Part shown: one piece after another, positions 1 to 64,000 of the stretch
Layout of the letters: the number at the start of each line of letters is the position of its first letter
Numbering within the stretch: position 1 is the first letter of the stretch
Origin: Octopus sinensis
Taxonomy: Eukaryota
Direction: 5' to 3'
Assembly: GCF_006345805.1 (NCBI RefSeq)
Contig: NC_043003.1
Location: 109,244,001 to 109,308,000 of the forward strand
DNA length: 64,000 nucleotides
Made by a program: the position numbers and the translations under genes
Notes under the pieces: model-generated
What the model saw: the letters and a program-made list of their open reading frames with translations, nothing else
What the model was told of the DNA's origin: nothing
The model's database searches: none

Positions 1-99
1 GAGAAGAGAGGCTAAATTATGGTAATGTTTATGAGAATAAGGTAGGATAAGAACAGTAACAACAACAACAACAATAATAAGATGAGAGGATAATGGAAG

Positions 100-1465
100 G
101 ATATATTAGAGAGGAGGTCACTATAGAGTACAAGAGGAGAATTGTGAAGGTGCTCAAAACAAGGTTTAATGGAGAGAAGATCTTTAAAAGCCATAAATAC
201 GTGGGTTTTGCTAGTATTGAGATATTCTGTTCCCTCTCAATAATGGACAAACTGCAGAACTTGGATGGAAGAATTAGAATGTTGGGATCTTTTCGGTTTG
301 AACAGCAGTTTTTTCTAGCAGTGTCATATGAAATTGTCTCCCATAATTATGACCCTAGTATTGATCTATTGCATTTTAATCTGTTTTAGGGGTGGGGGGA
401 AGGGTATCTTTTTTTCTTCACAAATCTGTTTCTTAAACGAGGGACATATTCATATGGCACAGAATGTTTTTTCACCTCAATAGATGTCATTGATTGGTTG
501 AAATTGCAGAAATTGAAGAAAAAAAAACAACAAATATCTTACAAACTATAGAATTTTCTCAATAAAGCCAAGAGAAAAAGATGTTTTATAAACACATTCT
601 ACCAGTATACGAAGTTTAAAATTTTTTAGTGACCTAGAAATTATGTTAAAAACTGCCGTTCAAACCGAAAAGATCCGAAAGTTGCTGACCATGCATAGTG
701 CACTTCACCTTAAAAGCAACATTGACTGACTCAACCTATCAAGAGAGGAAAATGGTAGAGAATGACTAAACACAGAAGACACTGTTAATACCGCAATACT
801 AGGTCTGGAAATTGGTGTTGTGCAGAGTAAAGAAAGAATATTGGCAGCCAGAGAAACCTGAAAAGTGACCGAAACAGTAGAAGAATTCAAGGAGAAAAGG
901 AAGACTAACAGAGAACAAACAAATAGAATTACATGGTCAATTCATGCAACAAATTGAGAATGTTGGAAGTAAAGATTGCTGGCTTTGATTGATGGATGGG
1001 AACTAAAAATGACAGAAACACTGATTATAGCCACTCAGGAACAAGCCCTTTCGAACAAATCTAATAAAGGCAAATACTTAAAAAAAAAAATTTGACAGCA
1101 AGTGTAGAATCTGCAAGAAAGAAGACAAAAGTATCAATCACCTTTTGAATGAGTGCAGTACACCAGCACAAAAAGAGTATGAGTGTGGACATGATTGTAT
1201 AGGCAAAAGAGTACATTGGCATTTTAGCTCCATTTACATTGGAATAGTGTGGGGCTTCAAAACAACAGAAAAGTGGTCTGATCAAGAAGCAGATACCATG
1301 ATAGAAAATGAGAATTACAAGATCTTGTGAGATTTCCCTATAAATCTGAACATACTATTGAAGCAAAATGATCAAATATGATCACAGAGGACAGAATGAA
1401 GAAACAGTGTAAGATCCTAGATTTTGCAACTTCCTATAATAGTAGATTTGATACCAAAGAAATCA
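100..1465 (+). pseudogene. Decayed R4/Dong-type (restriction-like endonuclease) non-LTR retrotransposon: RT C-terminus, CCHC zinc motif and RLE region; split by a MITE at 285-676
   Basis: Frameshifted translation gives EYKRRIVKVLKTRFNG..AINTWVLLVLRYS, then LHGQF..TETLIIATQEQAL..DSKCRICKK..INHLLNEC..AQKEY..HDCIGKRVHW..ENENYKIL*DF. I recognise these as R4/Dong-clade motifs from family knowledge. Confidence 0.75.
285..676. mobile_element. MITE with ~28-bp terminal inverted repeats, inserted into the R4/Dong LINE
   Basis: Left end ggatcttttcggtttgaacagcagtttt and right end aaaactgccgttcaaaccgaaaagatcc are reverse complements. A second, inverted copy lies at 63878-64000. Confidence 0.7.
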
Positions 1466-1589
1466 GCCAGAAAGCTTTTTTTTTCTGATTTAGCAACAGG
1501 GAGTGAAAAGTAAGTACATCCTTTATGATCCAGACACAAAGCTTTAAATTCTTGAAACGGCATCACACTTCTCCAGCACAGACAGTCAC

Positions 1590-2000
1590 GATGAATCTTT
1601 TTGAGATGATGAGGCTGTCGGTCTTGTTGATTTTTTTTAGCATAGCTGTACCTTGAACAACAACCCCCATCAAAACATTAAAAAGCCATCAGGAGGAAGA
1701 AACCAATCAAAAATCTGAAAATGATTGACATTCACCATAAAAATGTAGAGCCACAGAGATTTTTGGCAACAAATTTGGTAATCTGCGAATTGGGTTGCTC
1801 ACATTTCCCCATCCCTCATACGACCTGCAATGGTGCCCTCTGACTCCTATTTCTTTGGTCTAACGTTAGACAATCTTTGGAGACAAAGATTTGATGATGC
1901 AAACAAGGTGACAGTGATTGTGAAGAAGTGAGTTCAACAGTGAACATATGAATCTTATTGAAGTGGATTCGAGAGTTGGGTTCAACTATTGCATGAATTC
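1590..2000 (+). pseudogene. Highly decayed mariner transposase C-terminal remnant
   Basis: catccctcatac..gacctg..gccctctgactcctatttctttggt resembles the HPPYSPDLAPSDFYLF motif, followed by ..RFDD..V..IV..*V..YES..SGI. Confidence 0.45.
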
Positions 2001-2024
2001 ATCTCTTGTGATGGAGTTATGGCT

Positions 2025-2335
2025 TTGAGTTGTGTGGCTTAGTGGTTAGGGCATTCATCTTACAATCATAAGGTCATGAGTTCAATTCCCGGTGATTCAT
2101 TGTGTCCTTGACCAAGACACTTTATGTCACACTGCAGACCTTTCAGCTGGCAAAAAAGGGTAGTACTTGTATCTTAAAGGGCCGGCCTTGTCACACTCTG
2201 TCTAACACTGAATCACCCTGAGAACTACATTTAGGATACATGTGTTTGTCAAGTGCTCAGCCACCAGCATTTTAATTTCATGAGCAGGCTGTTCCATTGA
2301 TCAGATCAACTGGAATGCACTTAACACTATCTACA
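2025..2335 (+). mobile_element. tRNA-headed SINE (family E: tggcttagtggttaggg...gagttcaattcc)
   Basis: A-box- and B-box-like head. Homologous copies at about 15545-15870(-), 18775-19215(-), 23945-24240(+), 26590-26740(+), 32510-33070(-), 33865-33945(+), 53590-53670(-) and 58880-59210(-). Confidence 0.75.
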
Positions 2336-2347
2336 AAACGGAGGTGC

Positions 2348-2504
2348 AGGAGTGGCTGTGTGGTAAGAAGCTTGCTTCCCAACCAGATGGTTCTGGGTTC
2401 AGTCTCACTGTGTGGCACTTTGGACAAGTGTCTTCTACTATAGCTTTGGGTTGACCAAAGCTTTGTGAGTGCATTTGGTAGAGAGAAACTGAAAGAAGCC
2501 TGAT

Positions 2505-2538
<34 letters not shown>

Positions 2539-4085
2539 GTACTAGTTTTTGAACCTGCCATTGCTCGTGTTTTCTGTGTTGAAGTTAAGTCCATCTCTGA
2601 CCTTGCATTGAAATCTTCTATGTTCTCCATGCCAACTATTACCCATTAAGATGTTATATCTGGTTCAGCAGGGATTTTACCTGGTTAATGCTTTCGATAT
2701 ACTCCTACATACTGGACCATCTGAAATCACAGTCAAACTTTTGGATGCACCTTGACCCGTTGAGACTGTTGTTTGTTTATTTCTCTCACCTTAATATCAT
2801 CCTCTGTACAAAATTGATCAGTGTGTCCAATCTCAGCAAAATCCGAAGAAAAGTGTTAAGGGTATGTCATAAAATAGAACCCATGTAACCATTTACATGA
2901 AAATATCCCATATGACTTTGAAATCTCAATACATTATATGAATAATCGATGTTTCATATGTTGAAGTGCTTAATTTTACTCATGGGTCAATTTTCTTCAA
3001 AAATCAGTTCATTATTTTATTGAGAGGGAATTTTGACGATTTCTGCCTCTCACCAGTTTAATTTTAATTCTACTACATGAACCTGACCATACCCTTTACC
3101 TAAATGTCAAATTTCATCAAAATCAAATGAATTCTGTAAAAGTTACAACATAAAATATTAATCCTATTGGGTAATTGCATACAAAAAGCTAATTGATTTC
3201 TTAAAGTACCCCTGCTCACATGCAATTATCGATTTTTTGTTAACTCTTCATGCTAGTATCAACTAATGGACATGAACTGTAACCATGTGTAAAATTTCTA
3301 CAGAATCGATAAGCATGTCTCCAAGGAAAAGCTTATTTGCATTTGTGTCATTTTCAAGCCCTTTTGACTTAAATAAACACCTTTACCGTCTCTCCCACCA
3401 CAAAATTTACCTACATCTCAAATTTTATTAAAATTGGATAAAAAATATAAAAGTTACGACCAAAAATAAAATCCCTATGGATATTTGCATGCAAAAAGCC
3501 TGTTGATTTTATAAAACCACTGCCCAGGCGCAATAATCGATTTTTTTTCACTGCCATATACTGACATCAACTCACTGCCATGAGCCTCGCATACTCATTG
3601 ATTTTCATCAAAATCAGACAAGTGCAAAAGCTGCAGGAAAAATAACAACATTATGGGAATTTCCATTCAAACGCCCGATTGAGCTCACAAAAATCGATGC
3701 CAACTGAGCATTATCAAGTTTTCAAAATATTCCAGCCTTATTTGAACTTCAGGGCATGTGATCTACCTCTGTACCAAAAATCATTAAAATTGGTTGGACG
3801 GTGTGGGAAGGGTTAGAGTAACCTCAAACACACACACAGACACCATTACACATTTATGTATATAGATGTATTTATGTGTCTGCGTTTGTCCCCCCACCAT
3901 CGCTTGACAACTGATGTTGGTGTGTTTACGTTCCTTTAACTTAGCAGTTTGGCAAAAGAGACTAATAGAATAAGTACTAGGCTTACAAAGAATAAGTCCT
4001 AGGGTCGATTTGTTTGAATAAAGGTGGTACTCCAGGATGGCTGCAGTCAAATGATTGAAACAAGTAAAAGAATAAAAAAACAAAA
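2348..4085 (+). mobile_element. SINE family A copy (ggagtggctgtgtggtaag...ttgggcaagtgtctt, CORE-like) split by a Helitron-like insertion
   Basis: The head at 2348-2520 and the tail at 3868-4085 match the contiguous copies at 25050-25450 and 38095-38470. Confidence 0.7.
2540..3867 (+). mobile_element. Non-autonomous Helitron/Helentron-like element (Lep1/DINE-1-like architecture) with degenerate internal modules
   Basis: Starts tactag, contains repeated aaatttcatcaaaatc-like modules, and ends ...aaattggttggacggtgtggga...(ca)n gaca...tttatgtatatagat. This end structure is typical of Lep1/DINE-1-like elements (family knowledge). Confidence 0.55.
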
Positions 4086-4716
4086 TAGGTAGTTTTTGAA
4101 ATAAAGAACGTAGGTGGCCATGGCAAAAGAATAGAAGTAACAATAGAAAAAGAAATAAAAGGAAAATATGTTAGGAATATTGTGGGTTGGGCATGGCAAT
4201 TAGATAGAAGGTAACAGGTGTGAGGTAAAGGTAAGAGGCTGCCTCTTAGAAAAGAATGACTCATAACTGATGGAATGCCATTTATATATTCTGTCACTTT
4301 AATATAATAAATATTTATCTGCATTTGCCTTGGTGGGCATGTCTTCTACAACACCATGTATTACCAATTTTATCTTTCATTTGTTTCAGTATTTGAACTG
4401 GGGTCATGCTGGGGCACCACCTCAAAGAGTTTAATCAAACAAATCAACTCTACAGTTCTATATTTAAGAGATGAGGAATTATGTACATTATTTACATTAT
4501 TTACATTTTCCTAGCTACATGGTTTCGGGTTCAGTCCCACTGCGTGGCACTTTGGGTAGGTGTCTTCCACTATAGCCCCGAGCCGACCGGAGCTTTGTGA
4601 TTGAATTCAGTAGGTGGAAGTTACTGCCGTGTGTGTATATGTGCGTATAGCTGCTCAGTGCCTCTCCGAAAGAGAGAGGGGATGGATTTTTTTTGTCCTC
4701 ATCTTGTTTTGTTGTT

Positions 4717-4762
4717 GACACAATGTTTCGGCTGATATACCCTCCAGCCTTCATCAGGTGTC
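4717..4762 (-). ncRNA. Minimal type I hammerhead-like motif in a PLE-derived repeat
   Basis: Minus strand: GACAC CUGAUGA A GGCUG(GAGGGUAUAU)CAGCC GAAAC AUU GUGUC. Stem I is 5 bp and stem II is 5 bp; stem III has a C-A mismatch, probably from GAAACGUU. Confidence 0.65.
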
Positions 4763-4884
4763 TTGGATATATTTAAAGTGTATTCCATTAGGAATGTAGT
4801 AGAACTCGTTCACCCTTAGAATGACCAAATAGCCTGTAGTATTATGGCATACTTTCAAGTCTAGGTTTAGGCATTCATTGTGTG

Positions 4885-4888
<4 letters not shown>

Positions 4889-4947
<59 letters not shown>

Positions 4948-4968
4948 TAATAATAATAATAATAATAA
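4889..4968. repeat. (AAT)n microsatellite
   Basis: About 26 consecutive AAT units. Confidence 0.95.
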
Positions 4969-4989
4969 TGACAATAACATCAAAAAATA

Positions 4990-5120
4990 CCTTAGGAATG
5001 AGAACCCAGGTTCAAAATTTTCCCAAGACACCTGATATACCTGGAGGGTATATCAGCCGAAATGTTGTGTTAACAACAAACAAGATGAGGACAAATATCT
5101 GTCAAATGTAAATAAGGTAA
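4990..5120 (+). mobile_element. Second, inverted copy of the hammerhead-bearing repeat; ribozyme core disrupted
   Basis: ccaagacacctgat..ctggagggtatatcagccgaaatgttgtgttaacaacaaacaagatgaggacaaa is the reverse complement of about 4690-4766. Confidence 0.7.
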
Positions 5121-5284
5121 ATAATGTAAATCAACTCAAGTATTTCTTTTTCAAACCTGGTACTTACGTAATCTATCTTTTCTGCCAGTCTACTAAGTTA
5201 TGGGGTTGTAAACAAACCAGCAATTGTCAAGCAGTGGTTGGGAAAAATACAAACATACTCATAGATATATACATATGTATATAT

Positions 5285-5515
5285 ATTTCTTTACTACCCA
5301 GAAGGGGCTAAACACAGAGGGGACAAACAAGGACAGACAAACGGATTAAGTCGATTACATCGACCCCAGTGCGTAACTGGTACTTAATTTATCGACCCCG
5401 AAAGGATGAAAGGCAAAGTTGACCTCAGCGGAATTTGAACTCAGAACGTAACGGCAGACGAAATACGGCTACGCATTTCACCCGGTGTGCTAACGTTTCT
5501 GCTAGCTCGCCGCCT
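5285..5515 (-). mobile_element. SINE family B copy (gagctggcagaa...gaggtcgactttgcctttcatcctttcggggtcgataaattaagtacc)
   Basis: Recurs at about 21215, 24357-24750, 30415, 35800-36270, 39465-40280, 40558-40795, 41410, 53300, 54310-54530, 55290-56380 and 58465. Confidence 0.85.
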
Positions 5516-5699
5516 ATACATATGTATATATTTAAGGTGTATTCTGTTAGGAATGTAGTAGACCTCATTCACCCTTAGAATTACCAAATAGCCTGTAGTA
5601 TTATGGTATATTTCCAAGTCTAGGTTTAGGCATTCATCGTGTGTGAAAATAAAATTGAATAAAATAGTCAACAAGAAGGAATACGGTTAGACAGCTCTT

Positions 5700-5944
5700 T
5701 TACTCTTTTACTCTTTTATTTGTTTCAGTCATTTGACTGTGGCCATGCTGGAGCAAAGCCTTTAGTCAAGCAAATCGACCCCAGGATTTATTCTTTGTAA
5801 GCCTGGTACTTATTCTATCGGTCTCTTTTGCTGAACCACTAAGTTATGGTGATGCAACCACACCAACATCGGTTGTCAAGTGATGTTGGGGGGACAAATA
5901 CAGACACACAAACATACACACACACACACATATAATATATATAT

Positions 5945-5994
<50 letters not shown>

Positions 5995-6230
5995 TATATA
6001 CACCACACATATATATATATATATATATATAATTATATATATAATATATATATATAACACACATATATACAACGTGCTTCTTTCAGTTTCCATCTACTAA
6101 ATCCATTCACAAGACTTTGGTCGGCCTGAGGCTATAACAGAAGACACTTGCTTAAGGTTCCACGCAGAGGGACTGAACCCAGAACCATGTGGTTGGTAAG
6201 CAAACTACTTACCACACAGCCACTCCCACG
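5700..6230 (-). mobile_element. SINE family A, full copy with expanded internal (TA)n/(CA)n
   Basis: Tail ttgtttcagtcatttgactg.. through head ..cacacagccactcc. Confidence 0.85.
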
Positions 6231-6496
6231 CTTATGTTTAATAAGCACCATATATGATGGGCTTCTTTCTGTTTCAGTCTACCAAATCCACTTAAAAGGC
6301 TTTGGTTGGCCTGGGGATATAGTAGAAGATACTTGCCTAAGGTGCTGTGCAGGTGAACTGAACTGAAGGGCACACGGGTGGAAAGCAAACTTCTTAATGA
6401 CACACATGTGCTTACACCTATTATCAGGGTTCTTTGTCACCTCTTTTGTGATATGCGCCATTTTAAGGAAAACACGACTGTTCTTTGATGCAGCTG

Positions 6497-6515
6497 TCAT
6501 CATCATCATCATCAT

Positions 6516-6558
<43 letters not shown>

Positions 6559-6601
6559 TCATCACATCATCATCATCATCATCACCATCATCATCATCAT
6601 C
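6497..6601. repeat. (CAT)n microsatellite abutting the assembly gap
   Basis: Directly visible. Confidence 0.95.
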
Positions 6602-6700
6602 NNNNNNNNNNNNNNNNNNNNNNNNNNNNNNNNNNNNNNNNNNNNNNNNNNNNNNNNNNNNNNNNNNNNNNNNNNNNNNNNNNNNNNNNNNNNNNNNNNN
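6602..6700. other. Assembly gap (99 N)
   Basis: Run of N. Confidence 1.
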
Positions 6701-6871
6701 NAACGGTGGGAGTTCAAAGTAATTAACATTTAACCGAAAACCTAGATGATATAATTGAATGCATTGAATACATTCAATCATACCTGTCTATCTGTCTGTA
6801 GTCAGACCCTCTCTCTCTCTCTCTCTCTATATATATATCTATATAAATATATATATATCTATATATATATA

Positions 6872-7045
6872 TAGGGGAGAGTTTACGAAAAAACATAGAC
6901 GAAGATAGGTGGTGTACAAAACAAACAAATAATTGGTATAGCGCTCAGGAATAGAAAAAGTCTTTACGTTTCGAGCCTACACTCTTCTACAGAAAGGGAC
7001 ACAGAAAAACAAGGAGGAGAAAAAAATGTGTGTAGTGGCTAACAT
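6872..7045 (-). mobile_element. PLE-terminus-like repeat with a variant hammerhead-like motif (CUGUAGA core)
   Basis: Minus strand cttt ctgtaga a gagt gtag gctc gaaac gta aaga. A homologous copy lies at about 37110-37240. Confidence 0.55.
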
Positions 7046-8126
7046 AAAAATTAGAAAAAAACCACCTTTTATCAATTCAAAATGAACAATTAAATTACAC
7101 CATCTAGAAAATTACATATATATATATTTTGTTGAAAATTGATTTAGTATTTCTAAATTGAATTTTTCCCTGTAAGTTAGGTATAATATTCCCACAAATA
7201 ATAATTATTTTATGTATTATATATATATATATATCTATATATATATAATTAATATATATATATATATATTACATATATATATGTATTATATATATATTCA
7301 TATACAGTTTTTATGCCAATATCTAGCAAACCAAAGGTAATGATAAGCCAGTGAGTTTATTGTGTGCATATGTGTTTGTGTTTATGTATATGTGTGTGTG
7401 TATGTGTGTGTGAGTGCGTGTGTCTATCTATCTGTCTACCAATCTATTTACAAATATAATATGCACACACACACACACACACAAACATGCATGCACACAT
7501 GTACTGAAGCTCACATACACACACGCATACACATAAGATGTTAATGTATATGCATTGGATGTGAATATTTTTGGAGTCTGTTGAATCTGAAATGCAAAAG
7601 CATAGGCAGTAGTAAAAGTACACTTTAAGTTAAATCCAGGTAGTAACAATACTGAGATAGGAATAAAGAGAGAGAGAAATAGATTGAGAGCGAGGGGGAG
7701 AGGGATAGGGGAAGAGGAAGAGAGAAAGAGTGAGAAAGAGAAATAAGGGAATATGAATGAATTGTAGATTTTTGTATGGATAATTTGGCATAACAGGAAG
7801 AGGTGATGCGTCTAGCACACTAGATCAATACCATACTAAGAAACTATGATATATATGACAAAAGTATGGTAATAGACTTGCTGTGTGTTTGGCTAGCAAC
7901 AAGTTTCTATGCAGATAGGTAGCTTACTAATAAAGTAAGTATATAAGGATAGAAAGTTATGATTGTGTGATATATATATATAAATATATATATATATGTG
8001 GCATATAGGTATATGTATGCATATACATGTATATATGTGTATATGTGTGTAGGCATGTCTCTCTCTCTCTCTCTATTATATTATATATATATATTATATA
8101 TTAATATATTATATATATATAATATA

Positions 8127-8157
<31 letters not shown>

Positions 8158-8335
8158 TCATATGTATATATATGTAGATGAAGGACAACAATGTTAAGTA
8201 GAATGATGTATGCATAACATTGCTTGAATGTATAACAATGCATGTATATATATATATATACATACACAGACATTCTGAGGCATACACACACACACACACA
8301 CACACAAATATATATAATATATATATATATATATG

Positions 8336-9937
8336 CAGTGGGGAGAAATAGATATTCGTACATGTCAAAATTCTTTATTCATTTAATTTCTAATGAACAT
8401 AAATGGAATATACCAATACTATATTTGCATACACATGCATAAACTAAGAATATGCAAAAGAAACTAATAAATTATAGTAACTAAGGAATTTATATACAAT
8501 CATAAATATTTAGGGGTGAAAAAAGTATTTGTATAGAATAAATTTATGATTTTCTATGCCACAAAATACTGTTAAAATAATTTTTTTTTTACTAGAACTT
8601 TCTCGTTTGTTCCAATAATCTTATCAGTTGTCATTTTTAAGTGTCAAAACACTAGCTTCTTCATTCAGCTCTGAGACAACATAAAGTGATATCGTAATAA
8701 TGGCGAAAAGTAAAGAACTCACGAATACAGTGAAAACACCTAATTATTGAACAGTGGAAAGCAGGTAAAAGTTACGGGAAAATATCAGAGACCCTTTGTA
8801 TTCCATTTTCTACAATATCTTCATTTATTCAAAGATATAAAAAATTGGGAACTGTTAAAAACAGAATAAGATCCAGTGCACCATGCAAGATTTCTCCTAG
8901 ATCTTTAAGAAAAATGAAGTGAAGAATAAAAAAAAAAAGCGCAATGATCACCAGAAAAGAGTTGCAAGAAGATTTGTTAGCTTCAGGGACTAATGTTACG
9001 CTACGAACAATCAGCAATGAACTTCATAGAAATGGACTGAAGTCATGCTCTCCCAGAAAAACTCCGCTGTTGACATAGAGATGCCCGTTTAAAATTTGTT
9101 TATGAACATAAAGATAAACCTGATACATTCTGGGAAAATGTTCTATGGACAGACGAGTGGAAAATTGAATTGTTTGGAAGAAATTCGCGTAGCCATGTTT
9201 GGAGGAAAGATGTGCTGCCTATTCGCCGAAAACACCAATTCCTACCATAAAGTTTGGAGGTGGCAACATTATGGTGTTGTGGGGGTTTCTCTGCAAATGG
9301 TACTGGCAATTTACAGTGAGAGATGGTAGAATGAATGCAGAGATGTCCAAAAATATTTTGAACAATAATTTATGGGACTCTGTAGAAAGTTCCAGCTTTG
9401 TGAAGGGTGGGTTTTACGACAGGATACAACCCTAAGCACACGGCGAAGTCTACCAAAAATGGATTGTCAATCACAATATAAAAATTATTAGAATGGCCAA
9501 GCCAGTCACCTGACTGAACCCATTGAAAATTTGTGGCGTTATTTGAAAATTAAAATTCATTCAAGGCCCCAACGTGAATTCCAGATTTGAAGAAAATTTG
9601 TCAAGAAGAATGGGAAAAAAATTCCTAAAGAAACATGTGAGTCATTGATTAAAGAACTACAAGAAGAGATTGGTTGAAGTGGAACTGAATAATGGTTATG
9701 CTACGAAGTATTAAATCAGAATTATCAGTTATTTATGTTCTGTACGAATACTTTTTTCACCCCTAAATATTTATAATTGTATATAAATTCATTAGTTACT
9801 ATAATCTATTGGTTTCTTTTTCATAATCTTAGTTGCTGCATGTGTATGCAAATATAGTATTGGTATATCCCATTTATGTTCATTAGAAATTAGATAAAGA
9901 ATTTTGACATGTACGAATATTTATTTACCCCCCACTG
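8336..9937 (+). mobile_element. Complete but inactivated Tc1-family transposon with ~210-bp IR/DR terminal inverted repeats
   Basis: Ends are CAGTGGGG...CCCCACTG followed by TA. TIRs at 8336-8543 and 9731-9937, each with outer and inner direct repeats. Confidence 0.9.
8700..9714 (+). pseudogene. Tc1 DD34E transposase pseudogene (frameshifts and stops)
   Basis: MAKSKEL start; WTDEWKIELFG; PTIKFGGGNIMVLWG; DxxPKHTA; WPSQSPD.NPIENLW; ends GYATKY*. Confidence 0.85.
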
Positions 9938-10084
9938 TACATATATATATATATATATATGTACATGTATGTATATTATTTGTTTAATTACACACACACA
10001 AGAATATACATGCATACATATATATACATATACATACACAAACACACATATATATACATACATGCATATATACATATATACACA

Positions 10085-10272
10085 ATGCAATTTTTTTCTT
10101 CCGTCTTCCCTTCCTTGGATCTTTCCTTTTCCTATGTTTCTGATGAAGAGCTCCGCTCGAAACGTTAAATCCTCCTTCTTTCTTTTCTTTCCTGAGCATC
10201 CAATAACATTATACTTGTTCCATGTCCTTGTATTGTTATGTTTTCTCTTTGTGTTTTCATGTTTGGGTTAAC
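10085..10272 (+). mobile_element. PLE pseudo-LTR-like repeat
   Basis: Homologous to 27640-27850 on the opposite strand and contains a hammerhead motif. Confidence 0.7.
10136..10170 (+). ncRNA. Minimal type I hammerhead motif
   Basis: GUUU CUGAUGA A GAGC(UCC)GCUC GAAAC GUU AAAU. Canonical core with a palindromic AACGUU stem III, as in the dimer-type minimal hammerheads of PLEs. Confidence 0.7.
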
Positions 10273-10919
10273 TATATATACATATATACATAAATATAAA
10301 TATATTATATATATATATATGTTTGCATACACAACACACACACACACACATACATATACACACAAGTATGGAGAGAATTAAATAACTTGGAAACAAAAAA
10401 ATGGCAGCAACTAACAAACAATAAAAGACAGACAGACACATCAATATCTTAATAGTTAAATAATCAGACAGCAGTAGGTTCTTGGATGATAATACTATGT
10501 AAGCAGAATGGCAAATTCTGTTTATTGTGATTATGCGTATATACATATATATACATGCATGTGCTCTGTGTGTGTGTGCGTTTGTGTGTGTTTAGTTGTC
10601 TATGTGTGTTCTTGTATATATGTGCATATCTATATGTATATCTGTACCAATATAGATATAAGTATGTGTGTCAGATCTTGCCAAATTATGCCAACTAGGG
10701 GAAGTATGAAAACATTGACGACAATAATGATGATGATGATATCGACGATGTTGATGTGGATTATGATGATAGCGATATTACAAATTATGCTCACATCAAC
10801 ACTATTACCCACACACTATACATGTATGTAAAGCTATCCAACATTTATGTCTGCAAAAAATATGTATATATATTACAAACATACGTACATTCATACATAT
10901 ATATATATATATATATATA

Positions 10920-11280
10920 TAATAAAATATTAGGGAATAAATCCAAACTTACAGGGAAAAATCAGATTTAGGATTGAATCCAATTTTATAGTAAAATATT
11001 ATATTATATTAAATTAGAGATAAAACCACTATTAGGCAAATCATACAATGAAAAACTTAAGCCAATACATAAGATTAATTAATTTATATTATTTAAATAT
11101 ATATCAAAATTATTAAAAAAGATAATTAATATAACACTACGATCGTTTCATGGCTGTTCAATTCTTAAAATTTTCGAGTTACAGTCATTCTTCAGGTGGT
11201 TTACATATTTAACTTGGCGAGTTTTAATCAATGAACTAAAATTTTGAATCAAAAAACGTCTTTTACAGCGTTGATATAAA
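10920..11280 (-). mobile_element. AT-rich PLE-terminus-like repeat
   Basis: gggaataaatccaaacttacagggaaaa is shared with 7150-7200 (inverted) and 25495-25700. Carries a hammerhead. Confidence 0.55.
11135..11198 (-). ncRNA. Type I hammerhead ribozyme motif with canonical core
   Basis: Minus strand CAC CUGAAGA AUGACUGU(..)ACAGCCAU GAAAC GAUC GUA GUG. Stem II has 7/8 pairs, stem III is the palindrome ACGAUCGU, and the cleavage triplet is GUA. Confidence 0.75.
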
Positions 11281-11281
11281 C

Positions 11282-11680
11282 GCTAGCATGGGTTTCCATG
11301 CTAGCATGGGTTGGACGATTTGACTGAGGGCTGGCGTACCAGATGGCTGCACCAGGCTGCATTCTGATCTGGCAGAGTTTCTACAGCTGGATGCCCTTCC
11401 TAATGCCAATCACTCCAAGGTACTGGCAATGGCCATGCTCAAATGGTGTTTTTTACGTGCCACCTGCACAGGAGCCAGTCCAGTAGCACTGGCAACGACC
11501 TTGCTTGAATGTTTTTTCATGACGTACCGGCATAAGTGCCAATAAGGTGATGCTGGTAATGATCATGCTCGAATGGTGCTTTTTATGTGCCACTGACACT
11601 GAAGCCACTGGCAACGCTCATGCTCAGATGGTGCTCTTAGTGCTCCACTAACACTGATGCCAGTCATCGAATTTGATTTC
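11282..11680 (-). mobile_element. Retroposon family C (…ccatgctagcatgggttggacg…; (GAT)n tail; internal ~60-bp tandem modules ggtgcttttacgtgccac)
   Basis: Other copies at about 16357-16490(+), 20845-21180, 31145-31410, 32270-32430(+), 33110-33850, 34365-34470, 48815-49180 and 52705-53185. Confidence 0.8.
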
Positions 11681-11734
11681 GATATATATATATATACATA
11701 TATATATATACATATATATATACATATATCATGG

Positions 11735-12045
11735 TGTTCACTGTGACCGACCAGGCTATCAGATGTTGCTACACATCGCTGGTCACAATGTGCTTCACAT
11801 TGTTTTAGCCTTCAAATGATGCCACCCCACTGGCTAAGCGAGCAGGCCAACAGAAGAACGAGTGAGAGAAAGTTGTGATGAAAGAGTACAGCAGGGATTG
11901 CCACAACCCCCTGCCGGAGCCTCATGGAGCTCTAAGTGTTTTCGCTCAATAAACACTCACAACTCCCAGTCTGGGAATTGAAACTGCGATCCTATGACCA
12001 CGAGTCCGCTGCCTTAACCACCGGGCCATTGCGCCTCCACACACA
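11735..12045 (-). mobile_element. tRNA-headed SINE family D, copy 1
   Basis: Head gtggaggcgcaatggcccggtggttaaggcagcggactcg..cagtttcaattcccag on the minus strand; near-identical to the adjacent copy. Confidence 0.8.
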
Positions 12046-12046
12046 C

Positions 12047-12084
<38 letters not shown>

Positions 12085-12085
<1 letters not shown>

Positions 12086-12360
12086 CACGTGATCACGTGA
12101 CCGACCAGACCATCAGATGTTGTTACACATCGCTGGTCACAATGCGTTCGCATTGTTTTAGCCTTCAAATGACGCCACCTCGCTGGCTAGGCGAGCAGGC
12201 CAACAGAAGAAAGAGTGGTGAAAGAGTACAGCAGGGATCATCACCCCCTGCCGGAGCCTCGTGGAGCTTTTAGGTGTTTTCGCTCAATAAACACACACAA
12301 CGCCCGGTCTGGGAATCGAAACCGCGATCCTGCGACCGCGAGTCCGCTGCCCTAACCACT
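12085..12360 (-). mobile_element. tRNA-headed SINE family D, copy 2 (first ~20 nt missing, abuts (TA)n)
   Basis: Aligns to 11735-12020 and stops at cctaaccact. Confidence 0.8.
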
Positions 12361-12384
12361 ATATATATATATATATATATATAT

Positions 12385-12595
12385 AATGGTTGTATACTGT
12401 CAATCTAACAAGAACGTGACAGTAGGGGGTACACCACCACTGTATAGCCCTAGGAAGCATCGAACGCCTCCTGATGGCTTTGACACATTTTTCCCTGTGT
12501 CCTTATATACATTTACGAAGGGGAGACAAACGCCCCCGGCTGCCGTAACTGCATCTAGGGACACGTGTTTCAGGATCGTTGTCCTTCATCGGCCT
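12385..12595. repeat. Terminal direct repeat (pseudo-LTR), 3' copy relative to the ORF
   Basis: Identical to 14494-14704 at 206 of 211 positions; offset 2109 bp. Confidence 0.95.
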
Positions 12596-12598
12596 AGA
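12554..12598 (-). ncRNA. Type I hammerhead ribozyme (CCGAUGA core variant), predicted cleavage after GUC between 12560 and 12559
   Basis: Minus strand UCUAGG CCGAUGA AGGA(CAACGA)UCCU GAAAC ACGU GUC CCUAGA. Perfect 6-bp stem I, 4-bp stem II, palindromic ACACGUGU stem III. Confidence 0.8.
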
Positions 12599-12632
12599 GT
12601 AGCAGACACCGGTCAGCTGGTGATATTATATC

Positions 12633-12638
12633 TTTATT
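12633..12638 (-). terminator. Candidate AATAAA polyadenylation signal in the element 3' UTR
   Basis: Plus-strand tttatt, lying about 35 nt upstream of hammerhead stem I in ORF sense. Confidence 0.3.
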
Positions 12639-12887
12639 ATGGGCACGATGGCCCTAATGAAGACGGGACATTACAAGACGGGACGTGGGGTACATAAAGT
12701 AAAATAAAATATGAAATAAGATGATTATTGTATGAGATGGAACGGCTTACGAGCCCCCAACTCGCAGTTCCGTTTAAAATACAATTTTACATTTTATACT
12801 TTTACAATTTACAATTTTACATTTTAACATTACATATATTCCAGTTCAAAATACAATTTTACATTTTATAATTACAATGTTACAATT

Positions 12888-14243
12888 TTAAAATTTCAGT
12901 TCTATTGGACGTTGGTCCGTAATGTACTTTGTCAACTCCATCTGCTCCACCACATTTGGCAAATTCTCATAACATACATAATACGTTGAATAAACCTGCT
13001 CAAACATACTTTTCAATTTACAAAATGTTCCTTTATCTACAAGTACCCCTCCCAAATCGTCATCATGCAGTTCTGGGTGTAATTTAACCCTAATCAATCC
13101 TTTCCTACCTGCAAGTCTTTTCTCCACTTCTGTGTCTTTCACATATAACATGAATACTTTCAGGTATTTTCCTTCAGGTCTTTTCCCTTTTTTACATGCA
13201 TCCAACTGTTCTCTCACTTTTTTTCTCCATTCTAAGTTTACCTCTGTCTTTGTCTGTTCGTCCTTTTCTTTGCACGTTCCCTCTTTTTCTTCTGTTGTCT
13301 TGCTTTTGGTTTTTTTCTTTTTTAGAACTTTCGGTGGTGATTCCACCCTTGTTCTCTTCCTATCTCCTGTTCTTTCCTCCTCTGCACTTGCACATTCTTC
13401 TTCCATATCCTCATTTAGCTGCTCCTCCGTTTGTGCCTCCACTGCTTTTGTTTCTTCCTGCACTTCTCCCTCCTCCACACACGTATCTTTACTCTCCTTC
13501 GTTACCGCCTCCGGTGCTATGGTTTTCTTCAGCGGGCACACATCCTTCATGTGGCCTCTTAATTTACAATTATAGCAGACTGGGGGTCTTCCCTCTACCA
13601 CGACTCTAAGCCGTGTCTCATCAGGGAAGACCAACTCCTCCGGGATGTTGTACAGGTCTCGCACGGTTATATGTGCCAGAACCTGCACCGCATATCCCCA
13701 CCACTTAACCTCTCTTGACTTCTCCACCTTCAACACCTCCACACTTTCCTTGCAGTTAAAAACTACTGCTGCTAATAACCTCTCCATATTAAATTTGGGT
13801 GCAATTCTACCAATTCTTATCCTCACTGCCCTCCTTCTGCAGTAACTTGGTAGTAAAGTCCAACTTTCCATTTTCAAAATTCTTGTTGCATTCTTTTTTG
13901 CTTCATTCTCATTTTTAAAATGTACCACCACTGTGGCATATTTCCTTCCTCTGTTGAAAAATGTGGGTTCTCCCTCAATTCCTTTCAGGCATTCTTCTAT
14001 TTCTTCTGTCTCTGCTACTTCTATTTTTTTCGACGCCACACACCATGTCCTGTACGTTATCATACGCTTCTCCGCGCTGCTTTCCTCTTCTTCGGACGGT
14101 GTGACTCTCATGCAGTCACCCTCCCTCTTCAAACTGTCGAAATACTTTTGTAAAGTCTTCTGTTCGACCACCACTTCCTCCATTTCCAGTTCACTGGCAA
14201 CCAGGCCTCTGCCTGCTGCTCTCGCATAAGTCTGCTCTTGCAT
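12888..14243 (-). CDS. LINE-ORF1/gag-like nucleic-acid-binding protein, 451 aa from the first ATG (track start 14348 is a TTG); RRM-like region, one CX2CX4HX4C knuckle, charged C-terminal region
   Basis: Uninterrupted frame. TYARAA near the N-terminus; RVVVEGRPPVCYNCKLRGHMKDVCP (knuckle at 13536-13577), which resembles the V-x-x-x-G-x-P-x-x-C context of L1/Tx1-type ORF1 proteins; E/K-rich low-complexity tail. Confidence 0.85.
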   Translation of the reverse strand: MQEQTYARAAGRGLVASELEMEEVVVEQKTLQKYFDSLKREGDCMRVTPSEEEESSAEKRMITYRTWCVASKKIEVAETEEIEECLKGIEGEPTFFNRGRKYATVVVHFKNENEAKKNATRILKMESWTLLPSYCRRRAVRIRIGRIAPKFNMERLLAAVVFNCKESVEVLKVEKSREVKWWGYAVQVLAHITVRDLYNIPEELVFPDETRLRVVVEGRPPVCYNCKLRGHMKDVCPLKKTIAPEAVTKESKDTCVEEGEVQEETKAVEAQTEEQLNEDMEEECASAEEERTGDRKRTRVESPPKVLKKKKTKSKTTEEKEGTCKEKDEQTKTEVNLEWRKKVREQLDACKKGKRPEGKYLKVFMLYVKDTEVEKRLAGRKGLIRVKLHPELHDDDLGGVLVDKGTFCKLKSMFEQVYSTYYVCYENLPNVVEQMELTKYITDQRPIELKF

Positions 14244-14493
14244 TTTCAAAAATCTCCAAAAAAAATTTTCCACGTCCTCCAGCAACGAACTCGAACTCAC
14301 AACCTCTTCACAATGACGCACTCGAAACAAACACACCAGAATAACCAAAAAAAAAAAGGAGGCTGGTGATATTTGCCTCGACTTCGTATTTGTATATATC
14401 TATATTCAGTGAAGTCTATTCACTGATTATCAAAATAAGAAATATTGAATTTCTAAATCTCTCGTAGAGACATGTACGGTGGTGGGGTGATAG

Positions 14494-14704
14494 AATGGTT
14501 GTATACTGTCAATCTAACAAGAACGTGACAGTAGGGGGTACACCACCGCTGTATAGCCCTAGGAAGCATCAAACGCCTCCTGATGGCTTTGACACATTTT
14601 TCCCTGTGTCCTTATATACATTTACGAAGGGGAGACAAACACCCCCGGTTGCCGGAACTGCATCTAGGGACACGTGTTTCAGGATCGTTGTCCTTCATCG
14701 GCCT
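14494..14704. repeat. Terminal direct repeat (pseudo-LTR), 5' copy relative to the ORF
   Basis: See 12385-12595. Confidence 0.95.
14612..14618 (-). promoter_or_regulatory. TATA-like TATATAA inside the direct repeat, upstream of the ORF (also at 12503-12509)
   Basis: Minus strand gtatataagg. Position only; no functional evidence. Confidence 0.25.
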
Positions 14705-14707
14705 GAA
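14663..14707 (-). ncRNA. Second type I hammerhead copy; stem I partly replaced by the fold-back junction
   Basis: Minus strand UUCAGG CCGAUGA AGGA(CAACGA)UCCU GAAAC ACGU GUC CCUAGA. Stem I is 3 bp + mismatch + 2 bp. Confidence 0.7.
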
Positions 14708-14949
14708 ACACGTGTCCCTAGATGCAGTTCCGGCAGCCGGGGGTGTTTGTCTCCCCTTCGTAAATGTATATAAGGACACAGGGAAAAATGTGTCAAAGCC
14801 ATCAGGAGGCGTTTGATGCTTCCTAGGGCTATACAGCGGTGGTGTACCCCCTACTGTCACGTTCTTGTTAGATTGACAGTATACAACCATTCTATCGCCC
14901 CACCACCATACATGTCTCTACGAGAGATTTAGAAATTCAATATTTCTTA

Positions 14950-15002
<53 letters not shown>

Positions 15003-15057
15003 CCATATATATAAGTCGATATACAAAAAATATTAAATACATTTAATACAGAAAATG

Positions 15058-15089
<32 letters not shown>

Positions 15090-15115
15090 CACACACGCAC
15101 ACACATATATATTGA

Positions 15116-15295
15116 GAAAAGTCATCAGAAGTTTGGAAAAAATCCTTTTATTTCTTCATTATTATTAGCGCCTTCATTCCTTTCTAGAACTTGTCAAATA
15201 AAATCTTATTTGACAAGTTCTATCTAGAAAGGAACAAAAGTGCTAATAATAATGAAGAAATGAAAGGATTTTTTTCCAAAATTCTGATGACTTTT
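15116..15295. repeat. Fold-back palindrome (~85-bp arms, 4-nt loop) of a PLE-terminus-like sequence
   Basis: gtcatcagaagtttggaaaaaatcc...cttgtcaaataa aatc ttatttgacaag...ggatttttttccaaaattctgatgac. The right arm is also found singly at about 27975-28060. Confidence 0.85.
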
Positions 15296-15318
15296 TTCTA
15301 TCTATCTATCTATCTGTA

Positions 15319-15396
<78 letters not shown>

Positions 15397-15471
15397 TCTA
15401 TTATATAATAATGAAATTATTGTATACAGTGCTCAAGTGCACCACAACTTGTCAAAAGTGCGTATAAAGTA

Positions 15472-15505
<34 letters not shown>

Positions 15506-15544
15506 CACATATATATGCGTGTGTATGTGTGTGTGTGTGTGTGT

Positions 15545-15870
15545 GTGTTTGTGCATAGAGAGGAGAGGCACATTTTGTTGGTTACGATGGAACAGCTTGC
15601 TCGTGAAATTAACGTGCAAGTGACTGAGCAATCCACAGACACGTGTACCCCTAACGTAATTCTCAGGAAGATTCAACGTGACACAGAGAGTGACAAGGCT
15701 GGTCCTTTGAAATACAGGTACAACTCATTTTTGCCAGCTGAGTGGACTGGAGCAACTTGAAATAAAGTGCCTTGTTCAAGGACACAACACATTGCTGGGA
15801 ATTGAACTCACAACCTTATGATCATGAGTCGAATGCCCTAACCACTAAGCCATGTGCCTTCATGCAAGGA
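15545..15870 (-). mobile_element. SINE family E copy
   Basis: Homologous to 2025-2335 and 58880-59210. Confidence 0.75.
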
Positions 15871-16567
15871 GAGGAAATACTACCTTGTTTGGGAAACAGG
15901 GGAGGGCTGGCAACAGAGAAGGCATCCAGCTGTAGAAAACCTGCACCAATAAACTCCATCTTGTTTATGCAAGCATGGAAAACTAAATGTTAAAATGATA
16001 TGATGATGATGATGATGATACACATACACACTCACATGTATCTCTCAGTATCTCCATGTTTGTCAGTTTTTCTCTCTGTACGTATATATATATATATACA
16101 TATATATATACATATATATATACATATGCAGCATGGAATTTTGCCAGTGAACAAGTCACGGTTTCAAAGTGACGAAAATATTTTTACAAATTTAATTTAG
16201 ATGTTGAAGTGAATCTAATGGTTTTTGTGTGTTTTTAAATGGCTTATAAACACCTTCCACGTTGCGATTGTTTTCGTTCCAGCACACGATCTCAGATCAG
16301 GTCACTAGCTATGCAAGTACTTCTCTGTAATATATTTATATATATTTATTTGACGTTAGGAAGGGCATCCAGCTGTAGAAACACTGCCAGATCTGACTGG
16401 CCTGGTGCAGCCTTCGGTCTTCCCAGACCCCAGTTGAACCGTCCAACCCATGCTAGCATGGAAAGCGGACATTAAACGATGATGATGATATACATACATA
16501 CATACATACATATATATACATACATACACATATATATCATCATCATCATCGTCATCATCATCATATA

Positions 16568-17687
16568 GTCACCAGCGGTGTTCCCCAGGGAACTGTTTTG
16601 GGTCCGCTACTCTTCATAATTTATGTAAACGACCTTTCCAGTGTCGTACATCACTGCAAAGTGAAAATATTCGCTGATGTCACTAAGCTCCAGCAAATCG
16701 TCAATGAAGAAGCAGACCGAACTCAACTCCAGTCTGACCTATATGCTGTGAGTCAATGGGCAGACAGAAACAAAATGCAACTGAATGAGGGAAAATTTGA
16801 GCTGATGCATTTTGGAAGAAATTCCTCACTAAAACAACCATACTCTCTTCCTTCAGGGGAACCGCTCACAGCCTCTAACAATATCAGAGACCTGGGTGTA
16901 ATTGTTGATGACGATCTCAGTTGGAGTGCACACATCAACGAGAAGGTCGATACAGCTCGTAGGATGAGTTCCTGGATCTTAAGAACTTTCCGGTCCAGAG
17001 AACAAGGTGTCATCATACCACTTTTTTCATCCTTTGTACGGCCACACCTTGAATACTGCTGCCCACTGTGGTCTCCTCACACAAGACAAAACATCTCCAG
17101 AATTGAGTCACCCCAGAGGGCTCTCACTAAACAAATTGAAGACATGGCTGCTCTCGATTATTGGGATCGCCTTAAAGCCTTGAAACTTTACTCCCTCCAG
17201 CGTCGCCGTGAGCGGTACATCATTTGTACGATGTGGAAAATATACCGCCAACTTTGCCCAAACGACCTAAACATTAGCTTCAAGGTTCACCCGAGACTTG
17301 GACCACGGGCTATACGTCCCCTGCCAAATTCAAGATCACAACATACATGTACACTGCAACATAATTTCTTTTCCTCAACAGGCCCTGCCCTATTTAACAT
17401 TGTCCCGAGGGAGATCAAAGAGGAAAAGGATCCCATCAACTTCAAACAGAGTCTGGATAGATTCCTTCAAAGAATACCAGATAAGCCACCCATAATTGGA
17501 TACAACTCACCCAACAAGAACTCACTACTTGAACAAAACTGGATACAACTCACCCAACAAGAACTCACTACTTGAACAAAACTTGACTTAAACAGGATTC
17601 GAATAATCCTATCAGGTGGTGCTATTAAGTTAGACATGGCCTGGACCAATCTCTGGTCGAAACATATCTAAGTTTTATCTAAGTTTT

Positions 17688-17688
<1 letters not shown>
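16568..17688 (+). mobile_element. 5'-truncated CR1-type LINE (RT C-terminal half, 3' UTR and short tandem tail)
   Basis: VTSGVPQGTVLGPLLFIIYVND..FADVTK..RDLGVIVDDDLSWSAHI..VRPHLEYCCPLWSP..L.LYSLQRRRER; tail atctaagtttt x2; begins directly after (CAT)n. Confidence 0.9.
16598..17575 (+). pseudogene. Open reverse-transcriptase fragment (325 aa) with the catalytic FADD changed to FADV
   Basis: ttc gct gat gtc at 16670-16681; no N-terminal RT or endonuclease domain. Confidence 0.85.
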
Positions 17689-17935
<247 letters not shown>

Positions 17936-18616
17936 ACAACATATATCTAAACAGATGCATACACACACATGCACTGACACACATGCATATATTGGCAAGA
18001 CTGCAAATGCACTTACATGCATACGCATTGCCACCAGACCACCTGCCCTGTTCCACCATCGTCTACCAATATCCAAGCTTTCAAAAGCAATACAGATTGA
18101 TTGTAAAGGTTACTTGTATGCAGTTATATTTAGAAATACAATTTCTCAAGAAATTCTGCTTATCTTTAATTTTAAGAGGAGATTTTTTTTTCATTGTTTT
18201 TCTCCCTTAATTTGTTTTTTATTCTCTTTAAATTGGTGATTTGTTTACCTTTAATTAAACTAGGTGATAATAAATAGCACCACCCAATCAAGAGTGTGTG
18301 TGTGTGAATTCTCAGGCTGTGTATGGTAACTTAAGCTCTATGTATGTGTGTATTATGTGTAAAGGTTGGTGCGTAGTAGTAGTTGTGTGTGTGTTTGTGT
18401 GTAATTAGTTTGCATTTTGCTGTGCATGTGTCTGTATTAGTGCTCCCTGTCTCTCACTCACTCCCTCTCTATAAATTTATCAATTAAATTTATCTCTCTG
18501 TCTCTCAGTCTATCTATCTCTATCTGTCAGTCAATTTCTATCTATCTATCTTTCTTTCTATCTATGTCTGTTTTTCTGTCCATCCATCTATATATATCTG
18601 CCTGTCCGTCTGTCTG

Positions 18617-18671
<55 letters not shown>

Positions 18672-18692
18672 CTCTCTCTCTCTCTCTCTCTC

Positions 18693-18760
<68 letters not shown>

Positions 18761-18774
18761 GAGTGTGTGTATAA

Positions 18775-19215
18775 AAAGGTAAAGCTCCTCCTTTGGTCAT
18801 ACATGACCATGGAATTGCACCTCAAAGGTTCAAGTGTTGGGCTCACAATCATGAGATAGTGAGTTTGATTCCCAGGCTGTTTGTTGTGTTCTGAAGCCAG
18901 ACACTTTATTTCACGTTGCTCCAGTTCACTCAGCTGTAGAAATGAGTTGCGACGTCACTGGTGCACAAGTCCGGGTAAGGTTTTTGGAAGACCATCAGTC
19001 GCCCATGCATACCGGCCTCCTCTCTCCACACCACCAATGTTATCCAAGGGAAAGGCTGATACAGCTTGGCACCAGTGATGTTGCAACTTATTTCTACAGC
19101 TGAGTTAACTGGAGCAACGTGAAATAAAGTGTCTTGCTCAAGAACACAACCGAGTCTGGGAATCAAACTCTTTATGATGATTGTGAGTCCAACACTTGAA
19201 CCGCTGAGCCATGCA
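18775..19215 (-). mobile_element. SINE family E copy with an internal inverted duplication of its head
   Basis: About 18832-18965 is the reverse complement of about 19060-19200. Confidence 0.7.
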
Positions 19216-19318
19216 TATTAACATACATACACACACATATATGCATATATACGTATGTATATATATATATATACGTATGTATATGTATGTATATACGTAT
19301 GTATATGTATGTATATGT

Positions 19319-19359
<41 letters not shown>

Positions 19360-20495
19360 TATAAATGTATGTATACATATATATATATATGTATGTGTGT
19401 GTGTTTTTGCATGTGTATAGGTATATATATGTGGTCTGATTAATAAGTATCTGAACTGTTGCTAAAGCATGGAGAGTGAAGCTGCTTGGCATAAATACTC
19501 TTGAACTCTGCTGTAAATGTGCACTAAGTTTTAACATTCTAGCTCACTTCCCCTGTTTACATCAGAGCTTGGAAGGAAGGTGTGTAGCGTGTGATCATCA
19601 CATTGACCATGACAGAGAAAGTTTCCCCTCACAGCTGCATGCACTTCTGCGATGTTTATCTCAGTTCTGCTGGTTGCAGGTTTCCCTGGAACATTTGTCA
19701 ATATCGACATTTTTCAACCATCTTGGAAACATCTGAATATATACATATATATATACATGAATATATATTCATATACATACATATACATGAATATATATAT
19801 ACATATATATACACGAATATATACATATATACCTATCTATCTATCTATCTATGGACCTCACCTTGTTGCTTAACCACCTATGTATGTATATATGTATGCA
19901 TGAATATATGTATGTATATATGTATATGCATTTATTACTACTAATATAGGATAAAATTTTTTGAAAGAAATTCTATTAATGGCCAGCATATTAAAAAATA
20001 CCTTTAAAGGTTAAATTTATAAACAACTTATAAACAAGGGCAAAAGAAAAAAATTCTAATGCCAAATATGCCAAAAATAGACAAATCGTCAATAACCATA
20101 TAATTTATCACTATAAGTGTATTACTATATACTTTTCCCACTCTTACTCATAATGATGTTTTCAACATGGCAACCATATTCTATTTATTCATCCCCTATT
20201 CCTTCTCCATCAACAAAGGTTCCATCCTTTGCACACATTTGTAACTCTATTCCCTCTCTATATATGGCTTCACTTTCTATCCATGTCTCTGTCCTTTTAT
20301 GCTATTTCACACCTTAGACCACTGCCTGAATGAACTGACCCAAGGACTTATTTTTTTAAAGCCTGGTACTTATTCTATCAATTATTTTTACTGAACTGCT
20401 AAGTTATGAACAAACACACCAAAACTGGTTGTCAAGCAGTGGTGGGGTACAAACACAGACACAATGACACAAACATACACACACACATGCCTGCA

Positions 20496-20535
<40 letters not shown>

Positions 20536-22699
20536 TACATACAATATTCTTTTTAACTTCAAGTAATACACCTTAAATATTTAAAAAATTTTCAAATGGG
20601 AATTACATTTTGTTCTGTGTATGTATGTATGTATGTAGTATGTATGTATGAGTGTGTGTATGCATGAATATATGTATGTATATATGTAAGTATATATGCA
20701 GTAATAAATTTAGTTCTCCACATTGGGTTCAGTCCTACTGCATGACATCATGGGCAAGTGTCTTCTTTGACAGCCCCAGGCTGACCAAAACCTTGTGAGC
20801 GGATTTGGCAATGGGAAATAAAAGAAGCCCATCATCATCATCATCATCATCATTATCATCATTTAATGTTTGCTTTCCATGCTAGCATGGGTTGGATGAT
20901 TTGACTGAGGTCTGGCGAACCAAACTCCAGTCTTATCTGGCAGAGTTTCTGCAGCTGGATGCCCTTCCTAACGCCAACCACTCCGAGAGTGTAGTGGGTG
21001 CTTTTACATTCCACTGGCACAAGGGCCAGTTTGGTGGTACTGGCAACGGCCACGTTCAAATGGTGCTGTTTACATGCCACCTGCACAGGAGCCAGTCCAG
21101 CAGCACTGGCGACGTCCTCGCTCAAATGTTTCATGTGCCACCAGCACAAGTGCTAGTAAGGCGACGTGGTAATGATCATATATGTATATATATATCTATG
21201 TTTATGTGTGTGTGTGCCTACTATAGTCACAAGACCTGGAATTTATGGGGAGAGGGAAAGTCGATCCCATCAACTCCAGAGCTTGATTGGTACTTAATTC
21301 ATCGACCCTGAAAGGATGAAAGGCAAAGTCAACCTCAGAAGAATTTAAACGCAGAATGTAAAATACTAGCTTAATAAGGACACTTTTTTTATGAACTTCT
21401 TTATTTTCAGAATTATGTGAAATAAATAAAGGCAGCGTATTCCAGAAAAAACAGACAGAAAGACAGACAAAATGTTTAACTCTAAACTTCAATGATTTTT
21501 TTAAAAAAAGAAAACTTAATATTCTGTTTCAATGTTTTTCATTTCTTAATCCATAAAATCCTTTACTTGATTTAATATTATTAACTAGAGATAATCCTGT
21601 CTGATATGATTTTGTATTATATGATTTCTAATCCTTCCTCATTTTCTTTATTTTAAATATCGTTGGAATTCCTCCCAGTCTAATAGACCAATACATATTC
21701 AATGGCTGTTGATGATGATGATGATGATGGTATTTGTAGTTAAGCTCTATTTGTTAAGTATTATCACTCATCAGGTATTATATCTAATTTAGTACATATG
21801 ATATTTAATACTACATATTATGTGTAATTTTAAATGGGCAACCAGCTGGCAGAATCCTTAGTTCATCAGACAAAAAGCTTGGTTGCATCTATCCTTTATC
21901 TTTTATTTGTTTCAGTCATTAGACTGTGGCCATACTGGGGCACCACCTTGAAGAATTTTTAATTGAAGGAATCAACAATAGTATTTGTTTTTTTTTTAAA
22001 GTACTGATACTTAGTCTTTTGGTATGTTTTGCCAAACCGATTAGCTATGGGGATGTAAACAAACCAGCACTGGTTGTCAAGGAGTGGTGGTGGGGACAAA
22101 CACAGACATTACATACATATATACGGCAGATTCCATCTACCTAACCCACTCACAATCTTTCAGATTTCGTCTACCAAATCCACTTGCTAGGCTTTGGTTG
22201 ACCTGTGGCTATAGCAGAAGGCTTGAACCCTGAACCCTGTAGTTAAGAAGAAAGCTTCTTACCACACAGCCACATTTCTTTACTTTGTGAGTTCAAATAC
22301 CATCCAAAACAACATTTTCTTTCATTCTTTCAGGGTTGATAAAACAAAGTACCTTTCTAGTGCCAAGGCTGATGTATTCAACTAAACCACTTCTTTCAAA
22401 ATTGCTGGACTTGCACCAAAACTTGAAACAATTTTAGCCTTGAGAAATCCTACACTTGTTTCTGATCTAACGAGACAATAATTTCTCTCTACTTTTAGAA
22501 TGATTCATTCACTTAATTACGCATTTCTTTTACCTACTTTCACCTTTCCTTTCATTTACCCCTCCCTCTCTGATTTGTTCATTATTCATTTTTTGATGGT
22601 TTTTTTTTCTCATTAACCAATTTTCTTTTTATTAAATTGAAATTATTTAGCTTTTGTCTGTCTACTTATTGACGATGAGTATGCTGGCAGTGATGTTGT

Positions 22700-23130
22700 T
22701 GCCAATGACAACTACAATGGCGGCTGATGATGATGATGCTGATGGTGATGACACTGATGTTAATGCAACTGTTGACAATGACGATGATGATGATGATGAT
22801 AATGACAATGACAAAACAGCAACAATAGTGATGGTGATGGTGGGGATGACAATGATGAAGTAAATGGCGTGGTGGTTGACAATAAGGGTGGCTGATGAAG
22901 ATGGCAATGTCTATGATAACAATTATGGTGAGGACAACGACAACAATGACAACATCAATGACATTGATAATGTTGAAGATGATGATGATGATAATGATGA
23001 CGACGATGATGATGACGATAACAATGACAATGATGATGAGGATGACGACGACGATGATGATGACGATGACGATGACGATGATGATGAGAATGACGACAAC
23101 GATGATGATGATGAGAATGACAATGACCAT
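22700..23130. repeat. Degenerate (GAT/GAC/AAT)n trinucleotide array
   Basis: Source of the poly-D, poly-M and poly-S ORFs. Confidence 0.9.
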
Positions 23131-23499
23131 TCTTTATATAACATGTATAGGTCTGATTTAAACAATGCCACAACCAAAGTCTCTTGCTGGTTCAGCCATT
23201 TTAACTCTGTCAAGTCCAACAAAGGCTCTTCATTGCTCTCATAACTCACTTTGTCCTGTGGAATTTACATCATTTTTGCCATTCCAAATGAGTCGCTATG
23301 ACAAACATATTACCGGAAATGGAATATTGAAACACATAACACATTCTTCACTTCTGAAGAGGCTATTCTTGAAGACTTTCGGTTGAGCTAATGTTCAACT
23401 TTTGGATTCATTTGGATTTGGTGACTGGCAAAGAAGAGAAATAGCACCAAACGATGAGTAGGTATGGAAGGGTTAGCCTAATATTAGAAATATAAAATC

Positions 23500-23735
23500 C
23501 TCCTCTCTACCACCTCCACCTCCTCTCCATCACCTCCACCTCCTCTCCCCCTCCACCACCTCCTCCTCCTCTCCACCACTTCCACCTCCTCTCCACCACC
23601 TCCTCCTCTCCACCACCTCCACCTCCTCTTCTCCAACACCTCCACCTCCTCTCCACTCCACTGCCTCCACCTCCTCCTCCCCTCTTTCTCCTCTCCCCTC
23701 CTCCTCCCCACCTCCTTCACCTCCCCTCCCCCTCT
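23500..23735. repeat. Polypyrimidine (CCT/CCA)-rich low-complexity tract
   Basis: cctccacctcctctcc-like units. Confidence 0.9.
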
Positions 23736-24356
23736 TGCAGAGGAGCAGCATGATTACTTTCATTTTAGAAGAGAAGTGAGCGGGGGTGGGGGTGGAGTTG
23801 GAAAGTGGTAGAAGTGGTGACGAGGTGCCAGAGTGAACTTCCAAGGTATGGAATGGTTTGGAATGGTTGGGGTAAGGATGCCAGGAATGAATGTGGAGTA
23901 AGGAACAAAATAGAAATGACAATACTGTAAACATAGGGAGGGGGTGAAGGGCACGTGGCTTAGTGGTTAGGGTATTTGGTCATGAATGTAAGGTCGTGAG
24001 TTCAATTCCTGGTGACGCATTGTGTCCTTGAGCAAGACACTTTATTTCATGTTGTTCCAGTCCAGCAAAAATGAGTAATACCTGTATTTCAAAGAGATAA
24101 TCTTGTCACACTCTGTGTCATGCTGAATCTTCCTGAGAACTACGTCAAGGGTACGCATGCCTGTGGAGTGCTCAACCACTTGCATGGTAATTTCCCAAGC
24201 AGGCTAATCCATTGATCAGATCAACTGGAACCCTTGTTTTACTGAACCGCTAAGATACAGGATCGTAAACACTCCAATACCACTTGTCAAGTGATGGTGG
24301 GGGACAAACACATTTACACACACACACACACACACAAGAAGCTTCTTTCAGTTGTA

Positions 24357-24750
24357 AGGCGGTGAGCTGGCAGAATCGTTAGCACACCAGGCGAAATGTG
24401 TAGCCGTATTTCGTTTTCCGGTACGTTCTGAGTTCAAATTCTGCCGAGGTCGACTTTGCCTTTCATCCTTTCGGGGTCGATAAATTAAGTACCAGCTATG
24501 CCCTGGAGTCGATATAATCGACTTAATCCGTTTGTCTGTCCTTGTTTGTCCTCTCTGTGTTTAGCCCCTTGTGAGTAGTAAAGAAATAGGTATTTCGTCT
24601 GCCGTTACGTTTTGAGTTCAAATTCCACCTAGGTCGACTTTGCCTTTCATCCTTTCTGGGTCGATAAATTAAGTACCAGTTATGCACTGGGGTCGATGTA
24701 AATCGACTTAATCTGTTTGTCTGTCCTTGTTTGTCACCTCTATGTTTAGC
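24357..24750 (+). mobile_element. Two partial-tandem SINE family B copies
   Basis: tatttcgt..ctgagttcaaatt..gtcgactttgcc occurs twice, at about 24407 and 24591. Confidence 0.85.
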
Positions 24751-25049
24751 CCGATGTTTTGGTGTACCAAAACATGGGGGTGGGGGTAAGTGCAAAAGGA
24801 AGACGACATGCCGGTGAGTAGGTTTGCAGGGTTGGATGAGGAAGAGAAGCAGGTGCAGTGTATAAATACACATTGCATTTATGCATAGATATGTGTTGCT
24901 TGTAAACAAAATACAATTTTAATCATTAACCAATACAGTATTAATGACTCTGCATATTTATTTCTCATTACTTTTGAAATGTTTCATGCCTTATCTCCTA
25001 ATATAATAAGAGCTTAGTGTTTTTATATATTTGTATATATATATATAGG

Positions 25050-25450
25050 TGCTTGAGTGACTGTGTGGTAAGTAGCTTGCTTACCAACCATATGGTTCTG
25101 GGTTCATACCCACTGCTTGGCTCCTTGGGCAAGTGACTTCTGCTATAGCCTTGGGCTGACCAAAGCCTTGTGAGTGGATTTGGTAGACAGAAACTGAAAG
25201 AAGCCCGTCGTATATATGTATATATATATATTTGTATGTGTGTGTATATGTTTGTGTGTCTGTGTTTGTCCCCACCACCATCGCTTGACAACCGATGGTG
25301 ATGTGTTTACATCCCTGTAACTTAGCAGTTCGGCAAAAGATACTGATAGAATAAGCACTAAGCTTACAAAGAATAAGTCCTGGGGTCGATTTGCTCGACT
25401 AAAGGCGGTGCTCCAGCATGGTCACAGTCAAATTACTGAAACAAGTAAAA
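25050..25450 (+). mobile_element. SINE family A, full copy
   Basis: Head gagtgactgtgtggtaagtagc through tail ctgaaacaagtaaaaga. Confidence 0.85.
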
Positions 25451-25743
25451 GATAAATATAAGAGAGATAAAAAGATATATATATAATTATTATTTGAGGG
25501 AATAAAATCCAAACTTACAAGGAAAAAGAATTCAATTTAGAAATATAAATCAAATTCCACACAATATAATAAATATATAAAATATATTAGAATAAAACCA
25601 CCTTTTATCAATTCAAAATGAATAATTAAATTACATCATCTAGAAAATTACATATAATAGAAAAGTTGAAATTAAAATATCAATAATAAGTAAAGATTAA
25701 GTAAATTACAAAAATAATATAATGTATATAATAGGTAGGAAAA

Positions 25744-25828
25744 AACCCGTGTTTCGCTGCTATATTTGATAAATGATTATAGTAGTAGAGAAATCACTTC
25801 CATATAAATATAGTCGCTCATCAGGTTA
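25744..25828 (-). ncRNA. Degenerate hammerhead-like motif in an AT-rich PLE-like repeat
   Basis: AAC CUGAUGA GCGACUAUAUUU..AAAUAUAGCAGC GAAAC ACGG GUU; the cleavage triplet is missing. Confidence 0.45.
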
Positions 25829-25869
25829 AAAATAAAATAGAACAATAAAATAATTAATTAATAAATATA

Positions 25870-25914
<45 letters not shown>

Positions 25915-27493
25915 ATGAAAATCCAAAATATACATAAGTGAAAAATAAAATAATACTTCAATAATTAAATACTTTAAAATTAAATAAAATACACAAAGCT
26001 ATTACAAGTCATTAAATTGTAATTAAAATAAGAAATGTTTCAAATATATGTATATATATACATACACATTTATATTTGTCCATAATCACACCAGATGCAG
26101 AGGAGGAGAGAAAATGGTGAAGGTAAAGTAGTGAGAGTAATAGCCCTGAGTGAGAGGGAGAAAAAAATAATGGCAATGAGAGAAAGGAAGGGGTGATAGA
26201 TGAATAAGGAAGGAAAGGGGGGAAAAAAAATTCAGCGTTTCAACTCTTTGTGAGTATATGTGTGTATGTGTGTGCATGTGCGAGGGAAGTATGTGAATGT
26301 TTGTAGGTATGATTATTATGCACCTTATTTTGTACCTCATTTGTATATAAAATACTACAATTAGCCATTATTATTGATGGCACGTCGTCAGCTAGTTGTA
26401 TGTGCATGTTATCACCAACTTAATATATTCTCCAACAATAAGGTCATTCTGACCTTGATGATCGTCCTTAGTTTTGATTAGAGATTCTGAAAAGAAAAAA
26501 AAAGATAAACATAAATACAATGTTTCATGATTTTCACCCACCATATGTAGATGAGCTTCTTTTTCTTTTATTTGCCATGTCTAGAGTAAAGGCATGTGGC
26601 CTAGTGGTAAGGGTGTTCCACTCATGATTATAATATCAACGTTTCAATTCCCAAAGCAGGCAGTGCATTGTGTTTATGAGCAAAACACTTTATTCCACAT
26701 TGCTCCTGTTCACTCCACTGTAAATGAGTGACTCTGCAAAGGACTGGCATCTTGTTCAAGGAGAATGCTGTGACTTCGGTCACTTATACACCATAGAAAC
26801 TCAGCAACCAGCCCTATGAATCTTAGACAGTACTTACTATGTCCATAAGAAGGGCTAGAGCCCACGACACATGGAAACCCTTCGAAACTGGTAATGTCCC
26901 ATTTAAACTGTTGCTGCAAAGACAGATGTGAGTAGAGAAACTGATTCCAGGTGGCTGATGAGCTAGGGGTGAAAGATTGGGCAAAATGGTTCGTGCAGGT
27001 AGGGAAAAAGGTGAAGTTGGACATACCAAGGGCGAGGCAATCAAGTCAGTAATGCCTCAGCAATGGCAGTACAAGACTGGCCAATTCCGAGTGACTGTTA
27101 ATGACTTAGTGACACATACATCCTACTGACCACTCATGTATGTATTTTTCTTTCAGTTTTACAATTTAGAGATGTGATTGAACTTAGCACAGGTAACACT
27201 TATTTGTCTTCTTGGAACACAGTAAATTTTCAAGACCTATTTTTGAAAAATATAGCATACTTAGCTCCAGAACTTACAGTTTTTCATCTAGATCAGTGGT
27301 TCTCAGCTGGGATCCATGTGGCCCCTAGGGGTCTATATAAGATTTTTGAGGTCCACATAATAAAATAGTAAATTGGAGATCAACAATTTATGGTAATACA
27401 ATGGTAAAGGAATAAATAAAGAAATGAATGGTGAAATAGAAGGGGGATACACCTTCTTGCTCTTTCCGTCTACCTATCTGTCTGACTATCTGT

Positions 27494-27594
<101 letters not shown>

Positions 27595-27639
27595 AGCCTA
27601 TCTACCAACCTATATTTCAATCTAAAGTTAATCCAAACA

Positions 27640-28303
27640 AGAAAGCACAAAAAAACACAACGCGAGGACGTGGAACAAATATAGTATTATTGGACGCTCA
27701 GGAAAGAAGGAAAGAAGGAGGGATTAACGTTTCGAGCGGAGCTCTTCGTCGGAAACATAGGAGAAGGAAAGATCCAGAGAAGGGAAGACAGAGGGAAAAA
27801 AATCGCCAACGGTACACACAAGGTCACATTTTGAATTATATTTCTATCTATCCATTTCCATTCCCTTGGAACCTCACCCAAAAAAGCAAAAACAATGTTC
27901 TCTTCTAAACATCCCCCCCCCAAATATCTGTTTTATATAAATGAACAAGCTGTTTGTGCATTCACAAAGTTATATTTGACAAGTTTGAGAAAGGAACGAA
28001 AGTGCTAATAATAATGAAGAAATAAAAAGATTTTTTTTTCCAAAATTCTGACAACTTTTTTTCTCAATATTCAATCTCTGTACATCACACCTAACACTCT
28101 ATACACACACACAAACACACACACACACACACACAACACACACACACACACACACACACATACATATATACACATACACACACACACATTTAATATATAC
28201 ACATGTATATATGATTCTGTCCACCAGTGGGTGAAACACAGAATAGCAAGAGACTGATTTGACTGAAATAACACACACACACACGCACACGCACACACAC
28301 GCA

Positions 28304-28334
<31 letters not shown>

Positions 28335-28580
28335 TTGTAAAAATATAAAAACAAGGCAAAAGCTCAGAAATTCTATGTAGGAAACAATATATATCTATGA
28401 AATAGAATACTTACATCGTCCCAAATTGGTTTTATGCTCATATTAAGCTGTGGTTGATATTTTTCAATAAACGTGATCTCTTTATTTAACCATTGATGTA
28501 GAGAAGTTGTTCTCTTGCTTGGTAGATACAGGAACAATTTGGAAGGGTTGGTTGGGGAAGCCCACACATCTCTCCATGTT
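27640..28580 (-). mobile_element. Penelope-like remnant: GIY-YIG C-terminus (28580-28410), 3' region and hammerhead-bearing terminus
   Basis: FQIVP..W/RLNKEITFIEKYQPQLN resembles the end of a PLE endonuclease. Hammerhead motif at 27722-27756 on the same strand. Confidence 0.55.
27722..27756 (-). ncRNA. Minimal hammerhead-like motif with CCGACGA core
   Basis: GUUU CCGACGA A GAGC(UCC)GCUC GAAAC GUU AAUC. Confidence 0.6.
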
Positions 28581-28739
28581 TTGCTCAGTGATTTTTATTT
28601 ATTTATTGACTGGGAGATTATTTTCTCATTGCTAATAAGGGGGAATTGGTGCCAGGAAGGGCACCAGGTTTTAGAAAACTAACTCTACCTCAGCACATCT
28701 GCATCTGACCCATACAAGTGTGGAAATGTAGACATTAAA

Positions 28740-29005
28740 ATGATGATGGTGGTGGTGGTGGTGGCAGCTGTGGTGGTGGAAATGTTGGTGGTTGTTGTTG
28801 TGGTAGTGGTGTTGATGGTGGGGGTTGTGGTAGTAGTGGTGGAGGTGGTTGTGGTTGTGATGGTGGTAGTTGTGATGGTAGTGGTTGTTGTTGTTGTTGT
28901 TGTGGTGGTGGTGGTGGTGGCGGCGATGGTGGCGATGGTAATGACAATGATGACGGAGAAGGATGATGATGATGGTGATGGTGATGGTGAGGATGATAAT
29001 GATAG
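28740..29005. repeat. (GGT/TGT/GAT)n trinucleotide array
   Basis: Directly visible. Confidence 0.9.
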
Positions 29006-30708
29006 TGAATCTAGCACCACACAATACTAGGACAGGGAAATACTCTGAGGGAGATTTGGCTGCTATTTCTAGAAAGTTAGGTGATCGGTAGAGAAGCTCC
29101 TTTATTAGTTGTCTTAGTATTATGTTTTGACAGTGGTTACTTGACAACTTTGTTTATGGAATACTGAAGACAATTAGAGAAACAGAATGAGTCCAACCTG
29201 TGTCAGGGCAAGGATCGTGTGTAAATGCGAGCAAGGATATAATGATACAGGATTGATTTAATCTCATGTCTGATTAGCTACAGCTTAGAAACAAGGCAAG
29301 TGGGGAACAAAAATTAACTAAGAACCCACAATACAAAAAAAAAAAACTTGCACACACACACACACACACACAGAGTCATACATGCATATGCATGCTTACA
29401 CACTCACACATACGACACTTACATACACGTATGCATATCACCACCACCACCACCAGTGTTCCCACCACTGCTGCCACCGTTGTCATCATTGTCGTCATCA
29501 TCATCACCATTTAATGTCTACTTTTCTGTGTATGCATGGGTCTTATGAGTTTGTTTGAGGCAGATTTTCCTTACAGCCGGATGCACTTCCTGTTGCCAAC
29601 CCTCATCTGTTTCCAAGCAAGTTAATATTTTCCCCATGGCAAGACATGTTCTCAAGGTATATTGAAATGAATGAATGAATGACACTGCTAGTTTGACAGG
29701 GACAATCATTTACAACTGTCATATAATGTCAAGACAAGGGGACACACACACGCACACACACACACACACTCTCACACAGACACGCACATGCATACATACA
29801 TAAGTACATATACACAAACACATACATATATCCATCCATCCATACATACATACATATATACATACATATATACATACATAAGTACATACACACACACACA
29901 TAGGTATATGGTGGGCTTCTATAAGTTTCCACCTACCAAATCCACTCATAAAGATTCAATTTGCCCCAGGTTATGATAGAAAACACTGACCCAGGTTGTC
30001 ATGGAGTGGAACTGAACCATGTTATTGAGAACCAAAGTTCTTGACCCCACAGCCACACATGTGCTTCATCAGCTAAAATAATTTCCTTTCTGTTTTCATT
30101 CTAATTAGATTTTTTGTCTTTTGTATTTCAACCCTTTAACATTCAGATTATTCTGTCAAAAGTAATTCTTATTTATTCACAATGTTTTGAATTAATCATG
30201 CCTTATCTCCTAACTTTCAAATTTTGATGATGTGATTGTTTGTCTTTTAAAATGACAGTAGGCTAGGTGTAAGAGGTCAGGTCTGGCTGGTTTAAAGGTA
30301 AAACAGGTAAAATATTTGGGCTGTATATGGCCAGTTTATAATAAAGCATCACACCATAAACTAAACTCTACAAAACATATTGTTCAACATTCTGCTATAC
30401 TGTTACAAGGAGATTTTTCTACTCTAGGCACACAGCCTGAAATTTTGGGGGAGGGGGCCAGTTGATTAGATTGACCCCAATATGCAACAGGTACATTTAT
30501 CGACCCCGAAAGAATGAAAGGCAAAGTCGACCGTGGTGGAGTTTGAACTCAGAACGTAAAGACAGATGAAATACTGCTAAGCATTTCGTCCAGTATGCTA
30601 TCGTTTCTGCCAGCTTGTTGCTTTTATACTGTTACAAGGATTACTCACTCCTTACCTCACATATAATACGGCAGCACATTTTGTACCAGCGTCTTGGAAT
30701 GTGTTTAA

Positions 30709-30934
30709 CCCTTTCGTTACCAACCTGGCTGAAACTGGCTCTGGCTCTGGCTCTGAGTACAAATGTCTTCTTTTCATAAGTTCTGAATTAAAATCTTCCA
30801 CCAAACCTTAGTCACAATTTATGTTCCTAACACTAGCTGAATGATAACGAAGTTATTTTACTAAATTCTTTGTTACATTTAAAGTAATTGAAAGAAACAC
30901 AGAGCATCTCAAAATAAATACAGTAACGAAAGGG
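30709..30934. mobile_element. piggyBac-like MITE (TTAA|CCCTTTCGTTAC...GTAACGAAAGGG)
   Basis: 12-bp TIR; TTAA on the left and TTTA on the right. Confidence 0.7.
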
Positions 30935-33110
30935 TTTATATGAAAATTGGTATATCCAATAGCATTACACCACTGTAAATAGTGGCCCTTTAAGCAATGA
31001 GTCCATAGATGATTAATGGATCAGATGGGTGCTGATGATGGGGCAAAAGCCTCCGAAATATGGCATATCCACCCATTACCCATTTTTTCATCTTCAATCA
31101 CATTGTTTGTTTACATCTGATGTCTTGGATACTAAACATCATCATCATCATCATCATCATCATCGTTTAATGTCCGTTTTCCATGCTAGCATGGGTTGGA
31201 CTGTTCGACAGGGGTCTGGGAATACAGGAGGCTGCAGCAGGCTCCAGTCTGATCTGGCAGTGTTTCTACAGCTGGATGCCCTTCATAATGCTAACAACTC
31301 TGTGAGTGTAGTGGGTGCTTTTTACATGCCACCTGCATGGAAGCCAGTCGAGGCGGCGCTGGCAACGGCCACGTTTGGATGGTGCTTTTTACATGCCACC
31401 GGCACATTGTAACAAAATCAGTGCTGGCTATAATTCTATAGAAATTCTGTAGAGTTGACCTGAACATGTAATTTAAGTGCACTGCTAAGACAATAGTACA
31501 TGGTATTGACTTATAAAATCGTTTGATATACTTCATAGTATATTATGGTTGCATAACGAAATAATGCCTACAAGTCATTAATATTTTGTCTTGTACTTCC
31601 ATCATTCTATCATCCTAGGTAAAATGAGGCAGGCAACACATTTGGAATAAAATATTGGCATAGACACAGGTGTGGCTGTGTGGTAAAAAGCTTGCTTCCC
31701 GACCACATGGTTCTGGGTTCAGTCCCGCTGCATGGCATGTTGGGCAAGTGTTTTCTACTATAGCCTTGGGCCAGCTAAAGCCTTGTGAGTTGATTTGGTT
31801 GATGGAAACTGAAAGAAGCTTGTATTTATATATCTACGTGGGAGTGTCCTTGTGCCTGTCCCCTGCCACCACGTCATAACTGGTGTTGGTGTGTTTATGT
31901 CCCTGTAACTTAGCAGTTTAGCAAAAGAGGGCGATAGAATAAGTACCAGACTTAATAAAATTAAGTACTGGATCGATTCACTTGACTAAAAATTATTCAA
32001 GGCAGTGCTCCAGCATGGTTGCAATCAAATGACTGAATGAAGTAAAAGATAAAAGATTAGAGACTATATATATATATATATATATGATGTTTGTGTGTAT
32101 ATGGAGGTGGGTATGGTCAAGACAAGGATACACAAACATACATGCATACTCATACATACATATATATTTACACAGATACAAATGGATGGACACACAGACA
32201 CACACACACGCATCTTGATGGTGCCATGTGTAAAGCACTTGTGCCAGGGCTTTATAAAAAGCAGTCTACTCTGTAAAGAGGCTGGTGTTGGGAAGGGCAT
32301 CCAGCTGTAGAAACAATGCAAACAGACAACTGGAGCTGGTGCATCCCTGTGGCTGGCAAGCTCCTGTAGAACTGTCCATCTCATGCCAGTATGGAAAATG
32401 GATGCTAAATAATGATGATGATGATGATGATATATAGCTCCAAGCCTGACTGAAGCCTTGTGAGTGGATTTGGTAGATGGAAACTGAATAAAACTTGTCA
32501 CATACATTAAAAGTAAAGACCCCCTTCAGTCATGAATGACCATAGGATTGCACATAGAAAGTTACCTTCCAAGGCACAGGACTGGGGGAAAGGTTGTTTT
32601 TTATGGAAGACCAGCAGCTGCCCAGCCTCCCCTCTCCACACCACTGATGTTATCCAAGGGAAAGGAAAAGGGGCCGATACAGCTTGGCATCAGTGATGTT
32701 GCAACTCATTTCTACAGCTGAGTTCCTTCTTCCTTCTCAAGCCATGCCAGGCTCATAAGGGCTGGTTTCCTGGTTTCAGTGGCGAAGAAATTCCCCACCT
32801 GGACGGGACGCTGCTCTGTCGCAGGATTACTCATTTTTGCCAGCTGAGTGGACTGGAGCAACGAGAAACGAAGTGTTTTACTCAAGAACACAATGCATCG
32901 CCTGGTTCAGGAATCGAAACCACAACCTTACGATCATGAGTTCATCACCCTAACCATTAAGCCACGTGCCTCCACACAGCTGAGTGAACTGGAGCAATGT
33001 GAAATGAAGTGTCTTGATCAAGAACACAACACAAAGCCTGGTCCAGGAATCAAACTTGCTCCCTCATGATCGTCACACACACACACACACATATCTATCA
33101 TCATCATCAT

Positions 33111-34291
33111 CACTTAACATCCGTTCTCCATGCTAGCATGGGTTGGACGGTTTGACCGGGGATCTGGGAAGCCAGGAGGCTGCACCAGGCTCCGGTCTTT
33201 TCTGGCATATATATATATATACAAATACATACACACACACACACACACATATATCTATCATCATCATCATCACTTAACATCCGTTCTCCATGCTAGCATG
33301 GGTTGGACGGTTTGACCGGGGATCTGGGAAGCCAGGAGGCTGCACCAGGCTCCGGTCTTTTCTGGCATATATATATATATACAAATACATACATACATAT
33401 ATATATACAAATACATACATACATATATATATACAAATACATACATACATATATATATACAAATACATACATACATATATATATACAAATACATACATAC
33501 ATATAGAAGTATATAAATATATATATATACAAATACATACATACATATAGAAGTATATAAATATATATATATACAAATACATACATACATATATATATAC
33601 AAATACATACACACACACACATATATATATATATACAAATACATACACACACACACATATCTATCATCATCATCATTTAGCATCCGCTTTCCATGCTGGC
33701 ATGGGTTGGACAGTTTGACTGGAACTGATAAGCTGGAGTGCTGCACCAGGTTCCAGTCTGATGTGGCATGGATACCCTTCCTAACACCAACCACCCCAAG
33801 TGTATAGTGGGTACCTTTTACGTGTCACTAGCATGGGTGCTGTTTTGTATGTGTGAGTGTGTGTGAGGCATGTGGCATAGTGGTTAGGGCATTTGGCTCA
33901 TAATTGTAAGGGTACATGTGTCTGTGGAGTGCTCAGCCACTTGCATGTTAAGTTTGAATGTTCATAGCAGTCAAGAAAAACTGTAAACCACTAAAATTAA
34001 TGAACTTGGTACTTTCAAACAGATTGATATGCAGTTTTAATTTTATTGACTGCTATGAACATTCAGACTTACACCTTCTGTTTTGAACATTCAAACTTAC
34101 ACCTTCTGTTTTGAACATGTTAATTTATCAACATTGAAACTTTTAAAGATGCTTTTTCTAATTTTAAACTTTTACCATTGATAAACAAAAAATATTGTTG
34201 AAACTATTGGTATATATGTAAATAAATGTATTTTAAACAATATATATATATATATACAAATACATACATACATATATATATACAAATACAT

Positions 34292-34355
<64 letters not shown>

Positions 34356-34475
34356 TCATCATCATCATCACTTAACATCCGTTCTCCATGCTAGCATGGG
34401 TTGGACGGTTTGACCGGGGATCTGGGAAGCCAGGAGGCTGCACCAGGCTCCGGTCTTTTCTGGCATATATATATA
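33111..34475. repeat. Local duplications: three identical ~100-bp family-C fragments (33111, 33271, 34369) plus a ~24-bp atatatatacaaatacatacatac minisatellite
   Basis: cacttaacatccgttctcc...gtcttttctggcatata is identical in all three copies. Confidence 0.85.
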
Positions 34476-36693
34476 TATGTAGATAGATAGATAGATGCAT
34501 AGATACATACATACATATAGAAGTATATAAATATATATATATACACATATACATATGTACACACACACATGCACACACACAACACACATATATACAAGGG
34601 ATGGACAAAATAATGTGTAATATTTTAATAATGTGTAGGAAGCCTTTGGAGGTAATTACAGCTTGAATTTTATGAGATATGGATTTGTACAAAGTTTGAA
34701 TTGTTTCCAAAGGAATTTTCGTCCATTTTTCAGCTAAAACAGTCTCCATTTTCTGCTCTGACTTTCAAAACTCAGAGTTTTATTATAGCAACCAAATAAT
34801 TGTCACATATTATATTACAGATTAATTCCTCTATTTACATAATATCGAGGTCTCCTTCATTCTTTTGTTGTCATACCATTACTATTAATATATGTATATA
34901 TGTATGTATCTTGTACTTGTTTCAGTCATTAGATTATGGCCATGCTGGGGCACTGCCTTTAAGAATCTTTTAGTCAAATGAACCAACCCCAATTTCTTTG
35001 TATTTATTTTAAAACTGCTACTTATTCTATTGGTTTCTTTCTTTTGTATTTTTTTTTATATATGCATATTTGTCAATAAGAAAAAGAGAGCTGAAATTTA
35101 GATGGCTGTTTTCCACTAATTCATTGTCCATCTTTACTCTATGAACCTTCTTTGTCACAGTAATAGTGGCCATTGTGTTTGGACAATGGTGATCACAACA
35201 ACCATGACAATTTGAGCATGAACTGCTAAGTTACAGGGATGTAACCAAACTAACACTAGTTGTTGATCAGTTGTGGGTGACAAAACACACACGCACACAC
35301 ACACACACACACACACATGTATGTATAACGGGCTTCTTTCAGTTACCCTCAACCAAATCCACTCACAAGGCCTTGGTCAGTCCTAAGCTATAGTAGAAGA
35401 CACAATCTTCCTTTTATGCTGAGAGTGAAAAACCTTTGTTGCTAGCAGAGTAAATAGATGCCTGAAGTCTTTCCCCCCTGTTCTTACTTTAACAACTATA
35501 TTAACTAGAATACACACTTCCACAGTTAATCAAGCCACCTTGGTGACAAAAGCTTTCTGAGTATTTGAAGGTATTTATTTCACCTAACTGTAATAACTGC
35601 TTCTGTGTATCTGCTATATAATGAAGTTTACCTTTTATGTAATATAAAAATATCTAAACCAGTGACCTTCGTTTTTCACCCTCTTACATATGTCATATTA
35701 AAACAAATCAGGGCTCTCAATTGTTTTTATAAGATATTCTAAATAAAAATGTGATACCGATAGCTAATCTTACAACATTGATATTTAAATAAAGTCCTTA
35801 TAAAGTGATGAACTGGCAGAATCATTAGCATGCTTAACAAACAAAATGCTTAGCGGCATTTCGTCTGTCTACATTTCAAGTTCAAATTCCACTGAGGCTG
35901 GCTTTGCCTTTCATCCTTTTGAGGTTGATAAAATAAGTACCAGTTTAGTATTGGGGTTGAAGCAATTGATTTAACTCTTCCCCCAGCTTGCTGGCCTTGT
36001 GCCAAAAATCGAAACCAACCAGTATCTTAAGTCCTCATAGATAGTGATGGATCCTGAGGCTTAAGCATAGCTGTGGTAGAGAAGTTGTGAAGTGATGGTG
36101 AGGGGACACCATCTTATTTATTATTCAATAAAGGGTGGAAAGCTGGCAGAATTGTTAGCATGCCAGGCGAAATGCTTAGTGGTATTTCATCTGCTGCTAT
36201 GTTTTGAGTTCAATTTCTGCCAAGGTTGACTTTGCCTTTCATCCTTTCGGAGTTGATCAATTACGTACCAGTTATAAGTGCCTCAAGCTATTTGAAGCAC
36301 CTAGACTTACGAATTACCTTTACTACCAACTGCTCCATAGTTTACAGGGGCAAAACCAACAGTCACTCTCTGACTGGACATAACAATCAATTTTCTACAT
36401 TTTTTTTGCCAGTTTATTTTGTCCTTTTGTCTTCTCTCCTGGTGCTGTATGATCATTTAATGTGGTTTTAGAGTCAAGTTTTGGCTGCTATTTCCAGCGT
36501 GGTGATATCTCTTAGATACCCTAAATTATAATTTTAATAATAATTATTACCTTTAAAGGTTTCAATTCCTATGCTGGCCAGCTGATAAGATTGGTATTTA
36601 AATTATGATCTTATCCTTATTAATATAGATATATATAAATTTGAAATATATGAGCTACTGATGATATATACATACACACACACACACACACAC

Positions 36694-36772
<79 letters not shown>

Positions 36773-38094
36773 TTTAATTTTAAATTTAAAATGAGGGTGA
36801 GAAATTAGATATTAATTAATTAACATCGATTTCACACCAGTGGTCTAGCATATAAAAAAACTGAAGGTTCAGTAAAATTGTTTTATATATATACAGTTTA
36901 CTTTTATATATATTTATACATATATATGAAACAAGCTTCCTGTACAGTTTCCATCACCTACATTTCACTCATGAGGTATTAGTCAACATGACACTGTAAA
37001 AGAGAGAGAAGACAATTGCTTAAGGTACCACACAGTGGAACTGAACCTGAAATCATGTGGTTGTAAAATGAGTTGTAAAATCATGTGGTTGTAAAATGAG
37101 TTGTAAAACAAGCAGATGTATTAGTATAACGCTCAGGAATAGAAGAAGTCTTTTATGTTTTGAGCCTACGCTCTTCTACAGAAAGGAACACAGAAAGAAA
37201 CAAGGAGAGAAAAAAATGTGTGTAGTGGCTAACGATCTATACACACACACACACACACACAAACATACACACATGATGGGCTTCTTTCAGTTTCCATCTA
37301 CCAAATCCATTCACAAAGCTTTGGTCAGCCTGAGGCAAAGTAGAAGATACTTGCCCAATATGTCATGCAGTGGACTGAACCTGGAACCATGTGGCTGGAA
37401 TGCAAGCTTCTTACGACATAGCCATGTATGTACCTATAGTAATGAAATTTTAGAATAATTTACGAAAATTTATGATAATTTATGATAATTTATTATTAAT
37501 TTTAAAAGAGAAACAAATTGTATTTCTTTTGTGCTTTTGAAGTGACTTAAGAAACAATCTCTAAGATGCGTGTTTAAGACTTTTTACTGCGAAACGAAGT
37601 TAATGACCGCTTATCTAACATTTTATTCACGCAACTTCAGTATTGTTAATGACCTCGTTAGAAGCCTATTTGTAATTAACAAAAATGTTTGTGTTCTTCT
37701 CATAAAAATGCTTGTATCTTGAACATCGTGTACAGAGATTCATTGAAAGATTTTGGCAAAGGAATCTGCCGAACAAAATGAAGAAGACAAATAAATAAAT
37801 AACAAAAATAACTAACATATTTTAAAAAAAGAAGATAATGTAGAAAGACTTTTAGTTGGAAAACATACAAAGTTTCTTAATTTGATTTATGGTAAAGTTC
37901 TTGAAGGTATGACAGCTAAATACTAAAAATAAGCATTATATTTTCCATTTTTCTTTTTTTTGGCTTTTATTTCTTTTCCTTTCATAATTATTCTGAGTAA
38001 AGACAAGATAGCTGAGTGACTAAGATGGTTGATGAAAAGACAGGAACATATTTAATGCAGAGTACTTTAAAAAACAATGTAAACTATCTCTTGT

Positions 38095-39310
38095 ACTCTT
38101 TTACTTGTTTCAGTTATTTGACTGAGGCCATGCTGGAGCACCGCCTTTAGTCGAGCAAATCGACCCAGGACTTATTCTTTGTAAGCCGAGTGCTTATTCT
38201 ATCGGTCTCTTCTACCGAACCATTAAGTTACGGGAACATAAACACGCCAGCATTGGTTGTCAAGCGATGTTGGGGGGACAAACACACACACACATACATA
38301 TACATATACACGACGGGCTTCTTTCTGTTTCCGTCTACCAAATCCACTCACAAGGCTTTGGTCGGCCCAAGGCTATAGTAGAAGACACTTGCCCAAGGTG
38401 CCACGCAGTGGGACTGAACCTAGAACCATGTGGCTGGTAAGCAAGCTACTTACCACACAGCCACTCCTACGCCTATATGTATACATATTTTTTATTTTTT
38501 ATTCTTTTACTTGTTGCAGTCATTTGACTGCAGCCATGTTGGAGCACTGCCTTAAAGGGATTTTGTCAAAGAAATCGACCCCAGGACTTATTCTATTGGT
38601 CTCTTTTGCTGAACTGCTAAGTTATGGGGAGATAAATACACAAGCATCAGTTGTGAAGTGATGGTGAGGGGACACTCACTCACATACACACATGCACTCA
38701 CACACACACACACAAGCACACACACACGCACACACATACACACATATGATAGGCTTCTTTCAGTTTCCTTCTACCAAATCCACTCACAAGGCTTTAGTTG
38801 GCCTGAAGCTGTGGTAGAAGACACTTGTCCAAAGTGCTGAGCAGTGAGACTGAACCCAGAACCATGTGGTTGGGAAGCAAGTTTTTACCACACACCTTTT
38901 AGCTTTTCCTTGTTTCAGGAATTGGACTAGGGCCATGCTGGGGCGCCACCTTTATGGGTTTTAGGAAAACAGATCAACTTCAGTACTTGTATTTTTAAAG
39001 TCACATACTTATTCTATTAGTCTCTTTTGCAAAGTCGCCAAATTATGGGGGACATAAACAAACCAACAGCAGTTGTCAAGTGGTGGTGGGACAATCACAA
39101 ATACAGAGCAGAGAAACACACGTAGACATACATATATACATACATAAACACACACAATGGGCTTCCACACAGTTTCTGTCAACTAAATTGACTCACAAAG
39201 CATTGGTAGGCTTGAAGCTATAACAGAAGAAACTTGCTCAAGGCGTCATGCAGTGGGACTGAACACAAAAACACATGGTTACAAAGCTAGCTTCTTAACC
39301 TCACAGCCAT
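38095..39310 (-). mobile_element. Three head-to-tail SINE family A copies
   Basis: About 38095-38470, 38500-38895 and 38905-39310. Confidence 0.8.
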
Positions 39311-39464
39311 ATCTGCCCCCGCTGAGAAATATATTTTAGTTTGATGACTAATTTATACTTTTTGAAAATGTTTGGGAGGTGGAGGTGGTGGTGAACAAGT
39401 AAGGGGAAAACAACTCCAAATGTTTTTTGTCTTCTTAATTTTCACCAGCAATATATTCTTTTCT

Positions 39465-40795
39465 ACTCTAGGCACAAAACCTGAAATTTTGGGAAAGGGG
39501 GCCAGTCAATTAGATCAACTCCAGTATGCAACTGGTACTTAATTTATCAACCCCGAAAGGATAGAAGGCAAAGTCGACCTCAGAGGAATTTGAACTCAGA
39601 ACGTAAAGACAGATGAAATACCTATTTCTTTACTACCCACAAGGGGCTAAACACAGAGAGGACAAACAAGGACATACACACGGATTAAGTCGATTACATC
39701 GACCCCAGTGCGTAACTGGTACTTAATTTATCGAACCCGAAAGGATGAAAGGCAAAGTTGACCTCAGCAGAATTTGAACTCAGAATGTATCGGCAGACGA
39801 AATACGACTCCACATTTCGCCCAGCGTGCTAACGATTCTGCCAGCCCGCCGCCTTTTCCAGCTTGCAGATGAAATACCACTAAGCATTTCACCTGGCGTG
39901 CTTCTGTTTCTGCCAGCTTGCCACCTTTCAGCAACAATATATTGTCTTCTTAAGGTAGTTAGCTGGCAGAGTTGTTAGCACACCAGGCAAAATTCTTAGT
40001 GGCATTTTGTCTGTCTTTACATTCTGTGTCCAAATTCCTTGTACCAATATTTGAAATCAATATATAATCTTCTTAATGCACTGAGCTGGCAGAATCATTG
40101 TCATGCTGGCCAAAATACATAGAGGCATTTCATCCATCTTTACATTCTGAGTTCAAATTCTGCCAAGGTTGACTTTGCCTTTCATAATTTCAGGGTCAAC
40201 AAAATAAAGTACCAGTTGAGCACTGGGGTGATGTAATTGACTAACCTCCTCCCAGAACTTGGTGACCATAAAATTTGAAACCATACATAGTCGCCTCATA
40301 ACTTACCAAAGTAGTAGTGAAAGAACTATTAAGTAAATATGTACAAAAGTAAGTACAGGCATGGCTGTGTGGTTTAGACATTCACTTCCTAATCAAATAG
40401 CACTGGGTTCAGTCCTCCTGTATGGCATCTCAGGCAAATGTCTTCTACTATAGCCTTGAACCAACCAAAACCATGTTTTCACTGATAGTAGGTTTTCATC
40501 TACATCTACTATTTCTTCCTCATCTCACAATAACGGTTTGGTGCTGCTGGCTTGCCACGTATTTGTTTCTTTACTACCCACAAGGGGTTAAACACAGAGA
40601 GGACAAACAAGGACAGACAAACGGATCAAGTCGATTACAACGACCCCAGTGAGTAATTGGTACTTATTTAATCGACCCCGAAAGGATGAAAGGCAAAGTC
40701 GACCTCGGAGGAATTTGAACTCAGAATGTAGCGACAGACGAAATACCGTTAAGCATTTCGCCCGGTGTGCTAACGGTTCTGCCAGCTCACCACAG
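39465..40795. mobile_element. Cluster of SINE family B copies in both orientations, plus a family A head
   Basis: Minus copies at 39465-39930 and 40558-40795; plus copies at 39955-40280. Confidence 0.8.
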
Positions 40796-41035
40796 CACAA
40801 ATGTATAATGTATTTCATATGAATTTTCAGTTTTGAAGCTACAAGAAATAATGCTATGACTTTTAGCTTTTCTCAATGAGGATAATTTTTCCTGAGATGT
40901 TCTGAAGTGCTTGTTGCACTTGATGTGAGATTGGTGGAAGGAAGGAATGTAACCTCAAACCAAAGACCTAACCTGAATGCTTGCAATAGAGCAGACTGTG
41001 CTAAAGGTACCAAAGATGTCATACAGGAGTGTTAA

Positions 41036-41257
41036 CCCTTTAGAATTTAAACTGGCCATATCCAGCCCAAATACTCTACCTGTTTAAAATTCAAACCAGC
41101 CAGAAGCCGGCCTCTTGTACCTACCCTATAATGTTATTCTAAAAATATAAAAGTCACATTATCAAAATTTTGAACCTCTGTGATAATGCACGACTAAATC
41201 AAAACAATGAGAAAAGATAAGAATTACATCAGATAAAATAATTTTGAATGCAAAACG
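41036..41257. mobile_element. piggyBac-like MITE (TTAA|CCCTTTAG...)
   Basis: Related to 30132-30340 and 55735-56179 (opposite orientation). Confidence 0.55.
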
Positions 41258-42272
41258 GTTTTAAACTGTGAAATAGAATAATTTTACCACTCAAATTTGT
41301 TCTGGGTAAGAGTTGAAACTGTGTATCCTGTAGTGGGGTCCTGGTCCAGGAGTTTCAAGGTTTTGAGGAATGTGAAATCACCTGTTATCAATTATTGTTC
41401 CCAGGTATGCTCTGACTCAGTGTAATAACAACTAATTTCACTGACTTTGAAAGGATGAAAAGCAAAGTGGACCTTGGTGGAATTTGGACTCAAAACATGA
41501 AGACAGATGAAATGCTTAGTTGCTTTTTATCCAGAGTGCTAACAATTTTGCAAGCTCACTGTTTAAACCCCAACTCTACAATAAAAGATGCCATGCAGCT
41601 GAACTGAACTTGGAACCCTCTGATTGCCAACTCAACTGAAACATGTAGAATCAATCAAAACTATCTAAATATAGAAGAAAATGCCAGTAGTGGAATTGAG
41701 TTCAGGAGCTTTGAATTTCCTATACAAAATCCAGTAAATATTTCCAGTCAGTCATTTTACATCTACAAAAATCTTCTAACCATTCACGAATGACCATTAT
41801 GTTAAGAACCATTCCTCACTCACTTCTTGATTGTCACTCATTATCAGAGTCTCATGCTATATAATCCATGATTTCCAATATCCCTATAGCCACACCACCT
41901 AATTCTTGAACCAGAGAATTTCTTCCAAGTTTTCTCCACTCTATTATTTACTCACTGAAAAGCTTTTAAAGAGATCGAGATAAAAACAAGACCAAATTTT
42001 TCACTGCTTCCATCTATTCCTCTCTCTCTCTCTCTTTCTCTTACTTTCTCCTTAGCAATGGAAACATTTGTGCAATGTAATCTTGCTTCTAATCCTACTT
42101 GAATTATAATCACCATAACACTCGAACATTTCTATAAAGTGAATGGCGAAGTTTCCCAGTTTTGTCTTCTTGATTCTATTGTTTTATTTGTTTTCTTTGT
42201 TTTTACCTTTTCTCATAATACTTCATCTACTTCCCTTCTCATTGCCATTTCACTTCTTTTTCACGCTCTTCA

Positions 42273-42361
<89 letters not shown>

Positions 42362-42440
42362 GTCCATCTATCTATCTGTCCATCCATCCATCCATCCATC
42401 CATCCATCTGTCCGTCCGTCCATCCGTCCGTCTGTCCGTT

Positions 42441-42471
<31 letters not shown>

Positions 42472-42497
42472 GTATATATATTTATAAAGATAGATAA

Positions 42498-42579
<82 letters not shown>

Positions 42580-43217
42580 GGATGGATAGATAGATATACA
42601 CATGTGTGTCTTTGTATACACACAAACACACACCTGCAGACATCCACACACACACATTCTTTTATATCATTTGTCTATTTGTTTACTTACCTCTCTCTCG
42701 CTTTCTCACTTTCTCTCTCTCTCTCTCTCTCATCTTCCATTTATATGTAGATTGATGGTTGGACAGGCAGTAGTAACTCCAAATAAGCTCCAACTCAGAT
42801 CGTGACCGCCCATCTAACCTAAAGCAGTATGGAAAGTGGACATAAGAACAATGATGATGATGATGATGGTGGTGAGAGTATTGATGATTGTGTATATACG
42901 TGTGCATGAGATTACTCTACGGGGTACTTTAAACAATCCACCAGTTGCAGTTATACATCTAACTGTACACACAAGCTGTACATGCACACATACACATAGA
43001 CACACATACCTGTCACTTCCTCTATATCTCTAAATATCTATACCTACATAACTCTCTCTCTCTCTCTCTCTCTTTCTCTTTCCCTCTACCTACCTACCTA
43101 CCTATCTACCTACCTATCTATCTATCTATCTATCTCTCTCTCTATCTCTCTGTCTGTCTGTCTATCTATCTCTCTCTCTCTTTCTCTACCTACCTACCTA
43201 CCTACCTACCTACCTAC

Positions 43218-43250
<33 letters not shown>

Positions 43251-43310
43251 AATCTATCAATCTATCTATCTGTCTATCTATCTGTCTGTCTATCTGTCTG
43301 TCTATCTATC

Positions 43311-43345
<35 letters not shown>

Positions 43346-43880
43346 TCTATTAACCTTTCTATTAATTTTGCCCTCTATCTTATTCCCTCCCAATCACTTT
43401 CCTCTCTCCCTCTTTGCTATTTCAATTTATCTTCATCTTCCATTCTCTGTCTTCTTCCAATTTATCTGCTCTTATATTCATATCTAAGCACGAAAGAATT
43501 CACGGAAGCATACATTCGCATTCACATATGTATGCATCCATCCATTCATTTATTCATTCATTCATAAATCTACTAAAACCATTCATTCATTAATCTATGC
43601 ATGTATCTGTCCGTTCTTCCTTCCTTCCTTCCATCCATCCAGTTATCCAACTGTTCCTTCATTTTCTTTCTTATTTCTCCATTCGTCTGGGAGTCTATCT
43701 GCCTTTCTCTCTGTCCATTTATCTATCTTTCCATCTGTCTGTTTGTGTCTGTCTATCCGTCAAGTCATATATCTCTCCCTCTGCTTGTTTGTCTAGCTTA
43801 CCTGCCTGTCTGTCTGTTCATCTATCTATTTGTCTATTTGTCTGTCTGTCTCTCTGCCTGCCTGTCTGGGTGCCTTTCTG

Positions 43881-43911
<31 letters not shown>

Positions 43912-43940
43912 GTATATATATATATATACATATCTGTATA

Positions 43941-43971
<31 letters not shown>

Positions 43972-45359
43972 CACACACACACACACACACTCACACACAC
44001 ACACACACACACATATATACAGTTGAAACACTCCTGTCACAACCTGGGACCTTGAAGACTGCTTAAATGCAAGAAAGTATACTAGTCCCTTAATATTTTA
44101 TATTCAATATTTCATCTATTCAATAAGACAATCAATAGTTCATTTCATTTTACTATATCTATACTATTTATACTATATATTCTATATTCTACATGAATTT
44201 TATAAAGAATATAAATAAAGCATAAAAAACAGAGTTGGAATTCCTTTGAATAATATACATCCCTCTATACACAATCATACAAACCCTTTTTATATATATA
44301 TATATATATATATATTTGACGATTTAGATGTCTATATCTTGTATACAGGCTGTCCACATTTAGTGGTCAATCCTCTAACTTTTGTATGTAAAAAGATTTT
44401 TAATCTTCGGATTTTTTAAATATGCTAGGCCACTGGTTTTAATAGATTAATATCAATTTCTACCCTTATTTAATTTTAAATAAAAAAAAATTTTCTCTAG
44501 AATGTTGAATGTTGCTACTGATATATGTGTGTGTGTCTGTATGAGTGAGTGCGTGTGTGTGTGTGTGTGTGTGTTGTGTGTGTGTTTGTATGTGTGCTTG
44601 TTTGTGTGTGTGTGTGTGCATGTGTATTTTATGTATGTATTCCTTCCTCTACCTCCTTCCACGCCTACCCATCCTCCAGCTGGCCAGCCATATATCAATC
44701 AGTCAATGGAAATGTCTAACCTCTCATACATCCATGCAACCAACCAATCAGCAGTGAGCCAGCCATTGGCTTGAATTAAATTAGTCAAGAGAATATTTTA
44801 TTTTATTAGTGAATCCAAAGTAGAAGGGAGCCATTCTCAGCCTTTTTAGGTTTTCTCAGACTAGTCATGTTGATGCTGCTGATGTTATTATTGTTTAGTC
44901 AGAATTACAATAAAAATCACTCCAGCCAGGACCATTCCTTTGGTATATGAGATACTGTGATGGCATGTGACTTTGGGGTTAGGAGTATTTGGCTCACATT
45001 CAATGAGTTCAATTCCTGGAAGTGAGACACAAGAATGATATTGTTGTTATTTAAACTCAAGCCAGCTATGATTTAAACAGGTCAAGGACATTCCATTTGA
45101 AACCATAGCACCATTTTAGAGGTATGTACGATGACATTGTCCAATGTGACCTTCCTTTTTTTTGAGGCAATAAGGTATGATTTTGAATGAATTTCTCTGT
45201 TATTTCAAGCAAACTAAGTGATGATATAGAGGCCCACTTCGTTAGTTCAGAAAAGTAAAAATGACAAGATGAGGTGAAGCTACTTAAATAAATGGGGGTT
45301 TACACTATAGTAGTACATACTTTGGTACTTCAAATGAGCCAGGGCTGTTTTAAACATCA

Positions 45360-46290
45360 GGGTGAGCTGAAATTTTCATAGGCTGATTATGAAGGAGGGG
45401 TATTAGAGCTGCGAAATCTTGCATGCATTAATTCCATCCCTTCTTATTAATAACTGTATTGTTTCTTTCCAGGTAAACTGACATCTGACTGTTCAAAAAG
45501 GACTTCGGAAGTAACTAGAAGTGACTTTTCTTGAAAATGGACAAAATTTGGTTTTGTGGTTTTATCAAGTAACTGCAGAAAAAAGAGTTTAGCTCCCAAA
45601 GCATTTGTGCTGACATGGTTGCTACATTCGGAGATGATGCTCCAGCAACAGTGCAAAAGTCGGCTGTTGCATTCACGAGAAGAAGGTAGAGTCTTGAAGA
45701 TGACACAAGTTCTGGATGCCCTGAAATGCCACTGCTGAGGGTAAACATTGCTCATGTTCTCCATGGTGAGGACGCTGGCAACGGGTAGTGACAGAGCTAT
45801 GCCTTTGGGAACTTCGGTTCCTGGTAGGGCCACCCAAGGCAGATTGGTCTGACACCGAGTGGTATTAGGGCCACAACCTGGCAGACGGGGCTCTGGTGAA
45901 AATCCTTGTAGTGTCTGCTTCGGTAACTGGTGGTTCCTCGGTCGTTCTGTCCCTGCGTCTGTGGCAAACAGGATGTCTCTACATGCGGGATTGTTGGGGA
46001 CCGCTTGTGAAATCCACATATTCCTATGAAACTTCTTTCAAGGAAGAAGCTGACTCAACCCGCCCAGGGTGAATGTTGCCACAAGTACAAGTAAGTACAT
46101 GCTGATAGATGACAGGTAATTGTCTATAAATCAAATATCCAATGCTGTTAGCATATCCTGCAAGAGAGTTGTGAATATTCTGCACAATGATCTCGGCATG
46201 AGAAAAGTTTCTGGTTGGTGGGTGCCATGCCTTCTGACACCTGATCATATCATGGGAAAATCCGACATTGTTTGAGGCAGACTATTTCTT
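45360..46290 (+). pseudogene. Mariner transposase N-terminal remnant interrupted by a 328-bp insertion
   Basis: MDKIW..IK*LQKK..DMVATFGDDAP..SLEDD.SSG.P; resumes DDR*LSINQISNAVSIS..ILHNDLGMRKVS.WWVP.LLTPD (WVPR-like motif). Confidence 0.75.
45770..46097 (+). mobile_element. GC-rich retroposon-like insertion with a (CAAGTA)n-like tail and an imperfect 8-bp TSD
   Basis: Flanked by catggtga (45762-45769) and catgctga (46098-46105); ends caagtacaagtaagta; begins GRWQRVVTELC, which resembles the end of an RTE ORF. Confidence 0.5.
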
Positions 46291-46548
46291 AAGCCTGGAT
46301 GAATGTTGGATTTGTCACTTTGAGCCAAGCTCTGCAACACCGATGTGTGTGGGCTGCAAGGGGTCTATGTTATAAAATAAATAATAATTTGATCCCATTC
46401 CACAAGAGAATCTTGGCCAGCCTATAAACTTTTCAGCTGACTCTCATAGCAAGTAAAAGAGTCAAAGGGATAGGGAAAACAGAAATTACCAGAAGGTGAA
46501 TGATTGCAGTATGTTGGGGAGTGAAGGTTTGTTTGAGTAAGTAAGCAG

Positions 46549-46613
46549 GGCAGATGGGCAGGGCAGATGGGCAGGGCAGATGGGCAGGGCAGATGGGCAG
46601 GGCAGATGGGCAG
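46549..46613 (+). repeat. Five perfect copies of the 13-mer GGCAGATGGGCAG
   Basis: Direct count. Confidence 0.95.
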
Positions 46614-46769
46614 ACTTTTATCATCGTTTTGCAGTAGTGGGCAGATATTGCAGTTTATAATGCTTGTTTGTATGTGTGTGGCAGAGTCAATATATCAAAT
46701 AATGCTCGAATATGCATCACAATAAATCCTAATTAAATTGAGTTCTCTTTTGTCTTTTTTTCTTTCTTC

Positions 46770-46962
46770 TTTTAATTGTTTCAGTCATTAGACTGCGGCC
46801 ATGCTGGGGCACTGCCTTGAAGAATTTTTAATTGAAGGAATCAATCCCAGTACTTATTCTGTTGGTCTCTTTTTGTCAAACTGCTAAGTTACAGGAATGT
46901 AAACACAACAACATTAGTTATCAAGGGTGGTGGGGTACATCCTCACACACACACACACACAA

Positions 46963-47001
<39 letters not shown>

Positions 47002-47610
47002 TGCAGACGCACACACACATATACACACATATATATATCTTTTTCTTTTTTCTTTTTACTTGTTTCAGTCATTTGACTGCAGCCATGCTGGAGCACCACC
47101 TTTAGTCAAGCAAATCGACCCCAGAGCTTATTCTTTGTAAACCTAGTACTTATTCTATCAGTCTCTTTTGCTGAACTGCTAAGTTACAGACACATAAACA
47201 CACCAGCATCAGTTGTCAAGTGATGCTGGGGGGACAAACACAGACACACAAACATATACACACACATACATATATATATATATATACATATATGATGGGC
47301 TTCTTCCAGTTTCCGTCTACCAAATCCACTCACAAGGCTTTGGTTGGCATGAGGCTATAGTAGAAGACACTTGCCCAAGGGGTGCTGAGCAGTGGGACTG
47401 AACCCACGACTATGTGGTTGGTAAGCAAGCTACTTACCACACAGCCAATCCTGCGCCTATGCTGAGCTTCTTTCAATTTCCGCCTACCAAATCCACTCAC
47501 AAGGCTTTGGTTGGCCCAAGGCTGTCGTAGAAGATACATCTGTTTAAGGCACCATGCAGAGGGAGCCACATAGTTGGCAAGCAAACGTCTTACAACACAG
47601 TCATGCCTGC
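46770..47610 (-). mobile_element. Cluster of SINE family A copies
   Basis: Tail at 46770-46960, full copy at 47045-47455, head at 47462-47610. Confidence 0.8.
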
Positions 47611-47904
47611 ACCTAACAGGATGAAGGTCTCTGGAACACTTGAGGGGTGTCAGTCTTATCCTGTTACATTCAATTGTGTCGAAAGGAAAACCAAAACTTC
47701 GACTATCTTCAACAGCAATAAATAATACTTTATTTTGTCTGGATTCGCAAATAAAATATATACACATATATTTTCTTCAGGGTGAACTGGTAGCCAAGAC
47801 CATAAAACTATTCACAATAGTTAACTTGTGTGAGCCAAAATGCTGTCTCCGTTCCCGCGTAGAAGGGGGCTTCTCTACGTGTTAGAATTTCCTTGAGAGA
47901 AGGT

Positions 47905-48390
47905 TGAGTCATGTCCTCTTCATCATCATCATCATTGTTCGACCGTGGTCGAGACAATGGAATTTACCATGCTACACCAGACTTCACGGTCCATCATGGC
48001 ATTACGGAGGTCCTGTTGCTGGATGCCTGTATCCCTGGAGATTACATCAGGGTAGGAGAGTGTGCGCCCTCTGGTATTGTGAGTAGATGGCTTCCAGTGG
48101 AGAAGAGTAGAAATTACCTCTTTTTCAGCTCTACAACAATGTCCAGCGAACTGGACTCTTTTACCTTTCACAAGAGATGATACAGGTGATAATTTCCCAT
48201 ATATTTGTACTTTGGTTGGATGACGCTTCCATTAGGGATGTTGAGCTCGCATAAGGAAGCGAGTGTAAGTTCCATCCAACCGCCTCTCAAGCTTCTTTGA
48301 TAACATCCAGGTTTCTGCGCCATATGTCCTCTTGATAGGGCTGCAGTTTCAAAAAGACCGATCTAGCGGGAAAACTTTCTGTTGGCAGTT
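47905..48390 (-). mobile_element. 5'-truncated RTE-type LINE 3' end with (GAT)n tail
   Basis: YGAETWMLSKKLERRLDGTYTRFLMR..KRVQFAGHCCR..LLHWKP..RGRTLSYPDVISRDTG..AMMDREVW. Confidence 0.8.
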
Positions 48391-48406
48391 CTCTGCACAC
48401 GAGGGA

Positions 48407-48450
48407 ACTTCCGGCGACCTACCGGAAGTAATCCAACTCTGCGCATGAGC
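48407..48450. promoter_or_regulatory. Inverted pair of ETS-type CCGGAAGT sites plus an NRF1-like TGCGCATG
   Basis: acttccgg (48407-48414), ccggaagt (48422-48429), tgcgcatgagc (48440-48450). Confidence 0.3.
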
Positions 48451-49667
48451 GTTGAAAACTTCCAAAATAGCATGACTACAAATTCATTTGTTTGTTTTTT
48501 CCTATTTTTTGTCAATCCTTTCTAATATTATTTGAATTAACACAAAAAATACGTTTAACATTGTGCTTTATATATTTTTGCTTTTGTTGTAGCTCTGTTC
48601 TTTTATAACTTTTGTTAAATGTTTTTGAAATTTGAATAAATTTTACTCCTTTTCAAACTTATGTCAATGAAGAACACAGTTGAAAAAACACCAAAACAAA
48701 AATCAACAAATCTACCTGATAACCCAATGTATACACCAGTGAGGTCAAACATATAGCCCTTGGACGAGATCCAGCCTGTGGCAATATTTAGTCCAGCTTC
48801 TGGCTCTCATCATCATCATCATTCTTTAACGTCCACTTTCCATGCTAGCATGGGTTGGACGATTTGAGTGAGGGCTGGCCAACCAGATGGCTGCACCAGG
48901 CTTCAATCTTGATCAGGCAGAGTTTCCACAGCTGGATGCCCTTCCTAACGCCAACCACTCTGAGAGTGTAGTGGGTGCTTTTATGTGCCACTGGCACAAG
49001 GGCTAGTCAGGCGGTACTGGCAACGACCTTGCTCGAATCCTTTTACACATGCCATCAGCACAGGTGCCAGTTAGTCGATGCTGATAACGATCACGCTCGA
49101 ATGGTGTCTTTTACGTGCCACTGGCATGGAGGCCAGATAGCCACTCTGGCAACGATCACGCTCGGATGGTGCTCTTACAAAAAAAAAAAGAATCAATTAA
49201 AACATCAAAAAAATAAAAAATGTAGTTTTTAAATGTTCTGAAAAAAATATTACTTGAATGCATATAGAGTGGAAGCCTACAAATCTGTGTACTTTTAAAG
49301 AATCTTTTATTATATCAACCAATGAAATAGAGTTTATGAATCTTTATACTAAAAGATTTGACATATATTTCTTTTAGTTTGTCTATTCCCACTGAACCAA
49401 ACATAAGTAGTTATTTTTATTGAAATTGATGTTCATGTTTGTTTAAATGGATTTTAGAGATATGAATGAGATTGAATGGTTTCTGCAGCTGAAAGAGGGC
49501 AAGTTTTCTATCACATATCAGAGTCCACTCAACAACTGTATGCAATCATGTGAAGTTTTTGTCTCTGTTCTCACTCAAAAGGACTCTTCCTTAATTGGAC
49601 AATATACGTGCATGCATGTGTGTATGTGGTATATATAAAATATATATTATATATACACAACATATAT

Positions 49668-49702
<35 letters not shown>

Positions 49703-49936
49703 ATATTATAATATATATATATATTGTATATATACATACATACATACAAACATACATACATACATACATACGTACATAGATATTTCAACATCTGAAGATA
49801 AATTCTCTGAGAGATATTTTCTCTACACTAACTGCAGAGAATTTGCCCTAAGAAGTTGAAATATGTCACAAACATATTTTAACTATTCTAAAGTTCATTT
49901 TTGCCTTAACCTTGCTTAGTGCTGATACTGCTGAAT

Positions 49937-50080
49937 ACATGTATGTATGTATGTATGTATGTATGTATGTATGTATGTATGTATGTATGTATGTATGTAT
50001 GTATGTATGTATGTATGTATGTATGTATGTATGTATGTATATATATAAATGTATGTATGTATGTATGTATATATATATAT
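49937..50080. repeat. (TATG)n microsatellite
   Basis: Directly visible. Confidence 0.95.
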
Positions 50081-50083
50081 GTA

Positions 50084-50402
50084 TATTTTAATTTAGAGAT
50101 AGTAGGCCCCTTCATCCCACCATATAAAAAAGAATGTTTATTTTAAATACCTACTGTTTTATAACTTGGCTCATGTGTTTCATGAGGTACATTCTCTGGT
50201 TCCTGAACCACTCCGTGTTTTGCTGGAACCCTTCTTACAATGAATCCCCAATCATCAGGCCCCAAACACGGAGTGGCTTAGGAACCGGAGAATGTACCTC
50301 ATGAAACACATGTAGCCAAGTTATAAAACAGTAGGTATTTAAAATAAAAATTATTTTTTATATGGTGAGATGAATGGGCCTACTATCTCTAAATTAAAAT
50401 AT
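50084..50402. repeat. Inverted repeat (~135-bp arms, ~44-bp spacer); each arm carries the 3' half of a hammerhead-like motif (GAAAC ACAU GUA)
   Basis: About 50084-50220 versus 50265-50402 are reverse complements. Confidence 0.8.
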
Positions 50403-50579
50403 ATTTCTTCATTGAGAATAATTTGAACCTCTGTTATGCCAGAATTTTTATTCCCTAACAAATAAAATTTATATATGTATATGTATATATATATTCACCA
50501 CTAAGCATATTTCAACTTCTTAAGGCAAATTTCCTGCAATTACTGTAGAGAAAAGTTCTCTCTTATCAAAGAATTTATT

Positions 50580-51482
50580 TTCAAATGTTGAAATATGTCA
50601 CAAACATATCGTCTTTTAGACCAACATTTTCCAGAAAATCACAGGTACAGAAAAATATTCAACAGGTGCTCAGTCAAATTATCATATGGTTGCTGCCCCA
50701 ATTTGAAAGCATCATTACATGCAAGCACCACCAAGAACCCATTCCCAGTTGTAACTGTTGTGACCCAGGAACCCATCCATTTGATGATTAAATCTGTCAT
50801 ATATGAGGCAGAAGTTAGAGCAACACTAAATGATATCATAACTGAAAAGATCTACATTGGGCTATATGAAAGTGACTTCAAAAATCTTCCTTCCAGCACA
50901 GGGACAATAGTAAAGCCACTCAGTTGACTAACCACATATGGGGTTTGAAGTCCAATGCCATACCACATACAATAAAGTGGAAAATAGTTGAAAAGTCCAC
51001 GCCATATGTCAATGGGTCAAAAAAATGTAAGCTATGGATAGCTGGAAGTACACAGATCCTTTTTAGGTCTAAGAACTCCACCGCACTGCTGTATTCCAGA
51101 TCTGAAATTTTCAGGAGTTGTAAACATATGAAGAAGTTTCTATTGGTGAATTGGAAAATATCACCCCTCAGGATTGAGCAACTGTACCACAGACTCTAAG
51201 CTGCTTTCCCTTCAGCCTTGACTTTATAATCAAAGGGAATATAACCCTAATTCTTCCCCTCTTTCTTTTTCCTGTTTTCTTTTCCATATTCCAGTGTTTT
51301 CAACCTTTCACCTTTTACATCTACTTCCTTGTTGTCTTTTCTCATTTTTCTCTCATCCTATAGTCTTGCTTTAGGTTGTTATGCCATGTGGGCAGAGCCT
51401 GAAGATTGTGTGAAGGCACTAGATATGTTATAAAATGCTATCTAAGTTGTTTTCACCACATGAAACTGCTTATTAGAAGCTC
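50580..51482 (+). pseudogene. Penelope-like element remnant: RT C-terminal/linker, GIY-YIG endonuclease and 3' UTR with a degenerate hammerhead
   Basis: LLDQHFPENHRYRKIFNR.SVKLSY.C.PN; VIYEAEV..KIYIGL.E..FK; L.NHIWGLK..IKWKIVEK..PY..GSKKCKL..EIFRSCKH.KKFLL. Motif gagc ctgaaga..gaaac..gctc at 51395-51482. Confidence 0.8.
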
Positions 51483-51581
51483 ATAAAACTATATACTGTG
51501 CTTATTAAATAATATAACTGTATGTCCTGGAATTTAGAACAGGTATACTCTATCCCTGCATTTCCTAAGTAACTGAAAAAG

Positions 51582-51729
51582 TTGGTATTAGGAAAGGTAG
51601 CTGGCTGTGAAACACTGCTTCAAAAACACTCATCCCACCCAATCAAGCATGGAAAAGCAGATATAAAAGTGATGTTGATGGTGACAGTGATGATAATGAT
51701 GATGATGATTGTGATGATGATGACAACGA
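51582..51729 (+). repeat. Near-identical local duplicate of 54132-54282
   Basis: The shared sequence extends through the interrupted (GAT)n tail. Confidence 0.8.
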
Positions 51730-52159
51730 CGACGACAATGATGATGGTGGTGATGATGATGATGATGACGACGACAAAGAGATAGATACATGACAGACAT
51801 ATGCATTCACCTATATACACATGTAGCTTACACTACATGTATGGTAAGTGTGTTAGTGGATACAAATGCAAAAAGAATAGAAAGATTCTTCAGACATATA
51901 CAGATATATACACACACACACTTAATCAGTCATGAACACATATGTAGATATATATGTAGATATATATGGTGACCGTGTGTGTGTATTTGTAGAAGTTTGT
52001 ATATATATATGTGTGTGTGTTTAGATACATGTGTATGTATATGTAAGTGTGTGTATACATATGTATGTGTGTGTGTGTACTATTTATGCTCATGTACACC
52101 AACAGGTACTCATACATATGTATACAAGCATCCTTATGCATAAACGTATGAGCATACAT

Positions 52160-52226
<67 letters not shown>

Positions 52227-54309
52227 ATTTATCTCACACTCAACGCATTCCTTTGATGTCTGCAGTTCTCAAAGTTAATTTTAATGACAAAGTCAATCAG
52301 TGCCTCATTAAGAAATCTAATCAAAGGTCAAGAAAATCATAAAGGTTACAAGCAGAGTACTTTCTAAACACCTTTTGAAAAGCAACAGTAGCAGCAGTGG
52401 CAGCACCTCCACCACCACCACCACCACAGACACCACCACCACCGCCGCCGCCGCCACCACCGCCACCACCACCAATAATAACTCAACCGGCAGTAGTAGT
52501 AACAATAGCACTAACAAAGGTCATTGGATGGAACATTTTAAGGGTTACTCTCATGCCCTCTTCACTGAATAGCAACTTTCAGTGAAGAATCCATACTTCT
52601 GGTTCTATATAATGACAGTAATTAACACCCTAGTAGTAATTAGCACCATCACCATAATCATCACCATCATCATCACCATCACCATCACTGTCATTATCAC
52701 CACCACCATCATCCGCATTGTTTAATGTCCGTCTTCTATGTTTGGCATGGGTTGGACTGTTCAACAAGACCTGATGAGCCAGTGGACTGCATCAAGCTCC
52801 AATATATTCATTGGTAAGCTCTCTGTTGCTTGATGTCCTTCCTAACTGCTACATCACCATCATCATCATCGTTTAACGTCCGTTTCCCGTGCTAGCACAG
52901 GTTGGACGGTTCGACTGGGGTCTGGGAAGCCATGGAGGCTGTACCAGGCTCCAGTCTGATCTGGCAGTGTTTCTACAGCTGGATGCCCTTCCTAACGCTA
53001 ACTACTCCGTGAGTGTAGTTGGTGCTTTTTACGTGCCATAGCACAGGTGTCAGTGGAGGCTGGCAATGGCCACGATCAGTTGGTGCTTTTTACGTGCCAC
53101 CGGCACAGAAGCCAGTCAAGGCGGCGCTGGCATTGGCCACGTTCGGATGGTGCTTTTTACGTGCCACCAGCACAGGTATCACAACTACAATTTCCATTTG
53201 AACACTTTACAAATTGCACTGGGTGCTTTTTCCATGGCATTTGCATTTGGGAGGTCACCAAGTAACTCACAAGACAAGTCCCCTCAACTGAGTTGGGGTA
53301 TAACATGGGTTTCAAATTTTGGCGCAAGGCCAGCAGTTTCTTTCGGTGGGGGTGGTGGAGTATGGAATAAATCAGTTACATTGAGCCTAGTGCTCAACCG
53401 TTATTTATTTTATCAACCTTGAAAGGATGAAAAGCAAAGTCAACCTTAGCAGCATTCAAACTGTTTGTGCTACTCTTTTACTTGTTTCAGTCATTTGACT
53501 GTGGCCATGCTGGAGCACTGCCTTTAGTCGAGCAAATCGATCCCAGGACTTATTCTTTGTATGCCTAGTACTTATTCTATCGATACAGCTTATTTCTGCA
53601 GCTGGGAATTGAACCCACTCCCTCATGACTGAGCCCAATGCTCTAACCACTGAGCCATGAGCCTTCACATTGTAGAAATAATAACCGATTTATTACATAT
53701 AAATTTAAACAGCAAAATCTTATACGGACCCTGAAAAGGGCCACATGGGCTCCACCTGAAAACCACTGGGTTAAAGTATGAAAGAAGGACAGGTACAGAT
53801 GTCCTTCCACAGTGGAGATACATGTCTACCCCAGGTGGAAAGAAAGGATAGAGATGATGTTGGTGATGAGATGTCAGGGCCCACCCCTATGGAATTAAGA
53901 CAATGAATTGGCAAAGTTATTAGAGCATGGGGCACAGTTCCTTGCAATGCTTTTTCCTGCTCTCTGCACTTTGAGTCCAAATCCTGCTGAATTCAATATT
54001 GTCTTTCATCTTTCATGGATGATAAAGGAAGTGTTAATCCAGGCCAGTGGATTAGTTGAAGAGTTAAAGCATCAGATAAGCTGTTTAGTGGTATTTGATT
54101 TGGTTCTTTACTTTCTGAGTTCAAATTCTGAGTTGGTATGAGGAAAGGTAGCTGGCTGTGAAACACTGCTTCGAAAACACTCATCCCACCCATGCAAGCA
54201 TGGAAAAGCAGATATAAAAGTGATGTTGATGGTGACGGTGATGATAATGATGATGATGATTGTGATAATGATGACAACGATGATGCATATGACTAGAGCT
54301 AATCATCTT

Positions 54310-54530
54310 ATTTCTTTATTGCCCACAAGGAGCTAAACACAGAAGGGACCAACAAGGACAGACAAAAGGATTAAGTGGATTACATCGACCCCAGTGCATA
54401 ACTGGTACTTAATTTATCGACCCCGAAAGGATGAAAGGCAAAGTCGACCTCGGCGGAATTTGAACTCAGAACGTAACAGCAGACGAAATACTGCTAAGAA
54501 TTTCGCCCGGTGTGCTAACGTTTCTGCCAC
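54310..54530 (-). mobile_element. SINE family B, young copy
   Basis: Close match to 5285-5515 and 40558-40795. Confidence 0.85.
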
Positions 54531-54838
54531 CTCTTATCATGTGACTGAGGGAGAAACCCATCAAAGTCGTATTTCACTTCCATGGAATGGTACAGACTTC
54601 TGTCTCTATTTGTGTGTGTGTGCTTATAAGTATATATAAATGTAAGTGTATATAGGTATTAATGCATTAACATGCTTTATATATATATATATATATATAG
54701 CTACATGTAATTAAACCAGTGTAAAACATGTTCGTGTGTGTGTGTGTGAGTGTGAGTGGGTGTGTACATGGATGCATAATTGTATATGAGTTTCTGCATA
54801 TATTTGTAAGCCTGAACACATATATATCTGTATGTGAA

Positions 54839-54880
<42 letters not shown>

Positions 54881-55734
54881 ATGTGTAATTCTGTCATCTA
54901 GCTATCTCCTTCTCCTCCTCACCATGATCGTAATCATGATTTTTCCTCGTCATCATCTTCATCATCATTACCACCACCACTGCCACCGCCGCCACAACCA
55001 CCGCCACCACCACCACCACCACCACCACCAGCATTATCATCATCAGCTGCAGTAGTATAGATAAACTGGCAATGGAATGCCTAGGTTTCATTCAGCCTTG
55101 ATTGTAAACAGTTGAATGGAATAATAAAATATATGATTAGGAGTTTCGTTGGCACGCAGCCAGCCTCCAATAATAATAATAATAATAATAGTAATAGTAG
55201 TAATGATGATGATGTTGATAATGAGGATAATGATGACGATGATGTTGCTGATAATAACAAGGATAATAATGATAAGAATGATGATGGTTTCTAATTTAGG
55301 TGCGAGGCCAACAGTTTGGGAGGATTCTGTCAGCCCTGGCAGATCACTTGTACTTTATTTTATTGACTCCAAAAGGATGAAAGCAAAGTTGATCTTGGTT
55401 GGATTTGAACTCAGAATCTAAAAATCCAGAATAAATATCACAAAGCACTTTTACAGCTACTCCAAGGATTCTGCCAGCTCACTCCCTTTAATAACTATGT
55501 CTAATTTAGGCATGAAGCCAGTGGCTTTGAGGGGACAGGGTCAGTAGATATCCTTGACCCCAGTACTTAACTGCTACAATATTGTATCAGCCCAAGAGGA
55601 GTGAAAAGTGAAGTTGATCCTGGCAGGATTTGAACTCAGAATGTAAAGAACAGATATAAATATCGGAAGGTACTAGTTTTCAATGTTCTACTGATTCTGC
55701 CAGCTCACCCCCTTAAAGATTGTTTCTAATTTAA

Positions 55735-56179
55735 CCCTTTAGCATTCGGATTACTTTGTCAAATGTAATGCTTATTGATATACATAGTTTTGAATTAATC
55801 ATACGTTATCTTGTGGTTTCAAGATTTCAATGATGTGATTGTTTATTTTTATCATTATATTATAGAATAAGTGTGAGATTTTGGATCTGGCCAGTTTGAA
55901 CTTAAAAGAGACAGAATATTTTGGCCAGAAGGCGGTGAGCTGGCAGTAACGTTAGTATGCCAGGCGAAATGCTTTGCAGTATTTCATCTGCCTTTACATT
56001 CTGAGTTCAAGTTCCGAGGTCGACTTTGCTTTTCATCTGTTGGGGGTTGATAAATTAAGTACCAGTTGCATACTATGGTCGATCTAATCGATTGGCCCCC
56101 TCTCCCAAAATTTCAGACCTTGTGCTTAAAGTAGAAAAGAATATTTTGGTCAGATATGGCCAGTTTAAATGCTACAGAG
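55735..56179. mobile_element. piggyBac-like MITE flanked by TTAA, with a nested SINE B (about 55930-56140)
   Basis: TTAA|ccctttagcatt ... aatgctacagag|TTAA. Confidence 0.65.
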
Positions 56180-56414
56180 TTAAGCCCAAAGCCTGAAATT
56201 TTGAGACGAGGAGTTAGTCAATTAAACTGAGCCCAGCACTTGACATTTCATCAACGATGGAGAAATGAAAACCAAAGTTGATCTAAGTGAGAATTGAACT
56301 CAAAACTTAAAATCATGACACATATACCTCAAAAAATTTTTTAGAACATTGACAATTCTGCTAGATAAGATTTCCGCCAGTTGCAATTGCTCTCATCATC
56401 TTTTTAATTGTTTT

Positions 56415-56830
56415 ATCATTTTACTTGTTTCAGTCACTAGATTGCGGCCATGCTGGGGCACCACCTTGAGGAATTTGTAGTCGAATGAATTTACCTCAGT
56501 ACTGTTTTGTTTTGTTTTTGTGTAAGCCTGGTACTTATTCTATCAGTCTCTATTGATGAATCTCAAAGTTACAGGGATGTAAACACACCAACACCAGTTG
56601 TCAAGTGGTGGTAGGGAACAAAGACACAAAGTCACACACACACACATGCATGGATACACACACACACACATACACACACAAACGAGGGGCTTCTTTCAGT
56701 TTCTGTCTACCAAATCCACTTTCAAGGCTTTGGTCAGCCTGAGGCTATAGCTGAGGCTCAAGGTGTCACACAGTAGGACTGAACCTAGAACCATATGCTT
56801 GGGAAGCAAGCCTCTTACCACACAGCCATG
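56415..56830 (-). mobile_element. SINE family A, full copy
   Basis: Tail-to-head match. Confidence 0.8.
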
Positions 56831-59800
56831 CTTGTTACTCGACAGTTTTATAGTCACCAGAAAAAAGGTAAGTAAAGTTGACCAGGACAGGATTTGAACT
56901 CAAAATGCAAATAACTCTTACCAAATACTCTTGGTTCCATTGAAATAGTGTTCATGATATAGAACCATATCCCAAATGGAATGCAAATTGTTCTGCCATA
57001 TTTGCCCAAAGCAGTCCTCATGGCCAATACTTTTCCAGAAATCTCAAACCTCAAAAGTAAATCTGAGTGGATTTGCATTATTGAACACATGGGGGGGGGG
57101 GGGTAGTAACAGGAACAATATACCACAAGGCACTTAGTTCAAAGTTCAGTTGATTTTACCAACCAATTACAGAAACAAGTACAACAATTATGTCAGTTAT
57201 TAACCCTTTTGTTACCATATTTCCAAAGAAATACACTACTTATGCTTTTCCAATTAATTTTGAAAATAATCCAGAAATCACCTGGGTTGAGTATAAATAA
57301 CTGACTTCTTCATTATTAACAATGGAGTTCGTTGCATCACTGAACAAAAGATTCTTACATTAAATTACAGTGGAAGCCTTCAATTTAAATATTAATGCTT
57401 TAAAATGTTGGGGTTTATAATCACAGATATGGAAGCAGTCCCAAGTGGGTTGACATCAAAGAAGTTTATCAATAGCTTTTAATGGAATAAAGTAGGTGAT
57501 ACTTGAACTAAGGAGGTGAGGTAGGCCAAACTAACGAAATACAAAACGAAGCAAAAAAAAAAGCAAACAAAAAAAGAAGGAAAACCAAAGATTAATCAGG
57601 GTTTTTAAAAGCAGTATGTAGATGATCCTACTAATATGCATTTAGTTGTATTGGTAAAACTTGCTGTGATAAATTCCATCCAGTGTGATTGCTATCTCTC
57701 ATGTACATTAATGGTAGCCTTACACACACTTGTATTTAGGATAAAATTAAAGTGTGTGTGTGTGTGTGTGAGTGAGGTGGGGAGATTAGCTTTTAATCAG
57801 TATTACTCTGGTGTCATTGATAATTAGTTCTTTCTAATTAAGCCATTTATGCTATTTATGATAGTTAATCTTATTTCACCATGTCATCATTATACATATC
57901 TATTTCACTGATAAACATTTGAAAGATTTCTGGAACACAGTTCCAGAATGATACATCATTAAGTAATATTGGTAACTACTAGCACCATCACCATCACCAT
58001 CACCATCACCATCACCATCACCATCATCATCATCATAGCTGAACATACTTCCATGAAAGACTGCAAATGAATGGCATCACTTATATGACGATGACACTGA
58101 TTTAAGACTATCATGCTATGTCAAGACTAGAAGCACAAGCACATACACACACGTATATGTGCGTGTGTATGTGTTGTGTGCACCATTGTGTAAACACCGT
58201 GTGATGGTTGTAAATGAACCTCACCGTTATACAAGTACTGTTGTGTGTTTCCTGTCTTCCGTGAAAAACTTATCAAGCTATGGGCAATATTACCTGGCTG
58301 GGGAACAGGTGAGTGTTGATAACAGGAAGGGCATCCATCCATTGAAAAATATGCCTCAATACATTCCTGTCTGAGCCATGCCAGCATAGAAAAGTGAGCA
58401 TGAAATGATGACGACGACGACGACGACGACAATGATGATGATGATGATGATGATGATGACAAAATTGTTAGCATGCTGGACGAAATACTTACCATTTATT
58501 TCGCCCATTGCTACATTCTGAGTTCAAATTCTGCTGAGGTGGACTTTGCTTTTCATCCTTTTGAGGTCAATAAATTAAGTAGTGGTGCAACTCTGGGTTG
58601 ATGTAATTGACTGGTCCTCTCCCACCAAATGCCCTGTGCCTTTCCTAGAAAGGATTATATATCATATCACAACAATATTCATTCAAACACCATGGTGCTT
58701 CTATGAATAAGGATGTCTTTCTATGGTCATACATTTTTCTTTGAACTGCTAGACTTTAGAATTCTCTTCCATCTCATTGTTTTTCTCCTTTTTATAATCT
58801 GAACTCTTTCAAGACTTCCTAATTATATACACACATACATATATGTGTGTGTGTGTGTGTGTGTGTATAAACATATATATACAGGAGCACTCTGTCAGTT
58901 ACAACGATGACGGGCCTAGCTGATATGATCAACGGAACAGCTTGCTCGCGAAATTAATGTGCAAGGGGCTGAGTACTCCACAGACATGTGTACCCTTCAC
59001 ATAGTTCTCAAGGAGATTCAGCGTGACACAGATTGTGACAAGGCTGGTCCTTTGAAATACAGTTACAACTCATTTTTGCCAGCTGAGTGGACTGGAGCAA
59101 CAGGAAATAAAGTGCCTTGTTCAAGGACACAAGTGTCGCTGAGAATTGAACTCATGACCTTATGATTGTCAGCCGAATGCCCTAACCACTAGGCCTCATG
59201 CCTTCACACACACATGCACACACACACAGATAGCACTTGCCCAAGTACATGTTGGAAACTGAACTTCTGAACCACCCCATCAGTTCTCTGCCTCACTTGA
59301 GAATAGTATTTTAACATGGGCCCAGACATGCCTCTGTAGTTTAGAAGTTTGATCTGTAACTATGAGATTTCAAGTTGGAACCCACTGCATGACATCTTGG
59401 AATCAAATATGACTGCTAACATAGCCTCATATTGAATAAAGTCTTTCGTTGATAGAAACAGTGTGGAGTAGTTGTTGCTTTGTGCTTGTCAGCCAGAAGA
59501 TTTAATCTGTTTCCTCAATTTAGCATCAACACTTGGTCCTCGGTTCTTGTAATATTGTCCATTTCATTGCAAGCTTGCTGATAACATCTCTGGTCTGAAA
59601 ATAACTTCTTCCATTTCGCTTACTAATCTTGATATCCTTCAAAAGGGCCATAGATGTTGCCTCTTTCCTCCTCACATTAAATTGAGCTATGTAACAAAAT
59701 TTTAATTTTCTTGTTTTTGTCTTTTGGTCACCAAGTGTTATTTCCTATTTGCTCCTATCTAGAACTCAATGAAAATATCAACTATGCTTTTCAAACTGCT

Positions 59801-60495
59801 TTTGTGACCTGGACATCAATGCTTTGAAACTGGCCTATTTCAGTGCTGAGTTGCTGAAGCAGAAATATCATTATAGCAAATATTTTGTTCAATACCGAAG
59901 ATTTGCTTGTCAGTTGCTTGACCATAACCACTTGAGCATGTCCCTTAGTGGCTGACAATATGTGCATCTCTGATCATGAGCAGGAGTAGAGTAGTAGGGG
60001 AGCATCATAGCCATGTGTTGAGAGGAATTCTTTGGGGTTTGAATAAATGTAACAAATGTAAAGTTTGAAGGAAATATTAGCCGTTTTTCATACCTTCTGT
60101 GGGTAAGCAAATAGGAAATAACAGTTACCATTCAAGGATAAAAATCGTATTACACAGTGTTATCCAAAAGCAAAGCTAACAACACAGCAACGTCCATGTT
60201 TTAAGTCGCAAAATCTTAACCAATGCAGGAAACTCATGCAGTTGCTTAGTCAGCTAGAAACAGCAGCCAAACCTCTCACAGATCATAACTTAAAGAAATA
60301 AGGCAGGAAGTTTAGTTATAAATATACAAAATAAGTAAATGAATAAATAAATAAACTCTTGAAAAATCCAGATGGTCATGGCTGGAATGCGTTTTATCAT
60401 AAGTCTACTTGTTTAGTGCTAACACAGAGTTAGCTAACAATAGTTTTACTATTAATTTTCCCAGCATTGTGTACATGTGTGTTTGTGTGCATGCA

Positions 60496-60544
<49 letters not shown>

Positions 60545-61967
60545 TGTGTGTGTGTGTGCTGGTGGTAGTTATAGTTGTGGTGAAGGTGTGTGTTGATGAT
60601 GGTGATGGCAGTGATGTGAGAGAGAGAGAGAGAGAAAGAAAGAGAGAGAGAGGGAGAGGGGGAGAGAGAGAGAAAGAGAGAAAGAGAGAGATAGAAATGA
60701 TACCATATGTATCAGAAGTATTCTGAGTGTTATTATTGTGAGCCCCATAGATGGAGAAATAACCATTTCTCTCCCCAGCAGTCAACTCCCATTTTTATGA
60801 AATAATTAAATTATCATTAACATATTTAATGCAAGGAATATTAAACAGCTAATGAAAAAAGTTATACAGGAATAAATATTGCAATTTTTTTACTATTTCA
60901 TCTGTCTCCAAACTCTGATCAGCTGACTTTCAAAATAGCTATCACTGCCTCATAGAGAAAGAAAGGGTAAAGGAATTAAACGGTTATTTCCTTCTGTGAG
61001 AGAAGTTTTTATCAAAAAGATTTACTTATTTAACATTGTTATCTCTCAGTTCTATGCCATTTTCTCAGCAAATTTTTACTTTACACCTGTTTCAGAGTGT
61101 ACCACTAAAAATATTAGCCATTGACATTGTTTCTCTTGTTTTCCTTTTTTTTTAATTGCTGAGTCTGGAGGAAAGGGAAGAGTCCATTATTGTTGCAGGT
61201 TCTCTGGAATTGGTCAGATTGGTACAATTGATGTTCTGGTTAAACTCTTGCAGGTCAACGCCTGCAGGAAAGATGTGAGCAGAGCATATGCTCAGGAACA
61301 GGGTATGAAAGTACATTTTGTGGGGCCAATGAAAATGTTGAACATTTTCCTGGAATAGTTTCATCACGAAAATGAATGACTATAGAAACATTTTTGGACT
61401 GATTTAAAACATTTCTTTCTAATTATTGGATTTATCTGATTTGATTCATGGCAAATGAGACCGATAGAATAAGTACTAGGCTTACAAAGTATAAGTCCTG
61501 GGGTCGATTTGCTCGACTAAAAGGTGGTGCTCCAGCATGGGCACAGTCAAATGACTGAAACAAATAAAAGAAAGTAAAAGATATATATATCAGCTAACTT
61601 CAAATCGGCTAACTTTGATGAGTACAAGGTTATATAACTGGATTGTTACCTATCACTCCATTGTATTCCTAGTGTGAAACTGATTGGTAAGATCAGCCAT
61701 GATGAATATATAATACTCTGCATTTCAAATAATATACCACTCTATTGACAGATATACGAGTGCATCTTTTCCCTGACTTATGGATTCTTAGATGACTTAC
61801 ACACATATATATATGTGTATATATATCATCAGTAAATCCTAAATCCAAGAAAGAAGCACACTCTAAGTTATAGAGCAGCAGAAAATATGGCCTAGGGTCT
61901 GAAAAAACGCTGTAAAGCTAAGCGCTTCATGGATGAGAAACACAGAGTAACTCCATAGACCGACCAT

Positions 61968-62055
61968 ATGTATCTATCTATCTATCTATCTATCTATCTC
62001 TCTCTCTATATATATATACATATATATATACCCATGTATGTATGTATGTATGTAT

Positions 62056-62092
<37 letters not shown>

Positions 62093-62093
62093 A

Positions 62094-62141
<48 letters not shown>

Positions 62142-62197
62142 CTCTCTATATATATATATACATATATATATACCCATGTATGTATGTATGTATGTAT

Positions 62198-62234
<37 letters not shown>

Positions 62235-62345
62235 AATCATCTATCTATCTATCTATCTATCATCTACTATCTATCTATCTATCTATCTCTCTCTCTATAT
62301 ATATATACATATATATATACCCATGTATGTATGTATGTATGTATT

Positions 62346-62380
<35 letters not shown>

Positions 62381-62381
62381 A

Positions 62382-62429
<48 letters not shown>

Positions 62430-62499
62430 CTATCTATCTATCTCTCTCTCGCTATATATATACATATATATATACCCATGTATGTATGTATGTATGTAT

Positions 62500-62530
<31 letters not shown>

Positions 62531-62558
62531 CCAATCTATCTATCTATCTATCTATCTA

Positions 62559-62602
<44 letters not shown>

Positions 62603-62701
62603 CTCTCTCTATATATAATCATATATATAAACCCATGTATGTTGTATGTATGTATTTATCTATCTACTATGTCATCTATCTATCTATCTATCTATCTATC
62701 A

Positions 62702-62759
<58 letters not shown>

Positions 62760-62870
62760 TTATCTATCTATCTCTCTCTATATATATACATATATATATA
62801 CCCATGTATGTATGTATGTATGTATTTATCTATCTATCATCTATCTATCTCTCTCACTATATATATACAT
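61968..62870. repeat. Higher-order satellite: six units, each (TCTA)n-(TC)n-(TA)n-CATATA..CCCATG-(TATG)n
   Basis: CCCATG anchors at 62031, 62173, 62320, 62475, 62632 and 62801. Confidence 0.9.
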
Positions 62871-62953
62871 ATATTCTAAGGAGTAACCTGTCAAAAGAAA
62901 TCAGTTTGGGCTTTGGTTGCATTCGTACCTCTGCAGACTACGGTTACCTTATG

Positions 62954-63066
62954 GCCGGTACCCTTACTAATAGCCGGTACCCTTACTAATAGCCGGTACC
63001 CTTACTAATAGCCGGTACCCTTACTAATAGCCGGTACCCTTACTAATAGCCGGTACCCTTACTAAT
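62954..63066 (+). repeat. Six copies of the 19-mer GCCGGTACCCTTACTAATA (last copy lacks the final base)
   Basis: Units start at 62954, 62973, 62992, 63011, 63030 and 63049. Confidence 0.95.
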
Positions 63067-63294
63067 TTCTCTAGCAAGTGACATATCAGGGACTTGAAGC
63101 AATATCAATTATCTCAAGAATCTTCTCTGTCTTTCGTTCAGGTGCACCCGTTTTTAATTTTATAAAATCATTATCGGTCTGTTAGGTAAACTGATTTCAC
63201 TATCTTTCGGTACAAGTATGGCAACTGTCAACATTTTGCTGATTTCTCAACGTTCTCAGCAGTTTACAGAAAATTTTATTTATATACTCTTTTT

Positions 63295-63670
63295 CACTCT
63301 TTTACTTGTTTCAGTCATTTGAATGTGGCCATGCAGGAGCACTGCCTTTAGTTGAGCAAATCTACCCCAGGACTTTGTAAGCCTAGTACTTATTCTATCG
63401 GTCTCTTCTGCCAAACCGCTAAGTTATGGGGACAAAAACACATCAGCATTGGTTGTCAAGCGATGTTGGGAGGACAAACACAGACACATAAACACACACA
63501 CATATATACATATATACGACGGGCTTCTTTCAGTTTCCATCTACCAAATCCACTCACAAGGCTTTGGTTGGCCTGAGGCTATAGTAGAAGACACTTGCCG
63601 AAGGTGGCCATGCAGTGGACTGAACCCGGAACCATGTGGTTGGTAAGCAAGCTACTTACCACACAGCCAC
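63295..63670 (-). mobile_element. SINE family A, full copy
   Basis: Tail-to-head match. Confidence 0.85.
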
Positions 63671-63877
63671 TTTAGCAATGTCTTTCATGTACTAATGATT
63701 GTCAAACTCTCAATCATTCTCTCTCTCACTCTCTCTCTTTCTCTCACACACACACATGCGCATACACACATGCATAGAATTTTCTGTAAACTGCCGAGAA
63801 CGTTGGGAAATCAGCTGGTAAAATTATTATACTTGTTATACTTATACTGAAAGGCTGTCAGTGACTTTTTAAAACTC

Positions 63878-64000
63878 CGGATCTTTTCGGTTTGACCGGC
63901 AGTTTTTAAAAATAATTTCCACGTAACTAAATACTTTTAAACTTCATATACTGGTAGAATGTGTTTATAAAACATTTTTTTCTCTTGGCTTTATTGAGAA
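63878..64000 (-). mobile_element. Second copy of the 285-676 MITE (runs off the window end)
   Basis: Reverse complement of about 545-677. Confidence 0.8.

What the first reader, a model, noticed from the sequence alone, without database searches (positions are those of the whole stretch)
12385..14951. Protein-coding, hammerhead-flanked retroelement: a gag/ORF1-only 'coding retrozyme' with a 2109-nt unit
Seen: one intact knuckle-protein ORF with no RT or endonuclease. It lies between two 211-bp direct repeats, each folding into a type I hammerhead in the ORF sense. The 5' end is a 250-bp fold-back and both flanks are (TA)n. Cleavage at both GUC sites would release a 2109-nt monomer carrying the 5' UTR, ORF and 3' UTR. 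Established: hammerhead-bearing terminal repeats and inverted 5' repeats characterise Penelope-like elements, and retrozymes are hammerhead-flanked but non-coding. ORF1-like knuckle proteins normally precede an ORF2 in LINEs. Inference: this is a non-autonomous family that encodes its own RNA chaperone/capsid-like protein, self-processes, possibly circularises, and borrows a PLE RT/endonuclease in trans. I know of no described family with this combination, but cannot search to confirm.
Basis: partly seen in the sequence, partly recalled or inferred. Interest (0 to 1): 0.92.

Follow-up and report, generated by a model that had tools for sequence, protein, structure and literature searches.

The report
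ORF1-only LINE nested in hammerhead repeat
The "protein-coding hammerhead element" is most likely two octopus jumping genes, one inside the other: a LINE that kept only its RNA-binding ORF1 has landed just upstream of the ribozyme of a small 363-base hammerhead repeat. The same nesting recurs at four other octopus loci, which is the interesting part.

Summary
There is a 215-nt direct repeat spaced 2109 nt apart, a fold-back with 250-nt arms, (TA)n on both flanks, and one intact 451-aa CCHC ORF with no RT or endonuclease.

The hammerhead is real as a family. Five related motifs share the core and show compensatory helix changes. This copy, however, has C instead of U at core position 4, its 5' copy lacks the native helix I strand, and Rfam scores none of the motifs.

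The single "coding retrozyme" reading is not the best fit.
- The ORF is a homologue of ORF1 from L1/Tx1-like LINEs. Octopus relatives carry an APE+RT ORF2 downstream.
- A 1734-nt ORF1-only LINE part, with its own UTRs, is bracketed by an exact 12-nt duplication.
- Removing that part leaves a 363-nt hammerhead unit that folds into a rod (z = -7).
- This unit looks like a metazoan retrozyme and has Penelope-like insertion features.

Four more composites (O. vulgaris, O. sinensis) carry different ORF1 subfamilies at slightly different points just 5' of the hammerhead. This suggests homing or co-mobilisation, which remains unresolved. Both components belong to known kinds; the recurrent association appears to be undescribed.

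The parts
12360..12385 (.). (TA)n microsatellite, left flank (3' side of the element in its own sense)
12381..12559 (-). Segment X of the second (partial) hammerhead-repeat unit U. It runs from the predicted cleavage site to the 3' end of the insertion (...GACAGTATACAACCATT).
   Evidence: This is the 3' copy of the direct repeat. Related composites end at the same position (L007, L008, L012).
12549..12605 (-). Complete type-I hammerhead-like motif: CUGC-UAC-UCUAGG / CCGAUGA / AGGA-CAACGA-UCCU / GAAA / CACGUG / UC|CCUAGA-U-GCAG. Predicted cleavage lies between 12560 and 12559. The core has C at position 4.
   Evidence: no Rfam hit
12616..12627 (-). 3' copy of the 12-nt duplication AATATCACCAGC (target-site duplication of the LINE part). 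It ends 17 nt after the AATAAA hexamer.
12628..12887 (-). 3' UTR of the ORF1-only LINE part. It ends in the module ...TGTCCC..GGCCATCGTGCCCATAATAAAGATAT, which is shared with full-length octopus LINEs.
   Evidence: alignment with L001, L005, L002, L004, L007, L012
12888..14243 (-). Intact ORF of 451 aa plus stop. It encodes tandem RRM-like folds (about residues 21-245), a CCHC knuckle (13577..13536), a disordered charged linker and a folded C-terminal domain (about residues 358-445). It is a homologue of LINE ORF1.
14244..14361 (-). T/G-rich 5' UTR of the LINE part
   Evidence: by eye, similar 5' UTRs in L002, L004, L008
14362..14373 (-). 5' copy of the 12-nt duplication AATATCACCAGC
14374..14489 (-). 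Unique part of hammerhead-repeat unit 1: a 56-nt 'tail' (14489..14434, also present in the inverted arm but absent from the 3' end) plus segment Y (14433..14374).
14490..14704 (-). 5' copy of the direct repeat: hammerhead core, helix II, helix III and cleavage site (after 14669), plus segment X. The native helix I 5' strand is missing.
14702..14951 (+). Inverted, 5'-truncated copy of X plus tail. Together with 14434-14683 it forms the fold-back with 250-nt arms.
   Evidence: The same arrangement occurs in L008, L012 and L002.
14955..14998 (.). (TA)n microsatellite, right flank

Best explanation
The locus is a nested pair of non-autonomous retroelements in an octopus genome.

(1) The hammerhead repeat, called U here.
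- It has a 363-nt period, in this order: hammerhead, X (179 nt), tail (56 nt), Y, then a 12-nt site R.
- It was inserted into a (TA)n microsatellite as about 1.6 head-to-tail units plus an inverted 5'-truncated copy.
- It resembles metazoan non-LTR retrozymes in having a type-I hammerhead, a unit under 400 nt and a rod-like fold. It resembles Penelope-like elements in having a partial tandem ('pLTR'), an inverted upstream copy, a tail at one end only and a (TA)n target.

(2) The LINE part.
- A 1734-nt ORF1-only derivative of an L1/Tx1-like LINE later integrated 23 nt upstream of the second unit's hammerhead core. It is comparable to mammalian HAL1.
- Integration was by LINE-type target-primed reverse transcription and duplicated 12 nt (AATATCACCAGC).
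- This insertion stretches the hammerhead-to-hammerhead distance from 363 to 2109 nt.
- The ORF encodes an RRM-RRM-CCHC-CTD RNA-binding protein. It must use ORF2p (APE+RT) supplied in trans by full-length relatives.

Shown here: the anatomy, the homologies, the duplication, and the recurrence of the nesting.
Inferred: that a PLE enzyme moves U; that U RNA self-cleaves and circularises; that the LINE part homes to this site through its read-through 3' end.
For: The ORF is a LINE ORF1.
- An exhaustive HMMER search finds 335 relatives at E<=1e-3. The top hits that were looked up are octopod proteins named 'uncharacterized' or 'CCHC-type'.
- In L005 and L011 (O. vulgaris, O. sinensis) and L001 (O. 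sinensis), the homologous ORF1 (31-36% identity) is followed by an ORF2 with Exo_endo_phos + RVT_1 + zf-RVT.
- A distant relative on a marine metagenome contig is likewise followed by APE+RT.
- The AlphaFold model is confident (pLDDT >90 over residues 21-245 and 360-445). Its best PDB matches are tandem-RRM proteins.

The LINE part is separate.
- The only repeat of 9 nt or more between the 5' and 3' non-coding parts is the 12-mer at 14373..14362 and 12627..12616. Similarity stops sharply at its edges.
- L002 has an 11-mer at the equivalent two junctions. L012 has a 9/11 match there.
- The 3' UTR end module aligns with those of full-length LINEs and of ORF1-only tandem arrays that have no hammerhead.
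- L012 also holds a 71-nt 5'-truncated copy of its LINE 3' end, with a perfect 17-bp TSD and no hammerhead sequence.

U is a unit.
- Removing the LINE part plus one 12-mer gives 363 nt. Its MFE is -128 kcal/mol against -88 +/- 5.7 for shuffles (z = -6.96), and a long helix runs continuously across the excision point.
- A head-to-head pair of 5'-truncated U fragments, 95-97% identical to this copy, sits alone in another (TA)n in O. vulgaris.

The hammerhead is conserved. Across five related motifs, 27 of 30 proximal helix I cells and 16 of 20 helix II cells are paired. The distal helix I stems all pair but with different sequences, there are several double compensatory changes, and one motif has a C3-G8 to U3-A8 core covariation.

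ORF1-only forms make a moderately supported clade (80/88) that excludes the ORF2-linked ORF1s.
Against: - No uninterrupted junction (Y-R-hammerhead in one piece) was observed directly. The 363-nt unit is a reconstruction.
- Five of the ORF1 loci examined are nested within about 35 nt of the same spot. A purely accidental nesting does not explain this, so some coupling (homing or co-mobilisation) must be added.
- L007 looks like a composite truncated at its 5' end inside the ORF with no U sequence upstream. That fits mobilisation of the composite from the U 3' end.
- In L012 the duplicated 11-mer is imperfect, and its 3' hammerhead has lost most of the helix I 5' strand.
- The enzyme that moves U was not identified. 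No PLE RT was found in the DNA available.
- Octopus genomes could not be searched by nucleotide, so copy numbers are unknown.
Confidence: 0.7

Rival explanations
1. The whole 2109-nt hammerhead-to-hammerhead stretch is one non-autonomous 'coding retrozyme' family. It is transcribed, self-cleaved at both GUC sites, perhaps circularised, and copied as a unit by a PLE RT/endonuclease.
For: - The ORF is flanked by hammerhead-bearing direct repeats in its own sense.
- Five composites with the same layout exist in two or three species.
- L007 may be a 5'-truncated composite.
- The non-coding U parts of different composites are better conserved (70-76% nt between this copy and L008) than their proteins (about 29% aa).
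Against: - The junctions between the LINE part and U differ in every composite. Each has its own short duplication.
- The U-associated ORF1s fall in two different subclades, interleaved with tandem forms that lack a hammerhead.
- In L012 the upstream hammerhead keeps the native U helix I strand rather than the LINE 3' end. That is not expected if the upstream repeat had been copied from a composite template.
- The LINE part moves on its own with a 17-bp TSD.
- This copy's 5' hammerhead is incomplete, and both copies carry C4.
Confidence: 0.15
2. The whole system is LINE-driven. U is a SINE-like or satellite-like partner moved by the same L1/Tx1-like ORF2p rather than by a PLE. The palindromic (TA)n target explains the head-to-head and tandem copies.
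For: - Full-length relatives themselves form head-to-tail arrays (L005, L011) or lie in microsatellites (L001 in (ATT)n).
- A (TA)n target is self-complementary, so both DNA ends could prime (inference).
- Cervera & de la Pena 2020 leave both LINEs and PLEs open as mobilisers of retrozymes.
Against: - The U 3' ends (...CAACCATT or ...TTTCTTATT) share nothing with the LINE 3' module.
- A tail at one end only, an inverted 5'-truncated copy, a pLTR-like partial tandem, a hammerhead and a (TA)n target together are the set described for PLEs.
- Xenopus retrozymes are related to PLE pLTRs.
Confidence: 0.2
3. The element is a simple internal-deletion derivative of an autonomous element that once carried ORF1 plus RT between the same hammerhead repeats.
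For: Relatives of the ORF do have an ORF2 downstream. A PLE with an upstream zf-CCHC ORF and a hammerhead has been described in Chara (Chlamys-2_cBra).
Against: - None of the ORF2-bearing relatives is flanked by U or hammerhead sequence (nhmmer).
- The 3' UTR follows the ORF directly and ends in the same module as the full LINEs.
- ORF1-only units recur as a clade and as tandem arrays in several species.
Confidence: 0.03
4. The hammerhead resemblance is non-functional or a chance match, and the repeats reflect local duplication or misassembly.
For: There is no Rfam hit. The core has C4. The MFE z-score of the isolated 73-nt motif is unremarkable (-0.7).
Against: - The descriptor gives 0 hits in 40 shuffles against 3 observed.
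- Five related motifs show covariation.
- The same architecture appears in independent assemblies of O. vulgaris and O. sinensis.
Confidence: 0.03

Closest known systems
Metazoan non-LTR retrozymes (Cervera & de la Pena 2020, PMC7229834)
   Same: The U unit has a type-I hammerhead with a 6-bp helix I, a 4-bp helix II and a very short helix III with a palindromic loop. Its unit length (363 nt) falls within the 170-400 nt range. It occurs head to tail and is predicted to fold as a highly self-paired rod.
   Different: Only about 1.6 units are present here rather than a long array. There is an inverted copy and a (TA)n target. This copy has C4 in the core and is interrupted by a protein-coding LINE. 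No RNA data exist, so circular RNA has not been shown.
Penelope-like elements: pLTRs with hammerheads (Cervera & de la Pena 2014, PMC4209133; Craig et al. 2021, PMC8557442)
   Same: A partial tandem gives pseudo-LTRs. An inverted 5'-truncated copy lies next to the upstream repeat. An extra 'tail' (56 nt here) is present at one end only. The element inserts into (TA)n, and a hammerhead lies in the repeat.
   Different: There is no RT and no GIY-YIG endonuclease. The hammerhead is of the canonical retrozyme type rather than the minimal PLE type with a long helix II. The ORF present is a LINE ORF1, not a PLE protein.
HAL1 ('half-L1'), ORF1-only derivatives of mammalian L1 (Bao & Jurka 2010, cited in PMC5753468)
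   Same: It is a non-autonomous LINE derivative that keeps only ORF1 and its UTRs, forms its own lineage, and must use ORF2p in trans.
   Different: It is found in cephalopods and derives from an L1/Tx1-like LINE whose ORF1 is of the RRM+CCHC type. It has no poly(A) tail, often forms tandem arrays, and is repeatedly found inside a hammerhead repeat.
Target-specific LINEs (R1/R2, Tx1 clade) and R2's 5' HDV-like ribozyme (from my own knowledge, not tested here)
   Same: Insertion recurs at nearly the same place in a repeated host sequence. The RNA 3' end may carry target-derived bases that could guide priming. A self-cleaving ribozyme lies next to the LINE in a co-transcribed context.
   Different: The insertion points differ by up to about 20 nt between subfamilies. 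One off-target insertion was seen (L012). The ribozyme belongs to the host repeat, lies downstream of the LINE, and is a hammerhead.
Chlamys-2_cBra (Chara braunii PLE with an upstream zf-CCHC ORF and a 3' hammerhead; PMC8557442)
   Same: It combines a gag-like CCHC ORF with a hammerhead in one retroelement.
   Different: That element is autonomous (it has an RT), comes from a green alga, and its ORF is not known to be related to LINE ORF1.

Membership tests
Hammerhead ribozyme, type I | Conserved core: C3 U4 G5 A6 N7 G8 A9 ... G12 A13 A14 A15.1 ... U16.1 H17 | tested here: inconclusive
   This copy matches every position except U4, which is C, in both repeats. Relatives have U4: L008 CUGAAGA, L007 CUGAUGA, L012 3' copy CUGAUGA. 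L002 has the U3-A8 covariant, a variant reported in Schistosoma PLE hammerheads.
Hammerhead ribozyme, type I | Helices I and II around the core, with helix I open, supported by covariation | tested here: met
   Five related motifs: helix I 27/30 cells paired, helix II 16/20 cells paired. The distal helix I stems all pair but with different sequences, and there are double compensatory changes. The descriptor gives 0 hits in 40 shuffles.
Hammerhead ribozyme, type I | Match to a curated covariance model (Rfam) | tested here: not met
   No hammerhead family at E<=10 for this copy or for the canonical-core relatives. A different hammerhead-like motif in the window also gets only a sub-threshold hit.
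Hammerhead ribozyme, type I | Self-cleavage after H17 | not testable with these tools
   Needs in vitro transcription. A monomer-versus-dimer test is required because helix III is only 1-2 bp with a palindromic loop.
Metazoan non-LTR retrozyme | Short (about 170-400 nt) non-coding unit with a type-I hammerhead, arranged head to tail | tested here: met
   The unit is 363 nt once the LINE part and one 12-mer are removed, with about 1.6 units present. The L012 unit is about 341 nt.
Metazoan non-LTR retrozyme | Highly self-paired monomer RNA | tested here: met
   MFE -128 kcal/mol, z = -6.96 against 100 shuffles; rod-like fold.
Metazoan non-LTR retrozyme | Expressed as linear and circular monomer RNA; many genomic copies | not testable with these tools
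   No RNA data and no nucleotide search of octopus genomes were available. Only one further close copy (95-97% identical, L008 1860-2177) and four diverged relatives were seen.
Penelope-like element (autonomous) | RT with GIY-YIG endonuclease ORF | tested here: not met
   The only ORF is the CCHC protein. Pfam finds only weak zf-CCHC.
Penelope-like element (insertion architecture, i.e. a PLE-mobilised non-autonomous element) | pLTR-type partial tandem, inverted 5'-truncated copy, tail at one end, microsatellite target, hammerhead in the repeat | tested here: met
   All five features are present here. The inverted upstream copy with tail recurs in L002, L008 and L012. The features are as defined. 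Homology of U to an octopus PLE pLTR was not tested.
LINE ORF1p (L1/Tx1-like, RRM + CCHC type) | Homology to an ORF1 that precedes an APE+RT ORF2 | tested here: met
   L005, L011, L001 and L003. The fold shows tandem RRM-like domains.
HAL1-like ORF1-only LINE derivative | Own LINE UTRs, no ORF2, target-site duplication, independent copies | tested here: met
   The 3' module is shared with full LINEs. There is a 12-nt duplication. ORF1-only tandem arrays occur in L004, L006 and L009. A 5'-truncated copy has a 17-bp TSD. ORF1-only forms make a clade.
   Five composites were found, but each has different junctions and a different ORF1 subfamily. Copy number per subfamily could not be measured.

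The most novel reading that the evidence does not exclude
The nesting is not accidental. A lineage of ORF1-only LINEs specialises in a site a few to about 35 nt upstream of the hammerhead of an octopus retrozyme. Its read-through RNA 3' end, which in three subfamilies ends exactly 17 nt after AATAAA and consists of target sequence, guides priming back into other retrozyme copies. The LINE thereby gains the retrozyme's transcription and ribozyme processing. At the extreme, the 2.1-kb hammerhead-to-hammerhead RNA is released, circularised and co-mobilised as a protein-coding retrozyme.
Probability: 0.25. Interest if true: 0.75.

Novelty: new member of a known kind. Interest (0 to 1): 0.45.

Why it matters
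If the nested reading holds, the locus provides three things:
- a cephalopod example of a hammerhead retrozyme that carries the full Penelope-type insertion signature. This bears on the open question of which enzyme mobilises animal retrozymes;
- an ORF1-only ("half-LINE") lineage outside mammals that has persisted across octopod species;
- a repeated physical association between the two.

The association is the part worth following. It could be a case of a LINE homing to a ribozyme-bearing repeat, or of a retrozyme carrying a protein-coding passenger. Either would be directly testable with a genome-wide junction census and RNA circularity assays.

Tried and rejected
- Rfam scans of the element and of the canonical-core relatives found no hammerhead. 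I take this as insensitivity to this short-helix-III variant, not as absence.
- The first word-indexed protein search found nothing because low-complexity words swamped it. The exhaustive HMMER search then worked.
- Pfam and PDB sequence searches of the ORF gave only a weak knuckle.
- I looked for a PLE RT next to other hammerhead motifs in the window by six-frame reading. Only a Tc1/mariner remnant was there, so no PLE partner could be compared.
- I tried to build a covariance model of the hammerhead, but MAFFT mis-registered helix III. I used a manual parse checked by script instead.
- I tested whether the 12-nt duplication is the tip of a longer, decayed repeat. It is not.
- I considered twin-priming and hairpin self-priming as origins of the fold-back. 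In the 194 nt that all three X copies share, the 5' direct copy and the inverted arm differ at 1 site, while the 3' copy differs from both at the same 4-5 sites. This fits fold-back copying or arm homogenisation but does not decide between them.
- I rejected misassembly, because the same architecture occurs in other assemblies.
- The viral, metagenome and prokaryote-genome DNA scans were not used, because none of those collections holds cephalopod genomes.


Full report
**1. What is in the sequence**

On the minus strand, read 5' to 3' from 14998 down to 12360, the region contains the following:
- (TA)n.
- A 250-nt arm (14951..14702), an 18-nt loop, and the complementary 250-nt arm (14683..14434). 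The arms differ at 3 positions.
- About 190 nt of leader.
- An ORF with its first ATG at 14243 and its stop at 12890..12888, giving 451 aa.
- A 260-nt 3' UTR.
- A second copy of 215 nt that also occurs at 14704..14490 (12595..12381, 97% identical, spacing 2109).
- (TA)n again.

The ORF has a single CCHC knuckle and no RT or endonuclease. An L1/Tx1-type ORF2 probe finds nothing anywhere in the window. The window holds no second copy of the element.

**2. The hammerhead**

In the ORF sense, the 3' repeat reads CUGC-UAC-UCUAGG / CCGAUGA / AGGA-CAACGA-UCCU / GAAA / CACGUG / UC|CCUAGA-U-GCAG (12605..12549). This is the layout of canonical animal type-I hammerheads as described by Cervera & de la Pena: a 6-bp helix I with an internal loop, a 4-bp helix II, and a minimal helix III with a palindromic loop.

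Three cautions apply.
- The core has C where U4 is expected, in both copies.
- The 5' copy lacks the native 5' strand of helix I, because the direct repeat begins at AGG|CCGAUGA. It sits at the centre of a very stable fold-back.
- Rfam finds no hammerhead, even at E<=10 on a few hundred bases.

The motif is nevertheless not a chance match. A descriptor search gives 3 motifs in the window and none in 40 block-shuffles.

The comparative evidence is stronger. Four related elements carry a homologous motif at the same place: L008 and L002 from O. vulgaris, and L007 and L012 from O. sinensis.
- Their cores are CUGAAGA, UUGAUAA (a U3-A8 covariant; Cervera & de la Pena reported this variant in Schistosoma PLE hammerheads), CUGAUGA, and CUGAUGC/CUGAUGA.
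- Across the five motifs, 27 of 30 proximal helix I cells and 16 of 20 helix II cells are paired.
- The distal helix I stems all pair but with unrelated sequences, and several positions show double compensatory changes.
- Rfam also misses the canonical-core relatives, so its silence reflects the models rather than the motif.

I conclude that the family has a conserved hammerhead and that this particular copy carries a core substitution likely to weaken it. The effect of C4 is my expectation from general hammerhead biochemistry and was not tested.

**3. The ORF is a LINE ORF1**

- The exhaustive HMMER search returns 335 relatives at E<=1e-3. The best-scoring clusters that were looked up are octopod proteins annotated only as uncharacterized or CCHC-type.
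- The encoding loci are decisive. In L005 (O. vulgaris) a homologous ORF1 (36% identity) is followed by an APE domain and a 993-aa RT ORF with zf-RVT. The 5.28-kb unit is repeated head to tail.
- L011 and L001 (O. sinensis) are further full-length relatives.
- A distant relative on a marine metagenome contig is also followed by APE+RT.
- The O. vulgaris repeat census lists L1-Tx1 and Penelope among recently active groups.
- The AlphaFold model is confident over residues 21-245 and 360-445. Its best structural matches are tandem-RRM proteins. The protein is therefore RRM-RRM-CCHC, a charged linker, and a C-terminal domain.

**4. The coding part is a separate insertion**

- The 5' and 3' non-coding parts share exactly one repeat of 9 nt or more: AATATCACCAGC, at 14373..14362 and 12627..12616. 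Similarity does not continue on either side of it.
- The 12-mer lies directly after the 3' UTR end module (...GGCCATCGTGCCCATAATAAAGATAT) and directly before a T/G-rich leader.
- That 3' module aligns with the 3' ends of the full-length LINEs L001 and L005, and with ORF1-only units that form tandem arrays with no hammerhead at all (L004). L006 and L009 also hold successive ORF1-homologous segments with no ORF2 match.
- L002 has an 11-mer (TGCTGGGTTCG) at the two equivalent junctions. L012 has a 9/11 match.
- In all three composites, the downstream copy of the short repeat ends exactly 17 nt after the AATAAA hexamer.
- L012 also contains, 900 bp away, a 71-nt 5'-truncated copy of its LINE 3' end. 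It stops at that same point and is flanked by a perfect 17-bp target-site duplication.

So the coding part moves by LINE-type target-primed reverse transcription. Its RNA seems to end about 17 nt after AAUAAA, which means it carries a few bases of whatever lies downstream.

**5. What remains is a 363-nt hammerhead unit**

- Joining the flanks (removing 14361..12628 and one 12-mer) gives a 363-nt cleavage-to-cleavage unit. Its predicted fold is a rod: -128 kcal/mol against -88 +/- 5.7 for shuffles, z = -6.96. One long helix is continuous across the excision point.
- This size, hammerhead type and fold match metazoan non-LTR retrozymes.
- The way the unit sits in the genome matches what Craig et al. 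describe for Penelope-like elements: a partial tandem giving pseudo-LTRs, an inverted 5'-truncated copy upstream, an extra tail at one end only (56 nt here), and a (TA)n target.
- The arrangement is regular. In this copy and in L008, the direct copy ends at ...ACAAC(C/T)A..TT before the microsatellite and the inverted copy ends with the tail (...GAGAGATTTAGAAAT...). L012 shows the same sequence ends, but without a (TA)n run directly next to them. L007 shows the direct 3' end, and L002 the tailed inverted end. The same two ends appear in a solo head-to-head pair of U fragments (L008 1860-2177, 95-97% identical to this copy).
- A recent preprint relates Xenopus retrozymes to PLE pLTRs.

I therefore consider a PLE enzyme the more likely mobiliser of U, but I could not compare U with an octopus PLE.

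**6. The recurrence**

- Of the cephalopod ORF1 loci I could fetch, five are nested in U: this window, L002, L007, L008 and L012.
- Their LINE-to-U junctions all differ. In this copy, L002, L007 and L008 the junction lies about 4, 7, 11 or 23 nt upstream of the hammerhead core. In L012 the short repeat abuts the core, because most of the helix I 5' strand is missing.
- In the ORF1 tree, the ORF2-linked proteins fall outside a moderately supported clade (80/88) of ORF1-only forms. The U-associated members occupy two subclades, interleaved with tandem forms that have no hammerhead.

Independent insertions at nearly the same place call for an explanation. One possibility is homing guided by the target-derived RNA 3' end, as known for target-specific LINEs (my own knowledge). 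Another is preferential survival or co-mobilisation of composites. L007, which looks truncated inside the ORF with no U upstream, keeps co-mobilisation open. In L012, the upstream hammerhead retains the native U helix I strand, which argues against the last round having copied a composite template.

**7. Verdict**

The "single coding retrozyme borrowing a PLE enzyme" reading is only partly right.

The best-supported reading (about 0.7) is an ORF1-only L1/Tx1-like LINE nested, with a 12-bp duplication, in a Penelope-type hammerhead retrozyme that lies in a (TA)n run. Each component is a new member of a known kind. As far as my literature searches show, the repeated association has not been described.

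The window is from an octopus, probably O. vulgaris or a close relative, judged by the 95-97% identical U fragment in that assembly. Copy numbers, RNA forms, ribozyme activity and the mobilising enzymes remain untested.

Noticed in passing
window 31002-31077 (+): A second type-I hammerhead-like motif, unrelated to this element, with a canonical core, an 8-bp helix I and a 4-bp helix III. It gets only a sub-threshold Rfam hit (RAGATH-1-hammerhead, 21.5 bits, E=0.12).
   Followed up: partly
window 4717-4762 (-) and 10136-10170 (+); L001 11401-11435 (+): Minimal hammerhead motifs of the Penelope type: long or bulged helix II and no helix III. No PLE RT was found next to the window copies.
   Followed up: partly
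window 16598-17575 (+): A 325-aa ORF that is the C-terminal half of a LINE reverse transcriptase (Pfam RVT_1, E=4.6e-4). It belongs to a different clade from the L005-type ORF2 (no tblastn hit).
   Followed up: partly
window 11743-12030, 12097-12359, 15795-15853: tRNA-derived SINE copies. The first two are tandem, about 340-354 nt apart. The hammerhead element sits in the (TA)n that follows the second, truncated SINE.
   Followed up: no
window about 8700-9700 (+ frames): A remnant of a Tc1/mariner-like transposase, seen by eye in six-frame translations.
   Followed up: no
window 15132-15188 / 15223-15279: A MITE-like palindrome with 57-nt arms (88% complementary), which draws spurious miRNA-family hits in Rfam.
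   Followed up: no
window 6602-6701: An assembly gap of 100 N.
   Followed up: no
L012 5973-6060: A 71-nt 5'-truncated copy of the ORF1-only LINE 3' end, flanked by a perfect 17-bp target-site duplication (ACTTGAACTTGCACCAA). It ends at the same point, about 17 nt after AATAAA, as the short repeat in the composites.
   Followed up: yes
L005 (whole locus), L011 (whole locus), L001 5720-11360: Full-length L1/Tx1-like LINEs (ORF1, APE, RT, zf-RVT). L005 holds a head-to-tail array with a 5.28-kb period and an A36 run in the spacer, and L011 holds successive ORF2-ORF1-ORF2 copies. The L001 copy lies between (ATT)n runs.
   Followed up: partly
L004 6000-10600; L006 3460-5460; L009 740-2700: L004 has ORF1-only units arranged head to tail with no ORF2 and no hammerhead between them. 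L006 and L009 hold successive ORF1-homologous segments with no ORF2 match. L009 comes from a Logan assembly whose species was not identified.
   Followed up: partly
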